Part shown: positions 1 to 64,000 of the stretch, piece by piece
How the letters are laid out: each line of letters begins with the position of its first letter
How positions within the stretch are numbered: the stretch's first letter is position 1
Assembly (NCBI GenBank): GCA_963785725.1
Contig: CAWAWS010000038.1
Coordinates: forward strand, 19,397 to 83,396
Origin: an uncultured delta proteobacterium
GTDB lineage: Bacteria > Myxococcota_A > Polyangia > Palsa-1104
Reading direction: 5' to 3'
DNA length: 64,000 bases
Position numbers and translations under genes: made by a program
The notes under the pieces: model-generated
Databases searched by the model: none
What the model was told of the DNA's origin: nothing
Seen by the model: the letters and a program-made list of their open reading frames with translations, nothing else

Positions 1-1
1 C

Positions 2-2317
2 TGTGACGAGCCGCGTGTCGCTGCCGTGCCGGGCGACGAACGTCCACAGGTCGCGGCTGGGCAAGCTGATGTTGAACGACCAGCGCGTGCGATTGGCGTT
101 GAGGCCGCTGGTGGTGACCGTCCGCAAGAACGAGGCGCTGACGGCGTTGAGTGTGGGCGACGGCGCTTCGGCGTACTTGGTGTTGGCGAAGCGTGCGCTG
201 GCGGCGGCCACCAAATTGTTCGGCACTGCGATGAGCGAGTAAGAGCTCGCTTGAGTCGGATCCCACCAGCTGTCCTCTGGCGAGACGTCAATGACCACTT
301 CGTACATGAGCGCGCCGGTGCTGGCGTCGCCCATGGACTGGGCTAGCTCGCCGGTGCCCGTCGTCGGGTTCTGGTATGCGTAGGCGCGCGCCAGGAAGCT
401 GACTGCGGTGCCACCGACGGCGCCGTCGATGGTCGACTGCATGGCCGGCCGCAGCTGCAGATAGGCTGCCACGGAGCTGTCGCCTGGGCCTTGCGCGGCG
501 GCATTTTCGATCAGCTCACGCGTGGCCGAGAGAGCGCTCACGGCGCCCATTAGTCGCTTGCTTTCGTCGGTGCGGCCGGTCGAGAGCAGGCCTTGCTCGT
601 ACAAGGGCACGGTGTCGTCGATGTAGTCAGGCGCGCGAAAGCGCGCGTAACGCGTGTACAGGCCCTCGACCTCGCTGAGCTGTTTGATCTGGAAACGCGC
701 GTCGGAGCTAATGTGCCACCAGCTGCCCGGGTTACCGTCGACGTTGCTGGCCACGGTGATGGTGCCTTGCAGATCGAGCGCGCCGGTAGGGAAAGCGCCC
801 GAATACGGCGGCGCCGGCGTTTGCGCCGGATAGGGGCACAAGTTGGCGATCTTGTCGTCGAGCTGGGTCATGAGCTCGGTGGCGTGCGCAGGCGTCAGGC
901 CGTGCTTCAGGTACAAGTCGAAGTTGCCGTAGTTGCTCGACGCGCCCACGGCAGCGACCGAGACCGGCTGGCAGGTGATCTTGCCGTTGGCGTCGGTGGT
1001 GAAGCTGTCGCAGTCGCGCGTGCGGATGGCGGCCTCGAGCGCACGGTACAAGTAATCGGCGCTGGTGGCGCGATCGATCTGCTGCGTGCAGTGGAAGAAC
1101 TTCTTGGGCAGCGCCAGCAGCTTGAGGTTCAGCAGATCGAAGCCCTGCGCCAGCCGCAACAGATCGCCCACGCCCGGGTCGGTGATGCTGTCCCGCACGT
1201 AGGGCGCCTCGTACAGCGTTGGCCAATCCCAGTTGACCGGGCCCGTCAGCGGGTTCAGGTCGATGCCCGCGCGCACGGTCGGCAGCTGCTCGCCGGGGGT
1301 GGTCTTACCCCACGGATGCTGCCAAGGGGAAGTGCCATCCGCGGCCTGGGCCAAAGGATCGCCGCCGTACAAGACAGCCATGGTGCGCTCGCGCCAGCTG
1401 CCGGGGCCCCACGCGTCGTCAGCGCCGACCGCGCTGCCGCCGCGAGCCAGCCGCGCGCTGGCGCTCCGCCCGAACAGCTGCACGGTCTCGGCGGCGACGT
1501 CGACGTCGAGCTGGAGAGCGGCCGCGAAATCAACGCCCATTCGCGTCAGCTGCTGCTGGTTTGCTTGGGCCCAGTCGCGCAGTTGATAGGTCTGCGGATC
1601 GGCGTTGGCGCCTGACAAGTCGGCGTGCGGTGCAAAGGCCACGGCCAAGGTCGCGTATTGCAGCATCGCAATCTGCGTGCGCTCGCGAATAACCTCCAGC
1701 AGCTCGCGCTGATCGGCGCCCGAGAGCAAAAGCGCCTCGCCGCTGGCCGCGCCCGGTGATATCTCGCGCAGCTTCTGCGCCAGGCAAAGGTTGAAGGGCG
1801 CCCAACGAATGGCCTCGCCGGCTCCGGTGTCGCTCATGGCCAGCCCCGACGGCCACGGGATGGTCGTAGGCTCGATCGCGGGCGCGCCGTTCGGACCCAT
1901 GTTTGGAGCCAAGGTATTCGGCTGCTCGCACGACAACTGCGAGCGCTCGTAGATCCAATCGTTGATCATCGACAGATTGGCGTTGCCACCGTCAGGACCA
2001 GCCTCGTAAGGGCAGAGGCTGCCGCGCATCCGATCGGCCACTTGCGCCAGATATTCGTCGCTCCACCCATTGAGGGAGTCGTCAAAGACGGTCCCATCGG
2101 CGACGAACGCGCAGCTAGCGGCGGCGTCGGCTACGAACAGCTGGGTAACGCTCCCGGTCCAATGCTCAGGCACCGAGCGCAACTGCGGCGCGGGCGTATC
2201 AGCGGCGCGCAACGCCGCATGGGCGGCGGTGATGGGTGGCTCGGACGATGCGTGACAACCGGCAAGTGCGATTAGCGGAAGCAAAACGATCTCGATACGA
2301 GCCTTCATTCGCGACAT
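2..2317 (-). CDS. Large hypothetical lipoprotein, runs off the left edge (>772 aa)
   Basis: Manual translation: open frame from ATG 2317 (MSRMKARIEIVLLPLIALAGC, lipobox LAGC; GAGGA RBS upstream) with no stop to the window edge. Absent from the ORF track because its stop is outside the window. Confidence 0.85.
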   Translation of the reverse strand, partial: MSRMKARIEIVLLPLIALAGCHASSEPPITAAHAALRAADTPAPQLRSVPEHWTGSVTQLFVADAAASCAFVADGTVFDDSLNGWSDEYLAQVADRMRGSLCPYEAGPDGGNANLSMINDWIYERSQLSCEQPNTLAPNMGPNGAPAIEPTTIPWPSGLAMSDTGAGEAIRWAPFNLCLAQKLREISPGAASGEALLLSGADQRELLEVIRERTQIAMLQYATLAVAFAPHADLSGANADPQTYQLRDWAQANQQQLTRMGVDFAAALQLDVDVAAETVQLFGRSASARLARGGSAVGADDAWGPGSWRERTMAVLYGGDPLAQAADGTSPWQHPWGKTTPGEQLPTVRAGIDLNPLTGPVNWDWPTLYEAPYVRDSITDPGVGDLLRLAQGFDLLNLKLLALPKKFFHCTQQIDRATSADYLYRALEAAIRTRDCDSFTTDANGKITCQPVSVAAVGASSNYGNFDLYLKHGLTPAHATELMTQLDDKIANLCPYPAQTPAPPYSGAFPTGALDLQGTITVASNVDGNPGSWWHISSDARFQIKQLSEVEGLYTRYARFRAPDYIDDTVPLYEQGLLSTGRTDESKRLMGAVSALSATRELIENAAAQGPGDSSVAAYLQLRPAMQSTIDGAVGGTAVSFLARAYAYQNPTTGTGELAQSMGDASTGALMYEVVIDVSPEDSWWDPTQASSYSLIAVPNNLVAAASARFANTKYAEAPSPTLNAVSASFLRTVTTSGLNANRTRWSFNISLPSRDLWTFVARHGSDTRLVT

Positions 2318-2610
2318 GCAATCCTCGAGTTGATCCGTTAGCGAAGTCGCTGCGTGAGCGGCCGCACGTGCTGCGGCGACTCCCCCGATCGTTGCTTAGA
2401 CCCACCATGCGAGCAGAGTGGGCAAGAGCCGCCGCTAATCGGCGTGCAGAGAAGCGGCCCGTCGGAGTGCATGGCGTATTCGAGTCGGAGCTGCCGATGC
2501 TCGATTTCGTGTGGCGCGCACGCGACTCCCGATGCGCATCAGGCTCCTCGCTCGACGTGAACGTCTCGCCAGATTCGGCGGTGGATTTCACGGCGCGATC
2601 TACCGTTGTC

Positions 2611-3927
2611 ATGACGCCGACCGCGCTGAAAAGGCGCGACCGCTAGCTGACGCAGTTCCTGGACGAGATGATCATCGGTGTGGGCCGGCCGGAACGCCGG
2701 TCCGCGATGGCGCACTACATCACGGAGCTACTGCCCGACGGCGAGCGCAAGAGCGTGCAACCGATGGCGACGCGGCTCTCTGCTAACGCGGCCGAGGCAG
2801 ACGCCATGCGGCAGCGACTGCAAGATTGCGTCGGTGTCGGCTCGTGGTCGGACGAGGAAATGTTGCGTCGATGGGCCACGAAGCTCGAGCGCGAACTGCC
2901 GGGCATCGTTGCCTTCGTCGTCGATGACACGGGATTCGCGAAGAAGGGCGAATACTCCGTCGGCGTCACGAGACAATATTCAGGAACTCTCGGACGGACC
3001 GACAACTGCCAGGTCGCGGTGAGCCTTCATTTGGCCAGCGCCAAAGGCAGTGGCTGCATCGCCATGCGTCTGTATCTTCCGAGAAAGACTGGACATTCTA
3101 CGCTAACCGACGGCGGCAGCTGGCGTTCCGCAAAAAGTTCAGTTTCAAACGAAGTTGCAGATCGCGCTTGAGCAGCTCGATGTCGCGCTGGCGGCAGGTG
3201 TTCGCCGACATACGCCGCTCGCCGACACCGGCTATGGAGAGGCTACAGAGTTCCGCGGCGGTCTCGAAGAACGCGGGCTTCATTGCGTCGTCGGCGTCTC
3301 AGGCGTGCCGACCATTTGGCGGCCGGGCATCGCGCCCGGTGTGCCAGATGCGCCGAAGTCTGGACGACCTCCGTCGCGCCCCAAAGCCGAAGAAGCCTCG
3401 ATTTTCTTGAGCGACTTTGCTCGCGAGCTCGGCGCCAAACAATTTCGTGCCGTGAGCTGGCGCGAAGGTAGCAAAGGCCGAATGAACGGTCGCTTTTACG
3501 CCGCTCGCATCTATTCGGCCGAACGGCTAACCAAGAAGACACGACCCGAGCTCAAGCCATTTGGCTCATCATCGATACACCGGCGAAGAGAAGCGACCGT
3601 TCAAGTTCTACTTCTCGAATCTTCCCGAGAGCACGTCGCTCAAACGGCTGGTCGCGCTCATCAAGCTTCGTTGGCGTGTCGAACGCGACTATCAAGATCT
3701 CAAAGGCGAGATCGGCCTCGACCACTTCGAAGGACGCAATTGGCGCGGATTCCATCACCTCGCGACATTGTGCGCGGTCGCTCACGGCTTCCTCGCCCTT
3801 CGCCGGACGCTTTTCCCCCCGGAGCCAAGTGCAATGGACGTTGCCGCAGGTGCGCCATCACCTGCAGCAGGTGCTGCTGATGCGGATCGGATGGTGTCCG
3901 CCGTGCGCCAGACCAGCGGATAGATGA
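2611..3927 (+). mobile_element. IS701-family transposase pseudogene
   Basis: Fragments carry IS701 motifs (ERKSVQPMA, VDDTGFAKKG, SVGVTRQYSGTLGRTDNCQVAVSL, ADTGYG, RWRVERDYQDLKGEIGLDHFEGRNWRGFHH). In-frame TAG at 2644-2646 and several frame changes. No clean terminal inverted repeats identified. Confidence 0.9.
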
Positions 3928-4145
3928 TCGTTGCCGCGGGCGCCGTCCGCCCTGTGACGCCATGCGAATCGCGAAGACGATCAGGTAGTTTAGAACCGGT
4001 GGTCGCGAGAAGTGAGCCACGCTGTCCGAAAGTACGAGCGGACTTCGCGGACGAGTTCAGAGCCACGCCGCGGTGTGACTCGAGTTGCTTGAGATCAAGA
4101 ACGTCGGAAACGATCGCGAGCAGACTCGGACGTTCGTCGCCCGAT

Positions 4146-4934
4146 TCAGCGTTCGACGGCTTGCAGCAATCGATCGGTCTCGCGGGTCGTCTGGCGCACG
4201 GCCTCGACGCCGTCGAGCAGCTCGTCGAGCTGGCCGCTCAGCTCCGTCGGCGAGCGCATGGTCACGATCTGATCCGCGAGCAGCCGGAACGTGTTCTCGA
4301 TGAGCTCGAGCTGCCCGCGCGCCGACGACAAATAGCTGCGAATCTCGGCGTATTTTTCTTTGCGCTTCTCGAGCACGGCGATGTTCTTTTGCGCCAGCTG
4401 CCGCTTATCGGGCTCGTTCCTGTCGACGATCGCGTGGTAGCGCCGCAGATCGCGCTCGATTTCGTCGAGGTCGACCGAGCGCAGATAGTCCTGATAGCGC
4501 GCGCACGTCACCGACAGCTCGACGAAGGCGCGCACCAAATCGTCGAGCTTGGTGAGCTCGGCGGCGAGCAGATCGATCGTGAACGCCGGGTTGTCGCGCG
4601 CCAGCTGATTGATCTGATCTTGCTTTTCGCGCAGCGCCAAGCAGCGCATCCGGTCGGCTTCCGGCAGCAGCTTGAACTTGGCGTCCAGCTCGGCGCGGCG
4701 CGCGACCTCCTGCTCGTCGGCGAAGCGCTTGTCGAACCAAGTCTTGCGCAGGAGGCGCGAGTCGGGCGCGAACAGCATCCACAACGCCTCGACGCCGGCG
4801 CCGCACAGGCCCAGCCACCAATTGCCGGTCAGCGCCGCCGCCGACGCGAACCCGCCCAACACGGCATAGTTATAAGGATTCTTGAACGCGTATTTCGCGT
4901 ACGGCGGCCGCGGCTTTTCGTCCTTCGAGCTCAT
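4146..4934 (-). CDS. Hypothetical protein, N-terminal TM hairpin plus long helical/coiled-coil domain
   Basis: Probable start MSSKDEKP. Hydrophobic segment YAVLGGFASAAALTGNWWLGLCGAGVEALWMLF, then heptad-rich helices. Last gene of a tight operon. Confidence 0.8.
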   Translation of the reverse strand: MSSKDEKPRPPYAKYAFKNPYNYAVLGGFASAAALTGNWWLGLCGAGVEALWMLFAPDSRLLRKTWFDKRFADEQEVARRAELDAKFKLLPEADRMRCLALREKQDQINQLARDNPAFTIDLLAAELTKLDDLVRAFVELSVTCARYQDYLRSVDLDEIERDLRRYHAIVDRNEPDKRQLAQKNIAVLEKRKEKYAEIRSYLSSARGQLELIENTFRLLADQIVTMRSPTELSGQLDELLDGVEAVRQTTRETDRLLQAVER

Positions 4935-4944
4935 CGGTCCGCGC

Positions 4945-5769
4945 TCATTCTTTGCGATAGAGTAAATCGAGCAGGTGCTGCTCGACATCGCGAAATTCGG
5001 GTTTCGACTTCAGCGCCAAATCACGCTCGGTAAAATGCGGGATTTCGATGCGATGGAGTATCTGCGCCGGCCGTTTCGACAACACCAACACGGTGTCCGC
5101 CAAATAGACCGCTTCGGCGACGTCATGCGTCACGAATAGAATCGTATTGTCTTCGGCGCGCGAAATATCGATGAGCAGACCTTGCATGCCCCAGCGCGTC
5201 GACGGATCGAGCGCACCGAACGGCTCGTCCATCAACAACAGCTTCGGCTGATTGATGAGCGTCCGCGCGATGGCGACGCGCTGCTTCATGCCGCCCGACA
5301 ACTCGCGCGGATATTTGCGCGCCGAATCCTCGAGACCGACCGCTTTGAGATATTTCGCGGCCTGGGCGGCGCGTTCCTCGGCGCCGATTCCGCGGAGCTT
5401 GAGGCCATATTCGACGTTCTGTTGCACGGTGAGCCAGCCGAACGACGTGTATTGCTGAAAGACCATGCCGCGATCGCGGCCGACGCCGTGAACGGGCACG
5501 CCGTCGAGCAATATCTCGCCTTTGGTCGGTGGCAACAGTCCGGCGACGGCTTTCAAGATCGTCGATTTGCCGCACCCGCTCGGCCCCAAAAAGACGACGA
5601 CCTCGCCGATTCCCGGCTTGTCGGCGATATCGAACTCGACGCCGCGCACGGCTTCCACGTCGTCGCCGGATTGCGAGCGATAGACGACGTGCAGATCTTT
5701 GACCTGCAATTTCGGCACGGCGCCGCTCGTCAACGTCGACGAGCCGTCCGTCTTTGCCGCTTCGGTCAT
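4945..5769 (-). CDS. ABC transporter ATP-binding protein, NitT/TauT (SsuB/TauB-like)
   Basis: Walker A GPSGCGKST, signature LSGGMKQR, LLLMDEPFGALD, VTHD. ATG overlaps the permease stop (ATGA). Confidence 0.95.
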   Translation of the reverse strand: MTEAAKTDGSSTLTSGAVPKLQVKDLHVVYRSQSGDDVEAVRGVEFDIADKPGIGEVVVFLGPSGCGKSTILKAVAGLLPPTKGEILLDGVPVHGVGRDRGMVFQQYTSFGWLTVQQNVEYGLKLRGIGAEERAAQAAKYLKAVGLEDSARKYPRELSGGMKQRVAIARTLINQPKLLLMDEPFGALDPSTRWGMQGLLIDISRAEDNTILFVTHDVAEAVYLADTVLVLSKRPAQILHRIEIPHFTERDLALKSKPEFRDVEQHLLDLLYRKE

Positions 5770-6659
5770 GACGGCTCCGTTTCGCGCCAGCTGAACAGCG
5801 CGCGATTCAGGCCGCGAATAATGGCGTCGGTAATCAAGCCGATGAGCCCGATAATCAAGATTCCGGAGAATACTTGCGCCGTCTTCAAGTGCGAGCCGGC
5901 CAATTGAATCATATAGCCGATACCTTGCCGCGCGTTGACGAACTCGGCCAAGATGACGTACGTCCACGAGATCGCGTTCATGACGCGAAATGAATCGAAG
6001 ATATCGGGTAATGCGGCCGGAATCAGCACCGTGCGAATGACCTGAAAGCGGCTCGCGCCCAACGTCAACGCCGTCTGCACCAGCTCTTCGGGCACCGCGC
6101 GAATGGCCGTGACGACGACCGGCAGCAGATAAACGAATACGCCGAGAAAGAGAAACGCGATCTTCTGCGATTCGCCGATACCGAGCCAGAGAATCAATAA
6201 CGGAATGAATGCCGAGATCGGCATATAACGGAGCGGCGCCATCACCGGCTCCATCAAACGATTGATGGGCTCGAACGCGCCCATCAGGATGCCGAGCGGC
6301 AAGGCGACGAGCGCGGCGGCGACGAAAGAAATGAGTATGCGCAGCGTCGACGCCTGAATGGCCTCGAAGAGCGTGTGCTCGAAGATCATCTGCAGCGTCG
6401 CCTGCAAGACCGCGATCGGCGACGGCAGGAACAGCTCGCTCACGATCGGATGCGCGCCCAGCGTCAGCGCGCACCAGACGATGACGACCAGCGCCGGCAT
6501 CCCGAGCGCGAACGGCAGCCGCAAGCGCCTCGGCAACGCCTTGCGCAGCGACCAGATCGACTCCGGGCTGCGCTTCGCCGCCGCCGTGACCACCGGCTGC
6601 GGCGCCGCCGCGGGCGGCTTCGAGAGCGGCCCGGGCGGCGGAATAGCCTCATTCGCCAT
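5766..6659 (-). CDS. ABC transporter permease, NitT/TauT (SsuC/TauC-like)
   Basis: FLPSP motif, EAA-loop LVQTALTLGAS, ILAEF, GIGYMI, multiple TM segments. Confidence 0.95.
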   Translation of the reverse strand: MANEAIPPPGPLSKPPAAAPQPVVTAAAKRSPESIWSLRKALPRRLRLPFALGMPALVVIVWCALTLGAHPIVSELFLPSPIAVLQATLQMIFEHTLFEAIQASTLRILISFVAAALVALPLGILMGAFEPINRLMEPVMAPLRYMPISAFIPLLILWLGIGESQKIAFLFLGVFVYLLPVVVTAIRAVPEELVQTALTLGASRFQVIRTVLIPAALPDIFDSFRVMNAISWTYVILAEFVNARQGIGYMIQLAGSHLKTAQVFSGILIIGLIGLITDAIIRGLNRALFSWRETEPS

Positions 6660-8318
6660 TATTGCGCGTTCAAGACGACTTTGATGTCGGTGCGGCGATT
6701 CTGCTGACGGCCCGCTTCGGTATCGTTGGACGCGACCGGCATATCCGAGCCGTGGCCGATCGTTTGAAAACGCGCGTCGGGAATATTGAAATGATCGACG
6801 AGATATTTACGCACCGAATCGGCGCGCTTCTCCGACAGCGAGCGATTGAGCTTCGCCGAGCCCTTGGCGTCGGTATTACCTTCGATACGCAAGAACGTAT
6901 TGCCGAACGCCGTCATGGTATCGCCCAGCGAATCGAGCGTGAAATAGCTGCCGTTCATGATCTCGTCGCTGCCGGGCGTGAAATAGATCGACAACGACTT
7001 ATTCACGATGGCGCGCGCCTGCGGATTCTTCGCCTCTTTCGGGTCGAAGCGGAACGGCTCGACCACCTTTTGGCCTTGATATTGATCGGCCAGCGCGGCG
7101 ACGAAACGCGTATCGACATAATCCTTGGAATCGATCGCCTTCGATATCACGCCCTCTTTACGCCAAACGATGAAGGCGGTGTCGAATAGGCTGCGAAACT
7201 GCGCATGATCGCCGGCGCCGGTGAGCCCGAAGAACAGCGCGTTGTCGGCGAACGGCGTCAGCTTCAGGCCCGAGAGCATGCCGCTGATATCGTCGGGACC
7301 GAGCTTGAGCGCCTTCGCCGTCACCGCGTAGCTGCCCGACGGATCTTTGGCGATCGCGTCGATGCCGTCGAACCAGCCGTGCACGAAGTCGCGCAAGCGT
7401 CGTCGGCGCTTTGTCGATGACCTCTTGCCGCGCGACCAAGCAGTCGGCGATGACGTTCGTCGCCGCCGCCGTCGACACGAGCACGTGCGCTTCGTCTTCG
7501 CGCGCTTTGACGGCGCCCGACAGATCCGGCTCCCACGTCACGGCGGCGTCGACCTTCTTGGCCTTGAACGCCGCCGCCGCCAACGGCGCTTCCGCCGTGA
7601 AAACGAGCTTCTTCTCGATGTCCTTCTTGTCTTCGGGCGTCAATCCCGACTGCGACAACAGATAGAGCAGCAGCCAATGCGACGGCGTATAGCGCGTCGT
7701 CGCGATCGTCTTGCCCTTCAGATCCTCGACGGAGTTGATGGTCTTGAGCGACGCGATGCCGTCGCCGCCGCGCGACCAATCCTGCTGAATGATCGCCTTG
7801 GCCGGGATATTCTGCTCCGCCAACGTCGACGCCTCGCGCGCCCAACTATCGACGGTGTCCCACATGATATCGATATCGCCTTTGACGAATGCGTTGAGCT
7901 TCGCCGCCGGATCTTCGATCAACACGAACTTCACGTCCAAGCCGTACTTCGACTTGTAAACGCCGTTCGCGTTCGGATCGAGGCCGCCGTTGCTGACGAT
8001 TCCCGGCGTGTGTCCGGCCCAGGTGTTGATGCCGACGACGAGCGTGCGCCCCAATTTTCCCGCGCCGACGTTGGCGCTGGTCACGCCGGTGACGCCTTTG
8101 TCGCGATCGGGATCGCCCGCTTTACCGAGGTTCTTGAAGTCGTCTTTGTTGATCGACGCGCCTTTGTCACCGGCGCCGCCGCCCGATTTATCGCCGGTTC
8201 CGCCGGCGCCTTTGGACCATTCCTTAATCGCGTCGCCCTTGTAGTGATAGCCCGTATAACCGAGTACGACGATGATGATAAAAGCGATGAACGCTTTCGC
8301 CAGCCCTGTCAGCTTCAC
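6659..8318 (-). CDS. SsuA/THI5-type substrate-binding protein fused to a C-terminal OmpA-like peptidoglycan-binding domain (one apparent single-base frameshift near 7397)
   Basis: N part: TM anchor, INTWAG, DWSRGGDGI, SVEDLKGKTIA, VTWEPD. C part: RDFVHGWFDG, then EGNTD...NRSLSEKRADSV...GRQQNRR. The two parts join if one C is removed in ACGACG(C)TTGCGCGAC; about 552 aa. Confidence 0.88.
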
Positions 8319-8365
8319 GATTTCCCCCGTTCGGGTTGGTACTGCGACGAAAAGCCAACGACTGC

Positions 8366-9073
8366 TTACATCGTCTTGAGCGAAGCCTTCTTCGCCGCCG
8401 ACGCGGCTTTCAATTCCGCCAATTGCTGCTTGGCCGTGACATCACCCGACTGCGCGCGCAGCGCCGACAAGCGCGAATCGAGGTCGGTCGACTTGAGCTC
8501 CGCGCCCAAGTTCGCCTCGGCGATCGTGTTCTTGATGTGCTCGCGCACGTTATCCAGCGCTTTGACTTCCGCATCGACGCTCAAGCCTTCGAGCTGATCG
8601 TTGATGCGAATACGCGCCTGCGCCGACGCCATCTTGGCCAACATGTTGTCTTTCTCGGCCTTGAGCTTCTTGATCTCGCCTTGCACCGTCATCAACGACG
8701 CCTTGGCGCTATCGGCGTCCTTCTGCGCGGTCTCGAGATCGGCTTTCAATTCGCCGACCTCTTTATCGAGAATGTTCTTCTTCTGAATCAGCACGACGGC
8801 CAAGTCGTCCTGATTGGTCTCGATCGCAACCGCGAGATCGGCGCTCACTTGCGCCAGCTCTTTCGCTTGCGTGCCGAGCCGCTCCGACACCTCTTCGCGC
8901 CGGCGAATGATCGCCGCCGTCGCCTTCTTCAGCTTCGAATACTTCTCGATCATCGAATTGATCGCGTTCTCGTACGCGATCTCCGGATGCTCCTTTTCGA
9001 GATCCGAAATCCACAGACTGACAAAGCCCTTCCAAAGGTTCGACAGACGGTTGAAGAACCCGGCCTCGGACAT
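8366..9073 (-). CDS. pspA: PspA/IM30 (bacterial ESCRT-III-like) family protein
   Basis: N-terminal amphipathic helix [20 protein letters not shown] motif, long coiled coil, C-terminal [10 protein letters not shown]; 235 aa. Confidence 0.9.
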
Positions 9074-9097
9074 GTGCGGCTCCTTGATATTCCCGCG

Positions 9098-9757
9098 TTA
9101 CGCGCCCGTTTTGGGCTCGTGCAACTTGGGTGATTGGGAAACAACGCGGGCCACCGCTTCCTGCCCGAAGAACTCCAACACCTCTTGAACCTTGAGCTTC
9201 TGCTGATTGCAGGTCTGCGTCAGCGCGTATTGCGAGGCCACTTGCGCTTCCATCGCCGTCTTCACACGCGCGATCTCCGCCTCCAGCTCGCTCATGCGCT
9301 TCTGCGATTCGGCGAGCAGCGCCTGCGTGTCGCGCTGTCCCGATTGGATATAGACCTCGAGCGCCTGAATCTCCTGCGCGCCCGCTTCGATGATTTGATC
9401 GATGGGATAACCGAACGCCTTCAACGACGCTTCGACGATCTGCTTCTTCACGTCTTTCGGCGTCTCCGCCGGCAGCGTCTTCAACAGCGTCGTCGCCTTT
9501 TCGACGCGACCTTGCTCTTCGTCGCCGAGCCCGGCGGCGCGAAACACGGCCGGGAAATCGACCTTCCCGCCTTCGGATTTCGGCAATTCGCCGGCCAGCT
9601 TCACTTCCGGCGGCGGCGCCGGCGGCTCGTCTTGCTGCGCGTACTTGGCGATGAGCGCGTCGGCCGACTCGCTCGCGGCCGCGTGCGGCGCGTCTTCGCC
9701 TTCGCGAACGACGAACCAGCCGAGGACCGTCGAGCCAAACCCTTTTTTATCCGCCAT
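9098..9757 (-). CDS. Hypothetical protein, N-terminal amphipathic helix and C-terminal coiled coil
   Basis: MADKKGFGSTVLGWFV, Pro-rich linker, helical domain and coiled coil. First gene of the pspA operon. Confidence 0.8.
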   Translation of the reverse strand: MADKKGFGSTVLGWFVVREGEDAPHAAASESADALIAKYAQQDEPPAPPPEVKLAGELPKSEGGKVDFPAVFRAAGLGDEEQGRVEKATTLLKTLPAETPKDVKKQIVEASLKAFGYPIDQIIEAGAQEIQALEVYIQSGQRDTQALLAESQKRMSELEAEIARVKTAMEAQVASQYALTQTCNQQKLKVQEVLEFFGQEAVARVVSQSPKLHEPKTGA

Positions 9758-9775
9758 GCGGCGCACAAAATAACA

Positions 9776-9809
9776 CGGCCGTCGGCGCGATACAAAACGC
9801 CGACGGCCG
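9776..9809. terminator. 12-bp perfect inverted repeat between the csbD-like gene and the pspA operon
   Basis: CGGCCGTCGGCG-N10-CGCCGACGGCCG; followed by TGTTATTTT on the minus strand. Confidence 0.55.
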
Positions 9810-9844
9810 CCGCATCTCGTCGCGATTTCGTTACCGGCTACGTG

Positions 9845-10012
9845 TCACTTCTTGAACACGTCCTTGATCCCTTGTTTGACCTCTTCGAACTTGCCTTTGA
9901 GATCGCCCTTATGCTCGTCGGCAATACCCTCGGCTTGGCGTTGGCGATCGCCGGTAATGCTGCCTACGACCTCTTTCGCCTTGCCCTTCATTTTGTCGAT
10001 CAGCTCACCCAT
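9845..10012 (-). CDS. csbD: CsbD-family general stress protein (55 aa)
   Basis: Manual translation MGELIDKMKGKAKEVVGSITGDRQRQAEGIADEHKGDLKGKFEEVKQGIKDVFKK; GGAGGAG RBS. Below the ORF-track size cutoff. Confidence 0.9.
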   Translation of the reverse strand: MGELIDKMKGKAKEVVGSITGDRQRQAEGIADEHKGDLKGKFEEVKQGIKDVFKK

Positions 10013-10046
10013 GTGTCTCCTCCTCTGTCGTCTGTAGTGAATTCAT

Positions 10047-10062
10047 TGCATGACGCGTACCG
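10047..10062 (-). promoter_or_regulatory. Putative sigma54 promoter for csbD
   Basis: CGGTACGCGTCATGCA = GG-N10-GC, about 35 bp upstream of the start. Confidence 0.55.
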
Positions 10063-10162
10063 ACGCTGACGAGCCGCCTCGGCCGGCAAGCGAGCGACCG
10101 CAGCCACGAAGTGACGCCGGCGACCTACCGCGCGGCGCGCCGACGTGTAACAATCGCCGCCC

Positions 10163-12157
10163 ATGCGCACTCCCGGTCAGGCGCCAGTGCTGCCGTCGCT
10201 GAAGGTGGCGGCCAACGTCGCATCCGATCTACGAGCCGGCACGGCGCGCGAGTGGCTCGAGACCAACGGCCTCGGCAGCTTCGCCGCCGGCACGGTCGCC
10301 GGCCCGTCGACGCGCCGCTATCACGCCATCTTGTGCGCCGCGACGCGCCCGCCGTCGGCGCGCATGGTGCTCGTCAACCGCCTCGAGGAGTTCGTCGTCC
10401 TCGATGGTACGCTGTACGAATTATCGACGAGCTTCTTCCCCGGCGCCGTGCATCCCGAGGGTTATCGCGCCATCGTCGGCTTTCGGCTCGATCCCTGGCC
10501 GACGTGGACGCTGCGCGTCGGCCCGGCGCTGCTCGAGCGCCAGCTGTTCATGCCGCACGGCCGGCAAATGACCGTCGTCACCTGGCGCATGATCGAGGCC
10601 GGCGGCAGCGGCCACGCGCGCCTGTTCGTCAAGCCGATGATATCGGGCCGCGATTATCACGCGCTCCATTTACGCAACGACGTCTTGAACCCCAACGTCT
10701 CGGGCGGCGAAGGCCTGGTCGTCCTGCGTCCTTATTCAGATGTACCGGAAACCTATATTCATCATAACGGGTTATTTCGCGCCAAACCCGATTGGTACAT
10801 GCAGTTCGAATATCCGATCGAGCACGAGCGCGGCCTCGAATCGCACGAAGATCTGTTCACGCCCGGCGAGCTGCAGTTCGACTTGACGGCGGAGACGCCG
10901 GCCGTCGCCGTCTTCTCCGTCGAGCCGCCCGGCGACGAGATCAGCGCCACCGCGCTGGCGCACGGCGAGCGCGATCGCCGCGCCGCGCTCGTCAGCGACG
11001 TCAGCGACGACTTGGAGGCGCAGCTCATGTTCGCGGGCGAGAAGTTCATCGTCCGCCGCGGCGAGCATCGCACGCTCATCGCCGGCTATCCGTGGTTCAC
11101 CGACTGGGGCCGCGACACCTTCATCGCGCTGCCCGGCCTGGCGCTGTCGACCGGCTGGCTGGCCTTGGCGCGCGAGCTCTTGCTCGCGTGGGCGCCGACC
11201 GTTCGCGACGGCCTCATCCCCAACCGCTTCAGCGACGGCAACGACCTGCCCGAATACAACTCGGTCGACGCGCCGTTGTGGTTCGTGCTCGCCGTCGCGC
11301 GCTTCGCCGACGCGCTCGAAGCGGCCGGCGGCGGCCGCGCCAGCGACGAAGATCCGTCGACCATGGCGCGCCTGCTTCCGGCCGTGCGCGCCATCATCGA
11401 CGGCTACCTCGGCGGGACGCGGCTGCACATCGGCGTCGACGACGACGGCCTCGTCCACGCCGCCGAGCCCGGTCGGCAGCTGACGTGGATGGACGCCAAA
11501 GTCGGCGATTGGGTGGTCACGCCGCGCCAAGGCAAGCCCGTCGAAATCCAGGCGCTGTGGGTCGCCGCGCTGGAAGCCACCGCTCGCCTCTGCGCCGGCG
11601 ACGACGACGGCTACGCGCACGAGCTCGGCGACCGCGCCGCCTGGGCGCGCAGCTCCTTCGCCGCTCTGTTCTGGTGCGAGGAGAAAGGCTGGCTCTACGA
11701 CGTCGTCACCGACCGCCGCCAGCGCGACGCCACGCTGCGCCCGAACCAGCTCTACGCGCTCGGCCTGACCACGCCGCTCGTCGACGCCGCCAAAGCCGAG
11801 CGCGTCCTGTCCGTGTGCGAGCGCGAGCTGGTCACGCCCGTCGGCTTACGCAGCCGCGCCCGCGGCGACGGCTACTGCCCGCGCTTCGAAGGCGACGTCC
11901 GCGCGCGCGACGCCGCCTATCACCAAGGCACCGTGTGGCCGTACCTGCTCGGCATCTACGCCGACGCCTGCCAGCGCGTGCGCGGCGCCGTGCCGCCCGG
12001 CCTGCTCGACGGCCTGCGCGCGCACTTGGGCGGCGAAGGCTTGGGCTCGCTCGCCGAAATCTTCGATGGCGACCCGCCGCATCAGCCGCGCGGCTGTCCC
12101 GCGCAAGCCTGGAGCGTCGCCGAAACCTTGCGTATCTTGCGCGCGTACGGCTGCTGA
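10163..12157 (+). CDS. Glycogen debranching enzyme / amylo-alpha-1,6-glucosidase (GDE_N plus GDE_C)
   Basis: REWLETNGLG, TRRYH, AGYPWFTDWGRDTFIALPG, LTWMDAK, RPNQL, AYHQGTVWP, GCPAQAWSVAE. Confidence 0.93.
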   Translation: MRTPGQAPVLPSLKVAANVASDLRAGTAREWLETNGLGSFAAGTVAGPSTRRYHAILCAATRPPSARMVLVNRLEEFVVLDGTLYELSTSFFPGAVHPEGYRAIVGFRLDPWPTWTLRVGPALLERQLFMPHGRQMTVVTWRMIEAGGSGHARLFVKPMISGRDYHALHLRNDVLNPNVSGGEGLVVLRPYSDVPETYIHHNGLFRAKPDWYMQFEYPIEHERGLESHEDLFTPGELQFDLTAETPAVAVFSVEPPGDEISATALAHGERDRRAALVSDVSDDLEAQLMFAGEKFIVRRGEHRTLIAGYPWFTDWGRDTFIALPGLALSTGWLALARELLLAWAPTVRDGLIPNRFSDGNDLPEYNSVDAPLWFVLAVARFADALEAAGGGRASDEDPSTMARLLPAVRAIIDGYLGGTRLHIGVDDDGLVHAAEPGRQLTWMDAKVGDWVVTPRQGKPVEIQALWVAALEATARLCAGDDDGYAHELGDRAAWARSSFAALFWCEEKGWLYDVVTDRRQRDATLRPNQLYALGLTTPLVDAAKAERVLSVCERELVTPVGLRSRARGDGYCPRFEGDVRARDAAYHQGTVWPYLLGIYADACQRVRGAVPPGLLDGLRAHLGGEGLGSLAEIFDGDPPHQPRGCPAQAWSVAETLRILRAYGC

Positions 12158-12158
12158 G

Positions 12159-12215
12159 TGGTTCAACGTTGAACGATCGGCCGATGCCGATTGGTTCGAC
12201 GTTGAACGATCAGCC
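12159..12215. repeat. Two-copy direct repeat (33-bp period) containing the palindrome GTTCAACGTTGAAC, between convergent genes
   Basis: TGGTTC(A/G)ACGTTGAACGATC at 12159 and 12192. Confidence 0.75.
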
Positions 12216-13220
12216 CAGGTCTTCGATGGCGGTGTAGTCGACGGCGACGGGCGAGGCGACGGGCTGGAAGCTGGCGCCGCCGTCGAGCGTGTGCAGGATG
12301 GTGCCGGAGGCGCCGACGGTCCAGCCTTCGGCGGGCACGCTGTCGACGGACCAGTAGTCGGAGAAGCCGATGGCGTTCAAGTCGGCGCCGCCGCCGCCGA
12401 CACGCGCGAAGGTGGCGCCGTTGTCGCTCACGTTCGTGGAGCGCCAGATGAGGCCGCCGGCGCCGACGGCGATGATGCGGCTGCCGTCGTTGCTGATGCT
12501 GACGCCGCGCAGGTCGGCGGGCGCGGTCGCGGCCGCGCGCCAGCTGTCGCCGCCGTCGCTGGAGAGCATGACGAGGCCGCCGTCGCCGATGAGCACGCCG
12601 TGCCGCGCGTCGGCGGCGAAGCGCACGCCGAGCCAGCGGTTGGCGGGCAAGCCGGCGGCGATCGTGAAGTCGTGGCCGCCGTCGCTGGAGACGAGCAGCA
12701 CGCCGTCGCCGGCGATCCAGGCGCGCGAGCGGTCGCTGGCGACGGCCGCGGCGCGCAAGGTCGTGCTGCCGTCGAGGCCGGGCACGCTGATGGGGCTCCA
12801 CGTCGTGCCGCTGTCGCTGGAGACGAGGAGCGTCGCGTCGTCACCGGCGGCGAAGCCGAAGAAGTTGTCGGCGAAGGCGACGGCGCGCAGCGTCGTCGTG
12901 ACGCCGGTCGTGCGTGCCGTCCAGTCGACGCCGCCGTCGACGGTCGAGAGCAGGACGCCGCCGGCGCCCGCCGTCCAGCCGACCTGCTGCCCGACGCAAA
13001 AGAGGGTCAAGAGGTCGGCGGAGGTGCCCGATTGCCGCGTCGTGTAGTGCACGCCGTCGGTGCTGGCGGCGAGCGTGCCTTTGTCGCCGGAGAGCCAGTT
13101 CTTGCTGCCGCCGCCGCTGCTCCCGCCGCCGCTGCCGCCGCCACTCCCACCGCCGCCGCCGCCGCAACCGCCGACGGTCACTACGCAGGCCAAGGCTAAA
13201 GACAAAGATAAAGAACGCAT
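12210..13220 (-). CDS. YCF48/BNR-repeat beta-propeller lipoprotein
   Basis: Signal peptide with Cys, poly-Gly linker, repeated (S/T)xDGGxxW motifs. Confidence 0.85.
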   Translation of the reverse strand: MRSLSLSLALACVVTVGGCGGGGGGSGGGSGGGSSGGGSKNWLSGDKGTLAASTDGVHYTTRQSGTSADLLTLFCVGQQVGWTAGAGGVLLSTVDGGVDWTARTTGVTTTLRAVAFADNFFGFAAGDDATLLVSSDSGTTWSPISVPGLDGSTTLRAAAVASDRSRAWIAGDGVLLVSSDGGHDFTIAAGLPANRWLGVRFAADARHGVLIGDGGLVMLSSDGGDSWRAAATAPADLRGVSISNDGSRIIAVGAGGLIWRSTNVSDNGATFARVGGGGADLNAIGFSDYWSVDSVPAEGWTVGASGTILHTLDGGASFQPVASPVAVDYTAIEDLG

Positions 13221-13259
13221 GACTGCACCTCTTGGCTACCTCCGGTATGATTACGGAGG

Positions 13260-13775
13260 ATGAACCGCAGAACCTTCGTCAAGCGCGGCCTGTGGGGCGG
13301 ACTGCTGCTCGCCGCCGGTGGCTCGCTCGGCCTCGGTCTGTGGCCCAGTGCTATGATGCGCCCTCCCAAGCGCGCGTTACAAGCGCTGGACCCGCGCCAA
13401 TTTGCCATCCTCGCCGCCGTCGCCGCGCGCACGGTGGTCGCGACCGACGCCGACCCGGTCGAGATCGCCCACCGCTGCGACGAGCGCTTGGCGATCGCCT
13501 ATCCCGAAGTGCGTCACGACTTCGGCCAGCTGCTGCTGCTCTTGGAGAATGGGCTCACCGGCCTGTTGCTCGACGGACGCGCGCGGCCGTTCACGCGGCT
13601 GTCGCCGGAAGCGCAAGACGCGGCGCTCTACGACTGGCGCGACTCGCGGCTGGCCCTGCGTCGCGGCGGCTACGCGGCGCTGCGCAAGCTGACGCAAGCC
13701 GTCTGGTATGGCCCGCCCGCCGGCTGGCCCGACACCGGTTATCCCGGACCGCCGACCTTCGCGAGCAAATCATGA
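13260..13775 (+). CDS. Tat-signal partner subunit of GMC oxidoreductase (gluconate 2-dehydrogenase subunit 3-like)
   Basis: MNRRTFVK twin-arginine motif, FTRLSPEAQD, C-terminal GYPGPP. ATGA-coupled to the GMC gene. Confidence 0.8.
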   Translation: MNRRTFVKRGLWGGLLLAAGGSLGLGLWPSAMMRPPKRALQALDPRQFAILAAVAARTVVATDADPVEIAHRCDERLAIAYPEVRHDFGQLLLLLENGLTGLLLDGRARPFTRLSPEAQDAALYDWRDSRLALRRGGYAALRKLTQAVWYGPPAGWPDTGYPGPPTFASKS

Positions 13776-15313
13776 GCGGCAGCTTCATCGACGGTCGCAC
13801 GCTCGCCGACGGCGCCATCGTCAAAGCCGACGTCTGCGTCATCGGCTCGGGCGCCGGCGGTGCCGTCACCGCCGCGCAGCTGGCCCTAGCCGGCTTCGAC
13901 GTGCTCGTCGTCGAAGAGGGCGGACATCACACGCGCCCCGAATTCATCATGCGCGAAGACGTCAACTTCCCGATGCTCTATCAGGAAGCGGGCGGGCGGA
14001 TGACGAAGGATCTGGCGCTCAACGTCTTGCAGGGCCGCGCCGTCGGCGGCTCGACGGTCGTCAATTGGACGACGAGCTTTCGCACGCCCGACGCCGTCTA
14101 CGATCATTGGCGGACGCAACACGCCGTCGCCGGCATCAGCATCGCCGACCTGAATCCGCACTGGGACGTCATCGAGCAGCGGCTCAACATCCAAAAGATT
14201 CCGTACGAAGAGACCAACCGCAACAATCGTACGCTGTACGACGGCTGCAAGCTGCTCGGGCTCGCCGTCGACACGACGAAGCGCAACGTCAAAGGCTGCA
14301 TGAAGAGCGGCTACTGCGGCATGGGCTGTCCCATCGACGCCAAGCAGTCGATGCTCGTCACCTACTTGCCCGACGCCGTCGCCGCCGGCGCGCGCGTGTT
14401 GTCGCGCTGTCGCGTCGATCGCCTGCTCGGCGACGGCGCCTCGAGCATCGGCGGCGCCGCCTGCACCATCTTGGGCGACGACGGCTACAACAGCGCCGGC
14501 AAGCGCGTCACCATCGCCGCTGGCCGCTTCGTCCTGAGCGCGGGCGGCATCGGCTCGCCGGCGATCCTCATTCGCTCCGGCTTGGGCGGCCCCTTCGTCG
14601 GCCGGCAGACGTGGCTGCATCCCGTCGCCGGCTTGGCCGCGCGCTGGAAGGAGCCGGTCGAGCCCTACTACGGCGCGCCGCAGTCGGTGGCCTCGCATGC
14701 GCATGCCCATCGCGGCGATGACGTCGGGCTGTTCTACGAAGCGGCGCCGCTGCATCCGATGATGGCGACGGTGGTGCTGCCGGGCATCGGCAAGTGGCAC
14801 CAGGAGCAGATGAAGCAGCTGCCGTTTACGACGGCGCACATCGCGCTGGCGATCGACGGCTTCCACGCGTCGGAGAAGGGCGGCACGGTGACGGTGCGCA
14901 AGTCGGGCGCGCCGCTCGTCGACTATCCGCTGCCGCCGCGCGTGCTGGAGGCGCTGCGCTTCGGGCTGAAGACATTGGCGCGCATCGACTTCGCGGCCGG
15001 CGCGCAAGAGCTGTCGATGGGCGAGTTCCCGACGCTGACGCTGCGCTCGCCGGCAGATCTGCAGCTGATCGACCACTACGACATGACGAAGATGACGCTG
15101 TTCTCGGCGCACGTCATGGGCGGCTGCAAGATGGGCGACGATCCGTCACGCGCCGTCGTGCGCTCGAGCGATCTGCGCCATCATCAGCTCGAGAACTTGC
15201 ACATCGTCGACGGCAGCGTGTTTCCGACGTCGCTCGGCGTCAATCCGCAGGAGTCGATCTACGGCCTGGCGCACCTCGTGTCGTCGCGGCTCGTGCACAG
15301 CTGGAAGGCGTAG
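13772..15313 (+). CDS. GMC-family FAD oxidoreductase (fatty alcohol oxidase-like)
   Basis: VIGSGAGG, GRAVGGSTVVN, CxxSGxCxMGC, SAHVMGGCKMG, DGSVFPTSLGVNPQ. Start MSGSFIDG. Confidence 0.92.
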   Translation: MSGSFIDGRTLADGAIVKADVCVIGSGAGGAVTAAQLALAGFDVLVVEEGGHHTRPEFIMREDVNFPMLYQEAGGRMTKDLALNVLQGRAVGGSTVVNWTTSFRTPDAVYDHWRTQHAVAGISIADLNPHWDVIEQRLNIQKIPYEETNRNNRTLYDGCKLLGLAVDTTKRNVKGCMKSGYCGMGCPIDAKQSMLVTYLPDAVAAGARVLSRCRVDRLLGDGASSIGGAACTILGDDGYNSAGKRVTIAAGRFVLSAGGIGSPAILIRSGLGGPFVGRQTWLHPVAGLAARWKEPVEPYYGAPQSVASHAHAHRGDDVGLFYEAAPLHPMMATVVLPGIGKWHQEQMKQLPFTTAHIALAIDGFHASEKGGTVTVRKSGAPLVDYPLPPRVLEALRFGLKTLARIDFAAGAQELSMGEFPTLTLRSPADLQLIDHYDMTKMTLFSAHVMGGCKMGDDPSRAVVRSSDLRHHQLENLHIVDGSVFPTSLGVNPQESIYGLAHLVSSRLVHSWKA

Positions 15314-15316
15314 CCG

Positions 15317-16267
15317 CTACGGGCGAAATGTCAGGCCGAGCGTGATGTCGTAGCTGACGCGCGTCGGATCGGGATCCGTATTCTCCGCGACGAGCCCGAA
15401 GCGCGGGCTGAAGTCGAGCGCCAGCGCCCAGCGTCGCGACAGCCACCACTTGCCCGTGACCTTGCCGCCGACGGTCCAGCCGGTCTCGAGCTCGGACGGC
15501 GCGTCGATGGCGTTGCCTTGCCGGTAAAAGGCGCCGAAGCCGAGACCGAGTCGACGACCGAGCCAGAACGTGGCCGCGAAGTCGAGGCCGAAGCCCGACT
15601 GGATGAGCTGCCAGCCGCCGGCGAGCTCGATGTGCCGATGCACGACGGAATAGACGCGCACGCCGACGTGGCCCCAATAGCCGACGCGCCAGTCGGCGTC
15701 GTCGAGCTGGAAGGCGGTGGCGCCCCACGTCGCCCACAGTCGCGTGTTGGCGAGGCGTACGCCGACGGCGACTTGGAACGGCAGTCGCTGCTCGTCGCTG
15801 GAGCAGGTCTGGAGCACGCAGATGTCGTTCATGCTGGGATTGTCCGACGGTTCGGTGAACGTGGTGACCGAGCGGCCATAGCCGAAGGCGCCGCCGACGT
15901 AGAGGTAGCGGCCGAGGTAGCCGTCGGCGTGAGCGGCGATGCCGAAGCTGTTGACGTCGCGTCGGACGGTGCCGTCTTCGAAGTAGTCTTCGGCGAAGGC
16001 GCCACGCGCCGTGAACGAGAAGCGCGCCACGCGCTGCAGGAACGGCTGCAGCGCCGGCGGCGCGTCGTCGTCGACCACGCGGCGCGAAAAGACGGTCAGC
16101 GAGATCTTCTGCCCGCTTGCAATTCGCAGTCGATTGGCGATGGTCTCGTCGTCCCACTGGTCGCTGGCCGGGGCGATGACGAGGCCAAAATCGAGCTGCA
16201 AGCGGCTCGACTCGCCGCTCGGCGGCAGCGCGAACACGAACGCCAACGGGACCATCAGCTGGAACAT
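15317..16267 (-). CDS. Hypothetical exported protein, probable outer-membrane beta-barrel
   Basis: N-terminal hydrophobic leader, alternating aromatic/Gly strands, C-terminal LGLTFRP. Confidence 0.6.
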   Translation of the reverse strand: MFQLMVPLAFVFALPPSGESSRLQLDFGLVIAPASDQWDDETIANRLRIASGQKISLTVFSRRVVDDDAPPALQPFLQRVARFSFTARGAFAEDYFEDGTVRRDVNSFGIAAHADGYLGRYLYVGGAFGYGRSVTTFTEPSDNPSMNDICVLQTCSSDEQRLPFQVAVGVRLANTRLWATWGATAFQLDDADWRVGYWGHVGVRVYSVVHRHIELAGGWQLIQSGFGLDFAATFWLGRRLGLGFGAFYRQGNAIDAPSELETGWTVGGKVTGKWWLSRRWALALDFSPRFGLVAENTDPDPTRVSYDITLGLTFRP

Positions 16268-16351
16268 CTACGGCCGATTGTCACTCGCGCGTCGGCTGCC
16301 GTCGATGATGCCGCGCACGCACGCCCGGCACGCGGCGGCTTTGACCGCGCG

Positions 16352-18067
16352 CTAGCGAATGTGGTTGGTCGGCTCGTCGCGGCGGCGCATGCGGCCCGAC
16401 GTCGCCTCGCCCGTCACGCCGAGCACGATCAGCGTCAGATCGTCCGACTGCGGCGCGTCGGCGACGTGCTCGCGCAGATCGCGCTGCAGGCGATCGGCGA
16501 CGTCCTTCGGCCGCGACGAGCCCGACGACAGCGACAGCTCGAGCCGCTCGAAGCCGAACTGCTCGCCGCCTTCGTCCGTCGCCTCGAGCACGCCGTCGGT
16601 GCAGATGACGAGCGCGTCGCCGGGCTCGAGCTGCAGCGTCGTCTGCTCGTAGGTCGCTTCGTCGAAGATGCCGATGGCCGTGCCCGAGCCGCCCTCGACG
16701 CGCAGGAGCTCGCCGCGCGCGCGCTTGCGAATGAACGGCGGCAAATGCCCGGCGTTGGCCAGCGTCACCTGCTTGGTCACGACGTCGAGCGTCAGGTAGA
16801 TGCCGGTGACGAAGATGTCGTGCTGCTTGCGCTCGAGCACCGCCTGATTCACGCGCGAGATCGCGCGCGCCGGCTCGGCCTCGGCCAGCGCCGACAAGCG
16901 CAGATCGGACGTGATGCGCGCCATCAACAGCGCGGCCGACACGCCTTTGCCGGAGACGTCGCCGATGAAGACGCCGATGCGCTCCTTGTCGAGCCAAAAG
17001 AGGTCGTAGAAGTCGCCGCCGACCGAATAGGCGGGGCGATAGTCGGTGATGAACTCCATGCCCTCCACCGACGGCAACTGGCGCGGCAGGAAGGACTTTT
17101 GGATCTGCTCGGCGAGCAGCAGATCTTGCTGCAGCCGCTGCTGCTTCAGCGACTCCTGATGCATGCGCGCGTTTTGCAACGCCATCGCCGCCTGCGACGC
17201 CAAGCCGGTCAGCAGATCGAGATCGTGCTGGTTGAACTCGACGAGGCCGGCGTCGTCGCCACGCACGTGCAAGACGCCGAGCACGTCGTTGCCGAAGATC
17301 ATGGGCGCGTGCATCGCCAGACCGCCGGCGCGCCGCGAGCCGGGCACGACCGGCGCCGACAAGATGGCGCGCCCTTTGGCCACCACCTCGTCGTGAAACA
17401 GAAACGGCAGCGTCGACAGCTTCGGCGGCGTGCCGTCACGACTGGCGACCTTGCGCGGCTCCATCGTGTCCGTCGCCGGCTCGCGCACGTACACCGCCAC
17501 CGCTTGCGCCGTCGGAAACACGTCGAGCAGGTTGCGCAAGATGCGCTCGTGCAGCTGCCCTTGCTCGAGCGTCGTCGCGATCGACTGCGTGAATGCGTAC
17601 AGCGTACGCAGCTTGCGATCGGCGTCCTCGAGCTCGTGCAGCCCCGGCGCCACGCCCGGATTCGTCGCCAAGGACGCGTCCAGCGAGTCGATGATCTGCG
17701 ACGGCGGATCGGCGCCGACCTGCGTCATCACCTCCATGAAGCGACCGGGCCGTTGCAGCGGTCCGGTGCGCGGCTCCAGCGTCTCCTGCGACTCGAACTT
17801 GAAGCTGAAGGGGCCGAAGCGCACGACGTCGTCGGGGCTCAGCTTCTGCCGCTTGACCTGCACGTCGTTGACGAAGGTGCCGTTGGCGCTGTTGAGATCG
17901 TACACCACATGGCCGCCGGGCTCGGGCGACACCTTGGCGTGCTGCCGCGACACGCGCGTGTCGTCGAGCACGACGTGGTTGTACGGCCCGCGCCCAACCA
18001 GGCACGGCGCCTCGAGCGTGAAGCGTCGACCGACGAGCTCGCCGTCGACCGCGACCAGCCAGGCCAT
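16352..18067 (-). CDS. FHA-GAF-SpoIIE (PP2C) serine phosphatase
   Basis: FHA (VGRG..VSRQHA..DLNSANGTFVN), GAF, and SpoIIE motifs (VGGDFYD, IGDVSGKG, NAGHLPP, TDGVLE, DDLT). Confidence 0.93.
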   Translation of the reverse strand: MAWLVAVDGELVGRRFTLEAPCLVGRGPYNHVVLDDTRVSRQHAKVSPEPGGHVVYDLNSANGTFVNDVQVKRQKLSPDDVVRFGPFSFKFESQETLEPRTGPLQRPGRFMEVMTQVGADPPSQIIDSLDASLATNPGVAPGLHELEDADRKLRTLYAFTQSIATTLEQGQLHERILRNLLDVFPTAQAVAVYVREPATDTMEPRKVASRDGTPPKLSTLPFLFHDEVVAKGRAILSAPVVPGSRRAGGLAMHAPMIFGNDVLGVLHVRGDDAGLVEFNQHDLDLLTGLASQAAMALQNARMHQESLKQQRLQQDLLLAEQIQKSFLPRQLPSVEGMEFITDYRPAYSVGGDFYDLFWLDKERIGVFIGDVSGKGVSAALLMARITSDLRLSALAEAEPARAISRVNQAVLERKQHDIFVTGIYLTLDVVTKQVTLANAGHLPPFIRKRARGELLRVEGGSGTAIGIFDEATYEQTTLQLEPGDALVICTDGVLEATDEGGEQFGFERLELSLSSGSSRPKDVADRLQRDLREHVADAPQSDDLTLIVLGVTGEATSGRMRRRDEPTNHIR

Positions 18068-18074
18068 GGCAGCC

Positions 18075-18416
18075 TCAGCTCCGCAGCTTACCGACTGCGT
18101 CTTCGAGCGAAGGATGGAGATCGAGCGAGCGATCGAGCCGCAAGAGGCGAAAGATCTCTTTGGGCTGCGCCGCGAGGCCGGCGAAATGCACGGCGCCACC
18201 GAGCGCGCGCACGCGCTTGAAGAGCGAGATCAGCACGCCCACGCCCGTCGAATCGATGAGCGTCAGCTGCGCCAAGTCGACGGCGACCTTGAGCTTCTTG
18301 GCGTCGGCGATGGCGATGACCTCCTGCTTCAGGCCAGCTGCCGTGGCGGCGTCGAGGTTCCCTGAGAGCGAGAGCACGCTCACGCCCTCTCGCTCGTTAC
18401 GCTCGAAGCTGAACAT
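18075..18416 (-). CDS. STAS anti-sigma factor antagonist
   Basis: LSGNLDAATA, IDSTGVGVL with phosphoacceptor Ser; 113 aa. Confidence 0.92.
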   Translation of the reverse strand: MFSFERNEREGVSVLSLSGNLDAATAAGLKQEVIAIADAKKLKVAVDLAQLTLIDSTGVGVLISLFKRVRALGGAVHFAGLAAQPKEIFRLLRLDRSLDLHPSLEDAVGKLRS

Positions 18417-18436
18417 GGACGCTAGCGTACCACAGC

Positions 18437-19123
18437 CTAAGGATTGAAGCGGTAGCCCACGCCGCGCACCGTCTCGATGTAGCGCGGCGCGTCGGGATCG
18501 TCCTCGATCTTGGCGCGCAGGCGGGCGACGAAGTTGTCGACCGTTCGCATCGTCCCGAAGTGATCGGGTCCCCACACCTGCTGCATGAGCTGCTCGCGCG
18601 AGAAGGCCACGCCCGGATTGGCGTGCAAGAAGCGCAGGAGATCGAACTCGCGCGCCGTGGAGTCGACCTCGGCGCCGTTGACCATGATGCGGCGGCCGGC
18701 CATGTCGAGCTCGACGGGGCCGAAGCGCACTTCGTTGCCGCTGATCGGGCTGCGCCGCCGTCGCCGTCGCAAGGCCGCGCGAATGCGGGCCACGACCTCG
18801 ACGATCGAGAACGGCTTGGTGACGTAATCGTCGGCGCCCAGCGTCAGGCCGAGCACTTTGTCGCCCTCTTGATCCTTGGCCGACAGCACGATGACCGGCG
18901 TATCCAAGTCCTCGGCGCGCACCGACCGCAAGACGCCGATGCCGTCGAGCTTGGGCAGCATCATGTCGAGCAAGATCAGATCGGGCTTGTGCGAGCGCAG
19001 GAGCTTGAGCGCCTCTTCACCATCGCGCGCGCAGATCGTGCGAAAGCCTTCGAGCCCGAGGTTCATCTGCAGGCCCTTCAAGATCGACGCGTCATCCTCG
19101 ACGATCAATACGCAATCGGCCAT
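18437..19123 (-). CDS. OmpR-family response regulator
   Basis: IVEDD, LLDMMLP, GADDYVTKPF, winged helix ETVRGVGY. Confidence 0.95.
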   Translation of the reverse strand: MADCVLIVEDDASILKGLQMNLGLEGFRTICARDGEEALKLLRSHKPDLILLDMMLPKLDGIGVLRSVRAEDLDTPVIVLSAKDQEGDKVLGLTLGADDYVTKPFSIVEVVARIRAALRRRRRRSPISGNEVRFGPVELDMAGRRIMVNGAEVDSTAREFDLLRFLHANPGVAFSREQLMQQVWGPDHFGTMRTVDNFVARLRAKIEDDPDAPRYIETVRGVGYRFNP

Positions 19124-19194
19124 CAGCGCGCGCCTCGTGAGCTGCGACCGAGCCGAACCGAGCGCGGCGTCATGGCCGCGAGGCGAACGCTCAA
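19123..19194 (-). repeat. 72-nt intergenic mini-ORF / MIRU-like element coupling kinase to regulator
   Basis: TTG overlaps the kinase stop (TTGA); its TGA overlaps the regulator ATG (TGATG). Shares CGCAGCTC(A)CGAGGC with the 54.2-kb repeat. Confidence 0.55.
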
Positions 19195-20159
19195 GGCGCC
19201 ACGGGCAGCACGATTTGGAAGCTCGCGCCTTGGCCTTCCGAGACGACGCTGACGCGACCGCGATGCGCGCGCACGATGTGATGCACCATGGCTAAGCCGA
19301 GCCCCGTTCCCGGCACGTCGGGCAGCGCCGGATCGACGACGCGATAGAACTTCTCGAAGATGCGCGACTGCGCGTGCTGCGGAATGCCCGGCCCGTTGTC
19401 GCTGATGGTGATGAAGATCTCGCGCTCGTGCTGCACGGCGCGCACGCCGATCTCCTTCGACTCGCGACGGGTGAAGCGCAGCGCGTTCGACATGACGTTG
19501 AGCAGCGCCTCCGACATCGCTTCGGGGTCGACATCGAGCTCCGGCAATCCCTCGGCGATCTCTTTACGCACCGTCGTCACGTCTTCGAGGCCACCGAGCT
19601 TCACCTGCACCTCGAGACCGCGCAGCGCGCCGTCGATGACCTCGCTGACGCTGACGCGCTCGGGCTGGTAGCCGCGCTTGCCCGCCTCCATGCGCGCCCA
19701 CTCCAGCAGGCGCTCGACCATCGCCGTCAGACGATCGGTCTCGCGCGATAGAATATCGAGACACTCCGACACTTTATCGGGATCGGCGATGCGCCCGCCC
19801 TGCAGCGTTTCGACGAACATCTTGATGCTGGTGAGCGGTGTACGCAGATCATGCGACACTTTTTGCACGAACTCCGCCTGTAGCTTCGCCAGCGACGTAC
19901 CGCGGCGCACGTAGACGACCGTCGCGGTCACGCCCGCGATCAACGTCGCGGCCAACGACAAGATCAGCACGCCGAAGACGGTGTCGTGCACCTGATGGCC
20001 GAACACCAGCACCAGCACACCGACGGTGAGCAATAGCGCCGCCGGCGCGACCGCGAAGCACAAGACGAGCACGACCAGCATCCGTATCTGCGCTGCGTAC
20101 TTGTCATACTTCTTTGTACCGGTCGTCAGCGACGGGTGAGTGGGCATTGCCTGCTCCAT
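19191..20159 (-). CDS. Sensor histidine kinase (HisKA plus HATPase), two TM helices
   Basis: VSHDLRTPLTSI, NVMSNALRF, DNGPGI, GTGLGL. Start uncertain (20159 or 20147). Confidence 0.93.
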   Translation of the reverse strand: MEQAMPTHPSLTTGTKKYDKYAAQIRMLVVLVLCFAVAPAALLLTVGVLVLVFGHQVHDTVFGVLILSLAATLIAGVTATVVYVRRGTSLAKLQAEFVQKVSHDLRTPLTSIKMFVETLQGGRIADPDKVSECLDILSRETDRLTAMVERLLEWARMEAGKRGYQPERVSVSEVIDGALRGLEVQVKLGGLEDVTTVRKEIAEGLPELDVDPEAMSEALLNVMSNALRFTRRESKEIGVRAVQHEREIFITISDNGPGIPQHAQSRIFEKFYRVVDPALPDVPGTGLGLAMVHHIVRAHRGRVSVVSEGQGASFQIVLPVAP

Positions 20160-20211
20160 CTTATGACCCCGCCATGACACGGCCGTGACAATCGCTGTCC
20201 ACAATACGAGT

Positions 20212-21117
20212 ATGCCTGCTTCCAAAGCGCTGCGCGATGCTGACGACCGCTTGGACCCGGTCCAGTCGATTCCGTTCTTCTTGGTTCATCTGACTGCGCT
20301 CATCGGTCCCTTCTTCGTGGGTTTCAAGTGGTGGTACGTCGCGGCGGCGCTTGCGAGCTATTACGTGCGCATGTTCTTCGTGACGGCGGGCTATCACCGC
20401 TACTTCTCGCACCGCGCGTACAAGACGAGCCGCTGGTTCCAGTTCGTGCTCGCGTTCATGTCCGAGACGTCGGCGCAAAAGGGCGTGCTGTGGTGGGCGG
20501 CGCATCATCGCGATCACCATAAGTATTCCGATCAGCCGGAAGACATCCACTCGGTGCGCCAGAGCGGCCTGTTCGAGTCGCACGTGGGCTGGATCTTGTC
20601 GCGCCGTTACAACGAGACCAAGCTCGATCGCATCAAGGATTTCGCGCAGTATCCCGAGCTGCGCTGGCTCAACCAGTATCCGATGACGCCGGCGGTGCTG
20701 CTGGCGGTGGCGATGTTCGCCTTCGGTGGCGCGCCGCTGTTGATGTGGGGCTTCTTCGTGCCGACGGTCCTGTTGTGGCACGGCACGTTCACCATCAACT
20801 CGCTGTCGCACGTCTTCGGCAAGGTCCGCTACGAGAGCAAGGACGACAGCAAGAACAACTGGCTGCTCGCGCTCATCACCTGCGGCGAAGGCTGGCACAA
20901 CAATCACCACTATTATCAGTCGACTGCGAATCAGGGCTTCTTCTGGTGGGAGGTCGACCTCAGCTATTACGCGCTGCGTGCGCTGAGCGTTGTCGGCATC
21001 GTGTGGGATCTGCGCACGCCGCCAGCGCACATTCGCGCCAAGACGATCGCGGCCACGGCGGCGGCGACCGGCTCCGAGAGCGTGCCCGCGCGCGTCGCCG
21101 CCGACCGCCGCGACTAA
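20212..21117 (+). CDS. Delta-9 acyl-CoA (fatty acid) desaturase
   Basis: His boxes YHRYFSH, HHRDHH, GEGWHNNHH. Confidence 0.95.
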   Translation: MPASKALRDADDRLDPVQSIPFFLVHLTALIGPFFVGFKWWYVAAALASYYVRMFFVTAGYHRYFSHRAYKTSRWFQFVLAFMSETSAQKGVLWWAAHHRDHHKYSDQPEDIHSVRQSGLFESHVGWILSRRYNETKLDRIKDFAQYPELRWLNQYPMTPAVLLAVAMFAFGGAPLLMWGFFVPTVLLWHGTFTINSLSHVFGKVRYESKDDSKNNWLLALITCGEGWHNNHHYYQSTANQGFFWWEVDLSYYALRALSVVGIVWDLRTPPAHIRAKTIAATAAATGSESVPARVAADRRD

Positions 21118-21133
21118 CTCCCTTTGCAAGCCT

Positions 21134-21221
21134 GAGCGGAGCCATAACGGGCGCGCGCGAGTTGTCTTCCGCAGCCCGTAGGGCGAGGACTGTTTGAGCG
21201 CGCGCCTGTTATGGCGGAGCG
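21134..21221. repeat. REP-like palindromic element, copy 1
   Basis: GCCATAACGGGCGCGCGC...GCCCGTAGGGC...GCGCGCGCCTGTTATGGC; homologous to 22104-22192. Confidence 0.85.
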
Positions 21222-22012
21222 TCTCGAGGCGCGTAACCGAGCCGCGCGAGCGACATCCGGCGCGCCAGCCGCCGCACCAGCGCGCGCGGCGCGAAGTGCG
21301 TCGACGCCGCCAGCAGCTTGTTGCCAAAGCCGGGCACTGCGAGCACGCGACCGCGCGCCGCGGCGTCGATGCCGAAGCGGGCGCAGTCTTCGGCGGTCAT
21401 TTCGTGGGCCGGCGGCTTGCGCTCTTCAGCGAGGCCACCGACGGAGAAGATCTCGGTCGTGACCGGGCCGGGGCAGAGCGCGGTGACGGTGATGCCGCGA
21501 CCGCGCAGCTCCTCGGCGAGCGCTTCGGAGAATGAGATGACGAAGGCTTTGGTCGCGCCGTAGGTGGCCATGAACGGCGTCGGCTGAAAGCCCGCGCCCG
21601 ACGCGACGTTCAAGATGACGCCGCGGCCGCGCGCCAAGAATGCGGGCACGAACGCGCCGGTGAGCGCGACCAGCGCCTCGCAGTTCAGCCGCACCGACGC
21701 CGCTTGCACGGCCGCGTCGTCGTCGGCGAAGGCGCCGAGGCGGGCGGTGCCGGCGTTGTTGACGAGCCAGCCGGCGCCGCCGAGCTCGCGCGCGCGGCCC
21801 GCAATCTGCGCCGCCGCGCCGTCAGCTGTGACGTCGAGCGCCAGCGCGTGAATGGGCGCGTGCCCCGCCGACGCCGCGCGCGCCGCCAGCTGTAGCAGCC
21901 GATCGCCGCGTCGCGCGACCGCCAACACCTCGTGACCACGCGCCGACAACTGCCGCGCAAACTCCGCCCCAATCCCCGACGAAGCCCCAGTCACAACGGC
22001 CAAATCACCCAT
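21209..22012 (-). CDS. Short-chain dehydrogenase/reductase (DltE-like)
   Basis: TGASSGIG, NNAG, YGATK, LCPGP. Confidence 0.93.
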   Translation of the reverse strand: MGDLAVVTGASSGIGAEFARQLSARGHEVLAVARRGDRLLQLAARAASAGHAPIHALALDVTADGAAAQIAGRARELGGAGWLVNNAGTARLGAFADDDAAVQAASVRLNCEALVALTGAFVPAFLARGRGVILNVASGAGFQPTPFMATYGATKAFVISFSEALAEELRGRGITVTALCPGPVTTEIFSVGGLAEERKPPAHEMTAEDCARFGIDAAARGRVLAVPGFGNKLLAASTHFAPRALVRRLARRMSLARLGYAPRDAPP

Positions 22013-22103
22013 GCGATCGCTATATCACGCCACCCCCGCGCAAAAACTCGCGTTCGGCCGCCGACCTCTGCAGCGCTGCTCCGGGTTCGGTCCGGTCAAG
22101 CCA

Positions 22104-22192
22104 GAGCGGAGACATCACGAGAGCGCGCGCGAGTTGTCTTGCGCAGCCCGTAGGGCGAGCGCTGTCTGAGCGCGCGCTCGTTTGTCGGAGCG
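22104..22192. repeat. REP-like palindromic element, copy 2
   Basis: GAGCGGAG...GCGCGCGCGAGTTGTCTT.CGCAGCCCGTAGGGCGAG...TGAGCGCGCGC...CGGAGCG shared with copy 1. Confidence 0.85.
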
Positions 22193-22200
22193 ACTGCCTC

Positions 22201-23343
22201 TCACATCTTGTATTCGTTTTCCGCCGCCGACGCCGGCTTGATGAGCACCTGCTGGCCCTCGACGAGGCCGTCGACGATCTCGAGCTCGCGGTCATTGCGC
22301 GCGCCCACGTGCACCTCGGTCTTGACCTGCTTCTGCTTGCCCTTCGCGTCGAGCTCGATCTTCGTCACGTACTGCTTGCCCGACTCCTTGACGACCGCTT
22401 CGATCGGCAGCGCCAACACGTGCTCGCGCTTCTCGATGTGAATGCGCACGTCCGCCGTCATGCCCGGCTTGATCGCCGAATCCGCCTTCACCAGCGTCGC
22501 CTCGACGGGAAACACGTCGACCGTCTTGTCCTTGGGCGTAATCGACGCGGGCGCGATCTTCGTGATCGTCGCGTCGTACGACTTGCCCGGCAGCGCGTCG
22601 AGCGTGACCGACACCTTCTGGCCCATGCGCACTTTGGCCACGTCGATCTGATTCAGGTCCGCCTTCACCAGCAAGGTCGACAGATCGCTCACCGTCAAGA
22701 GCGCCTTGCCTTCGAACGTCGCTTGCACGCCCGGCGTCACGACCTCGCCCGGCTGAATGCCGCGCTCGGTCACCGTGCCGTCCATCGGCGCCGTGATGCG
22801 CGTGTAGTGCAGCTGATCCGACGCTGCGTTGTATGCCACCTGCGCCGTCTGCACCGCGACGCGCTTGGCCTTCACGTCCGACTTGGCCGTGTCGACGTCC
22901 ATCTGGGTCACGCCGCGATCGGCGAGCCCTTTTTCGCGGCGCTGCAGCTGCAGCTCGGAGAACTCGAGCGCGTTCTGCGCCGCCGCCATGTCGGCCTCGC
23001 TCTTGGCCACGTTGCGCTCGTAGTCGACCGGATCGAGCTGCAACAGGAGCTGCCCCTTCCTGACGTGATCGCCGGCGTCGACGAGCACCTTCGCCACCTG
23101 CCCCGACACCTTCGACTTGACCTCGACCTTCTCGCGCGGCTGCACCTTGCCGGTCTCGAGAACCTCGATCGGCAGGTCGCCGCGCTTGACCTTCGTGATC
23201 AGCGACGGATCGAGCGGCTTGTTGTTGCCGAACGACGCCGCCGAGCCGCGGCTGGCGAGCCACAGGCCGATGACGCCACCGACGATGATGAACATGACCA
23301 GGAACGGCACCCAGCGCCGACGCTTGCGAACAGGATTAGCCAT
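22201..23343 (-). CDS. MacA-like periplasmic adaptor (membrane fusion protein)
   Basis: N-terminal TM, VKSKVSGQV lipoyl half, ITAPMDGTV, IKPGMTA. Confidence 0.92.
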   Translation of the reverse strand: MANPVRKRRRWVPFLVMFIIVGGVIGLWLASRGSAASFGNNKPLDPSLITKVKRGDLPIEVLETGKVQPREKVEVKSKVSGQVAKVLVDAGDHVRKGQLLLQLDPVDYERNVAKSEADMAAAQNALEFSELQLQRREKGLADRGVTQMDVDTAKSDVKAKRVAVQTAQVAYNAASDQLHYTRITAPMDGTVTERGIQPGEVVTPGVQATFEGKALLTVSDLSTLLVKADLNQIDVAKVRMGQKVSVTLDALPGKSYDATITKIAPASITPKDKTVDVFPVEATLVKADSAIKPGMTADVRIHIEKREHVLALPIEAVVKESGKQYVTKIELDAKGKQKQVKTEVHVGARNDRELEIVDGLVEGQQVLIKPASAAENEYKM

Positions 23344-24751
23344 TGTCGGTCCCCACGATGAATCCGAGCGCCGCCTGCAGCTCCAGCCACTGCTCTTGCA
23401 GTGACGCCGTGACGTCGGCCAGGTTGAGCTCGGCAGTCGACAGATCGAGCTGCGCTTCGAGGTAATCGGTCATCAAGATATCGCCGTTCTTGTAGCGCGA
23501 CTCCTGAATCGTCAAGTTGTCGCGGGCGATCTCGCGCGCGGTGATGAGCGGCGCGCGCTTGGCATACAGCCGCACGAGGTTCGCATGCGCGTTGCGCACG
23601 TCGGCGTCGACGAGCCGCTGGAAACGCCGCTCCTCCTGCATGTTCAGCTTCTCTTGGTAGCGCGCGTCGCCGGTGGCCGTGTACGTGTTGAACGTGTCGA
23701 AGAAGTTCATCGACAGGTTGGCGTACAAGTTCAGATCGCCCTGCAAGCCGACGAACGGGTTGGCCGAGGCGCTGAAGCTCGAGGCACCGCTGGCGATGCT
23801 GAATACGCGATTACCGTACTGAAACAGCGCCGACAGCGACAGCTGCGGGAAGAAGTTGGAGCGCGCGATGCGCACCTGCTGATGCTGCATCTCCGTCTGC
23901 AAGCGCGCGTTCTGCACCTCCGGCCGGCGATGGAAGGCGTCGCGCACCATGTCTTCCGCCGACACCGGCGCCGCATCGGGGATGGGCGGATCGTCGACGA
24001 GCTCGATCTCGCCTTGAATGCCGAGGGTCACGGCGAGACCGGCGGCGGCGGCGCGCGCCTGGCCGAGCAGGTCTTCGACCGCCGAGATCTGCGTCAGCTT
24101 GCGCTGCGTGGCGCGGTTTTTGTCGATGGGCGCCGCCAGTCCGGCGCGAACCCGCGCGTCCGCGATCCGCTCGGCTTCGACGATGCGCTCGAGCGCCGCC
24201 TGCTGCACGGTGGCCAGGATCATCGCGTGCCGAACCTGCCAGTAAGCGCGCGCCACCGAGAGCGCCAAGTCCTTGCGCTGCTGCTTGATCTGCACGATCG
24301 CCGCCGTGTCGTTGAGCTTCGCCTTCTTGACGTTGGCCTCGACGCGGAAACCGCTGAACAAGTAGTAGTTGAACTGCGCGGTGAGGTTGGAGAGACCCTG
24401 CGCCGACGAGTCGGACACGGCACCGCCGAGCGTGCCCATGTTGGCGGTGCAAGCGGCCTTGGAAGCAGTCGTCGTGTAGCCGAAGATCGTGCAGTTGTAC
24501 GCCGTCGGGCCGCCGATGTTGCCGCGGTCCCACAGCTCCTGCAGCTGACCGTCGACCTTGAGCTGGAAGCGATCGAGCTGCGCGCGCAGCACCGCCAGCT
24601 GCGAGCGCTGCTCCGTGATGTGCGCCTCGGCCACCATCGGATCGATGCGCATCGCCAGGCCGACGGCCTCGGCCAAGGTCAGCTTGTGCGGCTCGGCGGC
24701 ACCAGCGACGGCCGACAGCGTGAGCGCGAGGGTCAATACGAGTGTTCGCAT
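23336..24751 (-). CDS. TolC-family outer membrane efflux protein
   Basis: Signal peptide, LTLAEAV, VARAYW, RRPEV, RYKNG; two OEP repeats. Confidence 0.9.
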   Translation of the reverse strand: MRTLVLTLALTLSAVAGAAEPHKLTLAEAVGLAMRIDPMVAEAHITEQRSQLAVLRAQLDRFQLKVDGQLQELWDRGNIGGPTAYNCTIFGYTTTASKAACTANMGTLGGAVSDSSAQGLSNLTAQFNYYLFSGFRVEANVKKAKLNDTAAIVQIKQQRKDLALSVARAYWQVRHAMILATVQQAALERIVEAERIADARVRAGLAAPIDKNRATQRKLTQISAVEDLLGQARAAAAGLAVTLGIQGEIELVDDPPIPDAAPVSAEDMVRDAFHRRPEVQNARLQTEMQHQQVRIARSNFFPQLSLSALFQYGNRVFSIASGASSFSASANPFVGLQGDLNLYANLSMNFFDTFNTYTATGDARYQEKLNMQEERRFQRLVDADVRNAHANLVRLYAKRAPLITAREIARDNLTIQESRYKNGDILMTDYLEAQLDLSTAELNLADVTASLQEQWLELQAALGFIVGTDNG

Positions 24752-24757
24752 GGCGGC

Positions 24758-25597
24758 CTATGACCGGTACGGGTTGCGCGTCTCGTTGGACACGATGATT
24801 CCGTCTTTGAAGCTGACGACGCGCTCGGCGTAGCCGGCGATGTTCGGATCGTGCGTCACCAGCACCACCGTCATTCCTTGTTTGTGCAGCTCGACGAACA
24901 GCTGCATGACCTGCTTCGTCGTCTCGGAGTCGAGCGCGCCCGTCGGCTCGTCGGCGAGCAGCAACAACGGATCATTGACGATGGCGCGCGCGATCGACAC
25001 GCGCTGCTGCTGCCCGCCCGACAGCTGATTGGGCAGGTGATCCATGCGATCGCCGAGACCGACGCGCTCGAGCGCCCGCGCCGCCTTCTGCTTGCGGATG
25101 CCGCGCCGCTGACCGGCATAGACCATCGGCAGCTCGACATTCTCCAGCGCCGTGTCGCGCGCCAACAAGTTGAAGCTCTGGAAGACGAAGCCGATCTTGC
25201 GATTGCGCACCGCCGCCAAGTCGTATTCGTCGAGGTTCTGCACCGGATCGCCGTCGAGCAAGTATTCGCCTTCGGTCGGCCGATCGAGCGCGCCGATGAG
25301 GTTGAGCATCGTCGACTTGCCCGAGCCCGACGCGCCCATGATGGCGACCATCTCGCCGAAGCCGACCGAGAAATCGACCGATTTCAACGCGCGGACCTCG
25401 ATCTCGCCCATGTGGTAAATCTTCGAGACGGCGCGCAGCTCGATGAGCGGATGCGATGGTGCGGTCAATGCCGCTGCCTCGTCGTCGCTGGACTGTTCTT
25501 TCACTGCTGTCACCGCTCCTGCTAGTGTCCGCCGACGACGCAAAGTTTCCAATCCGGCAACGGAAAGTGGGTACTCTTTATTCCGCTTTTTTTGCAA
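24758..25597 (-). CDS. MacB/LolD-type ABC ATP-binding protein (start uncertain)
   Basis: [40 protein letters not shown]. Confidence 0.92.
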
Positions 25598-26057
25598 GGC
25601 ATGGTCGGCGTGGCGTTGCGGGGCAGTGCGGTCGTCACGGTTACTGCCGCTCTGCGATCCGTGTGGAACACCGCGGCGAGCCGGTTCGTTCGCTCAAGGC
25701 GTCGATTTCGGCGGCCGATGCGTGCCGAGCGCCACCTGCGTGCTCGTCGCTACCGTTGCTGTTGGGGGCGCGCGTGGGTGCCGAGCGCGTGCGCCCGCAA
25801 TAAGCCTCGAACCGGCGTGGCCCGCTCCCACGATGGCCGATTCCAGCGGAGCGGGCTCGCGTGGCCGATTCCTCGCTGGACCGGGCCGTCGGCGATAGCC
25901 GACGCGGGCACCGCCCGCCCGCGCGAGCCCGCCAAGCCGACAACCGCTGCCGCCGCGACCGAGCGGCTGCGCCTCACGCCACGTCCGCCACGTCCGCCTC
26001 GCCGCGACCGCGCGACAGTCGCCGCGCCGCACGCCCCGCCCGCCGCGCCCGTCGCGC

Positions 26058-27482
26058 CTACCGCTCGTGCGGCAACGCCAGCGACTCCAGCGACTTGCGC
26101 TCCGCATCCACGCCCAAGAACCACGCCACCAGCGCGCCACCCATCATCAACAGCGCGCCCGCGGCATACCCGGCGAACACGGCGTCGCGCGACTTGGTCG
26201 CGATGAGCGCGCCGAAGATCGCCGGCGCCGCGAACCCGCCCACGCCCGTGCCCGCCGCGTAGAACACCGCGATCGCCATCGCCCGAATCTCCAGCGGAAA
26301 GACCTCGCTCACCGTCAGATACGCGCTCGAAGCCGCCGTCGACGCGATGAAGAAAATGACGCTCCACATCAGCGTCTGCGTCGTCGCCGTCAACACCCCG
26401 CGCGCGAACAGCCAGCCGGTCACGAGCAACAAGACCGACGACACGGCATACGTCGCCGCGATCATGCGCCGCCGCCCGATGCTGTCGAAGAGCCGCCCGA
26501 TCGTCAGCGGGCCCAAGAAGTTGCCGGCCGCGAACGGCACGATGTAGTAGCCGATATGCTCCGCCGGCACGCCGTAGAACGTGCTCAGCACCAGCGAATA
26601 GGTGAAGAACACGGCGTTGTAGAAGAACGCCTGCGAGATCATCAAGCCGAGCCCGAGCAGCGTGCGCCGGCGATAGGGCCCGACCAAAATGCGCGCCACG
26701 TCGAGCAGCGTCGTCGTCTTGCGCACGTGAATCTGCACTTTGTCGCCCGAGAACGGCGGCAGCGACGTCAGCTTGTCCTCGCGCATGACCGTCGCCTCGA
26801 TCTCGCGCACGATCGCTTCCGCCTCGCGCTCGCGGCCATGAATCAGGAGCCAGCGCGGGCTCTCCGGCAACAGCCGCCGCAAGAACAGGATCGACGTGCC
26901 GATCGTCGCGCCCAGCCCGAACGCCACGCGCCAGCCGAGCCGATGGCCGAGCACCGCCGGATTCAGCAGCAGCACCGACAACAGCGCGCCCATCGCCGCG
27001 CCGACCCAATAGGTGCCGTTGAGCGCGATGTCGGCGAAGCCGCGCACGCGCGCCGGCAACAGCTCGTCGATGGCCGAGTTCATGGCCGCGCTCTCGCCGC
27101 CGATGCCGAAGCCGGTCAGCGCGCGAAAGCAGATGAACGACGTAAAGCTCCACGACAGCGCCGTCATCGCCGTCGCCGCCAAGTAGACGCCGAGCGTCAC
27201 CAGGAACAGCTTTTTACGGCCGAGCGCGTCGGTGAGCCGGCCGAAGAAGAGCGCGCCCGCGATCGCGCCGCCGAGATAGGCCGTGGCCGAGTAGCCGACC
27301 TCGCGCGCGGTCAGCGCCAGCGTGTCCGACTCCTGCAGCACCGAGCCGAGCGCGCCGACGATCGTCACCTCCAGCCCATCGAGGATCCAGGTGATGCCGA
27401 GCGCGATGACGACGAGCCAATGCCAGCGCGACCACGGCAGCCGATCGAGCCGCGCCGGAATGTCGGTCGCGACTACGTCCAC
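26058..27482 (-). CDS. MFS transporter (sugar-porter-like)
   Basis: [39 protein letters not shown]; about 12 TM. Confidence 0.93.
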
Positions 27483-27982
27483 GCCGACAGCTCGCGCTCG
27501 AACGCCGCCGTCGCCTCGCCGTTGAACGTGCAGAACACGACCTCCGCCGGCAGGTCATGCGCCGCCAGCCACGTCTGCACTTCGCGCACGGCAATTTGCG
27601 CGGCCGCGTCGATCGGATAGCCGTAAATTCCCGTCGAGATCGCCGGAAACGCGAGCGTGCGCAAGCCGTGCTGCGTGGCGATCTCGAGCGCCCGCCGATG
27701 GCACGACGCCAGCAGCGCCGGCTCGTTCTTGGCGCCGCCGTTCCACACCGGACCGACCGTATGAATGATGTGCCGCGCGGGCAGTTTGTAGCCGCGCGTC
27801 AGCTTGGCGTCGCCGGTCTTGCAGCCGCCGAGCAGGCGACACTCGTGCACCAAGTCGGGCCCGGCCGCGCGGTGAATCGCGCCGTCGACGCCGCCACCGC
27901 CGAGCAGCGACGAGTTGGCCGCGTTGACGATGACGTCGACGTCCAGCTTCGTGATGTCGCCCTGCCAAACGCGCGTGCGCAT
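27473..27982 (-). CDS. ymdB: Macrodomain O-acetyl-ADP-ribose deacetylase (YmdB-like)
   Basis: [48 protein letters not shown]. Confidence 0.95.
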
Positions 27983-27983
27983 G

Positions 27984-29051
27984 CTACCTGGCCATAAGCA
28001 CCCAGACGTCGCCTTGCACGGTCATGGTCTGGGCGGCGACGCGCGCATACTCGTCGTCGCCGAAAAAGAGGTCCATGCGCTGGCCTTTGATGCCCGCGCC
28101 CGTGTCTTGCGCCATCATCACGCGCGACATCGGCGTCCAGCCCGTCACCGCGCCGTTCTCGACGACGGGCCGCTGCACTTTGACGAACAACAACGCGCCC
28201 ATCGGCACGCGCTCGGTGTCGACGGCGACCGAGCGACCGGGCACGAGCGGCCCGAACTTGCCGCCGCCCGCCTTCTCCACTTTCTTGAAGAACACGAAGT
28301 GCGCGTTCTTGCCCCAGTAGACGTTCAGCTCCGCCGGATGGGCCGTGAAATAGGCGCGCGCCTTCGGATTGCCCGGCTGCTGCGTCGCCGGCGCCGGTCC
28401 CGGCGGCAAGCGCCCGTCGGACTGCAGCAGCTTCGACACGTTCTGATACGGCTGGCCGTTGTTGCCGTCGGCGCCGACGGCGAGCTTGGCGCCGTTGGGC
28501 AGCTCGATCTGGCCCGCGCCTTCGACCTGCAGCGCCAGCGCGTCATAGGCATCAGCCAGCCACACGAGCTCGAGGTCCTTGTGATCGAGCGCGCCCGCCA
28601 GAATCTGCGCCGTCGTCGTCTTGGCGCTGGCATCGGTGGGGCGACGATAGAGCGGGAAGCGATAGGTCTCGTCGCGCGTGAGGCTGCCCTTGACCGTCGG
28701 CGTGTGATAGGCCGTGAACGTCACGTGGCCCGGTCCGACGCGCCGCCACTCGTAGTTGTACTGCAGCGCGCCGCACAGGTTCGTCAGATCCTTGGCCTTG
28801 GCATAGGCCGCCAGCGGTCGCAGCGTCTTGGCCGCGTATTCGGCGCCGCTCACCTGCAGCGCGCCGATCGGCAGCTTCATGGTCGACTTCTCGAGCGCCG
28901 CCGATTCGCGCTCGATGGCCACGATCAGCGACGGCAGATCGAAGTCGTCGCAGACCACCGTCAACGACGGCGCCGCCTCCGGCGCCAGCTCGGCGCGCGC
29001 GACGGTCGACGACAACAGGAGCCCCACCAACAGCATCACCCGCGATGACAT
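27984..29051 (-). CDS. mltA: MltA-family lytic transglycosylase with 3D domain
   Basis: [42 protein letters not shown]. Start MSSRVMLL. Confidence 0.88.
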
Positions 29052-29078
29052 GGGTCGGCATTGTAGTAGACTCGGGGC

Positions 29079-29324
29079 GTGACGCGCTCTTTCCTGTTGC
29101 TCGTGACGCTGATGTCGCTGCCCGCCTGCAGCGATCGCTTCACGCCCGCGCCGCTGCCCGACTTGCGCAAAGATCCCTATGACTTCTCGGTAGTTGTGCC
29201 GCCTTATACGGGACCGGGCGCGGACATGGTCACGGGCGGCGGCGGCGGTGGCGGCGCAGGCGGCGGCATGGTGTCGCACGACCTGAGCGTTCCGCACGAT
29301 CTCGCCCTCCCACCGTCGGATTAG
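29079..29324 (+). CDS. Small low-complexity lipoprotein
   Basis: Signal peptide ending LPAC; DL/DF/DM motifs and poly-Gly. Ends 6 bp before the next gene. Confidence 0.65.
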   Translation: MTRSFLLLVTLMSLPACSDRFTPAPLPDLRKDPYDFSVVVPPYTGPGADMVTGGGGGGGAGGGMVSHDLSVPHDLALPPSD

Positions 29325-29330
29325 CCAATC

Positions 29331-31160
29331 ATGAGCGAAGATCGCGGCGGCCGAGTCGGTCGCGGCGGGCTCAAGCTGGAGGCGGCCATCACGCGCTTCC
29401 ACCTCGGCCCACGCATTCGCGGCGGGCAGGCCCTCGACATCGGCGCGTCGACCGGCGGCTTCACCGAGGCGCTGCTCGCGCACGGCGCCACCCACGTCAC
29501 CGCCGTCGACGTCGGCAAAGGCCAGCTGCACCCGTCGCTGTTGGCCGACAAGCGCGTCACCAACTTGGACGGCGTGCACTGGAAGACGCTGCCCTTGTCG
29601 GAAGCCGCGGGCCCGTTCGACTTCTTCACGGTCGACGTCAGCTTCATCGCCGCGCGCTCGATGTTGCGCGGGCTCGCCTTCCGCTTGCGCCCGGGCGCCG
29701 AGGGCGTCGTCCTCGTCAAGCCCCAGTTCGAGGTCGAGGACAAGCGCGTCAAAGGCGGCGACGTCAGCGATCCCAACCTGCGCCGCGACGCCTTGAAGAG
29801 CGTGCAGGAAAAGGCCGAGTCGCTCGGCTTCGTCCTCGTCGCCAGCGCCGATTCGCCCGTGGCCGGCGGCAGCGGCACCGTCGAGATCTTGGCCCACTTA
29901 CGCTTCGCCGGCCGCAGCGACAAGCTGCCGCAGCCGGGCGAATCGCGCGGCCAAAAGGAGCCCAAGAAGCCGAAGAAGCGCAAACGCGGCGACAAAGAGG
30001 GCGTGCGCGCGACCTCGACGACGCTCGAGGCGCTCGACCTATTCGCCGTCGGTGCGCCCGGCTTGGAAGCGATCTTGGCGCGCGAAGTGTCGGCGCTCGA
30101 GGGCGTGCGCAGCGTCAAAGCGGTGCCGGGCGGCGTCGAGTTCGCCGGCGATCTGGACGTGCTCTATCGCGCCAACTTGTGGCTGCGCACGGCGACGCGC
30201 GTCCTCGTCCGCGTCGGTCAGCTCGAGGCGCGCGAGTTCGCCAAGATGCGCCATCGCACGGCGTCGCTGCCGTGGGAGCGCTTCATCGCGCCCGACGCCA
30301 AAGTGGCCATCGCCGCGTCGCAGTCGGGCAGCCGGCTCTATCACACCGGCGCCATCGCCGAGAACTTGGAGGCGGCGCTGAGCGATCGCCTGGGCGCGCC
30401 GCTCGTCGTCGCCGCCGAAGGCGTCAAAGTGCTGGCCCGCGGCGTCGCCGACCAGTGGACGCTCAGCATCGACAGCTCGGGCGACCTCTTGCACCGTCGC
30501 GGCTGGCGGCAAGAGCTGGCCCACGCGCCGCTGCGCGAGACGCTGGCCGCCGCGCTCCTGCTCTTGTGCGACTGGGATCCGACGACGCCGTTCGTCGACC
30601 CGATGTGCGGCGCCGGCACGCTGCCGCTCGAAGCCTGCGCGTTGGCGATGCGCATGGCGCCCGGCCTACACCGCGAGTTCGCGTTCACGCGCTGGCCGAT
30701 TCACGACGAAAATCGCTGGGCTGCCGCGCGCGCCGCCGCCGAAGCCGCGCAGCTGCCGGCGCCACCGGCGACCATCATCGGCGGCGATCGCTCGCCGGCG
30801 GCGCTGTCAGCGGCCGAGCGCAACGCCGAGCGCGCCGGCATGAAGTCGCACGTGCAGCTCGTGCGCGCCGAGCTCGGCGACGTCAAGCCGCCGGCGACGC
30901 GCGGCCTCGTGCTCATGAACCCGCCTTACGGCCGCCGCATCGGCGATCCGCGCCTGCTCCGCAAGCTCTACGCCGACATCGGCCGCGTCCTGCGCACCCG
31001 CTTCGCCGGCTGGCACGCCGGCCTGCTCGTCGCCGACCGCCGCCTGCTCGACGCCGTCGGCGCCAAGGTTCGCAGCGAGCACTCCCTGTTCAACGGCGGC
31101 TTGCGCGTCACTTTGGTTCATCTCGACCTGGGCAGCGGTGGGAGTACAATGCCGGCGTGA
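29331..31160 (+). CDS. Fusion of TlyA-type 2'-O-methyltransferase domain and THUMP/RlmL-type N2-G rRNA methyltransferase
   Basis: N: RGGLKL, DIGASTGGFT, DVGKGQL, DVSF, LVKPQFE. C: PGLE, NLWLRTATRV, LHRRGWR, APLRETLAA, DPMCGAGT, NPPYG. Confidence 0.9.
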   Translation: MSEDRGGRVGRGGLKLEAAITRFHLGPRIRGGQALDIGASTGGFTEALLAHGATHVTAVDVGKGQLHPSLLADKRVTNLDGVHWKTLPLSEAAGPFDFFTVDVSFIAARSMLRGLAFRLRPGAEGVVLVKPQFEVEDKRVKGGDVSDPNLRRDALKSVQEKAESLGFVLVASADSPVAGGSGTVEILAHLRFAGRSDKLPQPGESRGQKEPKKPKKRKRGDKEGVRATSTTLEALDLFAVGAPGLEAILAREVSALEGVRSVKAVPGGVEFAGDLDVLYRANLWLRTATRVLVRVGQLEAREFAKMRHRTASLPWERFIAPDAKVAIAASQSGSRLYHTGAIAENLEAALSDRLGAPLVVAAEGVKVLARGVADQWTLSIDSSGDLLHRRGWRQELAHAPLRETLAAALLLLCDWDPTTPFVDPMCGAGTLPLEACALAMRMAPGLHREFAFTRWPIHDENRWAAARAAAEAAQLPAPPATIIGGDRSPAALSAAERNAERAGMKSHVQLVRAELGDVKPPATRGLVLMNPPYGRRIGDPRLLRKLYADIGRVLRTRFAGWHAGLLVADRRLLDAVGAKVRSEHSLFNGGLRVTLVHLDLGSGGSTMPA

Positions 31161-32581
31161 AAGTCCATTGCTTATTCGCCTTCTGCTTATTGTTGGGCGC
31201 TTGCACGTTCAACCCGCACGGCGGTGACGTCGACTTCGGCAACAGCGACCTGTCGATCCCCGACAACGCCGACATGCCGCGCGGCGACGGCGACGGCGGC
31301 ACCAACGTCGACATGCCCGGCGCCGTCTGCGTCGCCAACGCCACCAGCTGCCTCGACGCCAACACGCTGCAGACGTGCAACGCCAGCGGCAGCGTGCAGA
31401 CGTCGACGATGTGCCCGCTCGGCTGCGGCACCGACGGCGGCGCCGCGCACTGCAAGATCATGATCCCGACCGCGCCCGTCAAAGCGAGCGACCTCGACGA
31501 CAGCGACTTGACCGCGCCCGCGCCCTTCACCGCCGCCAAGCTGGTATTCGACGTCAGCACGGGCCAGATCATCGACGCCGCCAACAGCACGCCGGCGGTG
31601 CGCGTCGCCAACACGACCAGCGCCCGCGAGGTCCATCAGGGCATCGCCTTCCACGTCTCCAACAACGTCGCCATCTGGAGCTTCAAGGGGCTCTCGGTTC
31701 CGATGACGACGACGATCGTCTTCGACAACTCCGTCGCCAACAACGCCGTCGCGCTCGTGTCGACGACGGACGCGACCATCGCCGGCACCGTCGACGCGCG
31801 CGGCTACGAAAGCGCCACGTCCACGACCGTCTGCACCGGCACCAACGGCGGCCCCGGCGGCACGGCCGGCGCCACCCTCGGGATAGCAGCCACAGGTGCC
31901 GGCGCCGGCGGTGCGGCCGCCGCGCCGGCGAGCGGTGGCGGTGGCGGCGGCTTCGGGGCGGTCGGTGCGGCTGGCGGCAGTGAGACCACGTCGAACGGTG
32001 GCGCCATCGCCGGAGCCGCCGATCTAGCGCCGATTACGGGCGGCTTCGGCGGCGGCTTCGGTGGCGTCAACGGCGGCGGCGGCGGCGGTGGCGTGCAGCT
32101 CGTCGTCGACGGCGGCCTCACGATCGCAGCCACCGGCATCATCAACGCCGGTGGCTGCGGCGGCGCGCCCGGTGCCATCTTCGGCATCGGCGGCGGTGGC
32201 GGTGGTTCGGGCGGCGCCATCCTCGGCGAGGCCTTCTCGATCGACATCGCCGGCACTGCCTTCGTCGTCGCCAACGGCGGCGGCGGCGGCGGCGGCGACG
32301 TCACGAGCACCGCCGGCGCTGCCGGCGCCGCGCAGCTCAACCCGCTTCCGAACGGCACGAGCGGAGCCAGCGGCAACAGCGGCGGCAACGGCGGCGCCAA
32401 AGCTGCCGCCAAGCCCGGCGACGACGGCACCGCGACCGCGCCCGGCGCCGGCGGCGGCGGTGGCGGCGTCGGTCGCATTCGCCTCAACACGCAGACGGGC
32501 ATGGCCAGCGTCACCGGCACGCCGCTCAGTCCCAGCCTCGGCAGCGGTCAAGCCACGCAGGGCACGATCGCCACGAAATGA
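31157..32581 (+). CDS. Gly-rich secreted lipoprotein
   Basis: GTG start overlaps the previous stop; LLLGAC lipobox; Cys cluster then GGGGGxG-rich repeats. Confidence 0.8.
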   Translation: MKVHCLFAFCLLLGACTFNPHGGDVDFGNSDLSIPDNADMPRGDGDGGTNVDMPGAVCVANATSCLDANTLQTCNASGSVQTSTMCPLGCGTDGGAAHCKIMIPTAPVKASDLDDSDLTAPAPFTAAKLVFDVSTGQIIDAANSTPAVRVANTTSAREVHQGIAFHVSNNVAIWSFKGLSVPMTTTIVFDNSVANNAVALVSTTDATIAGTVDARGYESATSTTVCTGTNGGPGGTAGATLGIAATGAGAGGAAAAPASGGGGGGFGAVGAAGGSETTSNGGAIAGAADLAPITGGFGGGFGGVNGGGGGGGVQLVVDGGLTIAATGIINAGGCGGAPGAIFGIGGGGGGSGGAILGEAFSIDIAGTAFVVANGGGGGGGDVTSTAGAAGAAQLNPLPNGTSGASGNSGGNGGAKAAAKPGDDGTATAPGAGGGGGGVGRIRLNTQTGMASVTGTPLSPSLGSGQATQGTIATK

Positions 32582-32621
32582 CGCCGCGGCCCCTCGAAGC
32601 CGCAGCGGACGTCGTCGCGAC

Positions 32622-33056
32622 TTATTCGGCGGCGACGACGTCGACGGTGCCGGTGCGGCTGCACGACACCGCCGGCCGCGACCCGATCGAGCACGAGATC
32701 GGCCGCTCGCGATACGAGTACGTGTAGCCGCTGCCCGACGGCGTCAACACCTCGGTCGCTTCCCACGTGCAGCCGTCTTCGAAGTCGTAACGGCCGCTGA
32801 GCGTGACCACGCGCCCGTCGCTGGCGTCATGCGACAAGAGGACGTCGCCCTCGTTCCAGGCGGAGCCGTAGTAGCAGGCGCGCGCCGACTCGGCATGCAG
32901 CGTCAGTCGGTAACCGGCCGACGGCGCCATCGCCGATTCCAGCGGCGCTTGCGCGAACAAGAGCGCGCCGCCTGCCAACAAGACGCCACCCAGCGCCACC
33001 ACTGGGCTCGCCACCACCCGCCACGTCGACGGAGCCAGCAAAGAAGGCAATGCCAT
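32622..33056 (-). CDS. Hypothetical exported protein
   Basis: GGAGG RBS, hydrophobic N-terminus, four Cys, 144 aa. Confidence 0.6.
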   Translation of the reverse strand: MALPSLLAPSTWRVVASPVVALGGVLLAGGALLFAQAPLESAMAPSAGYRLTLHAESARACYYGSAWNEGDVLLSHDASDGRVVTLSGRYDFEDGCTWEATEVLTPSGSGYTYSYRERPISCSIGSRPAVSCSRTGTVDVVAAE

Positions 33057-33130
33057 GACAGACCTCCAGCGATTTAATTTTACGGCACGATCGGGCTGGC
33101 GGCCTCCTGCAAAATCACAACTACTCGGAT

Positions 33131-33826
33131 CTAGCTTTGAATTTGGCCTTGGATCTGTCGGCGTTTCGATTCTTCCAAGATGCGAACGCCGGTGACGACG
33201 GACCACACCCACGCGCCGATGACGATGGGAATGCCGACGAGGACGAAGCTGAGGAGGAAGCCGACGCACCACAAGACCAGCTGGCCGACACCGACGGCGG
33301 TGCGCCCGCTGATGAGCGAGCCGAGGCCGGGCAGGATGACGTTGAGGACCATCGCCGTCACGGCCGTGGCGTCGGCGGGACCGGTGATCGGCGCCAGCGG
33401 ACCCGGCTGCTGAAACGCTTGCAGCGGCGGATGCGCCGGCGTGCGCGGCACCTTGCGACCGTGGATGGTGAAGAAGACGTTGCCGTCGTCGTCGACGTCG
33501 CGGCCGATGACGTCGCGCGCCGCCATTTCTTCCAGCCGATCGTTGACGATCCCCGTCGGCATCTTGAGCGCGTGCGCCACGGCGGTGACGTTGAGCGTCG
33601 CCGTCGTTTGATAGGCGAACTCCAAGAAGCGCACTTCGAAGTCGTCGCTCGCCGTCGTTGGCGGCCTGCCTACGGTGCTCGGCGTAGCGCCGCGGTCGAA
33701 GTCGGCCTCGGGGACTTTGGTCAAGTCGGCCTGGCAGTGCTTGCAGCGAACGGCGACCCGCTTGATCGACTCGCCACACATCGGGCAGGGCTTGGTGTCG
33801 CTCTCATCGGCATCGGGCATCGCCAT
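33131..33826 (-). CDS. Zinc-ribbon / helical / TM2-like membrane protein
   Basis: CPMC..CKHC; C-terminal LNVILPGLGSL..GVGQL TM pair. Confidence 0.75.
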   Translation of the reverse strand: MAMPDADESDTKPCPMCGESIKRVAVRCKHCQADLTKVPEADFDRGATPSTVGRPPTTASDDFEVRFLEFAYQTTATLNVTAVAHALKMPTGIVNDRLEEMAARDVIGRDVDDDGNVFFTIHGRKVPRTPAHPPLQAFQQPGPLAPITGPADATAVTAMVLNVILPGLGSLISGRTAVGVGQLVLWCVGFLLSFVLVGIPIVIGAWVWSVVTGVRILEESKRRQIQGQIQS

Positions 33827-33901
33827 GTTGTGATCCATTGTGTAAGAAAGCGCGCTCAAAGCGGCAAAATTCCGTTATGCTGAGATGTGGCCATCCTTTC
33901 G

Positions 33902-34912
33902 ATGGACTCGCAGCGACCCCAACACGGCCGCGGCACGGTCGTTACGCGACACCCGGCCACCATCCGGCGCGTCGCGCAGGCGCTCGGTGCCGTCGGTATT
34001 GGCGTCAACCACGCGCTGTCGGCGGACGAGCTGCCGCCCGGCGAGCTGGCGGTCGTCGTGCTCGACTTGGATGTCGATGCCGATGCCGACCCGGCGGCGC
34101 TCGTGGCCAAGACAGCTGCCGCCTATCCGGGCGTGCCGACGGTCGTGTGCGCGGGCGTGAACGCCAAGAAGCGGCTCATGGCGACGCTGGCTGCGCCGTC
34201 GGTCGTGCACGTCGTGCCCAAGCTCGGCGGCTGGATTGACGTGCCGGCGGCCGAGCGCGCGTTCGACGGTCCCGACGAGCAGGACTTGGCGGTGGCCTTG
34301 CGCCGCGCGTTCTCGCCGCAGCGCGAGCCGCTCGGCGTGCAGCCCTATCTCATCCAAGGCTTCTCGACGACGGCGACGGCGGTGCGCTCGTCCGACGACA
34401 AAGAGATCGCGCTGGAAGCGGTCATGGACTTGGCGGCGGCGCTCGAGCTGTCCGACGAGAAACGGCGCCGCATCGAGGTCGCGACCGAGGAGCTCCTGCT
34501 CAACGCCATTTACGATGCGCCGCGCGACGGCAGCGGCAACGCGCTGCACGCCGGGCTCGATCGGCGCACGCCGGTCACGCTCGACGCCGGCCACGAGGTG
34601 CAGCTGAGCTACGGCTGCGATGGCCGCAACTTCGTCGTCAGCGTCGCCGATCGCTTCGGCGCGCTCGATCGCGGCGCCATCGTGCGCTCGCTGTCGAAGC
34701 TGCTCGATCCCAAAGGCGCGCGTCCGGCGCCGGGCACGAGCGGCGCCGGGCTCGGCCTCATGCTGACGTACACGGCGGCCAATCAGCTGGTCGCGCACGC
34801 CGTGCCCGGCCGCTTCACCGAGGTCACGGCCGTCATGCACGTCTCGGGATCGAACCGCACGGCCCTGGCGCGCGGCAGCGCCTTACACCTCTACCTCGAC
34901 GGAGCGCGCTAG
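33902..34912 (+). CDS. Degenerate receiver-like domain plus RsbW-like HATPase (anti-sigma kinase-like)
   Basis: EELLLNAIYDAP, VADRFG, GAGLGL. Confidence 0.75.
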   Translation: MDSQRPQHGRGTVVTRHPATIRRVAQALGAVGIGVNHALSADELPPGELAVVVLDLDVDADADPAALVAKTAAAYPGVPTVVCAGVNAKKRLMATLAAPSVVHVVPKLGGWIDVPAAERAFDGPDEQDLAVALRRAFSPQREPLGVQPYLIQGFSTTATAVRSSDDKEIALEAVMDLAAALELSDEKRRRIEVATEELLLNAIYDAPRDGSGNALHAGLDRRTPVTLDAGHEVQLSYGCDGRNFVVSVADRFGALDRGAIVRSLSKLLDPKGARPAPGTSGAGLGLMLTYTAANQLVAHAVPGRFTEVTAVMHVSGSNRTALARGSALHLYLDGAR

Positions 34913-34916
34913 AATC

Positions 34917-35366
34917 ATGGTCAAGATCGAGATGGGGCCGGCGGACGACGGATCGTTTCGCGCGGCGCTCATCGGCAAAGTGGACGAGAAGTTCGACGGG
35001 CAGTCGATCTTGAACGCGCTGCAGCCCGGTCAGCGTTTACGGCTGCGACTCGACGGCGTGCGCGGTATTTCGTCGCTGGGTGTGCGCGCGCTCGAAGGCT
35101 TCATGGCCAAGCTCGGCGAGCGCGACGTGGTGCTGGAGGATATTTCGGCGGCCGTCGCCAATCAGGTGACGATGATTCCGAACCTGCTCGGCCGCGCCAC
35201 CGTCGCGTCGGCCAAGCTGCCGTTCATCTGTCCCAGCTGTGGCACCGAAGAGGCGCGCAGCATTCCGTATGAAGCGAACGCGGCGACGACGCATGCGCCG
35301 AAGTGCAGCGCGTGCGGCGCGCGCATGGACTTCGACGGCTTTTCCGAAGAATATTTACCGCATTAG
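34917..35366 (+). CDS. STAS-like domain with C-terminal zinc ribbon
   Basis: GKVDE, VRGISSLGVR, CPSC..CSAC. Confidence 0.75.
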   Translation: MVKIEMGPADDGSFRAALIGKVDEKFDGQSILNALQPGQRLRLRLDGVRGISSLGVRALEGFMAKLGERDVVLEDISAAVANQVTMIPNLLGRATVASAKLPFICPSCGTEEARSIPYEANAATTHAPKCSACGARMDFDGFSEEYLPH

Positions 35367-35378
35367 TTTCGCGAAAAA

Positions 35379-35651
35379 CTAAAAGCGAATCGTTCGATAG
35401 TCGCCCTTGGGCGCGCGCGCCACGCGGGGCGCCACGACCTTCTCGTACGCGACCGGCGCGGGACGACCGCCGGCCGGAACGACCACGACCTCTTCGGCCG
35501 TGGCGATGACTTCGCCCTGATCGAGGATGCGCGCGAGCTGCGCCTCGACCACTTCGCTCATGGACAGCGAATTCTCGTCGCAGTAACGACGCAGACTATC
35601 GTAAGTGGTGCCGCGTACCGAGATCGAACGTCGGGTCTGTTTGCTGGCCAC
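35379..35651 (-). CDS. Small ribbon-helix-helix DNA-binding protein
   Basis: RRSISVRGTTYDSLRRYC..SMSEVVE beta-alpha-alpha pattern; GGAGAGG RBS. Confidence 0.7.
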   Translation of the reverse strand: MASKQTRRSISVRGTTYDSLRRYCDENSLSMSEVVEAQLARILDQGEVIATAEEVVVVPAGGRPAPVAYEKVVAPRVARAPKGDYRTIRF

Positions 35652-35726
35652 GAATCGCCTCTCCGAAGTCGAGTGGAGCCAACCTTGATCCTCGGCGATC
35701 GATCCGTCAAGCCAAAAATTTGACAG

Positions 35727-37877
<2,151 letters not shown>

Positions 37878-37916
37878 GAGGGCTCCACGGCTATTTTTGG
37901 CGGCGACGAAGGCGCA

Positions 37917-39102
37917 TCAGGCGCGCTGACGACCGCGGGTCAGGTGCTTGACGGCGTCGGCGAGCCCGTCGAGCGAGAGGCGAAACATGGGAAACAGGCC
38001 GGCCAACGTCTGCGCCGTGCCGCGCCAATAGGATTCGGGCTCGGGATTGAGCCACGCCGTCTTGCGGAAATGGCGGGCGACGAGGTCCATCCAGGCCAGG
38101 CCGGGCACGTCGTTGTCGTAGTCTTGGCCGCCCCAACCGCCGGTCTGCCACAGCTCCGACGGATGCATGAGCGCGTCGCCGACGACGATCAGCTTCCACG
38201 ACGGATCGCGCTCGGCCAAGACGCGCTGAATGGGAATGCCGTCGCGCAGCCAGGTCGTCGGATAGACGTGACCGTAGAGGCAGTTGTGGAAGTAGAAGGT
38301 ATCGAGCCGCTTCCAGTGCGTCGCTGCTTTGGCCGCCGAGAACAGGCGCTCGCTCACTTGCACGTGCGGATCCATCGAGCCACCGACGTCGATGAGCAGC
38401 ATGACCTTGACGTCCGGCCGCCGCTCGGGACGCAGCACGATCTCCAGCTCCCCCGCGTTCTTCGCCGTTTTATCGATGGTCCCGTCGATGTCGAGCTCGG
38501 TCAGCGCGCCCTCGCGCACGAACGCGCGCAGTCGCCGCAGCGCCAGCTCCAGCGAGCGCACGTCGACGTTGACGTCACCGCGCAGGCTGCGAAAGCGGTG
38601 CTCGCCGGCGCGCGCCAACGCGCCTTTGCCGCCGCGGCGGACCATTGCCGACGGAGATTCCCGACGGATGCGTGCCGCCGCGACCGTGCGGCGACGTGCC
38701 GCCGGTGCCGACCCAGCGGTTGCCGCCGTCATGCCGCTCGCGCTGCTCGCGTAGCCGCTGCTCGAGCCGGCGCCGCGCCTCTTGCAGATCGATCGACTCG
38801 AGCAGCGCGCGCTCTTCGTCGGTCAGCTCGCGCTCGGGCTTGGCGTCCTTGAGCCACTCGAGCAGCTCCTCGGTAATCTGCAGCGCCTCCAGTTCGATGC
38901 CCTTGAAGTAGGACGCAAAGGCGGTATCGAACGCATCGAGGTCCTGCTCGCGATGCACGCACAGGGCGCGGGCGACGTCGTAGAAGCCGTCGAGCGTCGA
39001 GTCGTGCAGCTCGCGCCACAGCGCCTCGGCGACGGCGATGGCCTCTTGCGGCCCGACTTTGACGCCGCGTTTCCGCAGCTCGTAGAAAAATTCGATGAAC
39101 AC
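37917..39102 (-). CDS. CoxE-like VWA-domain protein (single frameshift near 38635)
   Basis: EQRERHDGGNRWVGTGGTSP in one frame; MIDAS DVGGSM, YFHNC, VGDALMHP, WLNPEP in the next. Confidence 0.85.
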
Positions 39103-39144
39103 CGGTCGGAAGAATAGCGCGCGGCCAAAAAAGCGCGAGAGGCC

Positions 39145-39182
39145 AAAAAGAAACCGCCCGTCCCCTCGCGAGGGCGGGCGGT
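39145..39182 (-). terminator. Rho-independent terminator of the activase/dehydratase operon
   Basis: ACCGCCCG..CGGGCGGT stem followed by TTCTTTTT on the minus strand. Confidence 0.8.
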
Positions 39183-39204
39183 CGGATGATTCGCTTGCGA
39201 ACGC

Positions 39205-40845
39205 TTAGTGCGCCGCGTGATTCGTCGTGCCCGTCACCTGCTGCACGACGTTCGAGGCCATCGCCGCCACCGTGCCGTGCTTCGGGTAGAACAGCGCCGA
39301 ACGCTTCCACCAGCTGTTCTGCAGCTTCTGCTTCAGCGTCGTCACCGTGAGGCCGGCCGCGTCGAGCGTCTTCTGATACTCGTCCTTGGCCGCCAAGCGC
39401 GCCTTGAACAGCATCATCTGCACGCGCGAGTAGACGTTGACGGCGCCGTCGCCGGTCGTCTCGATCGGGCAGAAGATCGCTTCCGGATACTTCTCGGTGA
39501 TGATCGACTGCACGCCGTCCGACACGCCCGACGACGGCATGCATCCGAACGGCTTCACGCTCAGCGTCATCGTCGCCTTCTTGTGCTTGACGTTGAGGAT
39601 GAGCTTGCCGACTTCCATGTGACCTTCGCCGCCACGGAGGTGGTTGTTGTAGTGCGCCGCCGCCGTGTCCGCGACCTTGTCCATGTCCGGCAGGTCGTAG
39701 TCGTGCAGGCCCATGACGTTGGCGATCGTCTGGAAGACCGCGCGGATCGCCTTCTCGGCCACCCACAACATGATGAGCTTCTTGCGCGCGTCCTTGCCGG
39801 CCAGACCCTTGCGCGCGCTGTCTTCACCGCGCAGTTCCCAGCGCTGCTTCGTGTCCCAGCGCTGCTCCCAGACCATGAACAGGATCCAGGCCGTGACGAG
39901 CTGGACGTCGCACTCGGCGCCCTCCTGCTCGAGGAACTTCTGCAGGCCGTAGTTGCCGTCGCCTTCGGTCGTCATCGCCCAGAACTCGCCGATGATCGAG
40001 ACCTTGGGCTTGACGATCGTGCGGTCGACCTTGACGTTCATGAAGTTGCGGCGCGTCTGAATCAGCGCCCACAAGAGCGACTTGCCCTTGGGATCTTCGA
40101 ACGCGTCGTGAATCGCCTTCTTCGACGCTTCGATGGCGCGGTTGGTCGCGCCCGCTTCCACTTCGTACGGCCGCATGCGATAGGACAGCGCGTTCAACGC
40201 GTCGCCGATGAGGATCGACTTGAGCAGCGCGATGAAGAACTTCGGGTTCATCTCGAGCCCTTGCGCTTCGCCGGTCGCCTGCTTGAGGCCGCCCTGCTGC
40301 TGGAACAGAAGGACGCGGAAGCCTTCGAAGCCGGAGTCGCGCAGCGCCTTGCGATACTCGGTGACGTACGTGCCGAAGCGGCACGGGCCACACGCGCCGG
40401 CGGTGACGAACACGAAGTTCGACACGATGTCGGCGACCGGGATCTTCTGCTCGTCGCGCAAATAGATCAGGTACTTGATCAAGTTGCCGACGGTGAAATA
40501 GGTCGGGTTGCACTGACCGCGGTTGCCGAACTCCTTGCCGAACTGCAGCGCCGAGTTGTCCGGGCAGTCGATGGCGCGCACTTGATAGCCGATGCCGCGC
40601 AGCGCGCCCTGAATGAACAGGTCGTGCGCCATCGTCAGGCCCGAGATCAAGATCGTGGTGTGCGCACGCTGCGACGCCATGAACTTGGTCGGGTTGTCAT
40701 CGCGCCAATGCTCTTTACCCGGCTCGAGGCCGAGCTCGGCCATCTGGTCCAGCTCGAACTGCTTGAGCTCGGCGTCGATGTCGAACTCCAGCTTAGCGCC
40801 GCCGATGATCGGGAGCTTCTTCACGCTCGATTGAATCGTTTCCAC
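39205..40845 (-). CDS. 2-hydroxyacyl-CoA dehydratase-like Fe-S protein (HgdD/DUF2229-type)
   Basis: GQCNPTYFTVG, GACGPCRFG, IIGEF, GGEG, KPFGCMPS, IETTGD. Confidence 0.85.
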   Translation of the reverse strand: METIQSSVKKLPIIGGAKLEFDIDAELKQFELDQMAELGLEPGKEHWRDDNPTKFMASQRAHTTILISGLTMAHDLFIQGALRGIGYQVRAIDCPDNSALQFGKEFGNRGQCNPTYFTVGNLIKYLIYLRDEQKIPVADIVSNFVFVTAGACGPCRFGTYVTEYRKALRDSGFEGFRVLLFQQQGGLKQATGEAQGLEMNPKFFIALLKSILIGDALNALSYRMRPYEVEAGATNRAIEASKKAIHDAFEDPKGKSLLWALIQTRRNFMNVKVDRTIVKPKVSIIGEFWAMTTEGDGNYGLQKFLEQEGAECDVQLVTAWILFMVWEQRWDTKQRWELRGEDSARKGLAGKDARKKLIMLWVAEKAIRAVFQTIANVMGLHDYDLPDMDKVADTAAAHYNNHLRGGEGHMEVGKLILNVKHKKATMTLSVKPFGCMPSSGVSDGVQSIITEKYPEAIFCPIETTGDGAVNVYSRVQMMLFKARLAAKDEYQKTLDAAGLTVTTLKQKLQNSWWKRSALFYPKHGTVAAMASNVVQQVTGTTNHAAH

Positions 40846-40873
40846 TCGATCCTCCGTTATTCGCCGGCGTTGT

Positions 40874-44577
<3,704 letters not shown>

Positions 44578-44587
44578 GCATGCTCCT

Positions 44588-44632
44588 TTAGACTGACACC
44601 CCAGTCCGAATTAGACTGACACCCGAGTCTAG
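44588..44632. promoter_or_regulatory. Tandem palindromic operators upstream of the activase gene
   Basis: 23-bp-period repeat TTAGACTGACACCC(C/G)AGTC; second copy is a perfect TAGACT-N8-AGTCTA. Confidence 0.75.
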
Positions 44633-44711
44633 ATGACTCGCGAGAGAAGATCAAGCATTGGCGAGGTGCGGCAAATTCAGCGGGAAAGTGAACGCGGAAG
44701 GTGAAGCGGGA

Positions 44712-45203
44712 CTAGCAGGTGAAGATTTTTTCGAGCTCGGCGACGATCTTCTCTTCTTTGGCGCTCTTGGCGACCGCGAGCTCTTTGATGAGCAGCGAGC
44801 GCGCCGTGTCGAGCATCTTGCGCTCGCCGAAAGAGAGGTCCTTCTCGAACTTGAGCAGCGACAGATCGCGCAAGACTTCGGCGATCTCGAAGACGCTGCC
44901 CGTCTTGATCTTTTCCATGTACTCCCGGTAACGGCGATTCCAGGTCTGGCCGTCGACGGAGACTTCACGCGTCTTGAGGATGTCGTAGACCTCTTTGACG
45001 TCGTTCTTGTTGCAGATGTTGCGCAAACCAACGGCGGCTACGTTCTTCGTAGGCACCATGATGCGCATACCATTCTCCAGGATGCGGAGGATGTAGAACG
45101 TATGCGTCTTCCCACCGATCTCTTTGGTCTCGATGCCCTGGACCTCAGCGACGCCATGCGCGGGGTAAACTGCTTTGTCGCCGATCTGGAAGGATACATC
45201 CAC
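44712..45203 (-). CDS. cdnL: CarD-family RNA polymerase-binding regulator CdnL
   Basis: GDKAVYPAHGV, WNRRYREYMEKIKTGSVFEIAEVLRDL, LSFGERKMLDTARSLL; 163 aa with no AT-hook tail. Confidence 0.95.
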   Translation of the reverse strand: MDVSFQIGDKAVYPAHGVAEVQGIETKEIGGKTHTFYILRILENGMRIMVPTKNVAAVGLRNICNKNDVKEVYDILKTREVSVDGQTWNRRYREYMEKIKTGSVFEIAEVLRDLSLLKFEKDLSFGERKMLDTARSLLIKELAVAKSAKEEKIVAELEKIFTC

Positions 45204-45284
45204 GCCGCACCTCCGATTCGGACATACGTCCGGAGTGCGGGGAGGCTAACACGATGACCTCGCCGGGTCAATCGGTTTTGTTGG

Positions 45285-46397
45285 CTAGGTTACAGCCCCA
45301 GCGGCTGATTTCGCAGGGTTAGCGATCGCAATCTTCGCCGGCTTCTCGTCTAGGTACCAGCGGCGCTTGTTCACGAAGGCGACCACGAGCCCGATGGTCG
45401 CGACGGCGACCGCGGCCGCGTCACACGAACGAGACACGAATGTCGTCGGCGCCAGCCAGGCCGCGGCCAAGAGCACGATCTCGCCACCGACGCGCAGTCC
45501 CCACTTCGCCGCCGAATCTTCGGCGTGATGATGCGAGAGCAGGTTGTCGAGACCGCCGTGCGCGAGCTCGAAGGCCATGATGAGGATGAGCATCCACGAC
45601 GGCGAATCGGCGCGCGCCTGCGCCAGCACGGCGACGATGGGCAGCGCGATCGAGGTCGTCAAGCGCACGAGGTCGCTGGCGTCGATGGCGCCGCGGCCGC
45701 GCAAGTTGCCGACGGACACGAGATAGCCGAGGCCGCTGACCCAGGTGAGGCCGACGATGAAGTACATCAGCGCGACGGCGGTGACGTGCGCGCCCAAGTC
45801 GTGGTGGACGAGGAACACGATCGAGAACGAGACGGCGAAGAAGCCGGCGCCCTTCCAGCGGCGATTGGCGAAGGCGCGCAAGACGACGTAGCCGACGATG
45901 GGCGCGGCCGCGAGGATGCCGAAGAACCAGTCGAGGAACGTCGGCGTGGCGACGGAGAGCAGCATCAGCACGCCGACGCCGCACATCTGCACCCAGGTTT
46001 TGTAGCGGGCGAGATAGGTCGACTTGAGCGGCGTATCGCGCTTTTCGTAGGAGCTGCGCGCGGCCGTGATGAAGAACTCACGCACGAACAAGAGCGCCAC
46101 CAGCCACGACGGCACCCAGTGCAGGTCGACGGCGGGCAAGAACGTCGCCGCCAGAAAGACCTTGTCGGCGATGGGGTCCATGAGCCCGCCGAGCACCGTC
46201 GGGCCTTGCTTGCGCGCCAAGTAGCCGTCGACGGTATCGGTCAGCCCGAGAATCGTCGCGAAGATGAGCGCGACGTATTGCCCATGCGTGCCTTGGTAGA
46301 GCAGCCAGGCGGGGATGGGAATCAGCGCCAGTCGCACCAGCGTGACTTGATTGGCGGTGATGAGCGGCTTTTTCGGCTGATTTACAGGCACCGACAC
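45285..46397 (-). CDS. CDP-alcohol phosphatidyltransferase with extended membrane C-terminus
   Basis: ANQVTLVR, TDTVDGYLAR, LGGLMDPIADK signature; about 370 aa. Confidence 0.88.
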   Translation of the reverse strand: MSVPVNQPKKPLITANQVTLVRLALIPIPAWLLYQGTHGQYVALIFATILGLTDTVDGYLARKQGPTVLGGLMDPIADKVFLAATFLPAVDLHWVPSWLVALLFVREFFITAARSSYEKRDTPLKSTYLARYKTWVQMCGVGVLMLLSVATPTFLDWFFGILAAAPIVGYVVLRAFANRRWKGAGFFAVSFSIVFLVHHDLGAHVTAVALMYFIVGLTWVSGLGYLVSVGNLRGRGAIDASDLVRLTTSIALPIVAVLAQARADSPSWMLILIMAFELAHGGLDNLLSHHHAEDSAAKWGLRVGGEIVLLAAAWLAPTTFVSRSCDAAAVAVATIGLVVAFVNKRRWYLDEKPAKIAIANPAKSAAGAVT

Positions 46398-46474
46398 GCG
46401 CGGAACATACCGCACTTGCGCCGCCGAGGCCCGATCAAATTGGCGCGATTGGCCAATTTGGAGCGTCGGGGCGC

Positions 46475-47998
46475 TTACTCGCGAGCGGCGAGATATTCGA
46501 CGATGGTCGCCACCGCGAAGCCGGTGCCGCCCTTGCCGATGTGGCCGCTCTCTTTGTCGGCGGCCGCCGGCCCGGCGATGTCGACGTGCACCCACGGCGT
46601 CTCGCCGACGAACTCCTTCAGGAAGAGGCCGGCCGTCAAAGCGCCGCCCCAACGCTCGCCGGTGTTGCGCATGTCGGCGATCTCGCTCTTGAGCTGCTCT
46701 TTCAAGCGCTCCGGCAGCGGCAGGTGCCACATCTCTTCGCCCGACAGCTTCGACGCCGCCAGCCAGCGCTCGACCAGCGACAGATCGTTCCCCATGACGC
46801 CCGCTTGATACGGCCCGAGCGCGATCATGCACGCGCCCGTCAGCGTCGCGAAGTCGAAGATTTCGTCGGGCGCGACTTCCTTGATCGCGTAGGTGATCGC
46901 GTCGCCCAAGGTCAATCGGCCTTCGGCGTCGGTGTTGTTGATCTCGACGGTCTTGCCCGACATCGACTTGAGCACGTCGCCGAGCTTGTACGACTTGCCC
47001 GACGGCATGTTCTCGGTGCAGGCCGCGAACGCGTGCACTTCATAAGGCACGCCGAGCTCGGCCAAGACGCCGATGGCGCCGATGACCGCGGCCGCGCCAG
47101 ACATGTCGATCTTCATGTCCTCCATCGCGCTCGACGGCTTGAGCGACAGGCCGCCCGAGTCGAACGTGACGCCTTTACCGATGAGCGCGATCTTCTTCTT
47201 CGCCGGCGCTTTGCCCTTCGGCCGATAGCTCAGGTGAATGAAGCGCGGCTCCTCTTCCGAGCCCTGCGACACGGCCAAATACATGCCCATGCCCAGCTTC
47301 TGGCACTCTTTCGGGCCCAGCACTTTGATCTCGAGGCCGTGATCCTTGGCCACTTTCGTCGCCACTTCGGCCATCTTCGTCGGCGTCATCTCGCCCGCCG
47401 GCTCGTTGATGAGATCGCGCGCCAACGCCACGCCCTCGGCGACGCGCTGTCCGCGCTGCACGCCGTGCTCGAGCGCCGTCAGCTTGCCGCTCTCGGCCTC
47501 GGCGACGACGATCTTGAATTCAGCGACGGAGAACGGCTTCTTCTTCTCACCGGTCAAATACTTGTCGAACTTGTAGCTGCCGAGCAACGCGCCCTCGGCC
47601 AAGAACTGCGCCGCGCGCTCCGCCGTCGTCGCCGCGCCGCCGTCCAGCGACGGGAACGCCGCCGCGACGTCGGTCGACTGCACGCCCGCCGCCGCCTTGA
47701 CGAGCTTGGCGGCATACCCCCGCAAATCCGCGGGCTGAAAGTCCTTACGCTGCCCGCCACCGACGAGAACCAGCCGCTGCGCGCCCACGCGCCCGTGCGT
47801 GTGCAGCGTCAGCGTCGTCCCTTTTTTGCCTTTGAATTGCTCTTCGGTCGCGATGCGCGTCACCAGCCCGTCGAGCTTGCCGTCGAGGCTCTTGAATGGC
47901 GCGCTATCGGTCAGCTGATCTTCGAAGCAAAGCAGCCCTAAAAGACCGCACGACAGCTTGGTGACGTCGTCGGTGAAGAACGTCAGCTTCAAGTTCAT
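46475..47998 (-). CDS. pepA: Leucyl aminopeptidase (M17)
   Basis: GKGVTFDSGGLSLKP, MKIDMSGAA, NTDAEGRL, DFATLTGA. Confidence 0.97.
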   Translation of the reverse strand: MNLKLTFFTDDVTKLSCGLLGLLCFEDQLTDSAPFKSLDGKLDGLVTRIATEEQFKGKKGTTLTLHTHGRVGAQRLVLVGGGQRKDFQPADLRGYAAKLVKAAAGVQSTDVAAAFPSLDGGAATTAERAAQFLAEGALLGSYKFDKYLTGEKKKPFSVAEFKIVVAEAESGKLTALEHGVQRGQRVAEGVALARDLINEPAGEMTPTKMAEVATKVAKDHGLEIKVLGPKECQKLGMGMYLAVSQGSEEEPRFIHLSYRPKGKAPAKKKIALIGKGVTFDSGGLSLKPSSAMEDMKIDMSGAAAVIGAIGVLAELGVPYEVHAFAACTENMPSGKSYKLGDVLKSMSGKTVEINNTDAEGRLTLGDAITYAIKEVAPDEIFDFATLTGACMIALGPYQAGVMGNDLSLVERWLAASKLSGEEMWHLPLPERLKEQLKSEIADMRNTGERWGGALTAGLFLKEFVGETPWVHVDIAGPAAADKESGHIGKGGTGFAVATIVEYLAARE

Positions 47999-48061
47999 GG
48001 TCAGAGGATCTAGCTCGCGTCCCCGAGGATGTAAAGGTCGATTCCAGCGATGCCAACCGAT

Positions 48062-48130
48062 CCTTTGACCTATAATTAAATTAAATTTGTGCAAATTTGA
48101 TTGACGAAGGATCTAACATCAGGTTAGATC
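48062..48130. promoter_or_regulatory. AT-rich divergent promoter region with two palindromes
   Basis: TATAATTAAATTAAATTTGTGCAAATTT; TTGACG at 48100; GATCTAAC-N5-GTTAGATC. Confidence 0.6.
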
Positions 48131-48167
48131 TTGATCAACCTGACCCTCATAAGGGAGGAGATCCACC

Positions 48168-48275
48168 ATGGCGACGAAGAAGAAGAAAGCTGCAGCGAAG
48201 AAGGCTCCTGCGAAGAAGAAGGCGGGCGCCGCGAAGAAGGCCGTTAAGAAGACCAAGGCCAAGAAAGCCAAGTAA
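48168..48275 (+). CDS. Lys/Ala-rich histone-H1-like microprotein (35 aa)
   Basis: MATKKKKAAAKKAPAKKKAGAAKKAVKKTKAKKAK; GGAGGAG RBS. Not in the ORF track. Confidence 0.8.
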   Translation: MATKKKKAAAKKAPAKKKAGAAKKAVKKTKAKKAK

Positions 48276-48286
48276 GGGGGCCGTCC

Positions 48287-48520
48287 ATGGCCACGAAAAA
48301 GAAAAAGGCGGCTAAAAAGCCTGCCAAGAAGTCGGCGGCCAAGAAGACGGCAAAAAAGGCGCCAGCCAAGAAAGCGGCGCCCAAGAAAGCGGCAGTCAAG
48401 GCCAAGGCAAAACCGGCCAAGACTGCGGCTAAGAAGAAGCCGGCGGCAGCCAAGAAGCCGGCGGCGGCTCCCAAGGCGCCTCCGCCGATGCCGACGCCGA
48501 GCTCGACGTTCACGTTCTAG
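48287..48520 (+). CDS. Lys/Ala/Pro-rich histone-H1-like protein (77 aa)
   Basis: PAKK/AAKK repeats; same MATKKKKAA start as the upstream ORF. Confidence 0.85.
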   Translation: MATKKKKAAKKPAKKSAAKKTAKKAPAKKAAPKKAAVKAKAKPAKTAAKKKPAAAKKPAAAPKAPPPMPTPSSTFTF

Positions 48521-48554
48521 ATCCTCTTCGGGCTCGCGATTGCGAGCCGCTGGG

Positions 48555-48596
48555 GACGGTAAAGGCGGCCCTTGGGTGCCGCCTTTTGCCGTCTTT
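48555..48596 (+). terminator. Terminator hairpin after the histone-like genes
   Basis: GACGGTAAAGGCGGC..GCCGCCTTTTGCCGTC followed by TTT. Confidence 0.7.
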
Positions 48597-48607
48597 GGAG
48601 CTTGAAC

Positions 48608-49060
48608 ATGCGTGGGGCGACGGTGATCGACGTCGGCGGAGCGCAGCTCGGTAAGGCACGAGCGGCGCTCGCACGAGCGGTGGCCTCGGGAGCATTGGGA
48701 TCGGGCTATGCCGTGCGTCGCGACGGTGACGACGGCTTCGTGTTCGTAGGTGCGCGCTCGAGCGGGCCCGACAGCGGCAGTATTCGCGTCGCTGCCGACG
48801 GGCGGGCAACGTGGGAATTACGGCTGCGCGGCGCAGAATCGGCGCGCGCGACGCAGGCGGTAGCCGTGGCGGCGATGGCGAGCATCGTCGGCGCCATTCT
48901 GTTCAGCTGGTACTTCTTCGTCGCGCTGCCCGTCGGTGGCGCAGCGGGAGCGGTGTACGCGGCGATCGCGATCATGGGCGATCGAGCGCACGCCCGTCGC
49001 GGCGTGGCCGCGCTGCTGTCGTCGCTGCCGGTCTTGCTCGCGGACGACGACCCGCGCTGA
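48608..49060 (+). CDS. Hypothetical membrane protein (2 TM)
   Basis: GGAG RBS, C-terminal hydrophobic pair. Confidence 0.6.
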   Translation: MRGATVIDVGGAQLGKARAALARAVASGALGSGYAVRRDGDDGFVFVGARSSGPDSGSIRVAADGRATWELRLRGAESARATQAVAVAAMASIVGAILFSWYFFVALPVGGAAGAVYAAIAIMGDRAHARRGVAALLSSLPVLLADDDPR

Positions 49061-49175
49061 ACGCATACTGCCGACGGCGATTCGGGCTGAACGCATAGCG
49101 CGGCTGCCGACGGCGATTCCGGCTGAACGCATAGCGCGGCTGCCGACGGCGATTCGGGCTGAGCGCATAGCGCGA
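49054..49175. repeat. 36-bp tandem repeat, about 3.3 copies
   Basis: Unit GGCTGAACGCATAGCGCGGCTGCCGACGGCGATTC(G/C); no spacers. Confidence 0.9.
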
Positions 49176-49238
49176 CTTCCAGATCAGTCGATACGTCAGA
49201 TTTCGTGGCGATTGCGCCCGAGCGTGCGACGGCGTGCG

Positions 49239-50576
49239 CTAGTCGTCGCTGCGCGTGGCGAGTAAGCGCTTGAGCCGGTCGGCTTCGAGGCGGACGCGGA
49301 TGGTCTTGCCGCCGGAGTGCGTGACCGAGCCGGGCGCGGATTTCGGCGGCTTGCGCACGTTCTTGCGCGCCACGTAGGTGACGTCGACTTGGCTCTCGCC
49401 GCGCGCCTGCGAGTGGTGCGCGGCCAACGTCGCGGCGTCGAGCAGCGTGTCGCCATCGACGGGGCGGCCGCTCGTCGGCACGACGACGTGCGCGCCGGCG
49501 TAGTCGCGCGTGTGCAGCCACAGGTCGCTGCCGCGCGCGACCTTGAACGTCAGCTCGTCGTTGCGATCGGCGCCGCGCCCGACGAGGATGGTCGCGCCCG
49601 TCGACGACTTGAACTCGCGGTACGGCGGCGGCCGCTCGACGCGACCCGACTTTCCCGGCACCTTTTGCCGCTTGCCGCGCGCCGGCACGACCTCGCCGCG
49701 CACCAGCCGGTCGCGCAGCGCGATCGCCTCCGCCCGTCGCTGCTCGATGTTGGCGCGCGCTCGCGACAGCCGCTTGTGCTCCTTGTAGAAGCCGGCGGCG
49801 TTGTCGCGCGCCGAGCGCGCCGGATCGAGCGGAATGTCGAGCGGCGCGCCGTCGGTGAAGTCGTCGGGCAGCGTGACGCTCGCCGCGCCTTTGGGCACTT
49901 CGTGCAGATGCGCCAGCAGCAGATCGGCCCACTTGCGACGGTCGGCGGCGCTCTCGACGCGGGCGATGTCGCGGTCGAGCGCGGCCACGAGCCGCTCCTG
50001 CTTCTTCAGCGCCGCCCGTCGCTGCGCTTCGATCTGCGCGCGCTCGCGATCCTCCAAGGTCGACGCGTAGTGGGCGGCGATGGCGGCCGACGGCTCGTCG
50101 CGCGGAAAGCGGCGCTCTTTGGTGTCGGGGTTTTCGCGCCGCGGCGGCAGCTCGGCGTGCACGCGCTTGCCCGGCCCGATGTGCGCGATGACGCGGCTGC
50201 CGTCGACGAGCTGCAGCTGCGCGCTGGCGCCGTAGAGGAACAGCCGCAGCCGGCGCACATGATCCTGAAAAGCGAACACCAGCTCGGCCGCGCGCTCGCC
50301 GGGAACCGCGCTCACCGACTGTAACGGCAAGCCCATCAGCTCTTTGCGCAGCAGCATGCAGAACGCCGGCGCCGCTTCGCCCGTGCCCGGCGGCTTGCCG
50401 TCGACGAGGTGCATGCGGCCGGCGCGCGCATCGGCCGAGACGAGCAGCCAGCCGCCGCGCAAGCCGAGCATGACCGTCGTGTCGTCGGGCTGAACTATCT
50501 TTTGGACCGGACGCCCGTCGAGGATGCGGCCGATCTCGCGGGCGACGTCATCGAGCTCGGCAGCGGCGAGGGTCAA
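49239..50576 (-). CDS. rqcH: NFACT/Rqc2-family ribosome quality-control protein (RqcH/FbpA-like)
   Basis: FCMLLRKEL, IPLDP..NAAGFYK, ILVGR..NDELT, LWLHTRDYAGAHV. TTG start inferred. Confidence 0.88.
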   Translation of the reverse strand: MTLAAAELDDVAREIGRILDGRPVQKIVQPDDTTVMLGLRGGWLLVSADARAGRMHLVDGKPPGTGEAAPAFCMLLRKELMGLPLQSVSAVPGERAAELVFAFQDHVRRLRLFLYGASAQLQLVDGSRVIAHIGPGKRVHAELPPRRENPDTKERRFPRDEPSAAIAAHYASTLEDRERAQIEAQRRAALKKQERLVAALDRDIARVESAADRRKWADLLLAHLHEVPKGAASVTLPDDFTDGAPLDIPLDPARSARDNAAGFYKEHKRLSRARANIEQRRAEAIALRDRLVRGEVVPARGKRQKVPGKSGRVERPPPYREFKSSTGATILVGRGADRNDELTFKVARGSDLWLHTRDYAGAHVVVPTSGRPVDGDTLLDAATLAAHHSQARGESQVDVTYVARKNVRKPPKSAPGSVTHSGGKTIRVRLEADRLKRLLATRSDD

Positions 50577-50613
50577 TTGACTGGACCCCAAGCAGGCCGT
50601 ACATTGCCAGTCG

Positions 50614-50793
50614 ATGGCATTGCTGACCGACGAGCTCCTCCAGATCGCCGACGACGCTGCACGCACCCGCCGGCGACTCGACGAGCTGGCGCGTGCCTGC
50701 GCCGAGCTACGCGCACAGCTCGGCCGTAACGATCCGTCTCCAGCGATGGCCACGAATACCGAGTCGGCACGTAAGCTCCAGTCCGTTTCCTAG
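50614..50793 (+). CDS. Small coiled-coil hypothetical protein (59 aa)
   Basis: [37 protein letters not shown]...; fills the gap before the transaldolase gene. Confidence 0.45.
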
Positions 50794-50815
50794 CACCGCG
50801 CAAGGGAGGCCTCCA

Positions 50816-51460
50816 ATGAAGTTCTTTATCGACACCGGCGACGTGGGTGAAATTCGCGAAGCGTACGCCATGGGGCTCGTCGACGGCGTGACCACGAATC
50901 CATCGCTGATCGCCAAGAGCGGGCGCAAATACAAGGATGTCGTCGTCGAGATCTGCGAGATCGTCAACGGTCCGATTTCGGCGGAAGTGTTGTCGACGAC
51001 CTACGACGAGATGATGGTCGAGGCGCACGAGTGGCATAAGCTGCACAAGAACATCGTCGTCAAGCTGCCGCTGATTCCCGACGGTTTGAAGGCGGTCAAG
51101 ACCTGTACGGCCGAAGGCATTCGCACCAACGTGACGCTCTGTTTCTCGCCGAATCAGGCGTTGCTGGCGGCGAAGGCGGGCGCTTCGTTCATCTCGCCGT
51201 TCATCGGCCGGCTCGACGACATCAGCGAGACGGGCATGGATCTGATCGAGAAGATCGTGACGATCTATCAGAACTACGACTACAAGACGGAAGTGCTCGT
51301 CGCGTCGGTGCGCAATCCGACGCACGTCGTCGATGCGGCGATGCTCGGCGCCGACGTCTGCACGATTCCGTTCAGCGTCCTGCAGCAGCTCGTCAAGCAT
51401 CCGCTGACCGACATCGGGCTCAAGAAGTTTGTCGAAGACGCCAAGAAGATCCCGAAGTAA
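50816..51460 (+). CDS. fsa: Transaldolase / fructose-6-phosphate aldolase (TalC/MipB)
   Basis: [41 protein letters not shown]. Confidence 0.96.
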
Positions 51461-51569
51461 GCCTTCCTGCCGTCGCCCTCGCCTGCCCGGCGCGTCGTCC
51501 GGTTCGCGAATGTGACGACGCGGTGCGATTTAGGCAACGCCCGCCGTTTGTAGTACGATTACGTCGCCC

Positions 51570-52856
51570 ATGGGCCATGTCTACGGCGACTCGACGACCT
51601 TCCCTTACGACATCAACTTCGTCGAGCTGATCCGCCACGCGGTCGACTGTGGAGTGACGCTGATGGCGTCGCAGCATTCGATCGCGACGGCGGTCGATCG
51701 CTCGGGCAACTTCGATCAGCTGCGCAAGCAGGAGCGAGCGCGGCTCGACGCCATGTCGGACGCGGTGAAGCTGACGATGACGGCGTTCATGTCGTCGCAG
51801 TCGGAGCGCATGGTGCGGACGGCGTCGCGCGTGCTCGAGACGGCGCGGGCGGTGATCGAGAGCGAGCTCTCGTCGCTCGAAGGGCAGGCATCGGGCGAAA
51901 TTTCGAACACCCGCGGCACGGTCGATCGGGCGCGCGAGACCTCGTTCCGCGCGGTGGAAGCCTTTGTTTTGCGTCATGATCTGCCGAATACGTCGGTCGG
52001 ATTACGGCTGCTCGCGGGCGAAGAGAGCTACTCCGGGCAAGCGCTCGTGGCCACGCCGTTCGGCATCGAGGCGGTGTTCGCGCTGGCGATTCCGTCGGCG
52101 CACGAGTGGGGCAAGATTCGGCGCGTGGCCGATCTGTCGGCGGGCACCGAAGTGCGCATTCCGCAGGAGTCGGGCTGGCTGTCGAAGCGCGTGGCCGTGG
52201 CCGCGGTGAAGCTCGACAAGCTCATGGTCACCGAAGTGGCGCTGGCGTCGGATCGCTCGCTCATCACCTTGCGTAAAGCGCCGCGCTCGGGCTCGGGGTT
52301 TCAGCTCGAGGTCACGTCGGACAATCGGCCCAAGGCGACGCTGCGGCGGCTCGGCGAAGACGGAAATCCGACGAACGATCCGATCATCGAGCTCGAGGGC
52401 GAAGACGAGATGCACGCGATGCGCTTGTGGAACCGCGTGCTCGATTCGACGCATGATTTGGCGGTGCGGCGGCAGGCGATGACGTCGGCGACGTTCGACG
52501 GCAAGCCGCTGCGCGAGATCGACGAGCCGCAGGCGATCTCGAACAAGCTGATCAACGTGCTGGCGCCGGTGGTGCAGGAGATCGCGCGACGATCGGGTGC
52601 GCCGGGCGAGCTGGTGCTGCGTCGTGACCTCGGCGAAGGGCGGCGCGAGGAGATTTACATCACCAAGGCCGAGCTGCACGAGAAGGTGATGGCGCTGCCG
52701 GCGACGCTGCGGCCGGTGTTCGATCCCTTCGAGCTCTCGGACGGGCCGCGTTCGCCGCGCGCGCCGGCGGCGTCGGAGCCGATCTACATCGACGCCGACG
52801 ACATCGAGGACGAAGTGACCCGCAATCGCGACGACATGGGTCACCGCCGCTCTTGA
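51570..52856 (+). CDS. Hypothetical protein (428 aa)
   Basis: Long ORF with native codon bias; N-terminal YGDSTTFPY, C-terminal PGELVLRRDLGEGRREEIY. Confidence 0.85.
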   Translation: MGHVYGDSTTFPYDINFVELIRHAVDCGVTLMASQHSIATAVDRSGNFDQLRKQERARLDAMSDAVKLTMTAFMSSQSERMVRTASRVLETARAVIESELSSLEGQASGEISNTRGTVDRARETSFRAVEAFVLRHDLPNTSVGLRLLAGEESYSGQALVATPFGIEAVFALAIPSAHEWGKIRRVADLSAGTEVRIPQESGWLSKRVAVAAVKLDKLMVTEVALASDRSLITLRKAPRSGSGFQLEVTSDNRPKATLRRLGEDGNPTNDPIIELEGEDEMHAMRLWNRVLDSTHDLAVRRQAMTSATFDGKPLREIDEPQAISNKLINVLAPVVQEIARRSGAPGELVLRRDLGEGRREEIYITKAELHEKVMALPATLRPVFDPFELSDGPRSPRAPAASEPIYIDADDIEDEVTRNRDDMGHRRS

Positions 52857-52876
52857 CACGCTGAGCGACCGCGCGT

Positions 52877-52896
52877 AACTGACTGAGTAGTCATTT
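52877..52896. promoter_or_regulatory. Palindromic operator upstream of the acyl-CoA dehydrogenase operon
   Basis: AACTGACTGAGTAGTCATTT (TGACT-N4-AGTCA); TTGACA at 52853. Confidence 0.7.
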
Positions 52897-52973
52897 TGGT
52901 GCCGCTGCCGGACTAGGCGCGCCAAACGCGGGCTTTGCATGCGGTCGCGCCGACATTTCGGCTGGAGGCGGGG

Positions 52974-54158
52974 ATGATCTCGTTCGGCCTCGAGGACGAG
53001 CAGCAGCTCGTTCAGGAGACGGTGCGCAAGTTTGCCGCCGAGGAGCTGCGGCCGCGACTGCGCGAATTCGAGCGCACCGGCGTCGACGCGGCGCTGCGGC
53101 GGAAGTTTCACGCGCTGGGCCTCGGGCTCATCGACGTGCCGGAGGCGTATGGCGGGCAGGGCGCGCCGCTGACGACGGCGGTCATCGTGCACGAGGAGCT
53201 GGCGTTCGGCGATCCGGGCGCGGCGGTGGCGTTGCTGGCGCCGCATCTGGCGGCGCAGGCGATCATGCTGCTCGGCGACGAGGCGCAGAAGACGCGCTGG
53301 CTCGGCCGTTTCGCCGCCAGCGACGGCGCCGAGCGCACGGGCGCGCTGGCGTGGGGCGAACGGCAGGCGCCGATCGAAGGCTTCGGCACGACGGCGACGC
53401 GCGTCGACGGCGGCTGGTCGCTCAGCGGCCACAAAGCATTCGTCGTCAACGGCGGCGACGCCGACTTGCACGTCGTGTTCGCGCAGCTCGCCGGCACGCA
53501 AGGTTGGGACGGCATCGCCGCGTTCGTCGTCGAGCACGGCACGGCCGGGCTGCGCGCGGGCGACAAGCATGCGCTGCTCGGCTTGGAAGCGGTGCCGACG
53601 CGCGAGGTCATCCTCGACCAGTGCGTCGTGCCCGATAGTCATCGGCTGCTCGCGCAGGCGGAGATGATCCCGCGTTGCGAGCGGATGTTCGCGCGCTGGA
53701 TGCTGTTCACGGCCGCGCGGCAAGTCGGTCTCGCGCGCGCGGCGTACGAATTCGCGCTCGATTACACGCAAGATCGCAAAGCGTTCGGCAAGCAGGTGGC
53801 GCACTTCCAAGCGATCGCGTTCACGCTGGCGGAGATGGCGATGGACGTCGACGCCGCGCGCTGGATGGTCTGGCGCGCCGCCAGCGAGCTCGACGAAGGC
53901 GGCTGGCCGTCGACGGTCGCGGCCGCGGCGCACGCCAACGAGGCGGCGTGGCGCGTCGCCGATCATGGCGTGCAGCTGCTCGGCGGCGCCGGCTACGTCA
54001 AAGATTATCCGGTCGAGAAGTGGCTGCGCGACACGAAGGCGCTGGCGCTGTTCGCGCCGCCGTCGGAAATAGCGGAGCTGGCGTTGGCCGGTCACGAATT
54101 GGGCGCGCCGGTCGGCACCGGGTTGCCGTCGACAGCGCTGCAGCCGTTCTTCACGTGA
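52974..54158 (+). CDS. Acyl-CoA dehydrogenase family protein
   Basis: EELAFGD, LSGHKAFV, RKAFGK..FQAIAF, QLLGGAGYVKDYPVEKWLRD; degenerate C-terminal catalytic region. Confidence 0.92.
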   Translation: MISFGLEDEQQLVQETVRKFAAEELRPRLREFERTGVDAALRRKFHALGLGLIDVPEAYGGQGAPLTTAVIVHEELAFGDPGAAVALLAPHLAAQAIMLLGDEAQKTRWLGRFAASDGAERTGALAWGERQAPIEGFGTTATRVDGGWSLSGHKAFVVNGGDADLHVVFAQLAGTQGWDGIAAFVVEHGTAGLRAGDKHALLGLEAVPTREVILDQCVVPDSHRLLAQAEMIPRCERMFARWMLFTAARQVGLARAAYEFALDYTQDRKAFGKQVAHFQAIAFTLAEMAMDVDAARWMVWRAASELDEGGWPSTVAAAAHANEAAWRVADHGVQLLGGAGYVKDYPVEKWLRDTKALALFAPPSEIAELALAGHELGAPVGTGLPSTALQPFFT

Positions 54159-54165
54159 GGATGCG

Positions 54166-54310
54166 ATGATCGACGAGCCGAACGCAGTGAGGCGCGCCGC
54201 AGCTCCGAGGCTGTGCCGTGGAGCTTGCTCGCTATGATCGACGAGCCGAACGCAGTGAGGCGCGCCGCAGCTCCGAGGCTGTGCCGTGGAGATTGCTCGT
54301 TATGATCGAC
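54166..54310 (+). repeat. Two tandem 68-bp MIRU-like units, each a 23-aa mini-ORF with ATGA overlaps
   Basis: ATGATCGAC at 54166, 54234 and 54302; units near-identical; each ends ..TA TGA on the next ATG. Confidence 0.88.
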
Positions 54311-55522
54311 TTCACGCTCACCAAGCAGCAGCGGCAAGTGAAGGACTTCGCGCATCAGTTCGCCGAATATGTCGTGCGGCCGATCTCGCTGCAGGCCGAC
54401 CGCGACCACCGCATTCCCGACGACTTCATGCTGAAGCTCGCGGGTATGCGGCAGATGATGAGCCAAGGCGAAGTGCCGTCGGAGTATGGCGGCGAAGGCG
54501 AAGGCGTCGGCGGCACGAAGGACCAGCGCGGCAAGACGCAGCGCAATCGCCTGTCGCTCATCGGCGCCGAGGAGCTGGCGTGGGGCGACATCAGCGTCGT
54601 GCTGTCGCTGCCGGGGCCGGGATTGGGCGGACCGCCGGTGCAGTTTACGGGCACGAAGGAGCAGCGCGAGCGCTTCTTCGGCGTATTTCAGCAGCCGGGA
54701 TTGCATTGGGGCGCCTACGGCTTGACCGAGCCCGGCGCCGGCAGCGACGTCGCCGCCATCACGACGCGCTGTCGCAAAGACGGCGCGCACTGGGTCATCG
54801 ACGGCCGCAAGTGCTACATCACCAACGGCGGGCGCGCCGATTGGGTCGTCATCTTCGCCACCATCGATCCGTCACTCGGTCGCGCCGGGCAGCGCGCGTT
54901 CGTCGTCGAGAAGGGCACGCCCGGCTTTTCGGTCGGCAAAATCGAGGACAAGATGGGCATTCGCGCGTCGGAGACGGCGGAGCTGGTGCTCGAAGACTGT
55001 CGCGTGCCGGCGGAGAATCTGCTCGGCGGTGACGCCCATTACGAGCGCGGCAAAGAGGGCTTCATGGCGGCGATGAAGACGTTCGATTCGTCGCGGCCGA
55101 TGGTCGCGGCGCTCGGGCTCGGCATCGCGCGCGCGGCGTACGAGCATGCGCGCGACTTCGTGAAGGCCAATTACATGTTGGCGCGACCGCTGCCGCGTTA
55201 TGCGCAACTGGCGCAGACATTGGCGACTGACAAGCGACTTATTGAAGCGTCGCGACTGATGTGTTGGCGCGCGGCCTGGATGGCGGACGAAGGTTTGCCC
55301 AACGCCAAAGAGGCGTCGATGGCCAAAGCGTACGCGGCCAAAGCGGCGATGAAAGTATGTACGGACGCGGTCCAGATCATGGGCGCGCATGGGCTCGAAC
55401 AGAGTCAGTTCGTCGAAAAGTGGTATCGCGATATCAAGGTGTTCGACATCTTCGAAGGTACCGGACAGATCCAGCGAATCGTTATCTCGAAGCGAATTTT
55501 GCGTGAGTCTCCGACCTTCTAA
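54302..55522 (+). CDS. Acyl-CoA dehydrogenase
   Basis: YGLTEPGAGSD, GRKCYITNG, KMGIRASET, RDIKVFDIFEGTGQIQR. Confidence 0.95.
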   Translation: MIDFTLTKQQRQVKDFAHQFAEYVVRPISLQADRDHRIPDDFMLKLAGMRQMMSQGEVPSEYGGEGEGVGGTKDQRGKTQRNRLSLIGAEELAWGDISVVLSLPGPGLGGPPVQFTGTKEQRERFFGVFQQPGLHWGAYGLTEPGAGSDVAAITTRCRKDGAHWVIDGRKCYITNGGRADWVVIFATIDPSLGRAGQRAFVVEKGTPGFSVGKIEDKMGIRASETAELVLEDCRVPAENLLGGDAHYERGKEGFMAAMKTFDSSRPMVAALGLGIARAAYEHARDFVKANYMLARPLPRYAQLAQTLATDKRLIEASRLMCWRAAWMADEGLPNAKEASMAKAYAAKAAMKVCTDAVQIMGAHGLEQSQFVEKWYRDIKVFDIFEGTGQIQRIVISKRILRESPTF

Positions 55523-55598
55523 AAAACGCAGTTTACCGTCGACGATTCAGTCACTTCTGCAAAATTCCAGTGCCCAGGCGATCGTTACTTTTTCCGTC

Positions 55599-55627
55599 TT
55601 GACGCCTTTTTAGGGGCCCTCTAGATT
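55599..55627 (+). promoter_or_regulatory. Sigma70-type promoter of the cold-shock gene
   Basis: TTGACG-N17-TAGATT, implying a 5' leader of about 160 nt. Confidence 0.75.
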
Positions 55628-55795
55628 AGCCCGCGAGCATAGGGACTCGCGTTGGAACGCAGATCGCCGCGTCTGGAAGGTCGGGCCGAATCATCGACCT
55701 TGTCTTCGTTAGAGCGTCTTCTAACCCTCCAACAAATCATCTAGCAATGCGGGGAAGCGGCCCTATCCGCGACCCCTGGAACAAAGGGAATCGCA

Positions 55796-55999
55796 ATGGA
55801 AAAAGGCACCGTGAAGTGGTTCAACGACGCGAAGGGCTTCGGCTTCATCACCCGTGAAGGGGCGCCGGACGTCTTCGTGCACCACACGGCCATCATGATG
55901 GATGGCTTCCGCAGCCTCGCCGAAGGCGAAGCCGTCGAGTTCGAAGTCGTGCAGGGCCCCAAGGGCCTTCAGGCTGCGAACGTCCGCAAAGCTGGCTAA
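55796..55999 (+). CDS. csp: Cold-shock protein (CspA family)
   Basis: [31 protein letters not shown]. Confidence 0.97.
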
Positions 56000-56030
56000 G
56001 CTTTTAGCCGCTGAGTCGTAAACGCTTCAC

Positions 56031-56066
56031 GTGAAAGGGCTCGGCTTTGCCGGGCCCTTTTACTTT
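56031..56066 (+). terminator. Rho-independent terminator after csp
   Basis: AAAGGGCTCGGC-TTT-GCCGGGCCCTTT followed by TACTTT. Confidence 0.85.
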
Positions 56067-56295
56067 CCGGAGTATTCGTTCGCGCCGTCCTATTCATTTG
56101 CACAGTCGTATTCGTCTTCGTCAATCGCGACGGCCAGGTTGCGTGCGCGACATTTTGTCGCGCTGGCCGACGGACGCGATTGTGCGTCTGGTCAATGCGC
56201 GAATGCGGTCAATGCGTGAATGCGATCCGTCCGCAAATGCGGTCGATGCGCGAGGTTGGTGCCCGAATGCGGTCGGTGCGTGAACGCGAAATGCG

Positions 56296-56661
56296 TTAGC
56301 GCGCGCCGCGGAGCTGCAGCAGCTGCGCTTCCAGCTCGCGCGAACGAGCCGTCGCGCGAGCCAGCTCCGCGCGCACCTCGTCGAGCGTCAGCTCCAACGC
56401 CGTGACCCGACGTTCGAGCTGCGTGCGCGACGTGAGGCTGCGCATGCGTTCGTCGTCGAGATCGGCTTGCAGCGCGTCGATGAGCGATCGCTGCGCATTC
56501 GCCGTCGCATTCGTGCTTGCGTCGAGCTTGGTCGGCGTGAGCGATGGGTGTGTATCGGCTGCACGCTGATTCGCCGCGCCGTCGCTCGTTGCCGGCGTCG
56601 CAGGCGCTGCGGGCGCGGTCGGCTTTTTCGCGGGCGCGGCAGGCGGCTTCTTCGTCGCCAT
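56296..56661 (-). CDS. Hypothetical protein with C-terminal coiled coil
   Basis: TGATG-coupled to the TetR gene; Ala/Pro-rich N-terminus. Confidence 0.65.
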   Translation of the reverse strand: MATKKPPAAPAKKPTAPAAPATPATSDGAANQRAADTHPSLTPTKLDASTNATANAQRSLIDALQADLDDERMRSLTSRTQLERRVTALELTLDEVRAELARATARSRELEAQLLQLRGAR

Positions 56662-57590
56662 CAGCGCTTACGCAGCCCTTCGAACGCGATCGACAACAGC
56701 TCGCGGACGACATGCGACGGCTCGGGCGGCGACGGCTCGTGCATCAACGCCAACGCCACGCGCTCGACCATGCCGATATGCGCGTAGGCACAAATGAGCG
56801 GATCGACGGCGCGGAACATGCCGAGCTCGATGCCGACGCGAATGTTGTCGGCCTCGACGCGCGCCAAATCGCGGTAGAAATCGCGCAGTAGGCGCTCGAG
56901 CTCGGGATCGAGGCTCATCGATTCGCGATAGGTCAGCCGCGCCAGCTTGTGATGCTCGATGAATACGCGCACCAGCTCGTGCGCGGCCTGCTCGCAGCGC
57001 GCGAAGAAGTCGTGCGGCGTGTTGACCTCGCGCGCGACCGACGCGCCGATGTCCTTGACGTGCTGCAGGAAGCTGCGCACGAGCTCGTAGTAGACCTCGC
57101 GCTTCTCGTCGAAGTAGAGATAGAACGTGCCTTTGGCGACGCCGGCGGCGCGCGTGATGTCGTCGACGGTGGCGGCGTGATAGCCCTTGTGGCCGAAGAC
57201 GTCGCGGGCGGCGGCGACGAGCTGAGCGCGGCGTTCGTCGCGCAGAGCGGCCGACCGCTTGGCGGCGCGCGCCTCGCCGTTGCCGCCGTCGCCGCGGATC
57301 TGACTGGTGCCGCGGGGTTCGCCGCTGCCGCGGACTTCGCCGTTGCTGCGGGGTTCGCCGCTGCTGCGAGATTCGCCACTGCCGCGGGGTTCGCCGTTGC
57401 TGCGGAGTTCGCCGCTGCCGCGGGGTTCGCCGTTGCTGCGCGCGTCACCGGCGCCGGCGTGCTGGCCGGCGGCGCTCGCCAGCTCGCCCGTCGCCCGGCC
57501 TTCGCGGGCGGCGCGCGCGGCGGCGTTGTTGGGACCGGCGCTCTTCGACGCGGCGACGCGCTTGGAGGCGGCGACGATACGACGCGGCAT
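56661..57590 (-). CDS. TetR/AcrR-family regulator with repetitive disordered N-terminal extension
   Basis: RRAQLVAAARDVFGHKGYHAATVDDITRAAGVAKGTFYLYF HTH; S(N)GEPR repeats upstream. Start 57590 inferred. Confidence 0.9.
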   Translation of the reverse strand: MPRRIVAASKRVAASKSAGPNNAAARAAREGRATGELASAAGQHAGAGDARSNGEPRGSGELRSNGEPRGSGESRSSGEPRSNGEVRGSGEPRGTSQIRGDGGNGEARAAKRSAALRDERRAQLVAAARDVFGHKGYHAATVDDITRAAGVAKGTFYLYFDEKREVYYELVRSFLQHVKDIGASVAREVNTPHDFFARCEQAAHELVRVFIEHHKLARLTYRESMSLDPELERLLRDFYRDLARVEADNIRVGIELGMFRAVDPLICAYAHIGMVERVALALMHEPSPPEPSHVVRELLSIAFEGLRKR

Positions 57591-57622
57591 CGCCGGCGAG
57601 CATAGCACGGCCGAGCGCGCAT

Positions 57623-57638
57623 TGACCGCCCGGTCAGT
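57623..57638. promoter_or_regulatory. Palindromic operator between divergent tetR and trmB
   Basis: TGACCGCCCGGTCA; overlaps TTGACC-N17-TAGACG. Confidence 0.7.
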
Positions 57639-57656
57639 GGATGGTAGACGCCCGGG

Positions 57657-58283
57657 GTGCACCGTCGTCGCGTTCGTCATCACGTCAACCCGCTGCGCTC
57701 GCCGTTCCTGTATGCGCCGGTCGAGCCGGTCGCGCTGCCGCCCAATCGCGACGTCGAGGTCGAGCTCGGCTGTGCCGACGCGCGCTTCCTGTTCGAACGC
57801 GCGCCACAGCATCCCGACGTGCTCTTCATCGGGCTCGAGATTCGTGAGCCGCTGGTCAAGACGGTCAACGAAATGGCCGACGAGCAGCATCTGCCGAACC
57901 TGCGCGCGGTCTTCTGCAACATCAACGTGCACTTGCCGGCGCTGTTTCCCGATCGCTCGATCGCCCGCATGTACGTGAACTTTCCCGACCCGTGGTTCAA
58001 GCAGCGGCACAAGAAGCGGCGGCTCATGACCGAAGAGCTCGTCGAAGTCCTGCACGCCAAGCTGCGTCCCGACGGCGAGCTGTTCTTCCAGAGCGACGTC
58101 TTCGATCTGGCGCTCGATGCGATGGAGGTGTTGGAGTCGGCGCCGTCGCTGCTCGCCAACACGCTCGGGCCGTGGTCGTTCGTGCGCGATAATCGTTACG
58201 GCGCGCGGTCGTTGCGCGAGGTCCGCTGCGAGGAGCGCGACATGCGCATCTGGCGCATGTGCTACCGTCGCTTGGGTGCGTAG
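57657..58283 (+). CDS. trmB: tRNA (guanine-N7)-methyltransferase
   Basis: RHHVNPL, VELGC, GLEIR, NFPDPWFKQRHKKRR, QSD. Confidence 0.9.
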   Translation: MHRRRVRHHVNPLRSPFLYAPVEPVALPPNRDVEVELGCADARFLFERAPQHPDVLFIGLEIREPLVKTVNEMADEQHLPNLRAVFCNINVHLPALFPDRSIARMYVNFPDPWFKQRHKKRRLMTEELVEVLHAKLRPDGELFFQSDVFDLALDAMEVLESAPSLLANTLGPWSFVRDNRYGARSLREVRCEERDMRIWRMCYRRLGA

Positions 58284-59772
58284 CGCGATCGTCCTCATCG
58301 TAGCTGGCGTGGTCAGCGTCGTCGCAGCTTCGGCGTCCGCCTACGAGCAGCGGGTGCATGCGGAGTTGTCGGCGCGCGGCTATCACGGCGCGGCGAAAGT
58401 AGCGCGCGCCGACGACGTCGCCGCCGTGCGCAGCTTGCGCGAACGAATCTGGCGCGCCGGCGCCGACGCGAAAGATCCCGACGTAAAACGCCGCTTCTTG
58501 GCGCGCTGGCCGACGCTCGCCAGCTTCGACAGCTGGGCCTTCAAGCAGCTGTTCGCGCTCAATCCCGACAAGCCCGTCGCCGGCTTCGATGAGAACGTCG
58601 GCTTGCCGGCGGGCGAAGTCGGCAGCGCCATTTACGCGCAGGCGTCGCGACTTCCCGACGACGACGGGCGCAACCGCGAGCGCTTCCGTCACGATGCCGC
58701 GCGCGTGGTCTTGCACGATCCGTGGAATCAGCCGCTGCCCGACGATCCGGCGACGCTGGAGATGGGCAGCCTGACCGGCCTGTCGAGCCAAGCGCACGCG
58801 CACTATGGATTGCCGGCGCTGCCCTTCTCCGACGATCCGGCCGTCTTGAAGGACGATCCGCGCCGCTTCGCCATCCCGCGTAACGTGCACACGTTCGGCG
58901 CCGATTTCGCCGAGAGCTACACGGCGCTGGCGATCTTGGCCGCGCGACTGCCCGGTGGCGAGCGCTTGGCACTGACGCACGCCGGCGCCGCCGCGCACCA
59001 TCTCGAAGACGTGGCCAACCAGATCCACACCGTCCAAGTCGGCATCTATGACTTTTTCGTCGACGCCAAGATCGAATCGATCAAGGAGGAGCTGCGCTCG
59101 GTCGGCGGCTGGCTGCGTCCGCGTCCCAGCTTCGTCTCGATCGGCATCGACATCATCAGCAATCATCACGTCCTCGCCGAAGGGCTGTATGCCAAGCATC
59201 TGCTCGCGCCGAACGATCCCGTGGCGGCCGAGACTGCAGCCGCGCCCGCCGACGACAAGCTCGCCGCCGCCTATGCCGCGATGGCGCCCGGCTGCGCGCC
59301 CAACTTCGGCTACACACTGGCGACGACGCTGATCGAACGCTCGAGCTACGAAGGCCCCGAGGTCTATCGCGCCATTCGCGCCGTCGCGCAGCGGCGCTGG
59401 TCGCGCGCCGGACAGCACTTCGGCGAAACCGATGATCCCGACGCCGCGCTAAAGCCGCAAGCCGACCTGCACGCGTTCTATCGGCTCGAAGCCGCCGGCG
59501 CGCGCCGCGCGTTGCAGACGCTCGACGCGTGGTGGGCGCACTTCGGCGCCTGCAGCACGCTCGATGCCGCCGGCGAAGCGCGGCTGGCCGAGACGCTCGT
59601 GCGCCAACGGCTCGACTCGCTCGACGCGGCCGAAGCGCGCGCCGCCGAGTGGAAGCCGCCGGCGCCGTCGCGCGCCGTGCGCAACAACTATGTCCCGCTC
59701 GGCTATGGCATCGCGCTCGCGCTCATCGCCCTCCTCGTCTATCGCATCCGTCGTAAACGCAGCCGTTCGTAA
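58276..59772 (+). CDS. Exported phospholipase C / S1-P1 nuclease-like Zn protein with C-terminal membrane anchor
   Basis: Signal peptide, then YEQRVH; HAHY, HHLEDVANQIH, HHVLAE candidate Zn ligands; TM plus RIRRKR tail. Confidence 0.65.
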   Translation: MRSAIVLIVAGVVSVVAASASAYEQRVHAELSARGYHGAAKVARADDVAAVRSLRERIWRAGADAKDPDVKRRFLARWPTLASFDSWAFKQLFALNPDKPVAGFDENVGLPAGEVGSAIYAQASRLPDDDGRNRERFRHDAARVVLHDPWNQPLPDDPATLEMGSLTGLSSQAHAHYGLPALPFSDDPAVLKDDPRRFAIPRNVHTFGADFAESYTALAILAARLPGGERLALTHAGAAAHHLEDVANQIHTVQVGIYDFFVDAKIESIKEELRSVGGWLRPRPSFVSIGIDIISNHHVLAEGLYAKHLLAPNDPVAAETAAAPADDKLAAAYAAMAPGCAPNFGYTLATTLIERSSYEGPEVYRAIRAVAQRRWSRAGQHFGETDDPDAALKPQADLHAFYRLEAAGARRALQTLDAWWAHFGACSTLDAAGEARLAETLVRQRLDSLDAAEARAAEWKPPAPSRAVRNNYVPLGYGIALALIALLVYRIRRKRSRS

Positions 59773-59829
59773 GCGCTGCGGCCGCTGACGCTCGTTCGTC
59801 GTCCGCGACTCAGCCGCGAGCCGCGAGCG

Positions 59830-59863
59830 GAGGGCCCGATCCGTCGCTGCGAATCGGGCCCTC
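59830..59863. terminator. Hairpin between convergent genes
   Basis: GAGGGCCCGAT-N12-ATCGGGCCCTC. Confidence 0.65.
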
Positions 59864-59876
59864 GCCGCGCGTGTCG

Positions 59877-60242
59877 TTAACGATGCATCTTCACCTCTTG
59901 CGTCAACGTCGTCGGGCCGGCGAGCGTCAAATACGGCCGCAGACGACCGAACGTCTTCTTGCCGATGCCTTTGACCTTCGTCAGCTCGTCGACGCGATGG
60001 AACGGATGCGTCCGCCGATGCTCGACGATCGCCTTGGCCTTCGACGGGCCGACGCCGGGCAGAAAGCCGAGCTCATCCTCGGTCGCCGAGTTGAGGTTGA
60101 CCACGCCTTCGGCGGCCGGCTTGGGCGCGGCCGCGGCCGTCGCGGCGGGCGCCGGCTGCGCGTGCGACATATCGGCGTGCGCCGTCGCCGTCGCCGTCAT
60201 GACACCGACGAGCAGCGCCGCCATTCCCAGCGCGCGGATCAC
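59877..60242 (-). CDS. comEA: ComEA-family helix-hairpin-helix DNA-binding protein
   Basis: Signal peptide; VNLNSA..LPGVGPSKA..VKGIGKK. GTGA-coupled to the upstream gene. Confidence 0.92.
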   Translation of the reverse strand: MIRALGMAALLVGVMTATATAHADMSHAQPAPAATAAAAPKPAAEGVVNLNSATEDELGFLPGVGPSKAKAIVEHRRTHPFHRVDELTKVKGIGKKTFGRLRPYLTLAGPTTLTQEVKMHR

Positions 60243-60487
60243 TGGATCCCTCCGACGTCGAAGGAGGGCATGGCGCCGTTGCCGCGCTCCGCTTGCGGAC
60301 GCGAATACTTGCCGTCGTCCTCGCGGATCTGCAGCTTGCGATCGAACGGGATGACGTCGAGATAGATGTTCCACGACGAATCCGCGTTCAAGTGCGCGAT
60401 GCCGATCTTCATCCAATAGGGCTTGCGGCCCGGGCGCTCCAAGATCGTGTACACGGTCTTGCTCTTCTTCTCGTTCTGCTCGTCCAT
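60239..60487 (-). CDS. Small beta-rich cytoplasmic protein (82 aa), possible ssDNA binder
   Basis: GGAGGAG RBS; VYTI..YWMKIGIAHLNADSSWNIYLDVIP..LQIR. Confidence 0.75.
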   Translation of the reverse strand: MDEQNEKKSKTVYTILERPGRKPYWMKIGIAHLNADSSWNIYLDVIPFDRKLQIREDDGKYSRPQAERGNGAMPSFDVGGIQ

Positions 60488-60531
60488 GGTCTTCTCCTCC
60501 GCTCGTTCATGCGAACGGCGACGGGCGGCAA

Positions 60532-60547
60532 AGCAACGCGCGTGCCG
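60532..60547 (-). promoter_or_regulatory. Sigma54 promoter of the comEA operon
   Basis: CGGCACGCGCGTTGCT, near-consensus GG-N10-GC. Confidence 0.75.
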
Positions 60548-60660
60548 CCGGCAAATGTGCGATTTCCCGTCGGCGGCGCACGTTTCCGGTCCGGCAGGCG
60601 GACAAGATCCGGCAACCGGATCCGTTAGCTCTTCTGGCGCTCTCGATGTAGACCCAAGGG

Positions 60661-61740
60661 ATGCGCGCGCAGCGACTGCTCGGCCCACTGGCGATTTCGG
60701 CCGGCGCGCATGGGCTCGTGCTGCTGCTCTCGATCTATGGACCGCGCATCACGTGGCCGGCGCCGCCCATTCCGATCGAAATCGTGCGGCCGGCGCATCG
60801 TGCGACGGAGCGGCAAGGCCCGGTCGAGCGGCGCGGCGATCCGAAGACGCCGCCGTCGCCGCCGAAGAAGGTCGCGCACGGCGCCGGGCCGCATCCGACG
60901 CCGCCCAAGTCGCTGCCACCGCCGGAGACGACGAATCTGGCGCCGTTCGCGCCCGAGGACGCGCACGTCGTCGTGCTGTTGCGCATGGACAAGCTGCGCG
61001 CGTCGCCGCATCGCGCCGGCGTCGAGGCGCTCCTGGGCGCGCTGCCCGACTGGACGACGCTCGTCGCCGGCTCGGGCGTCTCGCCGATCGACGACTTCGA
61101 CGCGCTGCTCATCGCGACCGCCAATCCGCGCGACGTGACGGCGACGTTCTTGGCCGCGCGTCACGCCGATACGCCGAAGGTGCGCGCGCTCGCCGGACGC
61201 TCGCTTCCCGACGGCGACCCGCGCGTCTTTCGCGTGCTCGCGCCGGGCCTGACGATCCTGGCGCCGCCGCAAGCGCTCGACGGTGACATGGGCGCGGCGA
61301 CGCATGGTCAGTGGCTCAAGCAGCTCGACACGTTCGATCAAGTGGCGCGCGCGCCGGGCGGGCCGGCGGTGCTGGTGACGCTCTCGGATGTGCCGTCGCT
61401 GCTGCACTTTGGCGGCGGGCTGCCGACGCCGCTGGCGATCGCGCTGGCGACGACGGCCGAGGCGTCGCCGTCGCTGCGCGTGCGCGTCGCGTTCGCCAAT
61501 GACGGCGACGCGTCGGCGTTCGCGGCGCAGTGGCCGCAGATTCTCGCGCGCTACAAGGCGATGACGGGCCTGCTCGGGCTGTCGTCGGCGCTCGATGGCA
61601 TCACGATCGCGACCCATGCCGCGGAAGTGGAGCTGGCGGGGCATATTCCCGAGGCGCAGTTGAAGCTGGCGATCAACTGGATCGTGCCGCTCTTGCCGCA
61701 TCCGCCGCCGCCGCTCGACGAGAAGCCGGCGCCGCAGTAA
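60661..61740 (+). CDS. Hypothetical membrane-anchored protein with Pro-rich linker
   Basis: TonB/TolA-like anchor SAGAHGLVLL (S-xxx-H), Pro-rich segment, globular C-terminus. Confidence 0.7.
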   Translation: MRAQRLLGPLAISAGAHGLVLLLSIYGPRITWPAPPIPIEIVRPAHRATERQGPVERRGDPKTPPSPPKKVAHGAGPHPTPPKSLPPPETTNLAPFAPEDAHVVVLLRMDKLRASPHRAGVEALLGALPDWTTLVAGSGVSPIDDFDALLIATANPRDVTATFLAARHADTPKVRALAGRSLPDGDPRVFRVLAPGLTILAPPQALDGDMGAATHGQWLKQLDTFDQVARAPGGPAVLVTLSDVPSLLHFGGGLPTPLAIALATTAEASPSLRVRVAFANDGDASAFAAQWPQILARYKAMTGLLGLSSALDGITIATHAAEVELAGHIPEAQLKLAINWIVPLLPHPPPPLDEKPAPQ

Positions 61741-61749
61741 CCTGGCCGC

Positions 61750-62418
61750 GTGCTCGAGCCGGCGACGATTGAGGCGATTACGTTCGACTGCTACGGGACG
61801 CTGATCGATTGGGAGCAGGGGCTGCGCAACTACGTGACGCCCATCCTCGCGCAGTCGAAGCAGCGCGACGTGACGCCCCAAAAATGGGTGGCGCGCTGGG
61901 AGCGAATTCAGTTCGACATGCTGACGCCCTATCGTCCATACGCCGAGATTCTCGCGCGCAGCTACGACGCGACGATGCAGCACTTCGGCATGGAGGCGTT
62001 CGTCGACGCGGGCGCGGGGCTGGCGCGTTCGGTGAGCGATTGGCCGCCGTTTGCCGACTCGAAGGCGGCGTTACGGCGGCTGGCCAAGCGGCATCGACTG
62101 GCGATCGTCTCCAACATCGATCGCGCGCTGCTCGCCGATTCCGTCGGGCGGCTGCAGGCGCCGTTCAGCGCGCTGGTGACGGCCGAGGACGCGCGCGCCT
62201 ACAAGCCCGATCCGCGGCCGCTGGAAATGGCGATCGAACGGCTGGGGATTGCCCCCGAGCGTATCTTGCACGCGGCGTTCGGCTGGAAATACGACCTCGG
62301 GCCGGCGCGCGCGCTCGGCATGCGCACCTGCTTCGTCAACCGCTCGGCCACGCCCGTAGGTGCGCCGTGCGACGTCGAGGTCGCGTCGCTGGAAGCGCTC
62401 GCCGATCTATTGCCGTAG
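61750..62418 (+). CDS. HAD-superfamily hydrolase (haloacid dehalogenase type II-like)
   Basis: FDCYGTLIDWE, IVSN, YKPD, YDLGPA. Confidence 0.92.
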   Translation: MLEPATIEAITFDCYGTLIDWEQGLRNYVTPILAQSKQRDVTPQKWVARWERIQFDMLTPYRPYAEILARSYDATMQHFGMEAFVDAGAGLARSVSDWPPFADSKAALRRLAKRHRLAIVSNIDRALLADSVGRLQAPFSALVTAEDARAYKPDPRPLEMAIERLGIAPERILHAAFGWKYDLGPARALGMRTCFVNRSATPVGAPCDVEVASLEALADLLP

Positions 62419-62463
62419 CGACATCGCAGAGCGCGTCAGCGTCCACGTAACGGTCGACGAAGC

Positions 62464-62479
62464 TGGCCCCGCGCTTGCG
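62464..62479 (+). promoter_or_regulatory. Putative sigma54 promoter
   Basis: TGGCCCCGCGCTTGCG, 25 bp upstream of ATG 62504. Confidence 0.6.
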
Positions 62480-62503
62480 ATGTCTTCCGGCCGGAGGTCG
62501 AGC

Positions 62504-63922
62504 ATGCGCCTTTCGGTCTGGTTGGTTCCATTGTTGGCTGCCGGTGGAATCGGATGCTCCTCGGCGAGCACGTCCGGTTCTTCTGCGGGCGGCGGCGCGG
62601 TCGGTGACAACGGTAATGCGACCGTCGGCGGCGGCGGGGGTGGTGGCGCGGTCGCGAACGGTGCCGGCGGCAGCGGCAGCGGCGGCGGCAGCGGCACGAC
62701 CACCCCCGGCGATGGCGGTGTCGGCAACATCGGCGCCGGCCCGTGGCCGACCGACGACCTCACGATCTACGGCGCCGCCAACGGCCTGACCGAAGCGCTC
62801 GTCGACGCCAACCCCGACGAAGGCCAGAACATCTGGGCCGCGGCCAACGACACGCTCTACGTCATGGCGCCGGGCGCGACGACGTTCTCGCGCTTCACCG
62901 CCGCCGACGGCTTGCACATCGGGCCCTTCACCGATCCCTACGGAAACCCGGCGATGACGTACATCACCGCGCTCGCCGCCGGCAAACCGGGCCAGGTCTA
63001 CGTCGGTTATTACGGCTACGAGACGCTCGGCGATCCGTTCACCGATCCCGAGAACCTCAAGGAGCTCGGCAACGGCGACGACGTCAAATTGAACGGCAGC
63101 GCGCTCGCCATCACGCGCCTGCTCTTCCGCTGTGACGCCGAGCAGGCAGCGGGCTGCTGGGAGAATCGCTCGCCGCGCCGAATCATCTATCAGCACAACG
63201 GCGTCGCTGCCGGCCACTCGTTCTGGGGCTTCAACCACGGCGTCACGCACATTCTCGGCGACCAATTCGGCGACCACGTGCATCCCGAGGTCTGGTATCA
63301 GCCGTCATCGGGCACCGAAGGCGTCGAGAAGATCGGCGAGTTCTACGGCGTCGCCGTCGACGGCAGCGGCAACCTGTGGATGGCCGGTCGCTACGCCGTC
63401 GGCCTGCAGCCGTGGAACCCGATCCCGGGTCACGTGCTGACGATGGACGGCGAGAACGACTATTGGGTCTCGGGCTCGTTCATGTTCGCGTTCACGACCG
63501 ACACGCTCGATCACGGGCTCGGCTACCAAAATGGACCGACGTACGAGCCGGCCGGCTATCAGGAGAACAATCGCGGCGCCGCCGTCACGCCCGACGGCCG
63601 CTTGTGGCTGGCGCGCCTGAATCAGAGCGGCAGCTTGGGCGGCCTCGTCAGCTGGGATCCGAAGACGACCAACTACACGACCATCCAGTATTATCCGCAG
63701 GTGCCGGTCGATCTCATCGACGTGCAGGCCGATGTCGATGGCACCTTGTGGATCGTGCAGCAATCGGGCGGGACGCTCTTGCGCTTCGATCCGGCGACCG
63801 GCCTCGTCACGACGTTCGCAGGTGTCAGCGGCGTCACACGCATTTCCATCGACTCGACGGTGACGCCGCGCGCCATTTATGCGTCGATGGCGACTGGCCT
63901 CGCGGTAATTCGTGCTAAATAA
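62504..63922 (+). CDS. Beta-propeller-like lipoprotein with Gly-rich linker
   Basis: GIGC lipobox; repeated DxxGNLW/DGRLW/DGTLW blades; DHVH motif. Confidence 0.8.
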   Translation: MRLSVWLVPLLAAGGIGCSSASTSGSSAGGGAVGDNGNATVGGGGGGGAVANGAGGSGSGGGSGTTTPGDGGVGNIGAGPWPTDDLTIYGAANGLTEALVDANPDEGQNIWAAANDTLYVMAPGATTFSRFTAADGLHIGPFTDPYGNPAMTYITALAAGKPGQVYVGYYGYETLGDPFTDPENLKELGNGDDVKLNGSALAITRLLFRCDAEQAAGCWENRSPRRIIYQHNGVAAGHSFWGFNHGVTHILGDQFGDHVHPEVWYQPSSGTEGVEKIGEFYGVAVDGSGNLWMAGRYAVGLQPWNPIPGHVLTMDGENDYWVSGSFMFAFTTDTLDHGLGYQNGPTYEPAGYQENNRGAAVTPDGRLWLARLNQSGSLGGLVSWDPKTTNYTTIQYYPQVPVDLIDVQADVDGTLWIVQQSGGTLLRFDPATGLVTTFAGVSGVTRISIDSTVTPRAIYASMATGLAVIRAK

Positions 63923-64000
63923 CCAACCGATTGGCCGCTTCGAGCGTCCAATGATTAGGATTGTTTGGTGCGGCTTCCGGTTCCCGTCGTTCTCTTCCGC

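Follow-up and report, generated by a model that had tools for sequence, protein, structure and literature searches.

A conserved six-gene pspA-transporter operon in Polyangia that resembles a published cluster, and its candidate hub protein

PspA/Vipp1 proteins polymerise on stressed membranes. The C-terminal domains of OmpA bind peptidoglycan, and NitT/TauT systems are importers of small solutes.

The closest described system is an operon reported by Ravi et al. 2024 (PMC11237479, section 18, Text S2.2, Table S3 row OGG56892.1), which has the same gene order as the locus described here plus a tandem AAA+ ATPase. Its authors proposed peptidoglycan binding by the OmpA domain and a link between the remodelling of membranes and the transport of solutes, and they left regulation unresolved. 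The system had been predicted from this DNA to be undescribed, which the earlier report contradicts. A second comparison is the mycobacterial ClgR-PspA-PspM (Rv2743c) system. According to the accessible part of that preprint (bioRxiv 10.64898/2026.09.09.750162), a membrane protein encoded with pspA maintains the membrane form of PspA. PspA-family proteins polymerise on and remodel membranes, as stated in the available portion of a 2025 review (PMC7619361), which also states that a Vps4-like ATPase appears to be absent in bacteria. No experimental work on any member of the cluster was found in the literature.

The window analysed here is a stretch of 64,000 nucleotides from an uncultured member of the Polyangia. 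The six-gene operon at 4146 to 9757 of this window is genuine and conserved. As originally predicted, the six genes are co-oriented and closely spaced, with every junction an overlap or a gap of less than 50 bp. They lie on the minus strand. The gap is 24 bp between H1 and pspA and 47 bp between pspA and the gene for the binding protein. In order of transcription, the genes are:

H1, 9757 to 9098, minus strand: open reading frame for a soluble helical protein of 219 aa, no Pfam family above cut-off
pspA, 9073 to 8366, minus strand: PspA/IM30 protein of the ESCRT-III superfamily (PF04012, E 1.3e-18)
Binding protein + OmpA, 8318 to 6659, minus strand: TM anchor, NMT1/phosphonate-binding domain and OmpA domain (PF00691), frameshifted at about 7395 to 7397
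Permease, 6659 to 5766, minus strand: NitT/TauT-type ABC permease (PF00528, E 2.6e-22)
ATPase, 5769 to 4945, minus strand: NitT/TauT-type ABC ATPase (PF00005, E 1.8e-33)
H2, 4934 (or 4988) to 4146, minus strand: protein of 262 aa with a TM hairpin and a helical bundle, no Pfam family above cut-off

No sigma-70-like promoter was found between 3800 and 10300, and no RNA data set was listed as containing this DNA. H2 is usually followed by genes for a tandem AAA+ ATPase and a TerB-like protein, which here are encoded on another contig. The original prediction missed these two followers and took the gene for the binding protein and OmpA as one frame. In this assembly, a single surplus base at about 7395 to 7397 breaks the frame of that gene. 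The base is absent from all four aligned relatives and from the contigs of runs X1 and X4 (X2 and X3 do not cover the site), and relatives encode a single protein of 547 to 561 aa. An assembly error is the probable cause of the frameshift. In the same assembly, the EF-G gene is likewise broken over several frames. The other five genes are intact and are 82 to 92% identical to those of three same-genus genomes.

The first six genes of the operon of Ravi et al. (2024) are found here in identical order, and the binding protein has the same domain make-up. Their PspA, followed by a signal/TM + PBPB + OmpA protein, a permease and an ABC ATPase, is matched gene for gene, with the fusion intact in relatives and frameshifted in this assembly. 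Their "X" gene corresponds to H1 by position. Their membrane-anchored helical protein after the ABC ATPase, the "SIG+TM+Snf7" gene, corresponds to H2 by position only. The tandem (inactive + active) AAA+ ATPase lies within their operon, whereas here it is in the genome but unlinked; it is adjacent in most relatives outside this family. The unlinked ATPase is paired here with the adjoining TerB-like gene, and "TerB" is absent from the supplement of that paper.

The transporter has the binding-domain fold family, permease type and ATPase type of TauABC/SsuABC. The Walker A, signature, Walker B and H-loop motifs were all found in the ATPase, and the best NCBIfam models for the permease are SaoP and TauC. 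However, all of the scores are under the NCBIfam cut-offs, the binding protein carries a TM anchor and an OmpA domain, and H2 follows the transporter. The closest solved structures to the TauA/SsuA/NMT1-type binding domain, which lies between the N-terminal anchor and the C-terminal peptidoglycan-binding domain, are TauA (6ssy) and SsuA (2x26). The Asp and Arg motif positions of the OmpA domain are invariant in the 19 aligned sequences. A plasmid search with the binding protein at E 1e-30 found no relative.

Judged by its sequence, the PspA of the operon belongs to a separate clade, one that occurs together with the tandem AAA+ ATPase. PF04012 matches it over model positions 2 to 217 of 220 with 67.8 bits (cut-off 33.9), and it scores far under the TIGR02977 PspA cut-off. 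Its identity is 17 to 27% with the genome's other three pspA genes and 43 to 75% with members of the clade. The AAA+ orthologue (G000:C29:9030-10877) is 54 to 74% identical to the operon-adjacent ATPases of relatives. Among 27 genomes carrying the binding-protein family, the same 19 have both the ATPase and the clade PspA genome-wide (E <1e-30) and the same 8 lack both. Archaeal and eukaryotic ESCRT-III and Vps4 likewise combine a polymer former of the ESCRT-III superfamily with a co-inherited classical AAA+ ATPase. The present ATPase differs from this pattern: its single Pfam AAA match falls in the C-terminal half, the N-terminal part is degenerate, and the Pfam scan found no MIT domain. The ATPase is also in trans in same-genus relatives. 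In one relative (G002), H2 and the AAA match share a contig but are about 590 kb apart, so the split is genuine and not an artefact of contig breaks. A broken IS701-type transposase lies 250 bp downstream of the cluster. It is an unlikely source of the split, because the ATPase is on other contigs in same-genus genomes too. The predicted lack of a pspC partner, which sets the locus apart from the classical psp system (pspF-ABC), agrees with the absence of any match to PF04024 in this genome (G000, 88% complete; the control was matched in 7 of 14). Viral contigs searched with the PspA alignment (one pattern) yielded no relative.

H2 has a hydrophobic helical hairpin at residues 20 to 58, the hydropathy peak, and a predicted cytoplasmic helical bundle. 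With a start at the upstream ATG (4988), the protein would be 18 residues longer. The model has a mean pLDDT of 94 and a pTM of 0.84. HMM, profile and fold searches failed to reproduce the published "Snf7" label, which needs re-examination. Across 85 members, any one Pfam family matched at most six. PF03357 (Snf7) had no match to H2 even at E 10, and hhalign of the H2 and PspA alignments gave a probability of less than 1%, two tests that very remote homology could escape. The best fold matches in VIA (Z 9.5 to 10.8) are generic helical bundles including BAR/F-BAR, such as 4wpc (Z 10.8, rmsd 4.2, 141 aligned). Foldseek found no match at E 0.001, and the best match of a PDB profile search was only E 0.024. 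No PspA, Vipp1 or CHMP chain was among the fold matches listed for H2, and the fold could still be shared. Cluster look-ups from 20 H2 homologues did not reach OGG56892.1. Two other identities were tried with no profile match. PF10112 (XpaC/Halogen_Hydrol) had no match at the H2 loci of five genomes, and PF25587 (PspM/Rv2743c) had none to H2 at E 10 or to its paralogues in five genomes. The nearest named cluster in the ESM Atlas is the Rv2743c family (score 0.87, 183 of 256 features, the family on 40% of members). Both systems pair a membrane protein with pspA, but the operon lacks ClgR, and PspM systems, as far as the accessible part of the preprint goes, lack the ABC transporter. The likeness of H2 to PspM is best taken as a functional analogy and not as a claim of homology.

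H1 has a short amphipathic-looking N-terminal segment, a low-complexity linker, three short helices and a long helix (residues 119 to 197). The mean pLDDT of its model is 76, with the N-terminal 31 residues below 50. Homologues were 2426 among 8000 scored, and distant relatives were aligned at 13 to 21% identity. Fold searches returned generic coiled-coil matches only, with no PspA, Vipp1 or CHMP chain among the matches listed, although the fold could still be shared. The profile probability against PspA is about 1%.

The gene order is well kept among relatives, which are related genomes, so that the counts are not independent events. The full six-gene order was found in 17 of 20 loci of close relatives; two of the others run off the end of a contig and one has no H1. 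Of 80 AAA-anchored loci, 34 had too little flank and were left out; in 36 of the 46 with 7 kb or more upstream, from Polyangia and Acidobacteriota, all six genes precede the AAA+ gene. The Acidobacteriota were counted from such loci only, and their counts are thus biased towards AAA-bearing clusters. A close binding protein is present in 36 of 60 relatives; H2 accompanies it in every one of these and the ATPase in 35. In the phylum sample anchored on the binding protein, H2 comes directly after the ABC ATPase in all 26 assessable loci and pspA is adjacent in 9 of 24. H1 was counted in 14 of 24, a figure that is partly circular since its profile was built partly from the loci scored. H2 thus tracks the transporter more tightly than it tracks pspA. 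The identities of PspA and H2 correlate across pairs (r = 0.88, 57 loci), which is not counted as support because shared ancestry accounts for it.

These counts bear on the role of the two helical proteins, which the original prediction regarded as membrane adaptors for PspA. This is not simply so. They are common to the transporter and the PspA-AAA+ parts, because pspA is adjacent in a minority of loci, H2 is adjacent in all, and clade PspA is nevertheless present in 19 of the 27 genomes. On whether the ABC genes usually occur without pspA and the two hypothetical genes, the pspA count speaks against the prediction and the H2 count for it. The binding of the helical proteins to PspA, the recapture of leaked solutes and a part in phage or predation responses, as also suggested by the prediction, are hypothetical.

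The operon is the Polyangia form of the published PspA-transporter cluster, and it has about an even chance (roughly 0.5) of working as a membrane-repair machine in which the tandem AAA+ ATPase would recycle PspA polymers and H2 would hold them at the putatively wall-tethered ABC importer. The clade PspA would polymerise at the stressed membrane, and the ATPase may act on these polymers as Vps4 acts on ESCRT-III. H2, together with H1, could physically link the PspA-AAA+ half to the transporter half. In this arrangement, H2 would hold PspA at the importer, which possibly takes in a small polar solute under envelope stress. Against this reading are the low adjacency of pspA, the 8 genomes that keep transporter and H2 but have neither clade PspA nor AAA+, the lack of detectable similarity of H2 to Snf7 or PspA, and the statement on Vps4-like ATPases in the available portion of the 2025 review. 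The prediction of a complex between PspA and H2 (57-row alignments, without folded controls) scored 0.00 against a mark of 0.32 and weighs neither way. A bolder form of the proposal is a complete bacterial ESCRT-like cycle. Here the tandem AAA+ motor would disassemble polymers of the PspA clade, and H2, a family of its own with a BAR-like bundle and not Snf7, would position them and couple them to the wall-tethered ABC complex, in such a way that damage to the wall or a flux of solutes sets off local membrane remodelling. This should be regarded as tentative and rather doubtful.

The repair reading has one serious competitor, which is possible though clearly the less probable of the two. The core would be a module that takes up or senses a solute (H1, the binding protein with OmpA, permease, ATPase and H2) in a response to toxic-anion or metabolite stress, and PspA and AAA+ would be a frequent but dispensable add-on. 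PspA is indeed dispensable for keeping the transporter and H2, because both are retained in 8 of 27 genomes that have neither clade PspA nor AAA+, among them the single-contig genome G293. Two to four other pspA matches occur in each of five of these genomes that were checked, and it is possible that another pspA substitutes. The TerB-like gene beside the ATPase also fits the module, as do the flanks of pspA-less loci, which carry a SAM methyltransferase (L178, L198, L201) or a conserved His/Glu-rich protein (L216 to L219, L222) that had no match at E 1 in a PDB profile search. At L172, binding-protein and vWA genes stand on either side of a distant H2-like gene. However, the PspA clade is kept in trans in 19 of the 27 genomes, and H1-PspA-H2-AAA survives without the transporter, so H2 has a role independent of import. 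H2 stays with PspA and AAA+ without an adjacent transporter at L182, L143, L106 and L177, and no close permease was found in G016 and G035 (both 96% complete). At L090 and L161, the usual transporter is replaced by a distantly related binding-protein-OmpA transporter, and G052 keeps two incomplete clusters, both of which have an H1 and an H2 of their own.

It is unlikely that the transporter is mainly a mechanical or chemical sensor, whose binding protein spans from the inner membrane to the wall and signals separation or wall damage to the ATPase, upon which H2 recruits PspA. The TM anchor and OmpA domain are kept although the binding domains are only about 30 to 40% identical, and H2 accompanies OmpA-fused binding proteins and is absent from all six loci with an OmpA-free binding protein. 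Over the first 24 residues, identity to four of five stand-alone paralogues is 54 to 62% (29% to the fifth), compared with 33 to 39% for the binding domain, which fits a docking helix. However, hydrophobic composition can inflate such TM figures, and three remoter members lack the motif (12 to 25% identity). The permease and ATPase resemble ordinary NitT/TauT importer parts, and binding-domain residues on the pocket side are conserved.

Two further explanations are very improbable. PspA is generally linked to phage-induced membrane stress, which could suggest an anti-phage or anti-predation defence system, but PADLOC matched only generic OmpA/MotB, ABC and AAA domains and nothing in H1, PspA, permease or H2, and retention of the cluster within the order is near-universal, unlike the patchy distribution typical of defence systems. 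A plain nutrient importer beside pspA by chance, or a decaying cluster, could account for the frameshift, the lost AAA+ neighbour and the downstream IS701-type remnant, but the order is kept in two phyla, the other five genes are intact, the extra base is missing from independent contigs, EF-G is also multi-frame in this assembly, and same-genus relatives too have the ATPase in trans. The original view of the cluster as a conserved unit of function is borne out, and a plain importer of nutrients is improbable, but the cluster had already been described.

The locus adds little as a discovery, because the operon type is already in print. What is new here is that H2 is tied to the transporter more closely than to pspA and persists with PspA and AAA+ after the transporter is lost; for this reason, H2 looks like a candidate hub between the two halves. 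The natural splits show PspA and AAA+ inherited together and H2 as the sole part kept with both halves, and they tell an experimenter which pairs to test first. Clusters of this type offer a direct candidate for testing how PspA polymers of bacteria are disassembled and targeted.

Six minus-strand genes fill positions 4146-9757. They overlap or are separated by 24, 47 and 10 bp, within the under-50-bp spacing given in the original prediction. Pfam and NCBIfam assigned families to PspA/IM30, an NMT1/SsuA-type binding domain, an OmpA domain, a permease and an ABC ATPase, while no family was found in them for the first and last proteins, H1 and H2. The predicted gene identities were supported for the five assigned parts. 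The binding-protein gene is split here by one extra base near 7395-7397. That base is missing from all four relatives aligned and from contigs of two further runs; the other two of the four runs had no coverage there. The EF-G gene of the same assembly (locus L061, 3692-6167) is also broken into several frames, which suggests indel errors in the assembly. For these reasons the frameshift is probably an assembly error. Judging by the names of homologues, the DNA belongs to Polyangia (Myxococcota). The genes of interest are the following.

2668-3900, plus strand: IS701-type DDE transposase (PF13546), split over two or more frames and running towards the operon, 250 bp past H2
4146-4934, minus strand: H2, transmembrane-hairpin protein, last operon gene
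9098-9757, minus strand: H1, helical protein, first operon gene
9775-9810: terminator-like hairpin of 14 pairs, after the CsbD-like gene
9845-10012, minus strand: CsbD-like general stress gene (PF05532), 55 aa, upstream of H1
10163-12157, plus strand: archaeal-type glycogen debranching enzyme (TIGR01561), transcribed away from the operon
L061 8031-10348 (source genome, contig C29, not the operon's): tandem AAA+ ATPase gene, then TerB-like gene
Source genome, contigs C7, C39 and C26: three further pspA genes, in contexts unrelated to the operon

The glycogen debranching enzyme gene adjoins the operon in several same-family genomes too.

The system had been proposed as undescribed. This does not hold, since an operon type with the same gene order plus one further gene has been described in silico (Ravi et al., 2024; PMC11237479). 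No experimental study of operon members was found in the literature covered, most subscription papers lying outside it. The operon is real and conserved and belongs to this described type, with its AAA+ gene relocated outside the operon. In many relatives, H2 is followed by genes for the tandem AAA+ ATPase and a TerB-like protein. The AAA+ gene was found in 11 of 14 same-family genomes, mostly on a contig separate from the operon, and in one (G002) about 590 kb separate it from H2 on a single contig. A close binding protein is present in 36 of 60 relatives; H2 accompanies it in all 36 and the AAA+ gene in 35, the sole exception being a genome 76% complete. TerB-PspA-AAA+ triads without the transporter also occur (L257-L259, L265). 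At L197 and L204, a conserved 95-aa protein without a Pfam match lies downstream of the AAA+ gene, at the place of the TerB-like gene in other types.

When loci were anchored on the AAA+ gene and required to have 7 kb or more of upstream flank (34 shorter loci being excluded), 36 of 46 carry all six genes; this and the other co-occurrence counts are a pattern rather than a statistical test, the genomes being related and many incomplete. A survey anchored on the binding domain covered 300 genomes of the phylum, gave matches in 46 other genomes, and 40 stretches were fetched, 27 of which unite binding protein, OmpA domain, permease and ATPase. The expected co-occurrence of all six genes was borne out for H2, which directly follows the transporter in 26/26 loci with enough flank, but pspA adjoins it in only 9/24, the AAA+ gene being present in all nine. 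H2 was found in none of six loci with an OmpA-less binding protein. Next, a set of 27 genomes, selected because pspA or AAA+ was not seen beside the binding protein, was searched for both. The AAA+ gene and the operon's type of PspA were both present in the same 19 and both missed in the same eight; other pspA genes occur in five of these eight (five checked). Identity to the PspA of the window is 43-49% for the unlinked PspAs, versus 17-27% for the source genome's own paralogues. Conversely, H1, PspA, H2 and AAA+ occur without an adjoining transporter at L182, L143, L106 and L177, and a close permease is missing from two 96%-complete genomes. At L090 and L161, the transporter's place is occupied by a distantly related subfamily of the binding protein (hhalign E 3.6e-4), which has its own permease and ATPase. 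Because PspA/AAA+ and the transporter are each found apart from the other, and H2 with either, two units exist: PspA-AAA+(-TerB) and the wall-tethered transporter, with H2, usually together with H1, kept with both.

The closest structures to the binding domain are TauA and SsuA, although it scores below every family cut-off. The OmpA motif residues are conserved. Since the N-terminal transmembrane segment is better conserved than the binding domain in 4/5 stand-alone paralogues, it may have a docking role. Such binding-protein-OmpA paralogues (L041-L058, L080), about 36% identical and with no ABC genes adjoining, often adjoin an MFS/POT transporter or alkaline-phosphatase-superfamily gene, and most retain the same transmembrane motif.

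The high-confidence model of H2 consists of a hairpin of hydrophobic helices plus a helical bundle. Profiles of Snf7, PspA, PspM and XpaC did not match it, and its fold matches are generic bundles, including BAR and F-BAR, at Z in a range deemed unreliable for helical proteins. The Rv2743c (PspM) cluster was an Atlas lead (score 0.87), and a lead only. According to a preprint, PspM of M. smegmatis contributes to keeping one PspA form membrane-located (bioRxiv 10.64898/2026.09.09.750162). H1 has a long helix, a poorly predicted N-terminus and no transmembrane segment, and belongs to a wide and divergent family.

Other genes adjoin related clusters. Downstream of H2 at L216-L219 and L222 is a conserved protein of about 280 aa with many invariant His/Glu/Asp, which has no match in Pfam or PDB and may resemble a di-metal oxidase. 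A PrmA/PRMT-like SAM methyltransferase adjoins H1-transporter-H2 clusters at L178, L198 and L201, in whose genomes the operon's type of PspA and the AAA+ gene were not found. At L172 (5035-8689), a distant H2-like gene has a binding-protein-vWA fusion on one side and another binding protein on the other.

Membrane repair, in which PspA, AAA+, H2/H1 and the wall-fixed importer would work together, is the most likely reading, with a probability of about 0.5. PspA would coat the stressed inner membrane and be recycled by AAA+, H2 and H1 would keep it at the transporter fixed between membrane and wall, and the transporter would import a small solute. The data show the anatomy and the co-inheritance of the parts, and all interactions are inferred. 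A stress module centred on the transporter, with PspA as an add-on, is a possible but less probable reading, and a transporter that senses wall damage is unlikely. A chance neighbourhood or decaying cluster is very improbable, as is a phage defence system. The natural splits of the operon sharpen the choice of experiments on its parts.
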